Below are positions 1-49,091 of a DNA stretch of 49,091 nt, in pieces (position 1 is the stretch's first letter; each line of letters opens with the position of its first letter). The notes beneath the pieces are model-generated. The model searched no databases, was not told the DNA's origin, and saw only the letters and a program-made list of their open reading frames with translations. The position numbers and the translations under genes are program-made. Source of the DNA: an uncultured Gammaproteobacteria bacterium. Lineage in GTDB: Bacteria > Pseudomonadota > Gammaproteobacteria > Pseudomonadales > UBA7434. The stretch lies in assembly GCA_963968645.1 (NCBI GenBank), contig CAXAHI010000003.1:1-49091 (forward strand), read 5' to 3'.

Positions 1-13
1 ATCAATAGAGCCA

Positions 14-1486
14 ATGAGTCTTACCGAGATAGCGGCTCAAGAGCATCAACTTTCGTTATTCGATGATGCACCAATCCCCAGCCTCGATATTAATAATCTT
101 AATGCTAGGCCGCGCTCAGTTAAATCAAAATCTTTAACGCCAGTCAGTCGTCCACTGCGTATTTGTATTGCTGGTTATCGCAGTGCGCCTTTTGGTGGTG
201 GCCAAGGTATTTATATTAAATATCTGAGTAAAGCCTTAGTCGATGCTGGTCATCAAGTAGATGTCATTTCTGGCCAGCCATATCCAGAAGTAGATCCTCG
301 CGTTAATCTTATTAAACTGCCAGGGTTGGATTTATTCAATAATGGCTTGCGCTCGTTACGTGCGCATCATCTTACTTCGCTCACCAATATTATAGAGTGG
401 ACGGGTAAGCTCACTGGTGGATTTTCTGAGCCTTATTGTTTTAGTCGCCGCCTCTATAAATACCTAAAACCGCGTCGTGCCGATTACGACATTATTCATG
501 ATAACCAATGTCTCGGCTGGGGCATGTTAAAGCTACAGAAAAAAGGCTTTAATTTATTGACCACCATTCATCATCCCATTACCAGTGATTTAGAAATTGC
601 ATTGAATGCGAGTGATGACAAATGGCAGCGTTTTTTTATTCGCCGCTGGTATGCTTTTTTAGGCATGCAAAAGCGTGTCGCTTCACAGTTGGATCATGTA
701 GTAACGGTGTCGAAGCGATCGACCGCAGATATATCGAAAGATTTTTCTATAGATGAAAAAAATATTCATTTAATTTATAACGGTATAGATACTGACGTAT
801 TTAAACCTATGCGAGGGGTGAAGCGTGATCCTTGGCAGATTATGGCTATCGCTTCTGCTGATCAGCCGTTAAAGGGTTTGCGCTATTTATTATTGGCGTT
901 ATCACAATTGGTGTCAAAGTATCCGCAATTAAATTTATTATTGGTCAGTAAGCCGCAAGAAAAAGGCGAGACTGAGCAATTAATTAAAAGTCTGAATTTG
1001 GCAAAGCATATTCAGTTTGTCCATGGCGTGAGTACTGAAGCTCTAGTTAAGCACTATGCCGAGTCGAGTATTGCGATTGTTCCGTCGGTGTATGAAGGCT
1101 TTGGTTTGCCAGCAGGTGAGGCAATGGCTTGTGCCGTACCTTTGGTTTCAACAAACGGTGGAGCCTTACCTGAAGTAGTGGGTGATGCAGGCGTTACGGT
1201 TGCAACTAAAAATCCAACGGCTATGGCTAATGCTATAGAAGAGTTGCTGTTAAATGCAGATGCTAGAAAACGCTATGGCAAGCTAGGTAGAAAGCGCATA
1301 GAGAAAAACTTTTCTTGGGCTTTGGCCGCAAAAGAAATGACTGCGCTATATTATAAAATAATTGATGATAGGCAGCCTAACGATAACTTAAATAGTGTTA
1401 AATCGTATAGCGACAAATCGTCTAGCGATGAATTATTTGAGACATCTGATTTCCTTGAGGATGAGGCTGCCAATGCTCACCATTAA
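14..1486 (+). CDS. GT4 family glycosyltransferase, ManT-like (putative alpha-1,4-mannosyltransferase)
   Basis: GT-B/GT4 motifs: N-terminal GGQGIY, NGID, C-terminal PSVYEGFGLPAGEAMAC (E-X7-E), GGALPEVVGD. ManT-like call is from cluster context and recalled similarity. Confidence 0.85.
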   Translation: MSLTEIAAQEHQLSLFDDAPIPSLDINNLNARPRSVKSKSLTPVSRPLRICIAGYRSAPFGGGQGIYIKYLSKALVDAGHQVDVISGQPYPEVDPRVNLIKLPGLDLFNNGLRSLRAHHLTSLTNIIEWTGKLTGGFSEPYCFSRRLYKYLKPRRADYDIIHDNQCLGWGMLKLQKKGFNLLTTIHHPITSDLEIALNASDDKWQRFFIRRWYAFLGMQKRVASQLDHVVTVSKRSTADISKDFSIDEKNIHLIYNGIDTDVFKPMRGVKRDPWQIMAIASADQPLKGLRYLLLALSQLVSKYPQLNLLLVSKPQEKGETEQLIKSLNLAKHIQFVHGVSTEALVKHYAESSIAIVPSVYEGFGLPAGEAMACAVPLVSTNGGALPEVVGDAGVTVATKNPTAMANAIEELLLNADARKRYGKLGRKRIEKNFSWALAAKEMTALYYKIIDDRQPNDNLNSVKSYSDKSSSDELFETSDFLEDEAANAHH

Positions 1487-2213
1487 TTTTAAGCATATGG
1501 GTTTAGCAAAAGGCGATAAAGTCTTAGACCTGGGTTGCGGTGAAGGCCGGCATGTTATTTCTGCTTATATGGAATTCGATATTCAAGCAGTAGGTGTAGA
1601 TCTTAGTTTTGATGATTTAAAGATAAGTGCAGAAAGGTTTACGCATTTTTCTGATCCTGACAATGATAATAAAAGTTTTTCGTTGTCAGCATCTAATGCG
1701 CTGTCACTGCCTTTTGACAATAATACTTTTGATGCGGTTATCTGCTCAGAAGTGCTCGAGCATATTCCTGATTATCAATCGGTATTAGCTGAAATTACGC
1801 GCGTGTTAAAGCCTAAAGGTGTATTTGCGACCAGTGTGCCGCGTGCATGGCCGGAAATAATTTGTTGGGCGCTAAGCCGTGCTTACCATGAAGTTGAAGG
1901 TGGTCATATTCGTATCTTTAATTCGCGAACGTTACGAAAAAATATTCAACAACAAGGCTATGCTTACTATGCTGGCCATTGGGCCCATGCTTTGCATGTG
2001 CCGTTTTGGTGGTTGAAATGTTTATTTTGGGATAAACAGGAAACGTCTAAGTTAATTGCTGCTTATCATAAGTTGTTAGTATGGGATTTAATGAAAAAAC
2101 CTTGGTTAACACAAACTATAGAAAAGTTACTGAATCCTTTAATGGGTAAAAGTGTCGTTATGTATTTTCAAAAAAATGCATCTGCTGCAGGCGATAGTGG
2201 AGTAGCTCAATAA
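1473..2213 (+). CDS. Class I SAM-dependent methyltransferase (Methyltransf_11-like; putative MMP 3-O-methyltransferase)
   Basis: VLDLGCGEGRH motif I, LPF..FDAVICSEVLEHI, RVLKPKG. Start moved from ORF-track 1395 to in-frame ATG 1473 (GAGG at 1463-1466; MLTINF...). Confidence 0.85.
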   Translation: MLTINFKHMGLAKGDKVLDLGCGEGRHVISAYMEFDIQAVGVDLSFDDLKISAERFTHFSDPDNDNKSFSLSASNALSLPFDNNTFDAVICSEVLEHIPDYQSVLAEITRVLKPKGVFATSVPRAWPEIICWALSRAYHEVEGGHIRIFNSRTLRKNIQQQGYAYYAGHWAHALHVPFWWLKCLFWDKQETSKLIAAYHKLLVWDLMKKPWLTQTIEKLLNPLMGKSVVMYFQKNASAAGDSGVAQ

Positions 2214-3253
2214 TGAGTAAATTGCATTTATCGAAAGGTCAGTATCCCGAAGCGTTTTTTTTATCGACAGTTAATTTTATTCGACAGGTGCAACAACCCA
2301 GTGGTGCTATTCCATGGTTTGAAGGCGGGCATTGTGATCCTTGGGACCATGTTGAGTCGGCTATGGGCTTAAGTATTCATGGCGATTTTGTTAATGCTGA
2401 GCGAGCTTATCAATGGTTGGCCGATCAGCAGTTGCCCGATGGTAGCTGGTGGGCAGCTTACAAAAATGATGTAGTTGATACGAAAGATCGTCGTGAAACC
2501 AATTTTGTCGGCTATGTTGCTACGGGTGTGTGGCATCATTATTTGATTAGTCAGAATAATGATTTTATACAGCGATTATGGCCAGTGGTGGATGCGGCAA
2601 TTAATTTCGTTATTGCCCAGCAGCAGGAAGAGGGAGATATCAATTGGGCCGTGGATACTAACAGCGAGCCAATGTGTGACGCATTAATTACTGGGTGTAG
2701 CTCTATTTATAAAAGCTTGGAATGCGCTCACAATATTTCGGTGATCGTTAACCAGCCTCGACCAGAATGGTTGCTGGCTCGAGAAAAACTAGGTGACGCC
2801 TTACGTAATAAGCCACAACGCTTTGATCGAACCTGGGAGAGTAAATCCCGATTTTCGATGGACTGGTTTTATCCAGTATTAACCGGCGTTATTCCTAAAG
2901 CGCAAGCCTCTGCACATTTAATGGCACGTTGGGATGAGTTTGTTGAAACTAACTTGGGTTGTCGCTGTGTGGTTGAAGAGCCGTGGGTAACGGTTGCAGA
3001 GTCTTGTGAATTAACAATGGCATTGCTAGCCGCAGGTGATCATGTTCGTGCGACTGAGCTATATAGCTGGCTGCATCAATGGCAGTTAGACGATGGCTCC
3101 TATTGGACGGGTTATCAGTTTGTACAAGATGTTTTATGGCCAGATGAAAAACCCACTTGGACAGCGGGCGCTATTCTTTTAGCCGCTGATGCCTTAGCTG
3201 AACATACGCCTGCAGCTAAACTGTTCACCTCAGTAACACTGTTAGAGTCATAG
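2213..3253 (+). CDS. (alpha/alpha)6-barrel protein of the family usually annotated 'prenyltransferase'; MmpH-like glycoside hydrolase candidate
   Basis: Motifs GAIPWF.GGH.DPWDHVE.AM.L, Q.PDGSW, RFSMDWFYPVL, PWVTVAESCEL, WPDEKPTWTAGA; no signal peptide; TAATG stop/start overlap with upstream gene. Confidence 0.7.
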   Translation: MSKLHLSKGQYPEAFFLSTVNFIRQVQQPSGAIPWFEGGHCDPWDHVESAMGLSIHGDFVNAERAYQWLADQQLPDGSWWAAYKNDVVDTKDRRETNFVGYVATGVWHHYLISQNNDFIQRLWPVVDAAINFVIAQQQEEGDINWAVDTNSEPMCDALITGCSSIYKSLECAHNISVIVNQPRPEWLLAREKLGDALRNKPQRFDRTWESKSRFSMDWFYPVLTGVIPKAQASAHLMARWDEFVETNLGCRCVVEEPWVTVAESCELTMALLAAGDHVRATELYSWLHQWQLDDGSYWTGYQFVQDVLWPDEKPTWTAGAILLAADALAEHTPAAKLFTSVTLLES

Positions 3254-3267
3254 TCTGCAAAAGCGGC

Positions 3268-3894
3268 TTAGACGCGCTTAAATAAGCCGAGAGTGTTTAC
3301 TGTTGGTAGTTCTTCGAATAAACCTGATGCCTTAGCGAGTTTCCATATAGTGTAGGGTGCTTGACCACCATCGTTGGGGTCAGGAAAAATATCGTGAATC
3401 GCTAATATCCCGCCAACTACAATATGATTAGCCCAGGCTCGGTAATCAATCATTGCTGCTTCCATACTATGGCCGCCATCAATAAAAACCATACCTAATG
3501 GAATTGACCAGTGGCGAGAGGCAAGTTGTGATGAGGCGACAATTGGTATAACGGTTTCTTCAAGTTCGGCATTTCGGAGTGTTCTACGAAAAGTTCTAAA
3601 ACTATCCATTAATTGAGCTTGCGAATCAAATAGCTCACTATCGTGATACTCCTCACCCAATTGATGCTCTTCAGAGCCGCGGTGATGATCTACGGCATAA
3701 ACAATATTGTTATTTTGTTTGGCGGCAGTGCCGAGAAAAACGGTGGATTTTCCACAGTAGCTTCCTACTTCTAAAGTAGGCCCAAGAGCGGCAGTGTGGC
3801 TTGCGGCCTCAAATAATGCTTGGCCTTCGTCGTCGGCAAGAAATCCTTTAACCGTATCTAAATTAATGGGTAAATCCGCTGTTTTAAATGTCAT
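3268..3894 (-). CDS. Class I SAM-dependent methyltransferase (Methyltransf_24), MeT1-like mannoside 1-O-methyltransferase
   Basis: GFL..DEG, EVGSYCGKST, VDHHRGSEEHQ.G.EYHD, FIDGGH, IHDIFPDPNDGGQAP closely match my recollection of mycobacterial MeT1. Confidence 0.85.
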   Translation of the reverse strand: MTFKTADLPINLDTVKGFLADDEGQALFEAASHTAALGPTLEVGSYCGKSTVFLGTAAKQNNNIVYAVDHHRGSEEHQLGEEYHDSELFDSQAQLMDSFRTFRRTLRNAELEETVIPIVASSQLASRHWSIPLGMVFIDGGHSMEAAMIDYRAWANHIVVGGILAIHDIFPDPNDGGQAPYTIWKLAKASGLFEELPTVNTLGLFKRV

Positions 3895-4043
3895 GTTAGG
3901 GGAGTATTTCTCAGTTTATTATTAAGGGCTATTCTTCTTGATGAATCACAATAGCTATAAAATTTAAAAAATACAATCGCTAAATAATCGTTCTCATATT
4001 GCCGTAAGAAAACGTAGGTATGAGGGGGAGGTGGCTATTTATT

Positions 4044-4062
4044 ACTTTATAATTTATAAAGT
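4044..4062. promoter_or_regulatory. Perfect 9-1-9 palindrome, candidate operator
   Basis: ACTTTATAA-T-TTATAAAGT in the divergent intergenic region, flanked by GTGGCT (4031-4036) and AGCCAC (4064-4069). Confidence 0.4.
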
Positions 4063-4331
4063 GAGCCACGAAGCATGGGAATTGTAAATTTTATTTAAGT
4101 GATTACCTGTTCTTATGATGGATGCGATACGATACAGTTTTTGATGCAATGATTCAGCATAATTGATAAGCGTGTAAATGACATATATTTTAAATGCTAG
4201 CTGTTCTAAAATAGAGTCGTTATGAATGCCGGATAAGGCGCGACATATCACATTTTTGACTATCGGTAAGGTATAAATTGCTATAAGTTGCTATAAATGG
4301 AATGGCTTGTCTAAGTTAAAAAGGAATTGGT

Positions 4332-6134
4332 TTGAATTATATCAATAGGTTAAAGGTGTTAATTATCGCTATGTGTCTTCGCTCTACTTTCGCTCGTTTT
4401 TTTGTTTCGACAATTTTTATGATGCTAATGAGTGTTGTTGTTCCAGCGTCATATGCGCAGAATAACAATCAGGCTAATCCCTTACTCCTCTCTTTTAATG
4501 TAAACGGCTTTTCATTATTAGCCGAGTTGCATCAAAATACTCAACTACTTGAAAAAATCAGTACACCTGTAGCCAGTGTCGAACAGCTTCATTATAAAGG
4601 TCAGTTATCAGGGTATCCGAATAGCGGTGTGAGAGTCTCTTACAGTAATGGCCACTGGCAAGGTGTTTTATTATTCGAGGACGAGTTATATATAATTGAT
4701 GCCAACCATGATTCAATCGAAAATGGTTCCGAAGGATTACATACTTACCAATCTGCTGATGACGAGAAATTAAAAACTTGCGCGTCAGGTGTTATTAAAA
4801 ACCCAATTTTTTCTAACGAAAATGCACAATCACTGCCGCTCTCTACATTCGAGAATCAAGATGGTCAGCTGTCAGCGAGTAACCTGCCAGCGAGTAATAT
4901 TGTTACTAGTAATTTCACTACCGCCTCTGCAAGCCTCTCCGATGTATGTGCTAATCAAATTAATGGTGTTTGCCTGTTGCCGGAAATTGAGCTTGCTTAT
5001 GATTTAAGTTATCAAAACTTACCCGGATCAGAGACCCCGATGCAGCGGGCTTTGCGTGAATTAAATGAAATGGAATTATTCTTTCAAAATGGTTTGGGTT
5101 ATCAATTTAGTCGAGTCAGTTTAACTATGTTGAATTCGACACAGGATGCTTTAATTGGCAATAGTGATGATCCTAATGATTTACTCGATCGGCTACGGAT
5201 ATTACGTGGCTCTAATCAGTTAGGTTTCTTAGAACAATCGAGATCTATTTTCCATTTAGTCACAGGTCGTGATTTTTCGGGGTCCGATGGCGATGTTATT
5301 GGCATCGCTTATTTAGGGCAGGTTTGTGAAAGCTTTGGCTTAAATACCGGCTTAACTGATGCTGGTGATACATCATTAGTAAGCTTAGTGATGGCGCATG
5401 AGATAGGCCATAACTTCGGTGCAGATCATGATTCACTAGAAACGAATGGCTGTCCCGATAATCGAAACGTAATGTCAGCCAGTCTAGGTTTTCAGGCATC
5501 GAGTTTTACAGGTTTTTCTTCTTGTTCAATTGAAGCTATTAATCAAACTGTCGCCGATAATTTATCGGGCTTATGTTTTAACTTCCCTATCGATGTTGGC
5601 TTAACGGCGAGTATCGATAACCCTGTTAGTCCTGATCGCATCACGCCATTTGATTTGGTTTATAGCGTTAATACTGCGGACGGCTACATTGCTATTAGCT
5701 CGGTCAATGTTAATGGCGTAATAAGTAATAGTGATGCTGGACAGTTTGTAAGTGCCAGCATTCAGAACGGGGTATGTACTTCAACGTCGAGTACCTATAG
5801 CTGTACGGTCAACAATCCGTTAAGTAATTTTTTATTAACGATTACCAGTGTTGTTAATGAAAATGCAACTGAGCTCGTAATGCAGCATTCGGTTAGTACC
5901 ATTACAGCAGAGACAACGGATGTTATATCTTCAAATAATATACTTAATGTAACGCTAAACTCTTTTGGTGAGCCTAACCCGACAGATGATCCTGTTGATG
6001 AAGCGCCTGAACCTGACTCTAATCAAACATTAACGTCTAATGGTTCGAGTGGCGGCGGGGGTAGTATGCATCCATTGGGTTTGATGCTGCTTGCGGGTTT
6101 TTATATATTTCGACGGCTGAGACGAAAAGATTAA
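4332..6134 (+). CDS. Secreted M12B (reprolysin-like) zinc metallopeptidase with Ig-like domain and GlyGly-CTERM anchor
   Basis: HEIGHNFGADH metzincin motif, Met-turn NVMS, IGIAYLGQVC, signal peptide ending ASYA, C-terminal SSGGGGSM-hydrophobic-RRLRRK. True start may be a later ATG. Confidence 0.85.
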   Translation: MNYINRLKVLIIAMCLRSTFARFFVSTIFMMLMSVVVPASYAQNNNQANPLLLSFNVNGFSLLAELHQNTQLLEKISTPVASVEQLHYKGQLSGYPNSGVRVSYSNGHWQGVLLFEDELYIIDANHDSIENGSEGLHTYQSADDEKLKTCASGVIKNPIFSNENAQSLPLSTFENQDGQLSASNLPASNIVTSNFTTASASLSDVCANQINGVCLLPEIELAYDLSYQNLPGSETPMQRALRELNEMELFFQNGLGYQFSRVSLTMLNSTQDALIGNSDDPNDLLDRLRILRGSNQLGFLEQSRSIFHLVTGRDFSGSDGDVIGIAYLGQVCESFGLNTGLTDAGDTSLVSLVMAHEIGHNFGADHDSLETNGCPDNRNVMSASLGFQASSFTGFSSCSIEAINQTVADNLSGLCFNFPIDVGLTASIDNPVSPDRITPFDLVYSVNTADGYIAISSVNVNGVISNSDAGQFVSASIQNGVCTSTSSTYSCTVNNPLSNFLLTITSVVNENATELVMQHSVSTITAETTDVISSNNILNVTLNSFGEPNPTDDPVDEAPEPDSNQTLTSNGSSGGGGSMHPLGLMLLAGFYIFRRLRRKD

Positions 6135-6140
6135 ATCGTT

Positions 6141-6905
6141 CTAGCTATCCTTTTGTTCGACTAGTCGACTCATGAATAAACCTAATTCAAAGAGTAGCCA
6201 AGCAGGTATCGCTAGCAATGACTGCGAAATAATGTCTGGCGGCGTGAGTAACATGCCAAAAACAAAACAAACAACCACAATATAAGGGCGCTTTTCTGCG
6301 AGTGCTTTTCTTGTTGTTACACCAGCCCTTATTAAAATAAAAGTCGCAATAGGAATTTCAAACGCTAAGCCGAATGCGAAAAATAATTTAAGAATAAAAG
6401 ATAAGTAGCTATTGATATCAGGCGTTACAGCAACTCCTATGGGTGCAATCGCTGTGAAAAAACCGAATACAATGGGAAATACAACGTAGTAAGAAAAGGC
6501 AATTCCCAAATAAAATAATAAGACGCTACTGACAAAGAGTGGAATCGCTAAACTCTTTTCATTGCTATACATGCCGGGCGCAATAAAAGACCAAAGTTGA
6601 TAAAGAATATAAGGCACGGCAATAAAAAAAGATAAAATAATAGTGAGCTTAAACGGCGCAAAGAAAGGCGAGGCAATATCTGTTGCAATCATACTCGTGC
6701 CTTCAGGCAGCAAGTCCTGAATAGGTAATGCAAAAAATGTGTAGATGTCATTAGAGAAAACCACTAAGGCTAAAAAAACCAATAGTATTGATCCGAGACT
6801 TTTGAGTAGGCAGGTACGGAGCTCGAGTAAGTGGGCAACCAGCGGTTGTTCTTTATCGCTACTGCTTGCGGCGGATTGTTCTGTTGATTTTGAAGTGATA
6901 GACAT
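6141..6905 (-). CDS. tatC: Twin-arginine translocase subunit TatC
   Basis: PLVAHLLELR, PFFAPFKL, FIAPGMY, AFEIP, TPPDIISQ; follows tatB. ATG 6905 preferred over TTG 6911. Confidence 0.97.
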   Translation of the reverse strand: MSITSKSTEQSAASSSDKEQPLVAHLLELRTCLLKSLGSILLVFLALVVFSNDIYTFFALPIQDLLPEGTSMIATDIASPFFAPFKLTIILSFFIAVPYILYQLWSFIAPGMYSNEKSLAIPLFVSSVLLFYLGIAFSYYVVFPIVFGFFTAIAPIGVAVTPDINSYLSFILKLFFAFGLAFEIPIATFILIRAGVTTRKALAEKRPYIVVVCFVFGMLLTPPDIISQSLLAIPAWLLFELGLFMSRLVEQKDS

Positions 6906-6919
6906 GCGCAAGCCGCTTT

Positions 6920-7249
6920 CTAATGTTTTTCAGATGAGGTGTCATCATCTATCGGCGTATGGATAGATTGATGGGTATCATGGATAGATTGTTCAAACTC
7001 GTTAGCTGTTTGCTTTAGCTGCTCTATAGGTTCGCCAAGTTGATGCAACACGTTTTCATTATGAAGTTGCTCACGAATTTCATCGGCATTAATTTCACGC
7101 TCTATATCAGCTTTGATACTGTTAAAGCTGCGTTTAATTTTACCTAACCACAAAGCGATAGTCTTAACCGTTGAGGGTAATCGCTCAGGGCCTAATACAA
7201 TCAATGCAATAACGCTGATCAGTAAAATTTCTTGTATGCCAATATCCAT
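6920..7249 (-). CDS. tatB: Twin-arginine translocase subunit TatB
   Basis: [22 protein letters not shown]; between tatA and tatC. Confidence 0.96.
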
Positions 7250-7263
7250 AAAGTAATATCGAG

Positions 7264-7467
7264 TTATTGATCTTTCTTGTCAGCAGCCGAGTCGCTTTGT
7301 TCATCCAGTTCTTTTGCTGGCTCATCATCAGCCATGGATTTTTTAAAGCCCTTGATAGCTCCGCCAAGATCGCCACCAATATTTTTAAGGCGTTTAGTGC
7401 CAAAAATCATAATCACGATTGCTAATACAATCAATAATTGCCAAATACTAATTCCGCCTAAGCCCAT
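7264..7467 (-). CDS. tatA: Twin-arginine translocase subunit TatA
   Basis: [34 protein letters not shown]; AGGAG SD upstream. Confidence 0.97.
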
Positions 7468-7500
7468 GAGATGCTCCTATTGATGTTTGATCAATTACGT

Positions 7501-7854
7501 TTATTTGCGTGCTGCTTTTTCTTCAAGACCTGAGACACCAATACGGCGGCCCAGTTCTTCTATAACATCATCAGCGTTGCTGTCTAAATGAGAAAGCATG
7601 ACTAATGTATGAAACCATAAATCTGCAGTTTCACTGATGAGAGCTGTTCTTTCTGTGTCGGTGTTCGCATTAGCCGATTGACGCGCAATATCAAAATCTT
7701 TTGCCGCAATAATGACTTCTGTCGATTCTTCACCCACTTTTTCAAGAATTTTATTGATCCCTTTTTTATGCAGCTCGGCGACATATGAGGCATCTGACTC
7801 AGCAGTTTTACGCTGCTCAAGTAAGGCGGTAAGTTGTTTTAATATGTCGGCCAT
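7501..7854 (-). CDS. hisE: Phosphoribosyl-ATP diphosphatase
   Basis: [34 protein letters not shown]. Confidence 0.96.
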
Positions 7855-7907
7855 ATTGTTGCTCTTTTAAAAGATTCTTTGTTAAATAGATTGATCGAGT
7901 GATTAGC

Positions 7908-8303
7908 CTAATAAATATCTTCTGGATTTTTTAAGGGTGCTTCAACACTAACCCATCCATCAGATGCAGAATACTGTTGGTACATGCAGCTCTCGCGGCC
8001 AGTATGACAAGCAATGCCACCAATTTGTTCGACCATTAATAGTAGCGTGTCGCCATCACAATCTAGTCGGACATCTTTAACCTTTTGTATATGGCCAGAG
8101 GTTTCGCCTTTGTGCCATAGCCGTTGGCGTGATCGAGACCAATAAACGGCTTCGCTTTTTTCTAGCGTAGCGATCAATGCGTCGCTATTCATCCACGCCA
8201 TCATCAGCACTTTTTTGCTGTTAGCATCTTGGGCAATAGCCGGAACGAGCCCCTGACTATTCCACTTAATGGCGTCTATTAATGCATTATTCAATTCTGT
8301 CAT
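7908..8303 (-). CDS. hisI: Phosphoribosyl-AMP cyclohydrolase
   Basis: [40 protein letters not shown]. Confidence 0.97.
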
Positions 8304-8347
8304 GGCGCTATGGTTTCTAATCAGTGTGAAAGAATAAGTTAATGGCG

Positions 8348-9940
8348 TTAGTTTAACGCTAAATAGGCTGTCGCTGAAAGTAGAGATAATAGCGCGATTA
8401 CAGTGACAACGGTAAGGAAAGTGTGCTGTCGATCTAAAGTGCGCTCTAGGCGATCAATCCGGCTTTGCAGCTGTGATGAAGCGCCATTAGAGGCTGCTGA
8501 ACCAGAGGTGGCTGTGCCATTAAATTGATGAAGCTGCCTCAGTAAAAGGTCAGGCAGCGCTGGCAATGCTTCTAGCAAGGCCGGCGATTGATTTTTCAGC
8601 TCACTCAATAGTCGTTTGGGTGAGTAACGCTCGGCCATCCAGTTTTCAAGAAACGGGTGAGCGGTTTGCCATAAGTCTAAATCGGGATAGAGTTGTCTGC
8701 CTAGCCCTTCAATATTCAGCAAAGTTTTTTGTAATAACACTAATGAGGGCTGAACTTCCATGCCGAATCGACGAGCTACTTGGAAGAGATAAATCAGTAA
8801 AGTGCCAAATGAAATTTCTGACAACGGCTTTTCAAAAATAGGTTCGCAAGCACTTCGAATCATACCTTCAAAAGATTGCACGTTAGTACCGGGTGGAACC
8901 CAACCCGATTCAATATGCAGCCTTGCTACTTGGCTATAGTCTCTATTAAACACGGCAAGTAAATTGCGAGCTAGATAATAGCGATCAAAATCAGACAGCG
9001 AGCCCATAATGGCGCAATCGATTCCAATATAGCGTGGCGTTGCTGGCGTTGTTGCGTCGACAAAAATATTGCCAGGATGCATATCGGCATGAAAGAAGTT
9101 GTGTTCAAATACTTGCGTAAAAAATATTTCCACACCGCTTTCGGCTAATGATTTTAAGTTTGTATTTTTCTTATTGAGTGTTTCAATATCCGAAACAGGC
9201 ACGCCATAAATGCGCTCCATTACCATAATATTGGGGCCGCTTAATTTCCAGATAACGGCAGGAATAAAAAGTAGGCTGCGTAATTTATCGCTTTGCTCAA
9301 AGTTACGTTTTAATTGCGAGCAGTTGGCAGCTTCACGCTTTAAATCCAGCTCATCAAAAATCGTATGCTCATAATCACTCACGACTTCAGTTAGACGCAT
9401 ACGTCGACCATCTAATGAGAATCGTTCAACCATGCGCGCTATTAAAAAGAGTAATTGAATATCTTTGTGGATGATTTTTTCAATACCGGGTCGTATTACT
9501 TTTACGACAACATCAAGCCCGTCATGCATTTTAGCTGCGTGCACTTGTGCTACCGAGGCTGAGGCAAGAGGCACTTCGCTAAATTCAGCAAAGGCTTGAG
9601 TAACTGGCTGTCCTAAAGCGGCTTCAATAATGGCGACTGATTTTGAGCTATCAAAAGGAGGCACTTGATCTTGCAGTAAGGCAAGTTCGTCGGCAATATC
9701 AGGCGGCAGTAAATCCCGTCGTGTTGATAGCAATTGACCGAATTTAACAAAGACGGGGCCGAGCTCTTGAAGCGCTGTACGTAAACGTACGCCGCGATCA
9801 TCATCGGCGCTATAAAAAGGCGCAATCACTTTCATCAGTAATTTGGTTAGTAGCTGTTGTCGAGATTGAGGGATAAAAGTATCGAGACGATATTTCATCG
9901 AAACACGTAAAATAGTGAATAAGCGCATCAATTGCTTCAT
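8348..9940 (-). CDS. ubiB: Ubiquinone biosynthesis kinase-like protein UbiB
   Basis: [37 protein letters not shown]; ubiE-ubiJ-ubiB order. Confidence 0.97.
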
Positions 9941-10569
9941 GTTGCGTTGGTATCCGTAAATTGTTTTTTATAACGTTTGGTTTTAGCTTCAATACGATCT
10001 ATGTGCATTTCTAAGTCACGCAGTTGTGCATAAAAGTTTTCGCATTCTATACGTGTAGGCATGAGCCGAGCTTCTTCATGTAGAAAATCATCGACGGTAC
10101 GAAGTAAAGTCTGTCGGGCTTGCTTGCCAAAATTAACTAAGCTGCCAGCGGCTTTTCCTGCGAAGTGAGCAGGGACATCGCCAATGAACCTTGCAATATA
10201 GCCTTCCCAGTCTAGGTCGATTTGTTCGGCTATATCTTTTAATTCTAAAAATAAACGGCTGTCACCTTGTATCTTTAATCGACCGTTAATAAGCGCTGAT
10301 GCTGCATCATCGGAAGTCAGTAAGGCTAGCCATTCTTGAGAGGGGCCTTCAATACCCGCATCAATTTTTTCTTCACAATATTGCAGAATACGAATATTTG
10401 AATCGATACGGATATAAAAAATAATTTCTGGTTTAGTGCAGGCAATACGAATTATCTTGCCCGCATATGCGGCCAGCTTAGACTGTGTTGTAGGGTCTAA
10501 TGAAAGGCTACTGTTAATAGCTTTTTCGAGTGCCGCACAACTGGCGGAGGTGAGCATAGGATCTATCAT
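9937..10569 (-). CDS. ubiJ: Ubiquinone biosynthesis accessory factor UbiJ (SCP2 domain)
   Basis: LE.AIN..L.LDP, I.GD, DWE..IA..IGDVPAH, C-terminal coiled coil; located between ubiE and ubiB. Confidence 0.9.
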
Positions 10570-10588
10570 ATTCGTTTAGCTTTTAAAT

Positions 10589-11386
10589 TTAGAGTTTAAG
10601 ACCTTTATGAACGGCAACGATACCACCCGTCATGTTGTGGTATTCGCAATCGGCAAAGCCTGCATCTTCTAACATGCCTTTTAATGTTTCTTGATCGGGA
10701 TGCATGCGAATAGATTCGGCAAGGTAACGATAGCTGTCTTCATCTTGCGCAATCAGCTTGCCAATTTTTGGAAGTATCTTGAACGAGTAAGTGTCGTAAA
10801 TTTTTGAGAGCAGAGGATTACTAGGTTTTGAAAATTCCAATACCAATAGTCGGCCACCGGGTTTAAGTACTCTAAACATTGAGCGTAGGGCACGATCTTT
10901 ATCGGTGACATTGCGCAGGCCAAAGCCAATAGTGATGCAGTCAAAGTAATTATCATCAAAGGGCAGGTATTGAGCATCGCCCTGTACATATTGGATGTTG
11001 CCGCAGTTGCCATTATCGGTCTGTTTGTCGCGACCGGTACTAAGCATAGAGGCATTGATGTCAGATAAAATCACTTCGCCTTCTGGACCGACAAGACGAC
11101 TAAACTTGGAGGCTAAATCACCCGTGCCACCAGCGAGATCTAATACGCGATGACCTGGGCGAACAGCGGAGAGTTCGATTGTGAAGCGCTTCCATAGACG
11201 GTGAACGCCAGCAGACATTAAATCATTCATGATGTCATAGCGGCTGGCGACCGAGGTGAAGACCTCGCCAACTAAGCTGGCCTTCTCTTCGGTAGCAACC
11301 TGCCGGTAGCCAAAGTGAGTCGTATCTTGGGGGTCAGTAGATGACACCTTAGATGCTGCACCACTGTCTGTCGTATTCACTGTCAT
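10589..11386 (-). CDS. ubiE: Ubiquinone/menaquinone C-methyltransferase
   Basis: [49 protein letters not shown] 11386 with GAGG SD preferred over GTG 11401. Confidence 0.97.
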
Positions 11387-11472
11387 TTTCGGCCTCGTCA
11401 CGCGGCGGGTTTACACTGCGATATTTAATAAGGGCACTATTGTACCTGTGCAAGGCGCAGCACAAAAGTGTG

Positions 11473-11865
11473 TTATGCCACACCATTTAAACGGAAAAGT
11501 GAAATACAAGCGGCTAGTCCGATGATCCAGACAATAGATCGTAGCGTAGCCCAATTCGCTAGGTAACAAGCGATATAAGCTATGCGTGCGGCGAAGAAAA
11601 TCTGTACGGGTAGCAGCATTTGTTCGGCGCTGGCGCCCATTAGATATGCGCAAAGCACAGCCGCTGAAATTAATGCCAATGCTTCCCATGAATTTTGTTG
11701 GGCTGAATAACAGCGAGTGCCTATGCCTGTGAGCTTCAGTGCTTGTTGACGCGGGTTTCTATTGTCGATGTAGCCAAGTTGTTTATTGCGAAAGTAAGCA
11801 GCAATAACATTAATCAATAATGGTAGCATCGCTGTTGCAAATATGATTTTAACAATTGTATCCAT
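11473..11865 (-). CDS. MAPEG family membrane protein
   Basis: DNRNPRQQ...G.G.R..SAQQNSWE, ARIAYIACYLAN...RS.VW; four hydrophobic segments. Confidence 0.85.
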   Translation of the reverse strand: MDTIVKIIFATAMLPLLINVIAAYFRNKQLGYIDNRNPRQQALKLTGIGTRCYSAQQNSWEALALISAAVLCAYLMGASAEQMLLPVQIFFAARIAYIACYLANWATLRSIVWIIGLAACISLFRLNGVA

Positions 11866-11946
11866 GGGGTGGTTCCTTATTATAATTGGTTTATTATTAT
11901 TGAAACTGTTATTGATATTGTTTTTTGTTGTTGTTGAGAATTCGTT

Positions 11947-12330
11947 TTAGTGTGGATTAAATAATTTTATGACTGTAACGTCAGGGTCGCGACTTTCACT
12001 GCTTGCAGCAAGCTGGTCTAAATAATTTCCCCAGTAAATTGCTTTTTTATCACAGAGCTCACGCAGATACTCCCATGAGTAAATGCCGCTATTGTGCTGA
12101 TCATCAAAGTTAATTTGTAACGCATAGTTGCCAACAGCGGTAATAGATAGAATGCCTACATTTTTTTTACCCACTTGCAAAGTGGCTTGGCCAGAATGAT
12201 GGCCGCGTACTTCGGCTGAAGGCGAATGTACTCTCAGGTATTCTGCATCTAAGTGAAAGCGCTGATTGTGGGTGTAAACCAGTTCGAGTTGTTTTGATGC
12301 TTTATGTAACTCAATGGTTTCTGGTATCAA
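11947..12330 (-). CDS. DUF971 / GBBH-like N-terminal domain protein
   Basis: EYLRVHSPSAEVRGH, VGNYA..I.FDD.H.SGIYSWEYL. Confidence 0.9.
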   Translation of the reverse strand: MIPETIELHKASKQLELVYTHNQRFHLDAEYLRVHSPSAEVRGHHSGQATLQVGKKNVGILSITAVGNYALQINFDDQHNSGIYSWEYLRELCDKKAIYWGNYLDQLAASSESRDPDVTVIKLFNPH

Positions 12331-12397
12331 TGAAGGCTGCCTGTTAATTTTTTAGAAGGTGTTCAGTAGGTTTTCGAAAATACTTAGCCGCGATAAA

Positions 12398-12997
12398 TTA
12401 TATTTTACGCTTCATAACCATGGCTTCTATATTATTTGAAATAATAGTTGATCTTGCAGCTGTCATGCCGCCACGTGTAGTAAATGGCCCAAGCCGAACG
12501 CGATACCATAAATTGCCAGAGGTATTTTTTTCGCTATTAATCTTGGGCTCAAGACCTAGCAAGGTTAATTCCACAAGTAGTTTTTCAGCTTGTGCTTTAG
12601 TCTTAAATGACCCTGCCTGAATTAAGTAAATATAATTGTCATCGGTGCTGCGACTGCTACTATAAGCGGATTCTTTGTTAACGACGACTTCGAAATCTTT
12701 TAAGCGACTATAAAAAGTATAATCATCCTCTTTGCTAGGCAGTGACTTTTCTTCTGTAATAGTAGTGCTTATCGCTGATTTACTGGCGCGAGTGACTTTA
12801 GCTGACTCAAGCTGATTAAGCGCATATAGTCCTAAGCTAAATAAGATAACAATAACGACGGTAGCGATTAGGCGCAGTGTCGACACGGAGGCTTTTGATT
12901 TTTTGCGCGCCTTCTTATTGCGTAAGCTAGAAGCACGCTTAGATTTTGCGCTAACGCCTCGCTTATTAGCAATAATCGGTTTTAAGAAATGCATCAT
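12398..12997 (-). CDS. SPOR domain cell-division protein (FtsN-like)
   Basis: Basic N-terminus, one TM, YTFY..L, C-terminal SPOR (YLIQAGSF...A..L...L.LLG...WYRVRLGPF); directly downstream of argS. Confidence 0.85.
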   Translation of the reverse strand: MMHFLKPIIANKRGVSAKSKRASSLRNKKARKKSKASVSTLRLIATVVIVILFSLGLYALNQLESAKVTRASKSAISTTITEEKSLPSKEDDYTFYSRLKDFEVVVNKESAYSSSRSTDDNYIYLIQAGSFKTKAQAEKLLVELTLLGLEPKINSEKNTSGNLWYRVRLGPFTTRGGMTAARSTIISNNIEAMVMKRKI

Positions 12998-13080
12998 CTT
13001 TTTTATTAATAACCTGTTTATGAATAATCTATTTATTGATAGCCGACTATTGACGCCCGACTATTAATAGATGTTTTATA

Positions 13081-14787
13081 TTACATTTTTTCAGGCGCGC
13101 TAACGCCTAATAGCGATAAACCGTTGGCAATAACTTGGCGTGCGGCTTCGGCTAATGCAAGTCGGGCATTTCGTATGTCTGCATCGGCTACTAACAATTG
13201 ACTACTTTTATCTTGGTTGCCGCTTGCGTACCAACTATGCAAAGCTGCTGATAAATCGCGTAAATAAGCGGCAATATTATGCGGCGCAAATTCACGTGCA
13301 CTTAATGCAACACATTCTGGATACGCAGCAATACTTTTCAATAGGGCAACTTCAGTATCTGTCGTTAGTTTATCTAGGTGGGTTAGGCCAGCGTCTTTAT
13401 CCCAAGTTATATTTTTTTCTATGGCTTGACGCATAACACTGCACACGCGTGCATGCGCATACTGAATATAAAACACAGGATTATCATTGCTTTTTTGAAG
13501 CGCTAAATCAATATCAAAAGTGAGTTGCGAATCGGCTCTACGGGCTACTAAAAAGTAGCGTGTGGCATCGCGTCCTACTTGTTCAATTAAATCACTTAGC
13601 GTGACATAACTGCCCGCGCGTTTTGATATTTTAACTTCTTGCCCGTCACGCATAACGGTGACCATTTGATGCAAGACGTAATCGGGCCAGCCTTGAGGGA
13701 TGCCTGCATTCAGTGCTTGTAAGCCTGCGCGTACGCGAGTAATAGTGCTGTGATGATCGGCACCTTGTTCGTTAACAACCGTGTTAAAGCCTCGTTTCCA
13801 TTTTTCATGGTGGTAGGCAACATCGGGTACAAAATAGGTATAGCCGCCATCGGACTTGCGCATAACACGGTCTTTATCATCACCAAATTCGGTGGTCTTT
13901 AACCATAGAGCATCATCTTTTTCATAAGTGAAGCCGTTTTTAATAAGAGTGTTCACCGTGCTTTCGACTTTGCCTTCGGTATATAAAGAAGACTCTAGTG
14001 AGAAAACATCGAATTCAACACCAAAGGCTTTGAGATCAATATCTTGTTCGCGACGTAAATAAGCGACGGCATAGTTGCGAATCGCTTCGTCATTGTCGGC
14101 ATCGGCGGGTGCTGCGGCATCTTCAAGCGCTTTACCGGCCATATAGTCTGCTGCGAGTTCGCTAATATATTCACCGCGATAACCGTTTTCTGGCCAGTCG
14201 GCATGGTCTGGGCCAATGCCTTTACAGCGCATTTGTACGGAGCGAGTAAGGTTGTTAATTTGTTGGCCGGCATCGTTATAGTAGAACTCACGCGTCACTT
14301 GCCAGCCACTAGCATCGAGTAAGCGGCAAATGCTGTCACCAACGGCTGCCCCTCGACCATGACCAACATGCAGTGGGCCGGTTGGGTTGGCTGATACAAA
14401 TTCAACTTGAACGGTTTTAGCTTTACCGTTGTCATCAAGCCCTTTTTTGTTACGACCAAACAGCTCGGCTTCACTAAGAACTTGGCCCACAACATCGGTT
14501 TGTGCCGATTTAGCTAAAAAGAAATTGATAAAACCGGGGCCGGCAATATCCGTGCTGGCAATAACGCTATTAGCCGGTAATGTCTCGCAAATTAACTCGG
14601 CAATATCACGCGGCTTCATAGCGGCGGGTTTAGCTAACACTAAAGCGATGTTACAGGCGAGGTCACCATGGCTGGCATCTCGGGTGCGCTCAACCTTGAT
14701 AAAAGGTAAGGGGATAGCCGGAATTTTGTCTGCTTCAATCAGCGAGGTGATTGTTTGGCTAATCAATTGCTGTAAGGCTTCTTTCAT
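13081..14787 (-). CDS. argS: Arginine--tRNA ligase
   Basis: HIGH-type EFVSANPTGPLHVGH, KISKR, NPVFYIQYAHAR, C-terminal LGVSAPEKM. Confidence 0.98.
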   Translation of the reverse strand: MKEALQQLISQTITSLIEADKIPAIPLPFIKVERTRDASHGDLACNIALVLAKPAAMKPRDIAELICETLPANSVIASTDIAGPGFINFFLAKSAQTDVVGQVLSEAELFGRNKKGLDDNGKAKTVQVEFVSANPTGPLHVGHGRGAAVGDSICRLLDASGWQVTREFYYNDAGQQINNLTRSVQMRCKGIGPDHADWPENGYRGEYISELAADYMAGKALEDAAAPADADNDEAIRNYAVAYLRREQDIDLKAFGVEFDVFSLESSLYTEGKVESTVNTLIKNGFTYEKDDALWLKTTEFGDDKDRVMRKSDGGYTYFVPDVAYHHEKWKRGFNTVVNEQGADHHSTITRVRAGLQALNAGIPQGWPDYVLHQMVTVMRDGQEVKISKRAGSYVTLSDLIEQVGRDATRYFLVARRADSQLTFDIDLALQKSNDNPVFYIQYAHARVCSVMRQAIEKNITWDKDAGLTHLDKLTTDTEVALLKSIAAYPECVALSAREFAPHNIAAYLRDLSAALHSWYASGNQDKSSQLLVADADIRNARLALAEAARQVIANGLSLLGVSAPEKM

Positions 14788-14867
14788 TTAACTGTCTATC
14801 TCGCTTGCTGATGCTTGTCGGTTGGCTGAGTGGTGTTTGTTCGTTATCTTATACAAAACGTTCGGCT

Positions 14868-14896
14868 ATTATCGCTAGTCGACTATCTATAGACAA
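14868..14896 (-). promoter_or_regulatory. Putative sigma70 promoter of argS
   Basis: Minus strand TTGTCT-17 bp-GATAAT about 80 bp upstream of the argS ATG. Confidence 0.5.
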
Positions 14897-14909
14897 GCGA
14901 ACGATGCGT

Positions 14910-17156
14910 TTAGATGACATCTTGCGGGTCGATATCAATACTCCAGCGCAAGCCCGTTGGCTTTTTGCTTTGATCCAACCATTGAATAAGCTGTTTTACT
15001 GCCCCATGCAGCGATTTACGTTGTTCGGATTTAATCATTAACTGAGCGCGATGGCGGCCCGCACGTTTTTCCATAACAGCCGCTAGAGGGCCAATAAGCT
15101 GACAGCCGCTCTGATTCACCATGTTGGTTTGTTGCATAGCGAGTGAGTTCAAAAATTGCATGGCGTGTTCGGGCTTGTGGCTATCGGCGCGTATTAATGC
15201 AATGTGCGCATAGGGCGGTAACGAGCGTAGTGAGCGCTCATTTAGCATGGTTTCGACAATGCCTTGATAGCTTTCAGTTTGCCATATTTGTAGTAATGGA
15301 TGCTCAGGCAGGTGAGTTTGAATGAGCACTTTACCGGCATGTCCTGTTCGGCCTGCGCGGCCAGCCACTTGCGTGAGCAGTTGTACGGTTTTTTCTGGCC
15401 CGCGAAAATCGGGATTATAGAGGCCTTGGTCGATATCAAGCACGATCACTAAGTTGAGCGCAGGAAAGTGATGGCCTTTAGCCAGCATTTGCGTACCCAC
15501 TAAGATGGCCGGTTCGCCGCGGTTGATAATATCAACTTGCTCACCCATGGCCTGCTTGCCCTGCGTGGTATCTCTATCAATTCGAATAACGGGAAAGCGC
15601 GGGAACAAAGCGCTTAAAGCATCGGCACTTCGCTGCGTGCCTTGGCCAACATTCAGTAAGCGAGATGATTGGCAGCGCGCACAGGCCGATGGCACTTGAG
15701 CACGATAGTCACAGTGATGGCAGCGGAGTTCACGCGGACGACTGTGCAGCGTTAATCGCGCATCGCAGTTATCACATTGAGCATGCCAGCCACAGTCATG
15801 ACACATTAATAGTGGCGCAAACCCACGACGGTTAACGAAAACCATCGCTTGCTGCCCGCTAGAGAGCGTTTCGCCAATAGCGGCAATGGCGTTATCGCTC
15901 AGCCCCTCATGCAATTCTTTACAGCGTATATCTAATATTTCGATACTGGGTGGGCTGGCGCTGCCGGCGCGCTCTTTAAGAGTCGCATGCAGATATTTTT
16001 TTGTATGTACGTTAAACAGCGTCTCTAGAGAAGGAGTGGCAGAGCCGAGAACCACAGGAATGCTTTTAGTGCGCGCTCGAATAATGGCGATATCACGCGC
16101 CGAGTAACGAAGGCTATCTTGCTGTTTATAGGAGCCATCATGTTCTTCATCAATAATAATGAGGCCGGCATTGGCCATGGGCGTAAACACAGCCGAGCGT
16201 GTGCCGATAATAATGCGAGCCACGCCATCTTTGGCTGCCGTCCATGCCGCTAGGCGCTCTCGGTCGGTGAGGCCTGAGTGAAAAATAGCGATAGGGACAT
16301 TAAAGCGATTAACGAAGCGGTTAATGGTTTGCGGGGTAAGGCCAATTTCTGGCACTAACACCAACACTTGTTGGTCATTCGCTAAGACTTTTTCGATGGC
16401 GCGCAAATAGACTTCGGTTTTACCGCTGCCGGTAATACCTTCAAGTAATACAGTGTCAAAGCTGCCGAGTCGATCGGCTATTAAAGCGCCAGCAGACACT
16501 TGTTCATCATTAAGCGTTGGTGGTTGGTCTTTGGCTTGGCCGAGCAATAGACTCTGGCAGTCGGCAGGGTAGTAGGCTTGCTCTGACGGGGTTACTAGGT
16601 CTTTCTTTGCAAGCTCTAAGGCTGACGCGCGGCTATGTCCTAGCTCTTTGAGTGAGCTTTCAGTCGTCAGCGTATCGGCGGTGGCTAGCTCTGCAGCACG
16701 AAGAAAGTCTAGCAGCGCGGCTTGTTTGGGGGCTCGCGATAAAGCGTTATCGGGTAAGCCGAGGCCGTGATGGCTGATTTTCCAACAACATTGCTTGTAG
16801 GCATCGATGCTGCCGCCTTTGCGCAGCTGATTAGGCAGTAAGCTTAATAAGGTGTCACCAAATGGGTGGTGGTAATAACTGCTCATCCATTCTGCTAATG
16901 AGAGTAAATCCTCGTTGACTACGGCTACAGTATCGAGCTGTTGGCGAATTGCCTTCAGTTTATTAATCGGAATCGATGAATCTTGGCAGTGCCCTATCAC
17001 GATGCCCGTCATATTACGGCGACCAAAAGGGACTTCTACGCGGGTGCCCACCCTATAATCGGTCGCATTTTGGCCTTCGGCGGGTAAATAGTCGAAATGG
17101 TGCCTTACGGGCGAGGCAATAACCACTTGGACAAGTTTTGACGGGCCGGCACTCAT
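14910..17156 (-). CDS. priA: Primosomal protein N' (replication restart helicase)
   Basis: GITGSGKTEVY, DEEHD, SATPS, two Cys-pair zinc clusters, GTQMLAKGHHF, W.IDIDP. Confidence 0.98.
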   Translation of the reverse strand: MSAGPSKLVQVVIASPVRHHFDYLPAEGQNATDYRVGTRVEVPFGRRNMTGIVIGHCQDSSIPINKLKAIRQQLDTVAVVNEDLLSLAEWMSSYYHHPFGDTLLSLLPNQLRKGGSIDAYKQCCWKISHHGLGLPDNALSRAPKQAALLDFLRAAELATADTLTTESSLKELGHSRASALELAKKDLVTPSEQAYYPADCQSLLLGQAKDQPPTLNDEQVSAGALIADRLGSFDTVLLEGITGSGKTEVYLRAIEKVLANDQQVLVLVPEIGLTPQTINRFVNRFNVPIAIFHSGLTDRERLAAWTAAKDGVARIIIGTRSAVFTPMANAGLIIIDEEHDGSYKQQDSLRYSARDIAIIRARTKSIPVVLGSATPSLETLFNVHTKKYLHATLKERAGSASPPSIEILDIRCKELHEGLSDNAIAAIGETLSSGQQAMVFVNRRGFAPLLMCHDCGWHAQCDNCDARLTLHSRPRELRCHHCDYRAQVPSACARCQSSRLLNVGQGTQRSADALSALFPRFPVIRIDRDTTQGKQAMGEQVDIINRGEPAILVGTQMLAKGHHFPALNLVIVLDIDQGLYNPDFRGPEKTVQLLTQVAGRAGRTGHAGKVLIQTHLPEHPLLQIWQTESYQGIVETMLNERSLRSLPPYAHIALIRADSHKPEHAMQFLNSLAMQQTNMVNQSGCQLIGPLAAVMEKRAGRHRAQLMIKSEQRKSLHGAVKQLIQWLDQSKKPTGLRWSIDIDPQDVI

Positions 17157-17289
17157 TACAGCGTGTGAATCCTTAATAGCTAGCGATTTTGGGCCGACAG
17201 TTTACCTTGTTGGCTCGTCCAGATCTCATCTAACTGACTGTTGAGGGGGCTAATTGGGCTAGATCAATAAAAAAGGTAAAAGGTCTCTT

Positions 17290-17313
17290 ACAGTTAAATC
17301 GACAGTTAAATCG
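17290..17313. repeat. Perfect 12-bp tandem duplication
   Basis: ACAGTTAAATCG x2 (17290-17301, 17302-17313). Confidence 0.8.
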
Positions 17314-17324
17314 CCATAGATCGC

Positions 17325-17352
17325 TTGATTGCGGCTACTTTTCTGTTAGAAT
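17325..17352 (+). promoter_or_regulatory. Putative sigma70 promoter of rpmE
   Basis: TTGATT-16 bp-TAGAAT with extended TG and GC-rich discriminator CGCCGGCCC, typical of ribosomal-protein promoters. Confidence 0.55.
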
Positions 17353-17455
17353 CGCCGGCCCTTGAGAGGATACCGTACTGGTTGCCCTCCGGAGATTGGC
17401 TCTGGATGATGGTGAATGAGATGGCGGCGTCCCGCGTTTGGAGTAAGAAGAAGAC

Positions 17456-17671
17456 ATGAAAGCTAATATCCATCCAAATTACGATACTGTTACAGCCACT
17501 TGCAGCTGCGGCGCAAAAGTAGAAACACGTTCAACACTTTGCAAAGATTTTCTTATTGATGTTTGCTCACAGTGTCACCCTTTTTATACCGGTAAGCAGA
17601 AAACACTTGATACTGGCGGCCGTGTAGATCGCTTTAACAAGCGTTTTGGCAATCGCGGAACTAAAAAGTAG
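17456..17671 (+). CDS. rpmE: 50S ribosomal protein L31 (zinc-binding type)
   Basis: [36 protein letters not shown]; divergent from priA. Confidence 0.98.
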
Positions 17672-17731
17672 CTTTTTAGTTCTGGCTTCTTAATTGTTGT
17701 TTATCAGTTAAAGCCTCTAAGATGTATCACT

Positions 17732-17768
17732 AAATCCAATCGAATATTAATATTTGATTGGATTTTTT
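17732..17768 (+). terminator. Putative intrinsic terminator after rpmE
   Basis: AAATCCAATCGAATA / TATTTGATTGGATTT stem followed by T-run. Confidence 0.6.
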
Positions 17769-18057
17769 GTGTCTGCCCACTTTGTTCAATCGCTGGTTAC
17801 GTAGATGCTAAGTAGGTGTTAAGCAGCCATTACCTGCGAATATTGAGTCACGCGCACGAGTAAATGTAGGCGTTATAGCTGTTAGCTTTTTTTGAGCATT
17901 TCATAGTTCACTTTCCTTAAGTAAAAAAATTGCCACTCTCTTTGCTTTCCTTGTTCCACTCATATCACTAATCTGTGTCGATACTAATGTTAGTAGTCAT
18001 GTTAATGCTCGCATTAAATATCCGCGTTATCTTTTAATAATTGATTCTGGTTAATGT

Positions 18058-19317
18058 ATGTCTACTCGATTTTCTAATGAAGCACCCAAGCAAGCCGCAC
18101 TCGACTACCACTCAAACCCTAAGCCGGGAAAAATTGGTATTGAGATAACGACATCAGCAGAAACGCAAGGTGATCTCGCCTTAGCTTATAGTCCTGGTGT
18201 GGCTGAACCTGTTCGAGCGATTGCCGAGAATCCTGAAGCCGCTTATGACTATACAATTAAAGGTAATTTGGTTGCGGTTATTAGTAACGGTACCGCGATA
18301 TTAGGTTTGGGTAATTTAGGCGCGTTGGCGAGTAAGCCCGTGATGGAAGGCAAGGCCTTATTGTTCAAACGATTTGCCAATATCGATTCTATTGATATTG
18401 AAGTTGATAGCGAAGACCCTGATGTATTTGTGGATACTGTAAAAAACATTGCGAAAACTTTTGGCGGTATTAACCTCGAAGATATTAAAGCCCCAGAATG
18501 TTTTGATATTGAATTACGTTTAAAAGCATTATGTGATATTCCTGTTTTTCATGATGATCAACATGGCACAGCGATTGTGACGGCGGCGGGTTTAATTAAT
18601 GCTTTAGAGATTCAAGGTAAAAAGCTTGAGCAGGCAAATATCGTTTGTTTGGGTGCGGGTTCAGCTGCAATAGCTGGCATGCGTTTATTGATAAGCCTAG
18701 GTGCTGCTCGCAATAGAATTACAATGCTAGATCGTCAAGGCGTTATTTATCAAGGTCGAGACAATATCAATGAATACAAGGCAGAGTTCTCTAGAGAGAC
18801 GGCTAGACGCACATTGGATGATGCCTGTGTGGATGCCGATGTTTTTATTGGCTTATCAGGGTCGAATTTATTATCGCCAGAAGCGTTATTAAAAATGGCG
18901 CCTAATCCGGTGATATTTGCTTGTTCAAATCCTGACCCTGAAATTGCACCGGCATTAGCTCATGCAACGCGTGATGATATTATTATGGCAACAGGCCGTT
19001 CAGATTTACCTAATCAGGTGAATAATGTTTTAGGCTTTCCTTATATTTTTCGTGGTGCGCTCGATGTTCGCTCAACGGCTATTAATGAGGAAATGAAAGT
19101 AGCGGCGGTACATGCGTTAAAAGATTTGGCTAGAGAGCCAGTGCCAGAAGCGGTAGTTGCTGCTTGTGGTGTTGATAGTTTAGCGTTTGGAAAAGAATAT
19201 ATTATTCCTAAGCCATTGGATCCGCGTTTATTAATGGCGGTATCTTCAGCGGTGGCAAGAGCGGCAGTTGAGACAGGTGTTGCTCAGCGTCCGTATCCGA
19301 AACATTATCCTGCGTAA
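18058..19317 (+). CDS. NAD(P)-dependent malic enzyme, short form without PTA domain
   Basis: LALAYSPGVAEP, KPVMEGKA.LFK, GGINLEDI, FHDDQHGTA, GAGSA, NQVNNVLGFP.IFRGALD. Confidence 0.95.
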   Translation: MSTRFSNEAPKQAALDYHSNPKPGKIGIEITTSAETQGDLALAYSPGVAEPVRAIAENPEAAYDYTIKGNLVAVISNGTAILGLGNLGALASKPVMEGKALLFKRFANIDSIDIEVDSEDPDVFVDTVKNIAKTFGGINLEDIKAPECFDIELRLKALCDIPVFHDDQHGTAIVTAAGLINALEIQGKKLEQANIVCLGAGSAAIAGMRLLISLGAARNRITMLDRQGVIYQGRDNINEYKAEFSRETARRTLDDACVDADVFIGLSGSNLLSPEALLKMAPNPVIFACSNPDPEIAPALAHATRDDIIMATGRSDLPNQVNNVLGFPYIFRGALDVRSTAINEEMKVAAVHALKDLAREPVPEAVVAACGVDSLAFGKEYIIPKPLDPRLLMAVSSAVARAAVETGVAQRPYPKHYPA

Positions 19318-19376
19318 TTTTTAATAATCGGCTGAGCCATTCTCTAAATAATAATTCAAGCAGCAGTTAGCAAGCG

Positions 19377-22031
19377 TTAGAATAATTCTTCATCCAGTAT
19401 TAGTTGATTAATACTGGAATTATTCGACGAGCGAGGGTTTTGTTCTGGTACATATTCTTCAAGGAATGACTCAAACACATTTTGCGAATCATTAGCTGTC
19501 GATGGCAAGCCTGTAAGACGATTTATTTTTACAGACACCATGCCTGGCGGTTGAGTTCGAGTTGCGGTTGCTACGCCTTTTAAGCTGTCGCGCATAAAAT
19601 CTATCCAAATAGGTAGCGCGGCAGATCCGCCATATTCTCGTTGGCCTAACAATTGATTGTCGTCAAAACCTAGCCAAGTAGTAGCGACTAATTCTGGATG
19701 GTATCCAGAAAACCATGCGTCAGTAGGGCCGTTAGTGGTGCCGGTTTTTCCCGCTAAATCAGATCGGCCTAACACCTTGGCTCTTGTTCCTGTGCCGCGA
19801 CGAATAACATCTTGCAATATGCTATCAATAATATAAACAACGCGAGGGTCAACAATTTGCTTTGCTGCTGTTTCTATTACTGGCTGTTGAATGGCGAGCG
19901 CTTCACTATCAGCTGAGCTGCCATCCATTAAGTTATTTTCTAAGCTGCCATTAACCAGCGAGTTATTCAGTAAGGCCTCTAATGAGTCGGCTTCTTCTAG
20001 CTCGTCATCTATGCCTTCATTTTCTACAGTTGGCTTATTAACTGTGGTGTCTATATTGCAATCTAAGCAAGCGATTTTTATCGGCTTAGAAAATATGATG
20101 TCGCCTTTTCGATCTTCAATCTCAGTCACTAAGTGCGGCTGTATTTGGTAGCCGCCGTTGGCTAAAACCGTATAAGCAGTTGCTACCTGAAGTGGGGTCA
20201 TGGCATAGCTGCCCAATGATAAAGATAAATCCCTAGGCAGTGCTTTGTCGCTAAACTCGAATCGATTTAAATAATCGATTGCATTATTGATGCCTAATTC
20301 GCGAAGTAATCGCACAGATACTAAATTTCTTGATAAATATAAAGCGCGTCTTAATGTTGTGGGGCCATAGAATTTGCCGCCAGAGTTTTCAGGTCGCCAA
20401 TCACTTTCGAGTTTATTATCGGCAAAAACAATAGGTGCATCATTAATAACGCTAGCAGGCGTGAATCCGTTTTCTAATGCTGCTGCATACACGAAAGGTT
20501 TAAAGTTAGAGCCTGTTTGTCGATAGGCTTGTGTCACACGATTAAACTTGCTGTATTGAAAGTTAAAGCCGCCGACTAAAGCATTAATGGCGCCATTACT
20601 TGGATTTAAGGCGACCAACCCGGCGCTGGCCATAGGGATTTGGCTAATAATGGGGGCGCTGTTTTCTTGGTCGATACGCACACGAATAACATCGCCAACG
20701 CTAAGTAATTCACTAATTTTTTCTGGGTTTGATTGACGTTTATTTTCATTAACATAAAGGCGCAGCGGATTTTTTTTACTGTCCCAGATAAATTCAACGG
20801 TGCTGCCATTAGCCAATAGTATTTCTATGCGGTCTTCTTTAGGCTGTGCTTCCTCAGTCGCTTGCTCTTCTTTTAAGTCAGTGTCTATATCGTCTTCTAA
20901 GTTAGCTGTAAATAAATCGATACTTGGGAATTCGGCAATGGGTTTGTTAATGCCGGAAATGACAGCGGGGGCGAGCTGTTGAATTGTTCTCATTTTTTTT
21001 AATGAAGATAACCAGCTTTCTTTATTGGCTATTTCATCGTCGCTGACTTCAAGTTTTTTTTCTGGGCCGCGATATCCATGCCGAGCATCGTAGGCATGTA
21101 AACCTTTGACTACTGCATGTTGTGCGCTTCGTTGTTGTTTGGCATTTATTGTTGTCCGAACAATATAGCCATCGGTATAGGCAGCTCGTCCTAGCTTCTC
21201 TATAGCAATCGCTCTTGCCATTTCAGCCACATAGCCTGCATCTAATGCAAGTTGCTGGCTATGATATTCAGCACTAACAGGCTGGCTAGTCGCGACCAGC
21301 CATTCTTGTTCATCGATATATTCCAACTTAAGCATGCGGCCTAATATCCAATCACGTCGAATCCGTGCGCGCGTAGGATTGCTAATAGGGTTGTTGGTAG
21401 ATGGCCCTTTGGGTAAGCCTGCAATCATGGCCAGTTGAGATAAGTTTAATGTCTCGATGGGTTTTCCGTAGTAGACGCTAGCAGCGGCTTGAATGCCATA
21501 AGCCCGTTTACCGAAATACATTTTATTGACATACAGTTCAAGAATTTCATTTTTGCTGAGTGTTCTTTCTATTTGTAAGGCTAAGAAAATTTCATTGAAT
21601 TTACGTAAAAAGGTTTGCTCACTACTAAGGAAAAAGTTACGTGCAACCTGCATGGTCAACGTGCTGCCGCCACTTTGAATTCTGCCACTCGAAAACAATT
21701 GAGACGTTGCTCTTAATAGGCCGGCAAAATCAACGCCATGATGTTGCAAAAAGCGATCGTCTTCAGCGGACAGCAAAGCATGAATAAAATGGTCCGGAAC
21801 GGCTTCCATTTTTATGGGTGTTCTGAGTTTTTCTCCGAATTCGCCAATTAATTCGCCATTTTGTGAATAGATTCTCAATGGGACTTGTAGTTTTGCCTCG
21901 CGGAGTACGTCCACGGGCGGTAACTTTGGGCTAAGGTATAAAAAGGTTGCACAAATGATGAGCACAGCAGCGAGACCGCCAAGTAAAAGCAATGTAAAAA
22001 TTTTGGTAGGTAAAGAAAGGTGACGATGCAT
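19377..22031 (-). CDS. mrcA: Penicillin-binding protein 1A
   Basis: Transglycosylase EDDRF..H.G, GGSTLTMQ, RK..E; transpeptidase SNFK, SRN, KTG; divergent from pilM. Confidence 0.96.
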   Translation of the reverse strand: MHRHLSLPTKIFTLLLLGGLAAVLIICATFLYLSPKLPPVDVLREAKLQVPLRIYSQNGELIGEFGEKLRTPIKMEAVPDHFIHALLSAEDDRFLQHHGVDFAGLLRATSQLFSSGRIQSGGSTLTMQVARNFFLSSEQTFLRKFNEIFLALQIERTLSKNEILELYVNKMYFGKRAYGIQAAASVYYGKPIETLNLSQLAMIAGLPKGPSTNNPISNPTRARIRRDWILGRMLKLEYIDEQEWLVATSQPVSAEYHSQQLALDAGYVAEMARAIAIEKLGRAAYTDGYIVRTTINAKQQRSAQHAVVKGLHAYDARHGYRGPEKKLEVSDDEIANKESWLSSLKKMRTIQQLAPAVISGINKPIAEFPSIDLFTANLEDDIDTDLKEEQATEEAQPKEDRIEILLANGSTVEFIWDSKKNPLRLYVNENKRQSNPEKISELLSVGDVIRVRIDQENSAPIISQIPMASAGLVALNPSNGAINALVGGFNFQYSKFNRVTQAYRQTGSNFKPFVYAAALENGFTPASVINDAPIVFADNKLESDWRPENSGGKFYGPTTLRRALYLSRNLVSVRLLRELGINNAIDYLNRFEFSDKALPRDLSLSLGSYAMTPLQVATAYTVLANGGYQIQPHLVTEIEDRKGDIIFSKPIKIACLDCNIDTTVNKPTVENEGIDDELEEADSLEALLNNSLVNGSLENNLMDGSSADSEALAIQQPVIETAAKQIVDPRVVYIIDSILQDVIRRGTGTRAKVLGRSDLAGKTGTTNGPTDAWFSGYHPELVATTWLGFDDNQLLGQREYGGSAALPIWIDFMRDSLKGVATATRTQPPGMVSVKINRLTGLPSTANDSQNVFESFLEEYVPEQNPRSSNNSSINQLILDEELF

Positions 22032-22332
22032 TATTTGTCGGTTTCATGTGAGTATTTGGAATCTACTGCGCAAGCATAGCGAAAAAGCGGCAGCGAATGG
22101 TGGTAATTTTCTAATAAGCACAAAATATAGACTACCCTTTGGCCAATACCGTCAGAGAAAGAATACCTATCTTGATACGCTTTATAGGGAGTATTGAGAT
22201 TAGATTGAGACATTGTTGAAAAATTGCTGTCTATGACCAGTTGAGAGTTCTCGACAATCGATACAAACATTTAATCAATGAAAATTAAATAAGCGCCGTT
22301 TTTGGCGGCGTTAAATGAAAAGTGTTAATTAG

Positions 22333-23405
<1,073 letters not shown>

Positions 23406-23406
<1 letters not shown>

Positions 23407-23978
23407 TGGCCAGAATTAATTTACTGCCGTGGCGTGAAGCCAGACGAGAGCAGCTGAAGCAGGAGTTTTTAGGTAACTTAGGCTCAGTGGTTATTGGCGC
23501 CGGTTTAATAATTGGTATTGTGTATTTTGTTATGAATAACGCAATGGAAAGTCAAAGTGCTCGCAATGCTTATATGCAAAAGAATATAGATTCTTTAAAT
23601 GAAGAAGTGCAAGAGATCGACGCGCTTAAATCAAGACGCGAACAATTGATTGACCGCATGAATATTATTCAAGGCTTGCAAGGTAACCGTCCCGTTATAG
23701 TGCGTATCTTTGATCAGTTTGTCAGGACATTACCTGACGGTGTTTATTACCAGCGCTTATTAAGAACCGAGCAGCGCTTAACTATTGACGGAACGGCAGA
23801 GTCAAATAATCGAGTGTCTAATTTAATGCGTAGGCTAGATGGCTCAGATTGGTTTTCCGATCCTAATTTAACGGCAGTAGTGGCTAATCCTGCATTCGGT
23901 GAGCAAGCCAATAGTTTTAGTTTGGCAGTGACATTGTCAACTAGCGCTACACCATCAATTGCTGACGCAGAGGAATAG
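23406..23978 (+). CDS. pilN: Type IV pilus assembly protein PilN
   Basis: MARINLLPWRE motif, TM, coiled coil, AESNNRVS.LMR. Confidence 0.97.
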
Positions 23979-23983
23979 TGCGT

Positions 23984-24625
23984 ATGTCATTAACACAAAC
24001 AATATCACAGAAATTCTCGTCATGGCGCGAAGCGGTTTCTGAGGTTGAGATTGATCAGCTCGATTGGGAAAACCCCGGATCGTGGCCGAGTGTCGTTAAG
24101 GTATTTATTCTTGTAGCTGTTTTTGCGATTTGTTTATTGCTGGGATATAGCTTTTTTACTAAAGCGCAGGTTGAGCAACTTAATACTTCGCAAGCTAAAG
24201 AAGAGTCACTAAAAGTTGAGTTTAAACAAAAAGCTTTTGAGGCCGCTAACCTTGACGCCTTACGTAAACAAATGGAAGAGATGCAGCAAATATTTGGCGC
24301 TCTCGTTAGCCAGTTGCCCTCGGATACTGAGGTGCCTGGATTGCTAGAAGATATTACCGCCACAGGTGTTGATAACGGCTTAGAGTTTCAGAGTATTGAA
24401 TTGCAATCGGAGTTGGCACAAGAGTTTTATATTGAGTTGCCTATTGATATTGATGTGACGGGTTCGTATCACGACTTAGGTGCGTTCGTTAGTGGTATTT
24501 CTGGCTTGCCTAGAATCGTTACCTTGCATAATTTTGAAATCTTACCAATAGAAGAGCGGCCTGGTGTGATGGCAATGAAGATTCTTGCAAAGACTTACCG
24601 ATATAAAGATGAGGGTGAGCAATGA
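23984..24625 (+). CDS. pilO: Type IV pilus assembly protein PilO
   Basis: GSWP..VK, QLPSDTEVPGLLEDI, FYIELPI, LPRIVTLH, AKTYRY. ATG 23984 fits the GAGGA SD better than GTG 23978. Confidence 0.96.
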   Translation: MSLTQTISQKFSSWREAVSEVEIDQLDWENPGSWPSVVKVFILVAVFAICLLLGYSFFTKAQVEQLNTSQAKEESLKVEFKQKAFEAANLDALRKQMEEMQQIFGALVSQLPSDTEVPGLLEDITATGVDNGLEFQSIELQSELAQEFYIELPIDIDVTGSYHDLGAFVSGISGLPRIVTLHNFEILPIEERPGVMAMKILAKTYRYKDEGEQ

Positions 24626-25152
24626 ATATGAATTTACGTCCGTTAGCCTCTTTAGTTGGGGTGCTTTTATTGTCGGGTTGTTCTTCGCCTGAATATACAG
24701 ACCTTGATGATTTTATGGCGCAGGTTCGTACTGAGCCGCAGGGCGTTATTGCGCCTATCCCTATTTTTAAAACCTATCAAGCCTTTCGATACAATGCGGC
24801 GGCTATGCGCTCGCCGTTTGAAGTGCCTGTAAAAATTCGAGAAATCGTTAATTTATCAATGTCGAGTGATGTAAAGCCTAATAAAAAGCGCGCTAAAGAA
24901 TTGTTGGAAACTTTTAATATTGAAGCTATTTCAATGGTTGGAACGCTCGAGCGTCGCGGAATAGTTTGGGCGTTAGTCGATGACGGTAAGGGTTCTATTC
25001 ACCAAGTGCTCGATGGTAATTATCTTGGAAAAAATCATGGTCGTATTGTTGATATTCGACATGACTCAATGGCATTAATAGAAATTATTGCTAATGGCCC
25101 TGACTCCTGGATAGAGCGACCAAGAACATTGAAATTGAAGGAAGATAGCTAA
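24622..25152 (+). CDS. pilP: Type IV pilus lipoprotein PilP
   Basis: Lipobox LLSGC, RSPF, MVGTL, GNYLGKNHG.I, WIERP. Confidence 0.96.
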   Translation: MNMNLRPLASLVGVLLLSGCSSPEYTDLDDFMAQVRTEPQGVIAPIPIFKTYQAFRYNAAAMRSPFEVPVKIREIVNLSMSSDVKPNKKRAKELLETFNIEAISMVGTLERRGIVWALVDDGKGSIHQVLDGNYLGKNHGRIVDIRHDSMALIEIIANGPDSWIERPRTLKLKEDS

Positions 25153-27407
25153 TGCTTTTCAAACATTTAATTATGAAGGCGAGTACGATGATAAACCATT
25201 CTGGATGGGACCTTATGCGAAGCGCGACATTATCTTTAATGCTGATTAGGTTGGTTAAGTTAATTAAATTAACAGCCACCAGTGCTATTGCTTTTTTGTT
25301 TTCGGCGTCGCTATATGCTGCTGATTTACAGGATATAAGCTTTAATTCTGTACCGGGTGGCAAGTTTCAAATTAAGATGGAATTTGATGAAACGCCTCCT
25401 GAGCCCACTGCTTATAATATTGAGAAGCCCGCCCGTATTGCCATTGATTTACCCGGTGTGCAGAGTTCTTTGGCGCAAAAAAAATATACTTTATCTTATG
25501 GTAATGCTCAAAGTGTTGTTGTGTTAGAGACTCAGGATAGAACGCGCGTTGTTATTAATTTAGTTGAGCTCTCACCCTATACAACGACGATTGAAGGTAA
25601 CTCATTATTAATTGAAGTGGGTAATGCTGAGGTCTTAGATCCTTATAAGGATGCTGAGCCTGCTATTGGCCAACAAATACTTGAGAAAAATAATTATGCC
25701 GTTGGTATTACGCATATAGATTTTCAGCGCGGCGAGTCCGGTGAAGGTAATGTGGTCATCGAGTTGTCGGATGATCAAGTCGAGGTTGATGTCCGTCTTG
25801 AAGGTCAAAAAATTCGCATAGAATTATCCGATGCCTCTGTACCTAGTCAGTTACAGCGCCATTATGATGTTACTGATTTTGCAACGCCTGTAAGTGCTTT
25901 TGATGTTGAGCAAGAAGGTTCAGACACAAGCATTATGATTGATCCGCAAGGTGAGTATGATTACCTTGCCTACCAAACAGATAATGTTTATGTGTTAAGT
26001 GTTCGGCCACTCACCTTACAAGAAGTAGAAGAGCAGAAAAGAGCCTTTGCTTATGTTGGTGAAAAATTATCTTTGAATTTCCAAGATATTAAAGTTCGCT
26101 CGGTCTTACAGTTAATTGCTGATTTTACCGAGTTGAATTTAGTTACCAGTGATTCGGTTGATGGCAGTATTACATTACGCTTGCAAGATGTGCCATGGGA
26201 TCAAGCGTTAGAATTGATATTGAAAACGAAAGGGCTTGATAAGCGTCAAGTCGGTAATGTGTTGATGGTTGCTCCTGCTGCAGAAATCGCTGAGAGAGAG
26301 CGTCAAGAAATTGAAACTATAAAACAGCTACAAGAATTGGCACCTTTGCAAACAGAGTTTATTCGTATTCGTTATGCCAGTGCGCGTGAGCTCTTTAAGT
26401 TATTTGATAATAGTGATGCCGAAGAAGGTGAAGAGGGTGGTGCAGGCTCAACGGGTAGCATTTTATCGCCGCGCGGCAGAGTAGTTGTTGATGAGCGAAC
26501 CAACGCGTTGTTGATCACAGATACAGCCGATAAAATTGAAGAGTTCCGACGTTTAATTGCGAATATTGATGTGCCGCTACGACAGGTGTTAGTTGAAGCC
26601 AGAATTGTGGTCGCGACAGATAACTTCGATCAACAGGTCGGTGTTCAGTGGGGTGGTGGTGCAGCCGAACAAGGCAGTGGTGATCGCTTTGGTGTGGCGG
26701 GTAGTCTCGACTCTTTATTAAATGAAGTCGGCGCTGATGATGATGAACTCACTAGTATTTTCGATTTTGTAAATGGTAATGGTTCGATTCAATTTCCTGA
26801 TGCTAACTTTGTTGACTTGGGTATTAGCGATTCGATTGGTCAGCCACAATCTATCGCAGTAGGATTTCTTAGCGACAACTTTGCATTAAATGCAGAGTTA
26901 AGCGCGATTGCCGCTGAAGGTCGAGGTGAGGTTGTTTCTCAGCCACGTGTTATTACTGGTGACAAACAAGAAGCTGAAATTAAGACGGGTGAAGAAATTC
27001 CCTATGTTGAATCGTCAGCAAGTGGTCGTTCAACGATTAAGTTTAGAGAAGCTGTTTTAAGCTTAAAAGTGACCCCGAGTATTACGCCCGATAATCGACT
27101 GATTCTTGATTTAGTTATTACGCAAGATTCACGTAGTGAAGACTTTGTATTTGGTGAGAATAATTCGCAGGTGCCAATTATCCTGAAAAATGAAATCCGT
27201 ACTCAGGCTTTAGTTGATAATGGTAAAACCATTGTGTTGGGTGGCGTGTTCCGCGAAAGTGAGTTGTACCAAGAAACTAAAGTGCCATTATTAGGTGATT
27301 TGCCGATATTGGGCCATTTGTTTAAACGGACAATAGTCGGTAATGAGAAAAATGAATTGCTGATCTTTATTACGCCAAGAATCTTGACGGACCGCGTGCT
27401 GGATTAA
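25152..27407 (+). CDS. pilQ: Type IV pilus secretin PilQ
   Basis: Two AMIN domains, GEKLSLNFQDI.VRSVLQ, VPWDQAL, secretin C-terminus KVPLLGDLP.LG.LF...ELLIFITPRI. Start may be a later ATG. Confidence 0.97.
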   Translation: MLFKHLIMKASTMINHSGWDLMRSATLSLMLIRLVKLIKLTATSAIAFLFSASLYAADLQDISFNSVPGGKFQIKMEFDETPPEPTAYNIEKPARIAIDLPGVQSSLAQKKYTLSYGNAQSVVVLETQDRTRVVINLVELSPYTTTIEGNSLLIEVGNAEVLDPYKDAEPAIGQQILEKNNYAVGITHIDFQRGESGEGNVVIELSDDQVEVDVRLEGQKIRIELSDASVPSQLQRHYDVTDFATPVSAFDVEQEGSDTSIMIDPQGEYDYLAYQTDNVYVLSVRPLTLQEVEEQKRAFAYVGEKLSLNFQDIKVRSVLQLIADFTELNLVTSDSVDGSITLRLQDVPWDQALELILKTKGLDKRQVGNVLMVAPAAEIAERERQEIETIKQLQELAPLQTEFIRIRYASARELFKLFDNSDAEEGEEGGAGSTGSILSPRGRVVVDERTNALLITDTADKIEEFRRLIANIDVPLRQVLVEARIVVATDNFDQQVGVQWGGGAAEQGSGDRFGVAGSLDSLLNEVGADDDELTSIFDFVNGNGSIQFPDANFVDLGISDSIGQPQSIAVGFLSDNFALNAELSAIAAEGRGEVVSQPRVITGDKQEAEIKTGEEIPYVESSASGRSTIKFREAVLSLKVTPSITPDNRLILDLVITQDSRSEDFVFGENNSQVPIILKNEIRTQALVDNGKTIVLGGVFRESELYQETKVPLLGDLPILGHLFKRTIVGNEKNELLIFITPRILTDRVLD

Positions 27408-27503
27408 TTACCTCGGTTAGGTGTGATCTTTAGTACCGTTATTTTCATTGCTGTGATATAAATGAATGAGTTTAATCTCATCCACTATTAATAATGAATT
27501 AGT

Positions 27504-28034
27504 ATGAAATCGCTTAAAAAAGTTTTTTTAATTGGCCCTATGGGGGCTGGAAAAACAACTATCGGTCGCCATTTGGCGACCGAGTTGTCTCTGCCTTTTA
27601 TTGACACGGATCATGAAATTGAAGAGCGATGCGGGGCAGATATTCCTTGGATTTTTGATGTAGAAGGCGAAGAAGGCTTTCGCCTTAGAGAGCATAAGGT
27701 GCTGCATGATATTTGTGAGTCGGCACCTGCAGTGATTGCGACAGGTGGCGGTATCATTATGCGCGGAGATAATCGCGCACTCCTGAGAGAGCATGGTGTG
27801 GCCGTTTACTTACATGCAACGGTTAACCAGCAGTTATCTCGAACGGGTAAAGATCGATCTCGTCCATTGTTAAATAAGGGCGACCCTAAGACTATATTAA
27901 CTGATTTGATGACAATGAGAGATCCCTTGTATAGAGAGGTTGCGAAGGTCGTTTTTCCTACTGATAATAAAAACCCTCGCGCTACAGCCGCCGATATTGC
28001 TAAGGCAGTAATGAGTGTTGTTGAAGCCGAATAA
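27504..28034 (+). CDS. aroK: Shikimate kinase
   Basis: GPMGAGKTTIG, IFDVEGEEGFR, ATGGG, RPLL, R.PLY. Confidence 0.97.
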   Translation: MKSLKKVFLIGPMGAGKTTIGRHLATELSLPFIDTDHEIEERCGADIPWIFDVEGEEGFRLREHKVLHDICESAPAVIATGGGIIMRGDNRALLREHGVAVYLHATVNQQLSRTGKDRSRPLLNKGDPKTILTDLMTMRDPLYREVAKVVFPTDNKNPRATAADIAKAVMSVVEAE

Positions 28035-28386
28035 TTAAAATCGTTAGTTCCTCTCCTTAATTGCATACCTCTTTTATCTGTCAATTGAATGGCTTACGGC
28101 CACTAATTGAGTGATATTTGAGCGCCTACAGCCGTATTAATTCGCGCATATCATGAATTGGTCTACGGCTAATTTGTGTTAAAATCTTACCCATATATGA
28201 GGCCCACCTCATGACTAGAATCTCTTTTAGGTTCAGGCTACAGGGGTCTTGATCGAGCTATATGAGTTAAGTGCTTTCTATAGAGTAATACTTAAGCCAT
28301 TAAGCTCACTTAAACCAATGATAAAACCCCCTTAAACGCTCTTAAGTAGTTTAAACGACAGACACTCAACGACAGACGCGCAATTT

Positions 28387-29508
28387 ATGACATCAGATAC
28401 CATTCATCTTACCGTTGATTTAGGCGATCGCAGCTACCCCATTATTATAGGCTCAGGGCTTTTATCTGATGCGGCTTTGTTACAGCAGCATATCGGCGAT
28501 GGCCAAGTACTTGTGGTTTCTAATGAGACGATTGCGCCGCTTTATTTAGATGCGCTGTTAAAGAATACTGGAGCCAAAGATACTATTACGCTGCCTGATG
28601 GTGAACAGTATAAGCAGATGGCTACCATTGAGACGATTTTTGATAGCTTGCTAGAAAAGCGCCATAACCGATCGACAACCTTGGTTGCCTTAGGCGGCGG
28701 TGTTGTTGGTGATATGACAGGTTTTGCAGCCGCAAGTTATCAGCGTGGTGTTAAATTTGTCCAAATTCCCACTACATTGTTAGCACAGGTTGATTCTTCG
28801 GTTGGCGGTAAAACAGGGATTAATCATCCACGCGGCAAAAATATGATTGGTGCATTCCATCAGCCAGTAGCCGTGATAATTGATACGCAAACCTTGTCGA
28901 CCTTGCCGCCTCGTGAATTTCAAGCGGGTTTGGCAGAGGTCATTAAATACGGCTTAATTTGCGATGCTGAATTTTTCGTTTGGCTAGAAGAGAATATCGA
29001 CAAATTAATGAGTCGTGATGGTGACGCGCTACGCTATGCGATTGCACGTTCATGTGAAAATAAGGCCAAAGTAGTTGCCGCTGATGAGCGGGAAGGTGGT
29101 ATTCGCGCCATTCTTAATCTTGGTCATACCTTTGGCCATGCAATAGAGACGGCCACCCAGTATAAAGTTTGGCTGCATGGTGAAGCCGTCGGTTTTGGTA
29201 TGTTAATGGCGCTTGATTTATCTCATCGATTAGGGCTCTTGCCTATTTCGGATGTGCAGCGCGGAGAGAAGTTGATTCAAGCGGCAGGTTTACCCATTAC
29301 GCCACCAGCCGGCTTACCCGATGTCGACGGTATTATTGAGTTGATGGGAATGGACAAGAAGGTACTCAATGGCCAATTGCGTTTAGTGTTGCTGCGCGCC
29401 ATAGGTGATGCGTTTATCGCCGATGATGTTGATATTGAAATGCTTAAGCTAACACTGGCTGATTATTTAGGGCGCTCGTTAAGCTCCGTGTTAAAACCTA
29501 CTGCGTAA
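28387..29508 (+). CDS. aroB: 3-dehydroquinate synthase
   Basis: [43 protein letters not shown]. Confidence 0.98.
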
Positions 29509-29516
29509 CGTTGACT

Positions 29517-31220
29517 ATGTCTAATAAGCAAACCCAACAGTTGAATCATCGAGGTCATGCATTGCCTGGTAGCGCGACTGTGTCTAGCAGTTCGGCGAGT
29601 GGCTCGGTTAACCATGCTGGTCGCAGTGTTAAAAGCCAAGAACAGTTTAAACAATATTTGAGTAACTACCGTTTTGAGCGTGATCCATTTTCGGATACGG
29701 GAGCGAGTGGTTTATATTTTACTGGTGGTGGCCGCAAAGAGGCGGTGGAATCTCTGCTACATTACTCGCGCTATGGCAGTACGCCGGTTTTTTTAACAGG
29801 TCATATTGGTTGTGGTAAAACGACGACTTTAAAGGCGTTGATTAGTGAGCTAGAAAGCGATGTTGATGTCGCAGTTGTTCCTGCTTTGTTAATGGTTACG
29901 CCGAGTCAGTTTTTTATCGCAATTGCTAGCGGTTTTGGCGTTGAGTCAATGATCGATAACGTCATGGACTTGGCGGGTATTACTCAGCAATTACTAGCGT
30001 TATTCAGAGACAATGCGGCCAGTGAAAGACAGTCGTTTCTTTGTATTGATAATATTCAAGATTTACCCACAGATGTTGTGAATGCGCTTTTTGAATTACT
30101 TGCGCTTGCCGATGGTGATTTAGGCGTTTTATTGGTGGGAGAGCAGGCGGCGACAGCGGTGTTAGAAGCTGCTGCCGAGCAAAGCGATCTCTTATTAAAT
30201 CGCATTGAGCTGGCTACTTTTGACCAGCAAGATGTGAGTGCCTATGTTAAATATAGGCTTGATGCGGTGGGTTATGGTGGTGAATTCCCTTTAAGTGAGA
30301 TGCAATTACAGGCGCTCAGCTATCGAAGTCAGGGCAGTCTTGCGCAGATTCACTCCGTTGCGCGCAGTATGTTGATAGCGGGTATGGATAATGTCAAAAG
30401 TGAGCGCTCACCTTTTCCGATAACACATCTATTAGCATTGATCTTTTTAACGCTTTTAATCGTAATAGGTTGGAGGCACGAAAAGTCTGCCGAGGTTATT
30501 GCTGAGCCCGAGCCCATTGTATTAGAGCCTGCCGTTCGGGCCGAGGTTGAGTTGCCAAAAATTGAGCCTTTAGCGGTTAAGTCATTAGGCGTTGATAGCC
30601 TTATTGATGATAAGCAAGGTGAATCTAAGACGAGTGATGTTAATGAGGCCATCGCCTCTGAGGTTGCTTCTGCTATAGATGATATGCCGGCTGATAAAAC
30701 CGTTGAAGAGGTTAGGGAGGTCCTTAATGCTTTAGTGGAGGATACTAATCTTAGTGATTCAGCATTACTGAGCAGCCCAGCTATTACGGTGACTGCCGAT
30801 AATGGAGATGCCGATACAATCTCTGCGGTCGAAGCGTCGACCTCAGACAGCGTTGTTGAGCGAGTTGAGCCATCAGCAGAGGCGGTAAAGGCTAAAACGC
30901 ATTCAGCGCATAAGCGTTTAATGGCATGGCCGCAAGTGGGTTATGCATTACAGATTTTTGGTACACACAATGCAAAGCGGGCCAAACAGCTAGTAGAGCA
31001 GTATTTTGGTGAGGCCGACCTGTTGTTTTATGAGACGCGGCATAATGGACGTCCTTGGTACGTTGTTGTTAACGGACCTTATACTGGTCGAGAGGCCGCT
31101 AAATTGAGTATTGAGCAGTTACCTGAGGGTTTACAACGTTTACGCCCTTGGCCAAGAAATATCGCCAGTATTCAGGCTGATATCCGACGTTTTGGTGCTG
31201 CCGTAGCTGCCGATCAATAG
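29517..31220 (+). CDS. DamX-like protein: ExeA-like AAA domain, TM, acidic linker, SPOR domain
   Basis: Walker A GHIGCGKTT, single TM, C-terminal YALQI...WYVVV.G.Y..RE.A...LP..LQ...PWPR; downstream of aroB. Confidence 0.85.
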   Translation: MSNKQTQQLNHRGHALPGSATVSSSSASGSVNHAGRSVKSQEQFKQYLSNYRFERDPFSDTGASGLYFTGGGRKEAVESLLHYSRYGSTPVFLTGHIGCGKTTTLKALISELESDVDVAVVPALLMVTPSQFFIAIASGFGVESMIDNVMDLAGITQQLLALFRDNAASERQSFLCIDNIQDLPTDVVNALFELLALADGDLGVLLVGEQAATAVLEAAAEQSDLLLNRIELATFDQQDVSAYVKYRLDAVGYGGEFPLSEMQLQALSYRSQGSLAQIHSVARSMLIAGMDNVKSERSPFPITHLLALIFLTLLIVIGWRHEKSAEVIAEPEPIVLEPAVRAEVELPKIEPLAVKSLGVDSLIDDKQGESKTSDVNEAIASEVASAIDDMPADKTVEEVREVLNALVEDTNLSDSALLSSPAITVTADNGDADTISAVEASTSDSVVERVEPSAEAVKAKTHSAHKRLMAWPQVGYALQIFGTHNAKRAKQLVEQYFGEADLLFYETRHNGRPWYVVVNGPYTGREAAKLSIEQLPEGLQRLRPWPRNIASIQADIRRFGAAVAADQ

Positions 31221-31432
31221 CTGCACCTTACAAGGTATATTAAATAGTGCTATTAATGCTTAAAATGGCCTTGCGAGTACGAGGCTGAGTAATGAGAATA
31301 ATGTTTGAGATAGTGCTTCGATAACCTCGATCTATGGGCTTTTAGCCTCTCTAATGAGTTGTTTCACTTATTTTTTGCACGCGATGGGTTTGCTACCTTG
31401 AAAATGCGTGCTTGAGCGCGGAAAATGTGTAA

Positions 31433-31461
31433 TTGTTCACAATCGCGCTTACGTGTAGAAT
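31433..31461 (+). promoter_or_regulatory. Putative sigma70 promoter of gltBD
   Basis: TTGTTC-17 bp-TAGAAT about 100 bp upstream of gltB. Confidence 0.45.
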
Positions 31462-31558
31462 ACACCCCCCATTTTGGTCTGACCTGCGTTTTTTGATCTC
31501 AATGGTGTTGTGTAAGTTATTATTATAATTAAAGTTTTTCTTCTTTTGGAAGCGTTAT

Positions 31559-34500
31559 ATGAGTAAAGGTCTTTACCGTCCTGAGGAATTCCGGGACAAC
31601 TGTGGTTTTGGTTTAATCGCCCACCTTAAGGGTGATGCTAGTCATCGCCTGCTATCTACTGCTATCGAGTCATTAACATGTATGACGCATCGAGGCGGAA
31701 TTGCGCCTGATGGTAAGACAGGAGATGGCTGCGGCTTACTGTTTAGCAAGCCTGACGCTTTTCTTCGCACAGTTGCTAAAGATGAAGCCGGTATTACGCT
31801 ACCTGAAAATTATGCGGTCTCGATGTTATTTCTTAACCGCGAAGCTGCCATTCAATCTGATCAGAAAGCGCAGATAGAAAGCGTGCTTGTTGCTCAAGGT
31901 TTAAAACCGCTGGGCTGGCGTCTAGTTCCAGTTGATAGCAGCGTGCTAGGTCGAATTGCACTCGGCAATATGCCTGATATTTACCAACTCTTTATTGGCT
32001 TTGCTGACTCAGAAGAGAGCAAAGATAATGCCCATGAAGCTGAATTGTTTATCGCTCGTCGTTTACTCGAAAAAGCGCTAACGGGTTCGCCTGATTTTTA
32101 TATCTGTAGTTTTTCTACACAAGTTATTGCCTATAAAGGCTTGATGATGCCGGTTGATTTAACGGGCTTCTATCTTGACTTAGCCGATGAGCGCATCGCC
32201 GCTTCGATCTGCGTATTCCATCAGCGCTTTTCAACCAATACTTTACCGCAGTGGCCGTTAGCGCAGCCGTTTAGAATGTTGGCGCACAATGGTGAAATCA
32301 ATACTATTTTGGGTAACCGAAATTGGTCTGATGCGCGACGCAAAAAGTTTGTATCACCTGCGCTCGGTGATATTGATGCCATAGCGCCATTGGTTAATCG
32401 CTCGGGTTCTGATTCTTCTAGCTTGGATAATATGCTAGAAGTGTTAACCGTGGGTGGTGTCGATCTTTACCGTGCAGCGCGCATGTTAGTGCCGCCCGCT
32501 TGGCAAAATGTTGAAACGATGGATGCCGACTTACGCGCATTCTATGAATACAATTCCATGCATATGGAGCCTTGGGATGGTCCGGCCGGTTTAGTAGTCA
32601 CCGACGGTCGTCAGGCTGTTTGTATGCTTGATCGTAATGGCTTGCGTCCAGCACGCTACGTTATTACTAAAGATAATTTTATTACCTTGGCATCTGAAAC
32701 AGGCACCTATGCTTACAAGCCAGAAGATGTTGTTGATAAAGGCCGTGTTGGACCGGGTCAGATGTTGGCAGTAGATACTGTGACAGGTGAGCTGCTTCAT
32801 ACCGCCGATATCGATGCGAAGTTAAAACAAGGCCAGCCTTATAAAAAATGGCTACAAGAGCATGCCATTCGCGTTGAAAGTCACTTTGGTCAATCGAGTG
32901 ATGTTCCACAAGGTCCTGACAGTATTGATCGTGATGCTTTTCATGTCAGCATGAAAATGTTTCAGGTTTCCTTTGAAGAGCGTGATCAAGTGTTGCGTCC
33001 ATTAGCTGAGTCGGGTCAGGAAGCGACAGGTTCAATGGGTGATGATACGCCGATGGCTGTATTATCGAAAAAGCAGCGCTCGCTATATGATTATTTTAGA
33101 CAGCAGTTTGCACAGGTTACCAATCCTCCGATCGATCCATTGCGTGAATCCATTGTTATGTCATTGGAAACTTGTATTGGCTCTGAACGCAGCGTATTTG
33201 AAGAAACGCCAGACCATGCGCGACGTATGATTTTTGCATCGCCAGTTTTATCGCCGGGTAAATTCCGCGCGGTTTGTGATCCAGAAGGCAGAGGTAAGGC
33301 GTTAGATAAAGATGTTGCGGATTATTTCCCTGTCCATTATATCGACTTAAATTTTGATACATCGGTAATGGATGTTGAGCAAGCCATAAGCGCTATTTGT
33401 GACAATGCAGAAGCTGCCGTTATAGATGGTAAAGTTATTTTAGTGCTTGATGACAGTAAGTTATCGGGTGAGCGTTTACCGGTTCACGCCTTAATGGCGA
33501 CGGGTGCCGTGCATCATCGCTTGGTTCAAAAAGGTTTGCGTTGTGATGCCAACATCGTTGTTAAAAGTGGTACCGCTCGTGATCCTCACCATATAGCCAC
33601 GTTAATTGGTTTTGGTGCCACGGCTGTTTATCCTTATCTTGCTTACCAAGTGATTGAAGATTTAATTGAGTCGGGTGAATTACTTGGCGATCCAATGTCA
33701 TTGTTTGCTAATTTCCGCAAAGGCATTAATAAAGGCCTGTTAAAAATTCTCTCGAAGATGGGTATATCAACCGTCGCATCGTATCGTGGTGCACAGTTGT
33801 TTGAAGCCGTTGGTATTGCCGATGAAATTGTTGACCTATGTTTCTGCGGTGTTGCTAGTCGTATTAAGGGAGCAGGCTTTGTCGACTTCCAAAATGATCA
33901 GCAAATTGTTGCGCAGCAAGCTTGGTTAAATCGCAAGCCGATTGATCAAGGTGGTTTACTAAAATTTGTTCACGGTGGTGAGTATCACGCGTTTAATCCT
34001 GACGTTGTGCAATCATTACAACGTGCCGTACAAAGTGGTGAGTACTCGCAATACAAAGAGTATGCGACCTTAGTGAATGATCGCCCCATTGCGACACTGC
34101 GTGATCTACTTGCATTAAAAACCGATGGTGAAGCCATTGAAATTGAAAACGTTGAGCCTATAGAAGCTATTCTTAAGCGCTTTGATTCAGCGGGTATGTC
34201 TTTAGGTGCGTTGTCACCCGAAGCGCATGAAGGATTAGCCATGGCCATGAATGGCATGGGTGGTCGATCGAATTCCGGTGAAGGCGGTGAAGATCCTGCG
34301 CGTTACGGTACGAATCGTGTTTCAAAAATAAAACAAATTGCTTCGGGTCGTTTTGGTGTAACGCCTGCGTATTTAGTTAACGCAGAAGTGTTGCAAATTA
34401 AAATTGCTCAAGGCGCAAAGCCAGGCGAAGGTGGTCAGCTTCCTGGTGGTAAAGTGAATGCATTAATTGCACGCTTGCGTCACTCAGTGCCGGGGGTGAC

Positions 34501-36058
34501 ATTAATTTCACCGCCACCGCATCACGATATTTATTCGATTGAAGATTTAGCACAATTAATTTTTGATCTAAAACAAGTTAACCCGTTGGCTTTAGTCTCT
34601 GTTAAATTGGTTTCTGAGCCGGGCGTAGGAACCATTGCCGCAGGTGTAGCAAAAGCCTATGCCGACTTGATTACCATTTCAGGTTATGACGGTGGTACGG
34701 CGGCGAGTCCATTAACATCGATTCGTAATGCAGGTTCACCTTGGGAATTAGGTCTTGCAGAAACGCATCAGGCGCTTCGTATTAATCAGTTGCGCGGTAA
34801 AGTTCGCGTGCAAACCGATGGTGGTTTAAAAACGGGTCTTGATGTTATTAAGGCGGCTATTTTGGGTGCCGAAACATTTGGCTTTGGTACTGCGCCAATG
34901 GTTGCGCTGGGTTGTAAATACCTACGTATCTGTCACTTGAATAATTGTGCGACAGGTGTCGCCACTCAAAACGAACAACTGCGTGATGAGCATTACATTG
35001 GCACCGCAGAAATGGCGACTAACTTCTTTAAATTTGTCGCAGAAGAAACGCGTGAATGGTTGGCGATGCTAGGCGTGTCTAGTCTTGGTGATTTAGTCGG
35101 CCGCACAGAATTGTTAGAAATGCTTCCGGGTCATACCGCTAAGCAGGGCAAGTTGGACTTGAGTCCAATGTTGTATAACGATGCGATTCCTGCCGATGCA
35201 CCGCAGACGTGTCAGGTGCCATTTAATAGTCCGTTTGATCAAGGCAAACTTGCTGAGATTATGGTTGAAAAAGCTTTAACGGCTATTCAAACAAAAGCGG
35301 GCGGCAGTTATGACTATGATGTTACTAACTGTGACCGATCAATTGGTGCGCGCTTGTCGGGTGAAATTGCTCGCTTGCACGGTAATGCGGGTATGGCCGA
35401 TACGCCAATACAACTTAATTTAACTGGCACCGTCGGTCAAAGTTTTGGTGTATGGAATGCCGGTGGTTTAAATATGCATTTAACCGGTGATGCGAATGAT
35501 TATGTGGGCAAAGGTATGGCCGGTGGTGAGTTAGTTGTAGTGCCGCCGCCTAACAGTGCTTTCGAATCGCGTCACACGCCTATTTTAGGTAACACCTGTT
35601 TGTATGGTGCAACGGGCGGTAAATTATTAGCAGCGGGTCGAGCCGGCGAAAGATTTGCAGTAAGAAACTCTGGCGCTCATACCGTTATTGAGGGTGCGGG
35701 CGATCATTGTTGTGAATATATGACGGGCGGCATTGTGACTGTCTTAGGTGATACGGGCTACAACTTTGGTGCGGGCATGACAGGTGGTCTTGCTTATGTA
35801 CTCGATGAAGATCGACAATTTGTTGATCGTTATAATCATGAGTTAGTAGAGATTTGTCGTATTAACACCGAGAGCTTTGAACCTTATAAGCAGCATTTAC
35901 GTGGCATTATTCAAGAGTTCGCAGAGCGAACAGGAAGTGAATGGGGCGCGCATTTAGCGGCTAATTTTGACGATTACTTGAGACTCTTTTGGTTAGTAAA
36001 ACCAAAAGCGGCTAATTTAGCTGTGCTGCTCGATAGTGTGCGTTCGCGCGCAGCGTAA
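31559..36058 (+). CDS. gltB: Glutamate synthase large subunit
   Basis: [41 protein letters not shown], 3Fe-4S Cys cluster, GXGXG repeats. Confidence 0.99.
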
Positions 36059-36081
36059 CTAAATTTTCGATTTGGATTTGA

Positions 36082-37563
<1,482 letters not shown>

Positions 37564-37703
37564 GTCGTAATGTCTAGCCCTTAGAGTGTAGGTTTAAGGG
37601 CGCCAGCTTTTACTTATACACTTTAGTGTTACGATTTTTATTTAGTATTTTCTTATGGCCCTAGACTTTCGTCAGGGCCTCAATTTATTTGGATACGGTC
37701 TTT

Positions 37704-38780
37704 ATGTTTCCAGCATTAAAAAATGATACTTTTCTCCGCGCGCTTATGCGACAGCCTGTCGATTACACACCCGTATGGATGATGCGACAAGCCGGGCGTT
37801 ATTTGCCGGAGTATCGCGCTACGCGTTCAAAAGCCGGTGACTTTATGTCGCTGTGTAGAAATACAGAGCTGGCATGCGAAGTGACTTTACAGCCATTAGC
37901 ACGCTATCCGCTTGATGCCGCCATTTTGTTTTCTGATATTCTGACTATTCCTGACGCTATGGGTTTAGGGCTTTATTTTGAAGAGGGCGAAGGACCTAAA
38001 TTTAAGCGACCGATTACATCGATGGCCGAAATCGAAAATTTATCGGTTGATGTTATGTCTGATCTGCAATACGTGACAGATGCGGTAACCATGATTCGTC
38101 GCGAGCTAAACGGCAGCATACCTTTGATTGGTTTTACAGGTAGCCCTTGGACACTGGCAACCTATATGGTTGAAGGTGGTTCAACACGAGAATTTAAAAA
38201 AATAAAAACTTTGTTGTATAAAGATCCTGCGGCACTGCATTTATTGTTAGATAAGTTGGCAACGGTTGTTGCGATTTATTTGAATGCGCAAATTGATGCT
38301 GGCGCGCAAGTGGTACAAATATTTGATACATGGGGAGGCGTGTTAAGTGACTCAGCCTACCTAGAATTTTCTTTGCGTTATACTCAAAAAATCATTAGCC
38401 AATTAAACGTTGAGCGAGACGATGGAACCGTTGTGCCGGTTATTGCCTTTACTAAAGGCGGTGCGCCTTGGTTAGACGCAATGAGTCATTGTGGTAGTCA
38501 TGCTTTAGGTTTGGATTGGTCAGTCAATATTGGTGAAGTGCGAAGCCAAATTGGTGAGCGAGTAGCGCTGCAGGGGAATATGGACCCAGCTATTTTACGC
38601 GCACCAATAGCAACGATAGAAGCAGAGGTGCAAAGAATTCTTGCTTCATTTGGGCATCACTCAGATAACAGCGGCCATATTTTTAACTTGGGCCATGGTA
38701 TTACACCCGATATAGACCCTGAGCATGCGGGAGCTTTTATTGCTGCTGTAAAACAGTATTCACCTCAATACCATCAATAG
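37704..38780 (+). CDS. hemE: Uroporphyrinogen decarboxylase
   Basis: [41 protein letters not shown] 37704 preferred over TTG 37689. Confidence 0.98.
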
Positions 38781-38837
38781 AATAATATCGCCAATAGTCC
38801 AAAATTATCGTTAAACATTTAAATGGTATTGCATGTA

Positions 38838-38877
38838 AAACACCTTTCTATTTTTGAGTAAAAATAGGAAGGTGTTT
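38838..38877. terminator. 18-bp stem hairpin between convergent hemE and proB, probable bidirectional terminator
   Basis: AAACACCTTTCTATTTTT-GAGT-AAAAATAGGAAGGTGTTT (one G-U pair). Confidence 0.6.
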
Positions 38878-38998
38878 ACAGATGCTAGCGTTTCAAAAAT
38901 AGAAAAAAGAGTTCAGAGGTTGACTGATTGCGGATTGTTAGCAAACGGAAATTAATATATTTAAGCTAGTCATAGATATACATTAGCATGAGCCGAAT

Positions 38999-39769
38999 TC
39001 AATTCGGTTCATCGGCAACAAACAACGTCCCGCTAATTTGACGACCTTCCAGCAAAAAGGCTTCTGCTGTGGTTAAGTCAAATCCACTGCATAAAAACAT
39101 TTTTTGTCCGTAATTTAAAAGGTAATTCGCTGCTTTTAGCTTGGTCACGATGCCGCCAGTTGCAAATTTATTCGTTGGTGTATGTGATTGGGAAAGGGTC
39201 TCTTTGGGTAGGTGAGAAATACAAGGGATAATTTTGGCGTTATCATGTTCAGCTGGGTTTTTGTCATAATAGCCATGAATATCGCTCAGAATCACTAGTA
39301 GGTCGGAGTTAGTGTGATGAGCCACGTGTGCAGCTAATTGATCATTATCACCAAACAATTGTTCGGACGTTGTGGTGATATCATTTTCATTCACGATAGG
39401 CAGGATATCGTTTTCGAGCTGTGCATTGATGATTTGCTTAAAAATATCGATATGGGTGATTGAGTCAAAATCTTCTTCTGTAGTGAGTATTTGACCGATG
39501 TCGATATCATAAATATCAAACAGTTGCTTATAATTACTCATCAGAATAGGCTGGCCAACAGAGGCGAGTACTTTTTTACTGATATGCTCCTTACGATCTA
39601 ACCGCATTGCAGTGTAGCCAGCTGCAACTGCTCCAGACGATACCAGAACCACTTCATACATTTTTTTTAGTGAACCAATAAGAGAAACTAGATTTAGCAT
39701 TCTTTCTTTGGCAATCGCATTATTTTCAGTTAATACACTACTACCAACTTTTAACGTAATTCTCTGCAC
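38999..39769 (-). CDS. proB: Glutamate 5-kinase, short form without PUA domain
   Basis: KVGSS, VSSGAVAAG, GQ..LM, PIVNEND, FGDNDQL, TGGIVTKL.AA; GTG start with AGGAG SD. Confidence 0.95.
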   Translation of the reverse strand: MQRITLKVGSSVLTENNAIAKERMLNLVSLIGSLKKMYEVVLVSSGAVAAGYTAMRLDRKEHISKKVLASVGQPILMSNYKQLFDIYDIDIGQILTTEEDFDSITHIDIFKQIINAQLENDILPIVNENDITTTSEQLFGDNDQLAAHVAHHTNSDLLVILSDIHGYYDKNPAEHDNAKIIPCISHLPKETLSQSHTPTNKFATGGIVTKLKAANYLLNYGQKMFLCSGFDLTTAEAFLLEGRQISGTLFVADEPN

Positions 39770-39837
39770 TATGGCTCCTAAATTGTGGACGAAACTGGGT
39801 GAACATCTTTAAAACACGGAATACTAATCAACATTAA

Positions 39838-40653
39838 TTAGCTTAATTGCTGGTTCATATAAAGTGAAGGCATATCTTCATTCGGTGTGCCTACCACTTG
39901 AGCCGGCACGCCTGCTACCGCTGAGTGTGCTGGCACATCATTGAGAACAACGCTGCCTGCGCAAACCTGTGCGCCTTCACCAATATTGATATTGCCAAGA
40001 ATTTTACTACCTGCGCCAATCAATACGCCATCACCTATTTTGGGGTGGCGGTCACGTGTGTCTTTACCTGTGCCGCCTAGCGTCACCGATTGCATAATCG
40101 ATACATTGTTACCTACTACACTCGTTTCACCAATCACAATGCCTGTAGCGTGATCGAGCATAAGCCCAAAGCCGATTTTAGCAGCCGGGTGAATGTCGAC
40201 GCCAAAGCAGTTGGAAATACGGCTTTGTAAAAACAGCGCTAGCTCATTTCGGTTTTGTGTCCAAAGCCAATGAGCAACACGGTAGGATTGCAGCGCGTGA
40301 TAGCCTTTATAATATAAAAAGGGAGTTCCACATTCACCGCAGGCGGAATCACGATCACGAATCGCGGCGATATCTTTAATGGCTGCATCAATAATATGAC
40401 TGTCTTGCGCAAAGCTTTCATTGATGACTTCACGCAAAGAGAGTGCAGACGCAGTAGCCGAACTGAGTAAATTGGATAGATGAAAAGCCAGCGAAGAAGC
40501 GAAACCATCGTGATTCAATATAGTGGTGTGCAAAAAGCTCGTTAGAATAGGCTCATTAGCGGCTTCTTTAGTAGCCTCTTTGCGAATGCAATCCCATATT
40601 TCATTTTTTAAGATACTCATGTCTTTATCTGACGATAGGTTCTGTTTGGACAT
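39838..40653 (-). CDS. cysE: Serine O-acetyltransferase
   Basis: EP.L.SFL, RDSAC, KGYHALQ.YR..H.LW, VDIHPAA, DHATGIVIGET, TLGGTGK...RHPK, AGVPA. Confidence 0.96.
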   Translation of the reverse strand: MSKQNLSSDKDMSILKNEIWDCIRKEATKEAANEPILTSFLHTTILNHDGFASSLAFHLSNLLSSATASALSLREVINESFAQDSHIIDAAIKDIAAIRDRDSACGECGTPFLYYKGYHALQSYRVAHWLWTQNRNELALFLQSRISNCFGVDIHPAAKIGFGLMLDHATGIVIGETSVVGNNVSIMQSVTLGGTGKDTRDRHPKIGDGVLIGAGSKILGNINIGEGAQVCAGSVVLNDVPAHSAVAGVPAQVVGTPNEDMPSLYMNQQLS

Positions 40654-40709
40654 AATAATAAAATCTCCGAAAACGGCTGAATCACAATAGAAAGATTCTG
40701 GTCGTCAGC

Positions 40710-41432
40710 TTAGTCGCTGTCAATATCTAGATTGGCATTTAATTGCCAAAGTGTTTGTTCGCTGCTGTGGTACTTCGCTTCAAAGTCCGAAATATAGTCT
40801 GCTTCAGTGACTGTAAGCGGCTGGACAGTAGCGGTGTGTTTTACCAAGGCTAGCGCCATAGCAAACTCCTCAAGATACACTGGCCAGTTACTGCGTAGCT
40901 CAATTTTACCGCCAAGGGCAAGAATTTGGCCAAATACCGGTGAGCCATGCCAGCGGCGTTTAAGATGATGCTTTTTAGGCCAAGGGTTCGGGTAAAGAAT
41001 AAAGTGATGCTGCAGCTTAATATTGTCGTTAGCCGCTAGTCGCCAAAAATCGATAAGATCGGCTCTTACATGACAATAATTTTTTTTATGCTCGGTTGCT
41101 GAGGTTTCAGCTGCCAGTTTATTGATTCTATGATGAGATTTATCGATACCGATAATGAAAGCGTTAGGATATTTTTCTGCTAAATTCAGTGTGCTTTTAC
41201 CGTTGCCGCAGCCAGAGTCAAAAATGACATGGGGTTTATTGATCTGTGATATGGCATATTGATAGGCATCGATATTGTGCTGAGCAATAGGCCGCTTAAA
41301 TTCAGTCGACAGGTGCTTAGTGACGACCCCAGAAAGATTGTCATGTTCGGCAGCTTGGTTGCTGACAACGCTGCGAGACCTTGATAACGTCGGCGATAAG
41401 GTCGACGGTGATAGCGGTAGTTCTGATTTCAT
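40710..41432 (-). CDS. TrmB-like SAM-dependent methyltransferase
   Basis: DSGCG.G.ST, GIDKS..R, YPNPWPKK.H..RRWHG, ELRSNW..Y, S.FE.KY; divergent TrmB-family pattern. Confidence 0.75.
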   Translation of the reverse strand: MKSELPLSPSTLSPTLSRSRSVVSNQAAEHDNLSGVVTKHLSTEFKRPIAQHNIDAYQYAISQINKPHVIFDSGCGNGKSTLNLAEKYPNAFIIGIDKSHHRINKLAAETSATEHKKNYCHVRADLIDFWRLAANDNIKLQHHFILYPNPWPKKHHLKRRWHGSPVFGQILALGGKIELRSNWPVYLEEFAMALALVKHTATVQPLTVTEADYISDFEAKYHSSEQTLWQLNANLDIDSD

Positions 41433-41619
41433 AAGTTCGGACTAATAAATCCTGATGAATAAGCAAGTATTAAGCAATAGCGGCTCACTAATCGATTGAA
41501 TACGAATCACATGGTATAACGTAGTTTGTTTATTATCATCTTTTGAGTGGCGTTTAATAAAATATACCAATGCCTATATTGTCTTAATGAATGATGACTT
41601 ATAAAAATAGAGAGAAAAA

Positions 41620-42354
41620 GTGATGCAAAAAGATTGCCGGCCTTACTGGGTAAAAAAAACGTATTTGACATTACGTAGTTGGTATGTCAAAAATTATTTA
41701 CGGCCTCATTTTTCTGCAATGGGTGATTATGGAACCTTCATGGGGCCATGGTACATAAACGTTAGTGGTGATGATATCTCCTTGGGGCGCTGCGCCACGA
41801 TTGTTGCTGAGGCCGATCGTCATGTTTCTCTTGGTATTTGGGGAGAGACCCCAGGTGAGGGAGAAATATCGATTGGTGATTATGTGATGATTTCGCCAGG
41901 GGTTCGCATTAGTGCAGCTAAAAGTATTACGATTGGTGATAGCTGTATGATTGCCAACGGTGCTTATATTACGGATTCGGATTGGCACGGCATTTATGAT
42001 CGCGTCTCACATACTCAAGTCAGTAAGCCGGTGACTATTGCTGATAATGTTTGGATTGGTGACCATGCCACTATTTTAAAAGGCGTTACTATTGGTGAAA
42101 ATAGTATAGTGGCAGCAGGCGCTGTGGTGAGTAAGAATGTTGCTGCTAATACTGTCGTCGCTGGTAATCCGGCGACAAAAATTAAAGATCTTGACCCGCA
42201 AGCTGAATTTAAAACGCGGGCCGATTTTTTTGCAGATCCAATAGCGTTGCAAAAGCAGTTTGATGATTTAGATCGTATGGTGCTGCAAGGGAATAAATTT
42301 TGGCCATGGTTGCTAGGGTTTTTCTGGCCGAAGTCAAAAAAAGATAATAAATAG
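41620..42354 (+). CDS. Hexapeptide-repeat (LbH) acyltransferase
   Basis: ITDSDWH, VTIADNVWIG..ATILKGVTIGENSIVAAGAVV, AGNPA. Confidence 0.88.
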   Translation: MMQKDCRPYWVKKTYLTLRSWYVKNYLRPHFSAMGDYGTFMGPWYINVSGDDISLGRCATIVAEADRHVSLGIWGETPGEGEISIGDYVMISPGVRISAAKSITIGDSCMIANGAYITDSDWHGIYDRVSHTQVSKPVTIADNVWIGDHATILKGVTIGENSIVAAGAVVSKNVAANTVVAGNPATKIKDLDPQAEFKTRADFFADPIALQKQFDDLDRMVLQGNKFWPWLLGFFWPKSKKDNK

Positions 42355-42357
42355 TTA

Positions 42358-42417
42358 AGTAGGTGGTTTTTTAGATGGCTTGTTAGGTTGCATGTTAGGT
42401 GATTAGTTAGGTAGCTA
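42358..42417. repeat. Degenerate 12-bp tandem repeat, five units
   Basis: AGTAGGTGGTTT/TTTAGATGGCTT/GTTAGGTTGCAT/GTTAGGTGATTA/GTTAGGTAGCTA; GTTAGGT at 42382, 42394, 42406. Confidence 0.55.
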
Positions 42418-42458
42418 AGTGAATTGCTGTATAGAAAAAAAGGTAGAAGGACGAAAGA

Positions 42459-44093
42459 TTAATGATTGTCAGTCGAATCTGACAAGTCAGTTTTTTTCGG
42501 TATGGATACACTAAAGCAAGAGCCTTTGCCCACCTCGCTACTTAGTTTCATTTCTCCGCCCAGTAATTGCGTGAAATGCATCGTAATAGAAAGTCCTAAG
42601 CCAGTGCCTAAAAACTGTCTTGTTTCACTGCCATCAATTTGTCTAAAGGGTTCAAAAATAATTTCTTGCTGCTTTTGATCAATGCCTATGCCTGTGTCGC
42701 TGACTTCGATTAATAAGTTTTGGTTTTTAATCGCTGCCGATAAAGTAATAGTGCCTTCATGAGTAAACTTAGCCGCATTACTTAATAAGTTTAAAAGGAT
42801 TTGAAATAATTTTTTCTCATCGACAAGGAATGCGCTGTTAGCATCATTAGTAATGATTTTTAACTCATTATTATTTTTTTCGATTAGCGGAGCTACGGTG
42901 TCGACAGCGCGATTTAATAATGATTTTATATTAACGTTTTGACTACTGACTTCCATCCTTCCTGCTTCAATTTTAGAGATATCTAAAATTGAATTGATCA
43001 AACTTAAAAGATGGTCGGCGTTATGCGTTATTTTATCAACATCTTTTTCGCAATTAAAAATACCTTCATCTTCGAGTACTTCTTTAACTACTTCTGTGTA
43101 GCCAAGAATACTTTGTAGTGGGGTTCGCAACTCATGGGTTATGTTGGCAAGGAATTCAGATTTATGTCTGTTGGCCTCTAGTGCTGTATCTCTTGCTTGA
43201 ACTAGCTCGCTAGTTCTTAATGCTACTTCAGTTTCTAATAAGTCTTTTTGGCCGCGTAGCTTTTGATCTCGCTCTGCAAGCTTGGAGATCATTTGGTTGT
43301 ATACATCTGCAATCTTGATGACTTCTAGCGACGCTTCCGGATCGATGTCGGTGCTTTTATACGCGCCATCGGTTGTTTCTTCCATGACGCTCGTTAATTC
43401 ATTCATCGGCTTTAACAGGCGGCGCAAAGTAAGGCTTAATATAATCGCAAATGCAAAGCCATAACCTAAGCCAACCACTAAGTTGCGTAGAAAAATATCG
43501 AGCTGAAAGCTGCGAACTTCGGATGTGTCTACTTGTATAACCACATAACCTAAATAGGTTTCTTCAATCTCTTCATCGTCCAATGTTAAATCAGGATCAG
43601 AATCATCATTGAAAACGGTATAAACCGGCGCAGCTATTTGCCACGTTGCTTTGCTGCTTGGGAATAAGCGCGCACTGCTGTCTAACCACTTTGATTTATC
43701 GAGTGATGATAGAATTTTTTCATTCGTCTCACCTTCATCAAGTAGAATCGTATTTTCAGCACTAATAATCGCAACGTGTTTAATGCTAGGAAAGTTAAGT
43801 GTGGCTAGCGCAGCTTCTTTAGCGTTTTCACCACTATCGTAGAGAAGAGCGAGCGCACTTAATTGCGCAAAATTTTCAGTTGCTTGAATGCCCTCGCGCT
43901 CATAAAAGCGAGAGATCATGGTGCTGGCCATATAGGAGTAAGCGAAAGCGGCAATAATGGCGAGTGCAAAACCGGCTATAGAGAATCGTGCAAATAATTC
44001 TGCCTGAAAGCTGCGGCTTTTGGTTTTTTTCAATTTACGCTGATCGGGTGCGATGGCGGTAGATTGTTTTAATTCGGTTTTTAATATTTCCAT
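42459..44093 (-). CDS. Membrane sensor histidine kinase (TM-periplasmic-TM-HAMP-HisKA-HATPase_c), no receiver domain
   Basis: H-box FLANITHELRTPL, N-box QILLNLLSNAAKFT, G1 DTGIGI, G2 GTGLGL, G.GS.F. Confidence 0.93.
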   Translation of the reverse strand: MEILKTELKQSTAIAPDQRKLKKTKSRSFQAELFARFSIAGFALAIIAAFAYSYMASTMISRFYEREGIQATENFAQLSALALLYDSGENAKEAALATLNFPSIKHVAIISAENTILLDEGETNEKILSSLDKSKWLDSSARLFPSSKATWQIAAPVYTVFNDDSDPDLTLDDEEIEETYLGYVVIQVDTSEVRSFQLDIFLRNLVVGLGYGFAFAIILSLTLRRLLKPMNELTSVMEETTDGAYKSTDIDPEASLEVIKIADVYNQMISKLAERDQKLRGQKDLLETEVALRTSELVQARDTALEANRHKSEFLANITHELRTPLQSILGYTEVVKEVLEDEGIFNCEKDVDKITHNADHLLSLINSILDISKIEAGRMEVSSQNVNIKSLLNRAVDTVAPLIEKNNNELKIITNDANSAFLVDEKKLFQILLNLLSNAAKFTHEGTITLSAAIKNQNLLIEVSDTGIGIDQKQQEIIFEPFRQIDGSETRQFLGTGLGLSITMHFTQLLGGEMKLSSEVGKGSCFSVSIPKKTDLSDSTDNH

Positions 44094-44101
44094 TTTTCAA
44101 T

Positions 44102-45100
44102 CTACCGTTGAGTAGGAAATATTTTGTCAAAGCTAGCGCGTTCTTTGGCGCTTAATCTAATGCCAATGTGCGAGCTAGTTCGAAGGTTAATAGCAAAATT
44201 TAAGTTTTCTGTGCCAATAATTCTATCAATGTCTTCCCCTTTAAAATGTTGAGTAGCAAATTGCGCTAATTGGCCGCCCATTTTTTTATGCTCGGGATAT
44301 ACCGCAATAAATCCGCCGAGTTTTGTATGTGAAGGATTATTAGATATTACTGCTAATTTTTTACTCCAAGCCTTTTCAAGTAATAACGGCAAAATAGTTT
44401 TTGATGGCACAACACTACGAAGCGGTATCCAAACAGCTGAGGTTTTCGGTGTTGCATCGTCAAGGAGTTGTTCATAGAGTTTAACGCCTTCTTTGATATC
44501 AGTGGCAAGGTAACCAATCACTTTTAGGTCATAGTCGGCTGCGACTTTTTGTGCGCGTGTATACCACCAGCCATTTATTTCATCGTTATAAACTAGTCTG
44601 ATATTCTTGATATGGGGTGCTATGCGTTTGAGCTCTTTAAATGCTGGAGCTGGATCACCGGTTAAGCTGACGGTAGGTATGCCGTTAGGCTTACCTGATA
44701 TACCGCCGGCAATAATTAAAATATCGGTTGTTAATGCCTTGGCGAGTTTGTAGCTTCGGTTTCCCACGGCAATAATCAATTCACTTTCGTTAGCTTTAAT
44801 TCTTTCTTCTACGGCGGCTACATTTTCAGTGCTGCTTATAGCAATCGTTGAGACATCAAGCTCAGGATGAGAGGCGATGCCTGAAATAACTTCGTCATAA
44901 ATCATTTTTGCTGCGCCCGTGGCGATAGGCAAAATGACGGTTGTTTTAATAGGCGATGAAGCAGCGTTAGCGGCAATGACGGACTGGCTTAGTAATGTAC
45001 TTATGAGCAGGCACAGAAAAGCCATCACGCTGACAATGTTTCTAGTCAGGCGATGGCTGCGATTGAAAAGCGCGGGTTTAGACGCTATATCTTTGCTCAA
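44102..45100 (-). CDS. Periplasmic ABC-type substrate-binding-like protein
   Basis: Signal-peptide-like segment ending VIA, LIIAVG, LKRIAP.IK.I..VY, GG..A.YP....G.QLA, AINLRT..H.G; 8 bp upstream of the kinase. Start uncertain (TTG). Confidence 0.75.
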   Translation of the reverse strand: MSKDIASKPALFNRSHRLTRNIVSVMAFLCLLISTLLSQSVIAANAASSPIKTTVILPIATGAAKMIYDEVISGIASHPELDVSTIAISSTENVAAVEERIKANESELIIAVGNRSYKLAKALTTDILIIAGGISGKPNGIPTVSLTGDPAPAFKELKRIAPHIKNIRLVYNDEINGWWYTRAQKVAADYDLKVIGYLATDIKEGVKLYEQLLDDATPKTSAVWIPLRSVVPSKTILPLLLEKAWSKKLAVISNNPSHTKLGGFIAVYPEHKKMGGQLAQFATQHFKGEDIDRIIGTENLNFAINLRTSSHIGIRLSAKERASFDKIFPTQR

Positions 45101-45391
45101 TTGTACCCAGCATCCATGATTTGGTCTTTCTCCGATAATGCAGTCTTTAAGAGTAAGTGATTGAAATAAGTCGTTTTGCTGTTCTTTAAGTTTGGCAGAT
45201 TTTCATTATTTTGCCTTATGGATTCTGTTGTATTTTAATTGATCTGTGAATTTTCCATTAAAACCAACAATTTAGGTGACAATGTGAATGTAAAGCTGTA
45301 AAAATGTGTCGTATAGTCGATTAAATAACAAGCATCTCAATATAAATAAGATATTTTTTTATAGCTGCACTTATTAAGGAAGGCAATATCA

Positions 45392-47287
45392 ATGACTGAA
45401 ATACACCCGATTTTAGCGGGCAAAGATAAGTCAGCCGCTATTGGTGAGCCTGCCTTTACTTATGCCGACCTTATTGTTGATTATTTAAGTCAAATTGATG
45501 TCGAGTACGTTTATGGTATTCCCGGTGGTGCTATTGAAGCCTTATTTGATGCTCTGGCTCGCCGAGGTAAGGGTGAGATCCCCCAGTCAGCTATTCATCA
45601 TCATCGCGCGCTTGAGCGAAAGAAATCTCGATCATCTAATGGCCCCGAACTAGTTGTTGCTAGGCATGAAGCTGGTGCCGCATTTATGGCCGATGGCTAT
45701 GCTCGATCGACGGGTAAATTAGGTGTTTGTTGCTCTACTACAGGCCCTGGTGCGACGAATTTAATAACCGGTGTGGCTAATGCCTATGTCGACCGTGTGC
45801 CAATGCTAGTGATTACGCCACAAACGGCTTTGCCCAGTTTTGGCCAGCAAGGTTTTCAAGAATCATCGAGTGATTTAGTCGATGTGGTCTCTATGTTTGA
45901 TCACTGTACGCGCTATAGTTCATTGGTATCGCACCCTGACCAACTCGAAGGGAAATTATTTACAGCGCTATCAACCGCCTTTAGACGCCCGCGCGGTCCT
46001 GTTCATTTAAGTATTCCTGCCGATATTTTATCGTTACCTGTCCCTAATGCCGCAGCCAGCTTTAATGTAGCAACCCTTCTTCGTGAACCTGTAGCGGTTG
46101 ATGATGGTAGTTACCATGCACTGTTAACCGCTGTAGAAGCTACGCGTGTTAAGGGTCGTGGCATTACTATATTTATTGGCGAAGATTGCGGTGAGGCGGC
46201 CACTGAGATTTTACAATTTGCCGATTTGGTCGGTGCCAATATAGTTACTTCGCCAGCCGGTAAGCGCTGGATAGGTACTGGCCATCCACGTTATTGCGGT
46301 GTATTTGGTTTTGCGGGTCATGATAGTGCTAGGCGGGCTTTAACCGATGATACCGTCGATCTAGTCATGGCCGTGGGTACGAGTTTTAACGAGTTAGATA
46401 CTGCTGGCTGGGATACGCAGGCATTATTAAATGATCGTTTAGTGCATGTGGCTTCATCGGTGGCGAGTTTCGATCGCTCCCCTATGGCCTACTTGCATGT
46501 TTACGGTAATCTTCGCGCCTTGTTTAGTCAGTTAGTTACCGGCTTAGACGCCAAATATATTGCTTACCGCAATTACTCCATACCTGAATCAGCGTCTATT
46601 GAGCCTACTCAGCAATTAGTTGATGATCTAATACCGGCTCGCATTGATATTTGTGATCCTGAAAAGCTTCTCTGCGATGTTTTACCTATTAAGCCTCAGC
46701 GTTTAATGAATGAATTGGTAAAAAAATGTGCGCCTAACTCACGTTTCTTTATTGAAACGGGCAATGCCTGGAGTTGGGCAACGCATTATATGCACCTCAA
46801 ATCGCCAAATTGCTTTTTTATTGCAATGGGTTTTGGCGCGATGGGCTGGGCGATTGGTGGTGCCATTGGTGCCGCACTAGGTAATCGAAAATCACCCGTG
46901 GTCTGTATTGCCGGTGATGGCGCCTATTTAATGTCGGGACAAGAAATTACTGTAGCGGTAGAGCATAAACTACCGGTTATTTACGTAATACTGAATGATA
47001 AAGCCTTGGGCATGGTTAAGCATGGTCAGCGCTTGAATCAAGCAGAAGAAATAGGCGCAGATTTACCCTCTGTCGATTTTGCGGCTTTAGCCCGTTCAGT
47101 TGGAGCTAAAGCGCATACTATCGAATGCTGGGAAGATCTGAGTGATATCGATGATGATGAGTTAGCGGGTTTATCTGGACCCTTATTACTTGACGTCTTA
47201 ATCGATGGTGACGAAATACCCCCTATGAAATCACGCTTAACCGTTCTCCAAAATGCCAAGCATGAAGTTAATCTGTCTAGTTTGTAA
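45392..47287 (+). CDS. Thiamine diphosphate-dependent enzyme, acetolactate synthase large-subunit superfamily
   Basis: YGIPGG, RHEAGAAFMADGYAR, TTGPGATN, GPVHLSIP.D, ThDP motif GDGAYLM-X-ILND; AAGGAAGG SD. Confidence 0.92.
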   Translation: MTEIHPILAGKDKSAAIGEPAFTYADLIVDYLSQIDVEYVYGIPGGAIEALFDALARRGKGEIPQSAIHHHRALERKKSRSSNGPELVVARHEAGAAFMADGYARSTGKLGVCCSTTGPGATNLITGVANAYVDRVPMLVITPQTALPSFGQQGFQESSSDLVDVVSMFDHCTRYSSLVSHPDQLEGKLFTALSTAFRRPRGPVHLSIPADILSLPVPNAAASFNVATLLREPVAVDDGSYHALLTAVEATRVKGRGITIFIGEDCGEAATEILQFADLVGANIVTSPAGKRWIGTGHPRYCGVFGFAGHDSARRALTDDTVDLVMAVGTSFNELDTAGWDTQALLNDRLVHVASSVASFDRSPMAYLHVYGNLRALFSQLVTGLDAKYIAYRNYSIPESASIEPTQQLVDDLIPARIDICDPEKLLCDVLPIKPQRLMNELVKKCAPNSRFFIETGNAWSWATHYMHLKSPNCFFIAMGFGAMGWAIGGAIGAALGNRKSPVVCIAGDGAYLMSGQEITVAVEHKLPVIYVILNDKALGMVKHGQRLNQAEEIGADLPSVDFAALARSVGAKAHTIECWEDLSDIDDDELAGLSGPLLLDVLIDGDEIPPMKSRLTVLQNAKHEVNLSSL

Positions 47288-47465
47288 TCACGATTAGTTT
47301 GTGGCTAATTGCCTCTTCTGGCGATATAGAGACCGTGTTGCCCCTCATTGACAATTCAGATGCAATAAAACTGTTAGTTTTTAGAACTTGTAGCCGCTTG
47401 GTGTGTGATTTTTAGAAAATGTTCTATAGTTTTAGTCTAGGGATTTTTTAAAAGCATTGAAAATA

Positions 47466-47490
47466 CAATCGATTACATAACGATCGATTG
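47466..47490. promoter_or_regulatory. Inverted repeat, candidate operator upstream of the TonB receptor
   Basis: CAATCGAT-N9-ATCGATTG about 85 bp upstream of ATG 47576. Confidence 0.4.
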
Positions 47491-47575
47491 AATTGAGCGT
47501 AATAGTGGCACAGCACATCACCGCATAGCCACAACAGACAAGGAAGGCTCAACCAAGTAAAACGAGAGCTGAAAA

Positions 47576-49091
47576 ATGAATACTATAAAACTAATATCCT
47601 TACTTGCTATAGCTTACTGCCCAATACTTTTTGCGCAGATTGAAGATGATATTGATGAGTTGACAGGGCTTTACGATGATGAAGAGCTGATTCGTATCGC
47701 TACAGGAACAGCAAAGCAAGTTCGCTTTGCCCCTTCAGTCGCTACCGTCATTACGCAACAAGATATCAAAAATTCCGGTGCGCTTACCTTAGATCAGGCC
47801 CTCGAAATGGTCCCTGGTTTACATGTTTCAAGTTCCTTTAACCGCCAAGACGCCATATATTCTATTCGCGGTATTCATACAGGACAAAACCCACAAGTCA
47901 TGGTGTTAATTGATGGTGTTCGTATGGCTCAGTTGTTTACGGGTGCGCGTCCTTTTAATTATCAACTGCCGGTCAATAATATTGATCGTATCGAAGTGAT
48001 TCGTGGACCAGGTTCTGCAGTTTATGGTGCGGATGCTTTTGCTGGCGTTATAAGTGTTACAACCAAAACACATTCAGGTATTGATGGCTGGGATGTCGGC
48101 TCGCGCGTGGGCTCTTTTCAAAGTAAAGAAGCTTGGTTACGGATGGGTCGAGAGTTTGGCGGCCTTAATGTCAATTTATCAATTGATTATGCGAGTAATG
48201 ATGGTGATCGAGATCGTTTAATTAATAATGATGCGCAATCATTATTATTGCCTTCGCCGTTAGTGGGAAATCCTACCGCCTCTTTTGCCCCCGGGCCATT
48301 AGAGAATCGTCATGAAATGTGGAACTCTAAACTGAATGTGTCGACTGCCATATGGGAGCTTGATACGTTTTCATGGAATTTAGTCGATGCAGGTGTTGGT
48401 TCTGGAGCAGCACAGGCTTTAGATCCTGCAGGTTATGATGAAAATGATTACTACGGATCTAACTTTTTAATTAAGCCGCTTGAGTTTGGTAAAGCATGGA
48501 CTTTTAACGGTAATCTTGGATTTACTGTTTTAGATTTGGACGCGCATTTTGTTTTATTTCCTCCTGGTGCTGAGTTTGCAGGATTTCCTTTCGAGGATGG
48601 TGTTATTGGGAACCCTAGTTATTTAGAGAAGACAACATTCGGTGAGGTGGTTAGTACACACACAAGTGATTCTATGAATATAAGAATTGCGGTTGGTTTT
48701 CGAAGTCAAGAATTTGAAGCCAGTGAAACCAAAAACTTTGGCAGTGCTTTTGGAACACTTGTCGATGTAAGTGGTACAGCTGAGGTTTACATTAGAGATG
48801 AAGAGCGTGAGCATTATTATGTTTCACTCCAAAATGAATGGGCCTTTGCTAATGATTGGGAATTAACGGCAGGCGTTCGTTATGACACTTTTACCCAGTT
48901 TGGTGATTCCGTTAATCCTCGTATTGCGTTGGTTTGGGCGACAACACATAACTTAACCACAAAGTTTTTATACGGTCGTGCTTTCCGAGCGCCATCGTTC
49001 AGTGAGTTATTTGCAGATAATAATCCATCACTTATTGGTAACGCGAATTTAAAGCCAGAAATTATTGATACCTTAGAGGTGGCTTTTGATT
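47576..49091 (+). CDS. TonB-dependent receptor (partial, runs off window end; absent from ORF track)
   Basis: Manual translation: MNTIKLISLLAIAYCPILFA signal, IATGT...APSVATVIT, VPGL, YSIRG, VLIDG, plug signature IDRIEVIRGPGSAVYGADAFAGVI; later GVRYD, NPRIAL, YGRAFRAPS, NLKPE. Confidence 0.93.
   Translation, partial: MNTIKLISLLAIAYCPILFAQIEDDIDELTGLYDDEELIRIATGTAKQVRFAPSVATVITQQDIKNSGALTLDQALEMVPGLHVSSSFNRQDAIYSIRGIHTGQNPQVMVLIDGVRMAQLFTGARPFNYQLPVNNIDRIEVIRGPGSAVYGADAFAGVISVTTKTHSGIDGWDVGSRVGSFQSKEAWLRMGREFGGLNVNLSIDYASNDGDRDRLINNDAQSLLLPSPLVGNPTASFAPGPLENRHEMWNSKLNVSTAIWELDTFSWNLVDAGVGSGAAQALDPAGYDENDYYGSNFLIKPLEFGKAWTFNGNLGFTVLDLDAHFVLFPPGAEFAGFPFEDGVIGNPSYLEKTTFGEVVSTHTSDSMNIRIAVGFRSQEFEASETKNFGSAFGTLVDVSGTAEVYIRDEEREHYYVSLQNEWAFANDWELTAGVRYDTFTQFGDSVNPRIALVWATTHNLTTKFLYGRAFRAPSFSELFADNNPSLIGNANLKPEIIDTLEVAFD

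Follow-up and report, generated by a model that had tools for sequence, protein, structure and literature searches.

Four genes lie at the start of the window, the whole stretch of 49,091 nucleotides analyzed here, and resemble the set that makes methylmannose polysaccharide (MMP) in mycobacteria. All four open reading frames are present in the ORF list and together occupy positions 2-3894, approximately 3.9 kb (Table 1). The preliminary description had reported a tightly coupled operon of a GT4 glycosyltransferase, a methyltransferase and a hydrolase-like gene, followed by a convergent second methyltransferase, and the reading frames, their overlaps and the intergenic spacing confirm this layout. 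The stop codon of the first methyltransferase and the start codon of the hydrolase have one base in common (TAATG at 2211-2215), and the convergent stops of the hydrolase (3253) and the MeT1-like gene (3268) are separated by 14 nt. Within the window the cluster is flanked by tatABC, hisIE, ubiB and a protease-like gene.

Table 1. Positions and predicted identities of the four MMP-like genes in the window.
Feature	Position	Strand	Basis
ManT-like GT4 (GT-B) alpha-mannosyltransferase gene	2..1486	+	ORF, Pfam GT4 domains, PDB 7qsg match
pMeT3-like class I SAM-dependent methyltransferase gene	1473..2213 (listed ORF 1395..2213)	+	ORF, Pfam, reciprocal best hit
MmpH-like (alpha/alpha)6-barrel endo-alpha-mannosidase (MMP hydrolase) gene, predicted	2213..3253	+	ORF, PDB 7qsj match
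MeT1-like Methyltransf_24 methyltransferase gene	3268..3894	-	ORF, PDB 6g7d match

The starts of the first two genes need revision. The cluster had been placed at 14-3894, and while the four genes are indeed found there, the GT4 start at 14 is probably wrong. Position 14 is the first ATG of a frame that ends at a TAA at 1484-1486, and this frame is open from base 2, base 1 of the window being the first base of its contig (C3). Because the frame runs open to the contig edge and the ORF of a 77% identical homologue (locus L026) reaches approximately 25 codons further upstream, with similarity extending into window bases 2-13, the contig edge probably removes the 5' part of the GT4 gene, whose true start is probably other than ATG 14. 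For the second gene the listed GTG at 1395 is probably too early. The most likely start is the ATG at 1473, which has a GAGG upstream at 1463-1466 and makes the gene overlap the end of the GT4 gene by 14 nt; ATG 1461 and GTG 1395 are the alternatives. ATG 1473 is favored because alignments to homologues begin only at residue ~27.

As the preliminary description had held, none of the four proteins has an obvious signal peptide. No hydrophobic stretch resembling a transmembrane or signal segment was found in any of them using a crude test, the highest Kyte-Doolittle mean over 19 residues being at most 1.14, and the four proteins look soluble and cytoplasmic.

MMP in mycobacteria is a cytoplasmic, fatty-acid-binding polymer of methylated mannose that is made and recycled by four genes. 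It consists of approximately 11-14 alpha-(1->4)-linked 3-O-methylmannose units, carries a 1-O-methyl group at its reducing end, and binds long acyl chains. PMC9883506 places ManT, pMeT3, MmpH and MeT1 in one cluster, MHAS_04402-04405 in Mycolicibacterium hassiacum and MSMEG_6481-6484 in M. smegmatis. The four genes of the window had been proposed to map one-to-one onto this set, and PDB matches, reciprocal searches, and gene order and orientation all bear this out. The only PDB matches with very low E-values for the ManT-, MmpH- and MeT1-like proteins are the M. hassiacum MMP enzymes, and these structures (7qsg, 7qsj and 6g7d) in turn map to adjacent genes of a mycobacterial locus, L120, with E-values of 2.5e-191, 2.1e-114 and 7.7e-233, respectively. 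Comparison of the genome that contains the window (G000) with the mycobacterial genome of L120 establishes orthology, in that all four genes are reciprocal best hits with the MMP genes of L120, with a wide gap to the next matches. For ManT the forward search returned 2.3e-94 against 5.0e-22 for the next hit; in the reverse direction all four L120 genes returned those of the window, the MmpH and MeT1 searches giving single matches. For MmpH the match was single in the forward direction too. Synteny is equally established. The order and orientation ManT > methyltransferase > MmpH followed by a convergent MeT1 is the same in the window and in 6/6 actinomycete loci examined, MeT1 being adjacent and convergent in five of these and 4 kb away in the sixth.

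The cluster also corresponds to that of Streptomyces, for which PMC9883506 describes an acetylated MMP (AMMP) made from a homologous cluster. ManT, the methyltransferase and MmpH are colinear in all 18 Streptomyces and Embleya loci, with a MeT1 homologue on the opposite strand, but in Streptomyces MeT1 lies 2-9 kb off rather than abutting the operon as in the window. Identities between the window and Streptomyces proteins are 39-42% for ManT, 47-50% for the methyltransferase, 46-51% for MmpH and 46-54% for MeT1. A further comparison is the other polymethylated polysaccharide of mycobacteria, the 6-O-methylglucose lipopolysaccharide (MGLP). It is proposed to act in like manner, sequestering acyl chains as a helical methylated glycan in the cytoplasm; MGLP, however, is built by other enzymes from another sugar, and no match between the four window proteins and MGLP enzymes appeared in the searches made.

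Functional residues were compared with those named for the M. hassiacum enzymes. The ManT-like protein matches PDB 7qsg with an E-value of 5.5e-97 over residues 47-450, approximately the catalytic core of the 490-residue reading. According to Maranha 2023 (PMC9883506), G15, H142, K240, E313 and E321 of ManT were tested by mutagenesis, G314, F315 and L317 belong to the mannosyl loop, and D293, which was not mutated, is proposed from PimA as the residue contacting N2 of the guanine in GDP-mannose. Eight of these nine residues are kept in the window, so that the GT-B signature and the mutagenesis-tested residues are present: G62, H186, K287, E361, G362, F363, L365 and E369 correspond to ManT G15, H142, K240, E313, G314, F315, L317 and E321. 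The mannosyl-recognition loop E-G-F-x-L is among those kept, and its E, G and F, together with E321, are invariant in 93/93 homologues. The exception is D293, the putative guanine contact, which is T341 in the window; this column holds Thr in 37/54 gammaproteobacterial homologues and Asp in 23/24 actinobacterial ones. Donor specificity could therefore differ, and T341 lowers confidence in the predicted donor nucleotide while leaving the homology untouched. The window protein matches 73/73 family columns with at least 95% conservation. It further differs from mycobacterial ManT at both ends, with an extension at the N-terminus and an acidic tail at the C-terminus (residues 450-490), the tail being common to close relatives only.

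The MmpH-like protein matches PDB 7qsj, 'Methylmannose polysaccharide hydrolase (MmpH)', with an E-value of 1.7e-93, the next match being at 0.013. Maranha 2023 (PMC9883506) names E262 as the catalytic base, D47 and D50 as candidates for the acid, and W49, N101, F102, T163, M215, Y219 and E265 as subsite residues. All ten are identical in the window, where the HMMER alignment to 7qsj equates D42, W44, D45, N97 and F98 with MmpH D47, W49, D50, N101 and F102, and T160, M216, Y220, E263 and E266 with T163, M215, Y219, E262 and E265; the subsite residues, reported to hold mannose or methylmannose, are thus kept. Across 98 homologues, each of eight residues is present in 97-98 sequences, D50 is seen in 87 and F102 in 85, and the alphaproteobacterial homologues have Asn instead of D50 in 8/8 cases. 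All 63 conserved columns of the family are matched. GH15 glucoamylase/glucodextranase and the GH125 exo-alpha-1,6-mannosidase (clan GH-L) also combine an (alpha/alpha)6 barrel with a conserved Glu general base, as in the MmpH-like protein. Assignment to either family was rejected, since the sequence similarity is marginal and the protein belongs with MmpH, which is endo-acting and specific for MMP. MmpH itself is only 8-13% identical to its GH15 and GH125 relatives, as stated in Maranha 2023 (PMC9883506). An NCBIfam match of the window protein to 'oligosaccharide amylase' was weak (48.5 bits against a cut-off of 820.7).

The two methyltransferases differ in how closely they can be tied to a solved structure. 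Conservation of the MeT1-like protein was judged from its match to 6g7d (E-value 3.3e-57 over residues 12-205) and from the family alignment, in which it matches 39/39 columns with at least 95% conservation across 74 homologues. Its sole other PDB match is a designed repeat protein (2.1e-06). The metal-, SAM- and substrate-binding residues of MeT1 were reportedly defined in a 2019 structure paper, and Ripoll-Rozada et al. 2019 reportedly concerns the mycobacterial cluster as well. For the pMeT3-like protein, which has Pfam Methyltransf_23/31/11/25 domains, a sequence search of the PDB found no specific solved relative; the nearest solved folds to its structural model (pLDDT 90.6) are the sugar O-methyltransferases RebM and AtmM. 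It is 46% identical to the L120 gene between ManT and MmpH (E-value 3.7e-68, next best 7.8e-10), and 47-50% identical to the gene in the same position in Streptomyces. Its G-x-G-x-G region contains D19, G21, C22, G23 and G25, the alignment (A2) has 46 invariant columns, and 51/51 columns that are at least 95% conserved are matched. The protein thus has the class I SAM-dependent fold and keeps the C-terminal half that is conserved in its family. We regard the second gene as a putative mannose 3-O-methyltransferase; the mycobacterial enzyme, too, is described in the literature only as 'putative' (pMeT3), its 3-O regiospecificity included.

The preliminary description knew of such a glycan from Actinobacteria only. 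Its account needs amending in that the gene set is no rarity confined to this bacterium. MmpH homologues occur in 76/201 sampled genomes of the window's order, and co-occurrence with MeT1 is nearly complete, MeT1 being found in 75 of the 76 MmpH-positive genomes and in none of the 125 MmpH-negative ones. The synteny survey suggested there recovered the same arrangement in Halieaceae, Spongiibacteraceae, Cellvibrionaceae, Microbulbifer and SAR86, as well as in Parvibaculales and Syntrophales. Judged from these homologues, the MMP-like set is common in the order and present in other phyla. Among 80 loci from genome contigs, ManT, the methyltransferase and MmpH are colinear in 75 and MeT1 lies within the flank in 59, the counts for a set of 12 loci from the window's own order being 12 and 9; a MeT1 that was not adjacent was found elsewhere in the genome in all five genomes checked. 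Across 98 loci the conserved genes are these four only, and no fifth gene, such as an acyltransferase, travels with them. Our literature search found no paper on MMP genes outside Actinobacteria, and the set is apparently undescribed in these marine and hydrocarbon-degrading groups. Wax-ester synthase (WS/DGAT) occurs in 49/76 MmpH-positive and 38/125 MmpH-negative genomes, counts that are uncorrected for kinship, and was not found in the window's genome; its link to the cluster is weak. Marine RNA libraries from two studies yielded contigs, at least 95% alike, that match parts of all four genes; this evidence is weak and does not prove transcription.

Every characterized system comes from Actinobacteria, and the module is compact, with flanks that vary between lineages, as might be expected had it been acquired recently from a high-GC actinobacterium, perhaps as non-functional baggage. 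Within the window's genus, one complete genome (G017) lacks the cluster and another (G192) has MmpH in three frame pieces. Composition and phylogeny make such an origin scarcely credible. The GC content of the cluster is 0.425, compared to 0.432 for the rest of the window, 0.427 for the genome, and 0.67-0.70 for actinobacterial loci, and GC3 is 0.30-0.38 in the four cluster genes and 0.34-0.38 in four other window genes, so that the composition is native to the genome. In an unrooted concatenated tree (FastTree), Actinobacteria and Proteobacteria form separate clades (support values of 100*), Streptomyces and mycobacterial-type loci falling together in the former, and the window groups with genomes of its own genus next to Spongiibacteraceae, the topology following taxonomy. 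Nesting inside an actinobacterial genus and atypical composition were both looked for and not found, the reading frames are uninterrupted, and no conserved column has been lost. The earlier suggestion of long residence in the lineage over recent high-GC transfer is supported by GC, GC3 and the tree alike.

Considering these comparisons together, window 2-3894 is very probably an orthologous copy of the four-gene MMP module of mycobacteria and Streptomyces, the predicted product being a cytoplasmic methylated mannan. It has the same four families in the same order and orientation, the named MmpH and ManT residues bar D293, and soluble, cytoplasmic-looking proteins. The genome has a GDP-mannose pathway, with a GDP-mannose pyrophosphorylase/PMI that scores 703.9 bits in TIGR01479 (cut-off 372.95). 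By analogy with the mechanism in M. hassiacum and M. smegmatis, mannose from a nucleotide sugar, most probably GDP-mannose, would be added by the GT4 enzyme to short alpha-(1->4)-mannoside primers, while the class I methyltransferase would O-methylate the added mannoses, at position 3 in mycobacteria. The Methyltransf_24 enzyme would cap the reducing end by 1-O-methylation, as MeT1 does in mycobacteria, and the (alpha/alpha)6 hydrolase would cut mature chains internally, yielding oligomers that prime new chains in a self-recycling mode of replication. Since the four proteins look soluble, the product should be intracellular; it is probably a cytoplasmic O-methylated alpha-1,4-mannan, amphipathic and helical, that would likely sequester long acyl chains as fatty acids or acyl-CoA. 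We infer from the characterized systems which sugar is used and how it is linked, where it is methylated, how long the chains are, and that they bind lipids.

The window host is a low-GC marine gammaproteobacterium rather than a high-GC actinobacterium, and its proteins are only 40-51% identical to the mycobacterial enzymes, which leaves room for a changed linkage, methylation position or chain length. It is conceivable, if unlikely, that the orthologous module makes a product chemically unlike MMP, with a role other than binding acyl chains. Such a product might use another donor sugar or nucleotide, or carry a different methylation pattern or extra substituents, or consist of short methylated oligomannosides serving as a compatible solute. 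The substitutions at ManT D293 and, in Alphaproteobacteria, at MmpH D50 are consistent with this, as are the modest identities and the acetylated polymer attributed to the Streptomyces cluster in PMC9883506. Against it, the ManT mannosyl loop and E321 are kept, as are the MmpH subsite residues, the GDP-mannose pathway is present, and no fifth conserved gene accompanies the cluster.

GT4 enzymes and methyltransferases are also common in O-antigen and EPS loci, and the GT4 protein has NCBIfam matches to EPS and PEP-CTERM glycosyltransferases, all weak and far under cut-offs. That the four genes build or decorate a surface polysaccharide (LPS O-antigen, capsule or EPS), using methylated mannose to terminate its chains, instead of making a cytoplasmic polymer is nevertheless very improbable. 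Beside the cluster, no conserved flippase, polymerase, ABC transporter, polyprenyl-phosphate transferase or chain-length regulator was found across the 98 loci, where the four genes alone recur; the genes flanking it in the window are of other kinds, the proteins have no membrane or signal segments, and their specific relatives are enzymes of a cytoplasmic polymer.

A cytoplasmic methylated mannan in these bacteria would bear on what such polymers are for. The accepted role of MMP in mycobacteria involves FAS-I and the handling of fatty-acyl-CoA. Gammaproteobacteria use FAS-II, so this physiological role may not carry over, and the window host would be expected to lack both FAS-I and mycolic acids. 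The carrier groups include Halieaceae/OM60-type bacteria, Parvibaculales and syntrophic Syntrophales, and many of the groups are degraders of lipids, alkanes or fatty acids. We tentatively propose, as a possibility somewhat short of even, that polymethylated mannose polysaccharides are a widespread bacterial acyl-chain chaperone rather than a feature peculiar to Actinobacteria and bound up with FAS-I and the envelope of mycobacteria, with the four-gene module vertically maintained in about one third of the genomes sampled from a large order of marine Gammaproteobacteria. If this is true, the core role of the polymer would be that of a buffer, taking up free long-chain acyl-CoA or fatty acids while lipids are catabolized or at low temperature, and abundant marine bacteria would be an unrecognized source of O-methylated sugars in ocean organic matter.

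The four ORFs of the cluster lie in the first 3.9 kb of the window, itself the opening 49 kb of contig C3 in an assembly (2.55 Mb, 214 contigs) rated 98.8% complete. The preliminary description had read them as a tightly coupled operon of GT4, methyltransferase and hydrolase-like genes with a convergent second methyltransferase gene and no obvious signal peptide, and this reading holds: all four ORFs are present, and no transmembrane-like stretch was found in any of the four proteins. The ATG of gene 2 at 1473 has a GAGG 6 bases upstream, and from it gene 2 overlaps the last 14 nt of the GT4 gene; as homologues are alignable only from the residue at this ATG onwards, the GTG at 1395 is probably too early a start. 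Gene 2 and the MmpH-like gene meet in a TAATG at 2211-2215, and the convergent stops of the MmpH-like and MeT1-like genes are separated by 14 nt. Translational coupling is evident at the cluster junctions. The contig edge probably truncates the GT4 gene at its 5' end, judging from the 77% identical homologue in the related locus L026, whose ORF is about 25 codons longer upstream and whose similarity reaches window bases 2-13.

Coordinates of the cluster genes and neighbouring features in the window
Feature	Position	Strand	Basis
GT4 glycosyltransferase gene (ManT-like)	open from base 2, first ATG 14, end 1486	+	Pfam GT4 domains
Gene 2, class I SAM methyltransferase (pMeT3-like)	end 2213	+	generic class I methyltransferase Pfam domains
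MmpH-like protein, 346 aa	2213-3253	+	sub-threshold 'Prenyltrans' toroid match only in Pfam
MeT1-like protein, 208 aa	3268-3894	-	Pfam Methyltransf_24
Protein of 600 aa, zinc-metalloprotease-like HEIGHNFGADHD motif	4332-6134	+	translation
tatC, tatB, tatA, hisE, hisI, ubiB-like, directly downstream of the cluster	6141-9940	-	by look of translations

Searches against all PDB sequences linked three of the four proteins to the crystallised enzymes of Mycolicibacterium hassiacum. The GT4 protein matched ManT (7qsg) at an E-value of 5.5e-97, with the next entry at 6.9e-26; the 346-aa protein matched 7qsj, deposited as 'Methylmannose polysaccharide hydrolase (MmpH)', at 1.7e-93, with the next at 0.013; and the Methyltransf_24 protein matched MeT1 (6g7d) at 3.3e-57. 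Gene 2 returned generic methyltransferase matches only, and no NCBIfam model scored above its cut-off for any of the four proteins. To connect these entries with one another and to reach pMeT3, for which there is no structure, we sampled 301 genomes from the class holding a Streptomyces locus and excised six loci. One of these, L120 (GC 0.68), is closely related to the crystallised M. hassiacum cluster, as its proteins match 7qsj, 6g7d and 7qsg at 2.5e-191, 2.1e-114 and 7.7e-233, respectively. Its layout, ManT, methyltransferase, MmpH and a convergent MeT1, is identical to that of the window, and the other five actinomycete loci share it, with MeT1 4 kb off in one. Identities between the window and L120 are 40-41% for ManT, 45-46% for gene 2, 46% for MmpH and 50-51% for MeT1. 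When the L120 genome was searched with the window proteins, ManT found the cluster gene at 2.3e-94 (next 5.0e-22) and gene 2 at 3.7e-68 (next 7.8e-10). Conversely, the four L120 proteins recovered the four window genes from the source genome, MmpH and MeT1 as the sole matches of their queries. Reciprocal best hits thus hold for all four genes, and together with the three PDB matches and the shared gene order they bear out the proposed one-to-one mapping onto ManT, pMeT3, MmpH and MeT1.

Residue conservation was followed in HMMER alignments and in alignments of the window proteins to homologues encoded by the loci (98 for MmpH, 93 for ManT). In MmpH, E262 is described as the base and D47 or D50 as the acid, with W49, N101, F102, T163, M215, Y219 and E265 lining a subsite (Maranha et al. 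2023, PMC9883506); all 10 residues named in that account are kept in the window protein. For ManT, mutagenesis showed K240, E313 and E321 to be required, and G15, H142 and G314, F315 and L317 of the mannosyl loop are also named (PMC9883506); the window protein keeps these eight. The one tested feature in which the window differs concerns guanine reading, perhaps via L291 and D293, where donor-nucleotide specificity was inferred from the PimA analogy only (PMC9883506). The D293 position is Thr in the window and in 37 of 54 gammaproteobacterial homologues, and Asp in 23 of 24 actinobacterial ones, a substitution that may bear on donor-nucleotide specificity. Wherever 95% or more of the other sequences agree in a column, the window agrees with them (ManT 73/73, gene 2 51/51, MmpH 63/63, MeT1 39/39). 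A structure model of gene 2 from a 16-row alignment (pLDDT 90.6) has the sugar O-methyltransferases RebM (E 1.2e-16) and AtmM (E 4.8e-15) as its nearest folds (TM 0.64). This result fits a sugar O-methyltransferase, with the caveat that class I methyltransferases are all similar.

Two further observations concern these proteins. The ManT-like protein carries an N-terminal extension (window 14-151, residues 1-46) and an acidic Ser/Asp/Glu-rich C-terminal tail (1364-1486, residues 451-490) that are alignable only in the closest relatives, L015 and L026 (query 1-490); homologues from other families and Actinobacteria align over about 45-450 only. In all eight alphaproteobacterial MmpH homologues (loci L064, L067, L069 and L076-L080) the D50 position is Asn and D47 is retained, and N is also the consensus in a wider 42-row profile; the Asn would favour D47 as the general acid.

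The module is widely distributed. Of the 8000 candidates scored in a word-indexed search, 4253 were MmpH-like proteins at E <= 1e-10. The top 120 all show identities of 67% or more; their labels are 'prenyltransferase' or 'hypothetical', and those with a named source come from Litorivivens, Spongiibacter(aceae), Oceanicoccus, Halioglobus, Halieaceae, Seongchinamella, Bermanella and 'Pseudomonadales bacterium'. The sole Pfam match of the hydrolase, 'Prenyltrans', is sub-threshold (17 bits against 26.5); it accounts for the public mis-annotation, and we rejected it as a function. An exhaustive search of 50%-identity representatives returned 1629 MmpH matches at E <= 0.001, of which 264 reached E <= 1e-30. 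MmpH matches at E <= 1e-20 occur in 76 of 201 genomes sampled from the window's order (36 of 111 genera); a class-wide sample had matches in only 9 of 301 genomes, the source genome included, and the actinomycete class sample in 88 of 301, including one unpublished genome (G233) that enters no other result. Scanning one genome per species with the 42-row MmpH profile yielded at least 600 matched stretches, 598 of them confirmed. The best 80 of these at least 598 loci come from Halieaceae, Halioglobus, Haliea, Luminiphilus, Congregibacter, Spongiibacteraceae, Zhongshania, Cellvibrionaceae, Pseudomaricurvus, Microbulbifer, SAR86 and Ca. Azotimanducaceae; from Alphaproteobacteria (Parvibaculum, Parvibaculales, Rhodobiaceae); from Thermodesulfobacteriota (Smithella, Syntrophaceae, Desulfatitalea); and from the actinobacterial Streptomyces and Embleya. 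Cultured holders among the 80 include Spongiibacter marinus DSM 17750, Zhongshania aliphaticivorans, Microbulbifer agarilyticus and Pseudomaricurvus hydrocarbonicus. The set is thus no rarity of this one bacterium, being common in the window's order and present in other phyla.

Gene order is shared by most loci: 75 of the best 80, and 12 of 12 from the window's own order, keep ManT, gene 2 and MmpH colinear. In four of the five exceptions the locus is truncated at a contig end. The fifth, L097 (Desulfatitalea sp. BRH_c12, 7001-7945), has an MmpH homologue of 49% identity with no ManT, gene-2 or MeT1 homologue in its full 7-kb flanks; it is a stand-alone hydrolase, perhaps with a scavenging role. 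In 59 of the best 80 and 9 of the 12 own-order loci the fetched flank contains an opposite-strand MeT1 homologue, usually abutting MmpH in Proteobacteria and 2-7 kb away in Streptomyces (about 9 kb downstream in Streptomyces stoeckheimensis). Where it was missing from the flank, it was located elsewhere in the genome in all five genomes checked. MeT1 was found in 75 of the 201 order-sample genomes, all among the 76 MmpH-positive ones, and in none of the MmpH-negative genomes; the sole MmpH-positive genome without it, G199, consists of 570 contigs at 90% completeness. When all 98 loci were queried with the ORFs of the window and of two close loci, no fifth conserved gene emerged, some recurring 'ORFs' in the neighbour table being antisense shadows of the four. 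As only these four recur, the unit is exactly the four-gene module. Of the 98 loci, only 4, each of them gammaproteobacterial, also have tatC as a neighbour, so the flanks are unconserved beyond near kin.

Elsewhere in the window, the 600-aa protein has an N-terminal hydrophobic leader and a C-terminal tail (GGGGS, a hydrophobic stretch and RRLRRKD) that looks like a GlyGly-CTERM sorting signal; its only NCBIfam match, to the SVAGG-family GlyGly-CTERM model, is sub-threshold (33.9 bits against a cut-off of 150). G+C rises to 0.50-0.52 at 15-17 kb, within a 748-aa ORF (14910-17156, minus strand). Rfam at gathering thresholds gave no family anywhere in window 1-49091.

The cluster does not stand out in composition. 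Its GC is 0.425 against 0.427 for the genome, in line with the described AT-richness equal to the flanks; the GC3 of its genes (0.30-0.38) is similar to that of other genes, and the actinomycete loci have a GC of 0.67-0.70. In an unrooted FastTree phylogeny of concatenated ManT, gene 2 and MmpH (91 rows; seven loci in which any of the three was not present at full length were left out), the 24 actinobacterial rows form a starred clade whose sister is the four Thermodesulfobacteriota (100*). The proteobacterial side, also starred, divides into a clade of Alphaproteobacteria (100*) and a group of Gammaproteobacteria (support 86). The window groups with two same-genus genomes and a 'Pseudomonadales bacterium' SAG (100*), then beside Spongiibacteraceae. 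The separate starred clades rule out recent transfer from Actinobacteria, and with the native GC and GC3 they uphold the earlier view of long residence over a recent high-GC donor. Since the tree is unrooted, no donor can be named; the module appears to be anciently resident in Gram-negative marine and syntrophic bacteria.

Within the genus its history is uneven. G017, a 100% complete genome in one contig, has no MmpH or MeT1 match, so the module was gained or lost inside the genus. In G192 (C2:730017-731056) MmpH lies in three consecutive pieces (query 1-62, 59-123 and 120-346; 85-90% identity), implying two frameshifts and hence a pseudogene or assembly indels; the adjacent MeT1 is intact. 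The same-genus locus L025 (G117:C26) is only 48-59% identical to the window in ManT, gene 2 and MmpH and 70% in MeT1, and groups with the uncultured Cellvibrionales locus L048 (100*), outside the window's clade; its cluster may be a replacement by within-order transfer. Apart from these same-genus cases, the gene-2 homologue of L073 (CP170489.1, 'MAG: bacterium') at 6258-6961 matches as two overlapping segments (query 25-222 and 216-258), which points to a frameshift.

The reading of the four genes as an MMP-type set is thus confirmed as an observation and supported as an interpretation by orthology, residues, synteny and co-occurrence. We consider it likely that they form a functional module making a cytoplasmic methylated mannan. 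The analyses establish the module's orthology, residue conservation, co-inheritance and cytoplasmic character; we infer the sugar, linkage, methyl positions, chain length and lipid-binding role by analogy. With the mycobacterial mechanism as template (PMC9883506), the GT4 enzyme would extend a mannoside primer, gene 2 would methylate newly added units, the Methyltransf_24 enzyme would cap the reducing end, and the hydrolase would cut mature chains into primers. The genome has the capacity to make GDP-mannose (TIGR01479, 703.9 bits). Many of the named holders (Zhongshania aliphaticivorans, Pseudomaricurvus hydrocarbonicus, Parvibaculum, Smithella, Syntrophaceae, SAR86) break down lipids, alkanes or fatty acids, a lifestyle that would suit an acyl-chain buffer. 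The link of MMP to growth at 15 °C (PMC9883506) would likewise suit marine bacteria. Contigs at least 95% alike from marine RNA libraries X1-X4 (two studies) contain short pieces of each of the four genes, at search shares of words of 0.10-0.15; because such libraries can contain DNA, they are a hint of expression and no proof of transcription, strand or level. The uncovered parts carry no weight, and we draw no conclusion about habitat or strain from these contigs.

An association with wax-ester/TAG synthase (PF03007) was weighed as support for a specific role. The domain occurs in 49 of 76 MmpH-positive and 38 of 125 MmpH-negative order-sample genomes, an odds ratio of 4.2 uncorrected for kinship. 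The association is weak, several families hold just one of the two genes, and the source genome has no PF03007 match; we rejected it as support.

For fifty years, work on methylmannose polysaccharide (MMP) has treated it as a molecule of mycobacteria (and Streptomyces). The survey accompanying the definition of its biosynthesis covered actinobacterial genomes only, and the word 'proteobacteria' does not occur in the main text (PMC9883506). In the literature searched, we found neither the polysaccharide nor its enzymes linked to marine bacteria or to Proteobacteria, though the supplements of that paper (Fig. S7, 150 MmpH homologues; Table S1) or other journals may mention one; the one text found to co-mention 'methylmannose' and 'Gammaproteobacteria' is, judging by title and abstract, about a fermentation starter. 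The kind of system is already known, and what is new is its occurrence in new phyla. The finding corrects the annotation of MmpH homologues labelled 'prenyltransferase' or 'hypothetical', in a set of four genes that no NCBIfam model recognises. The holders offer genetically and physiologically simpler, non-pathogenic organisms for testing the function of polymethylated polysaccharides, and a complete, conserved module in Gram-negatives uncouples the function of the polymer from FAS-I, mycolic acids and the mycobacterial envelope.
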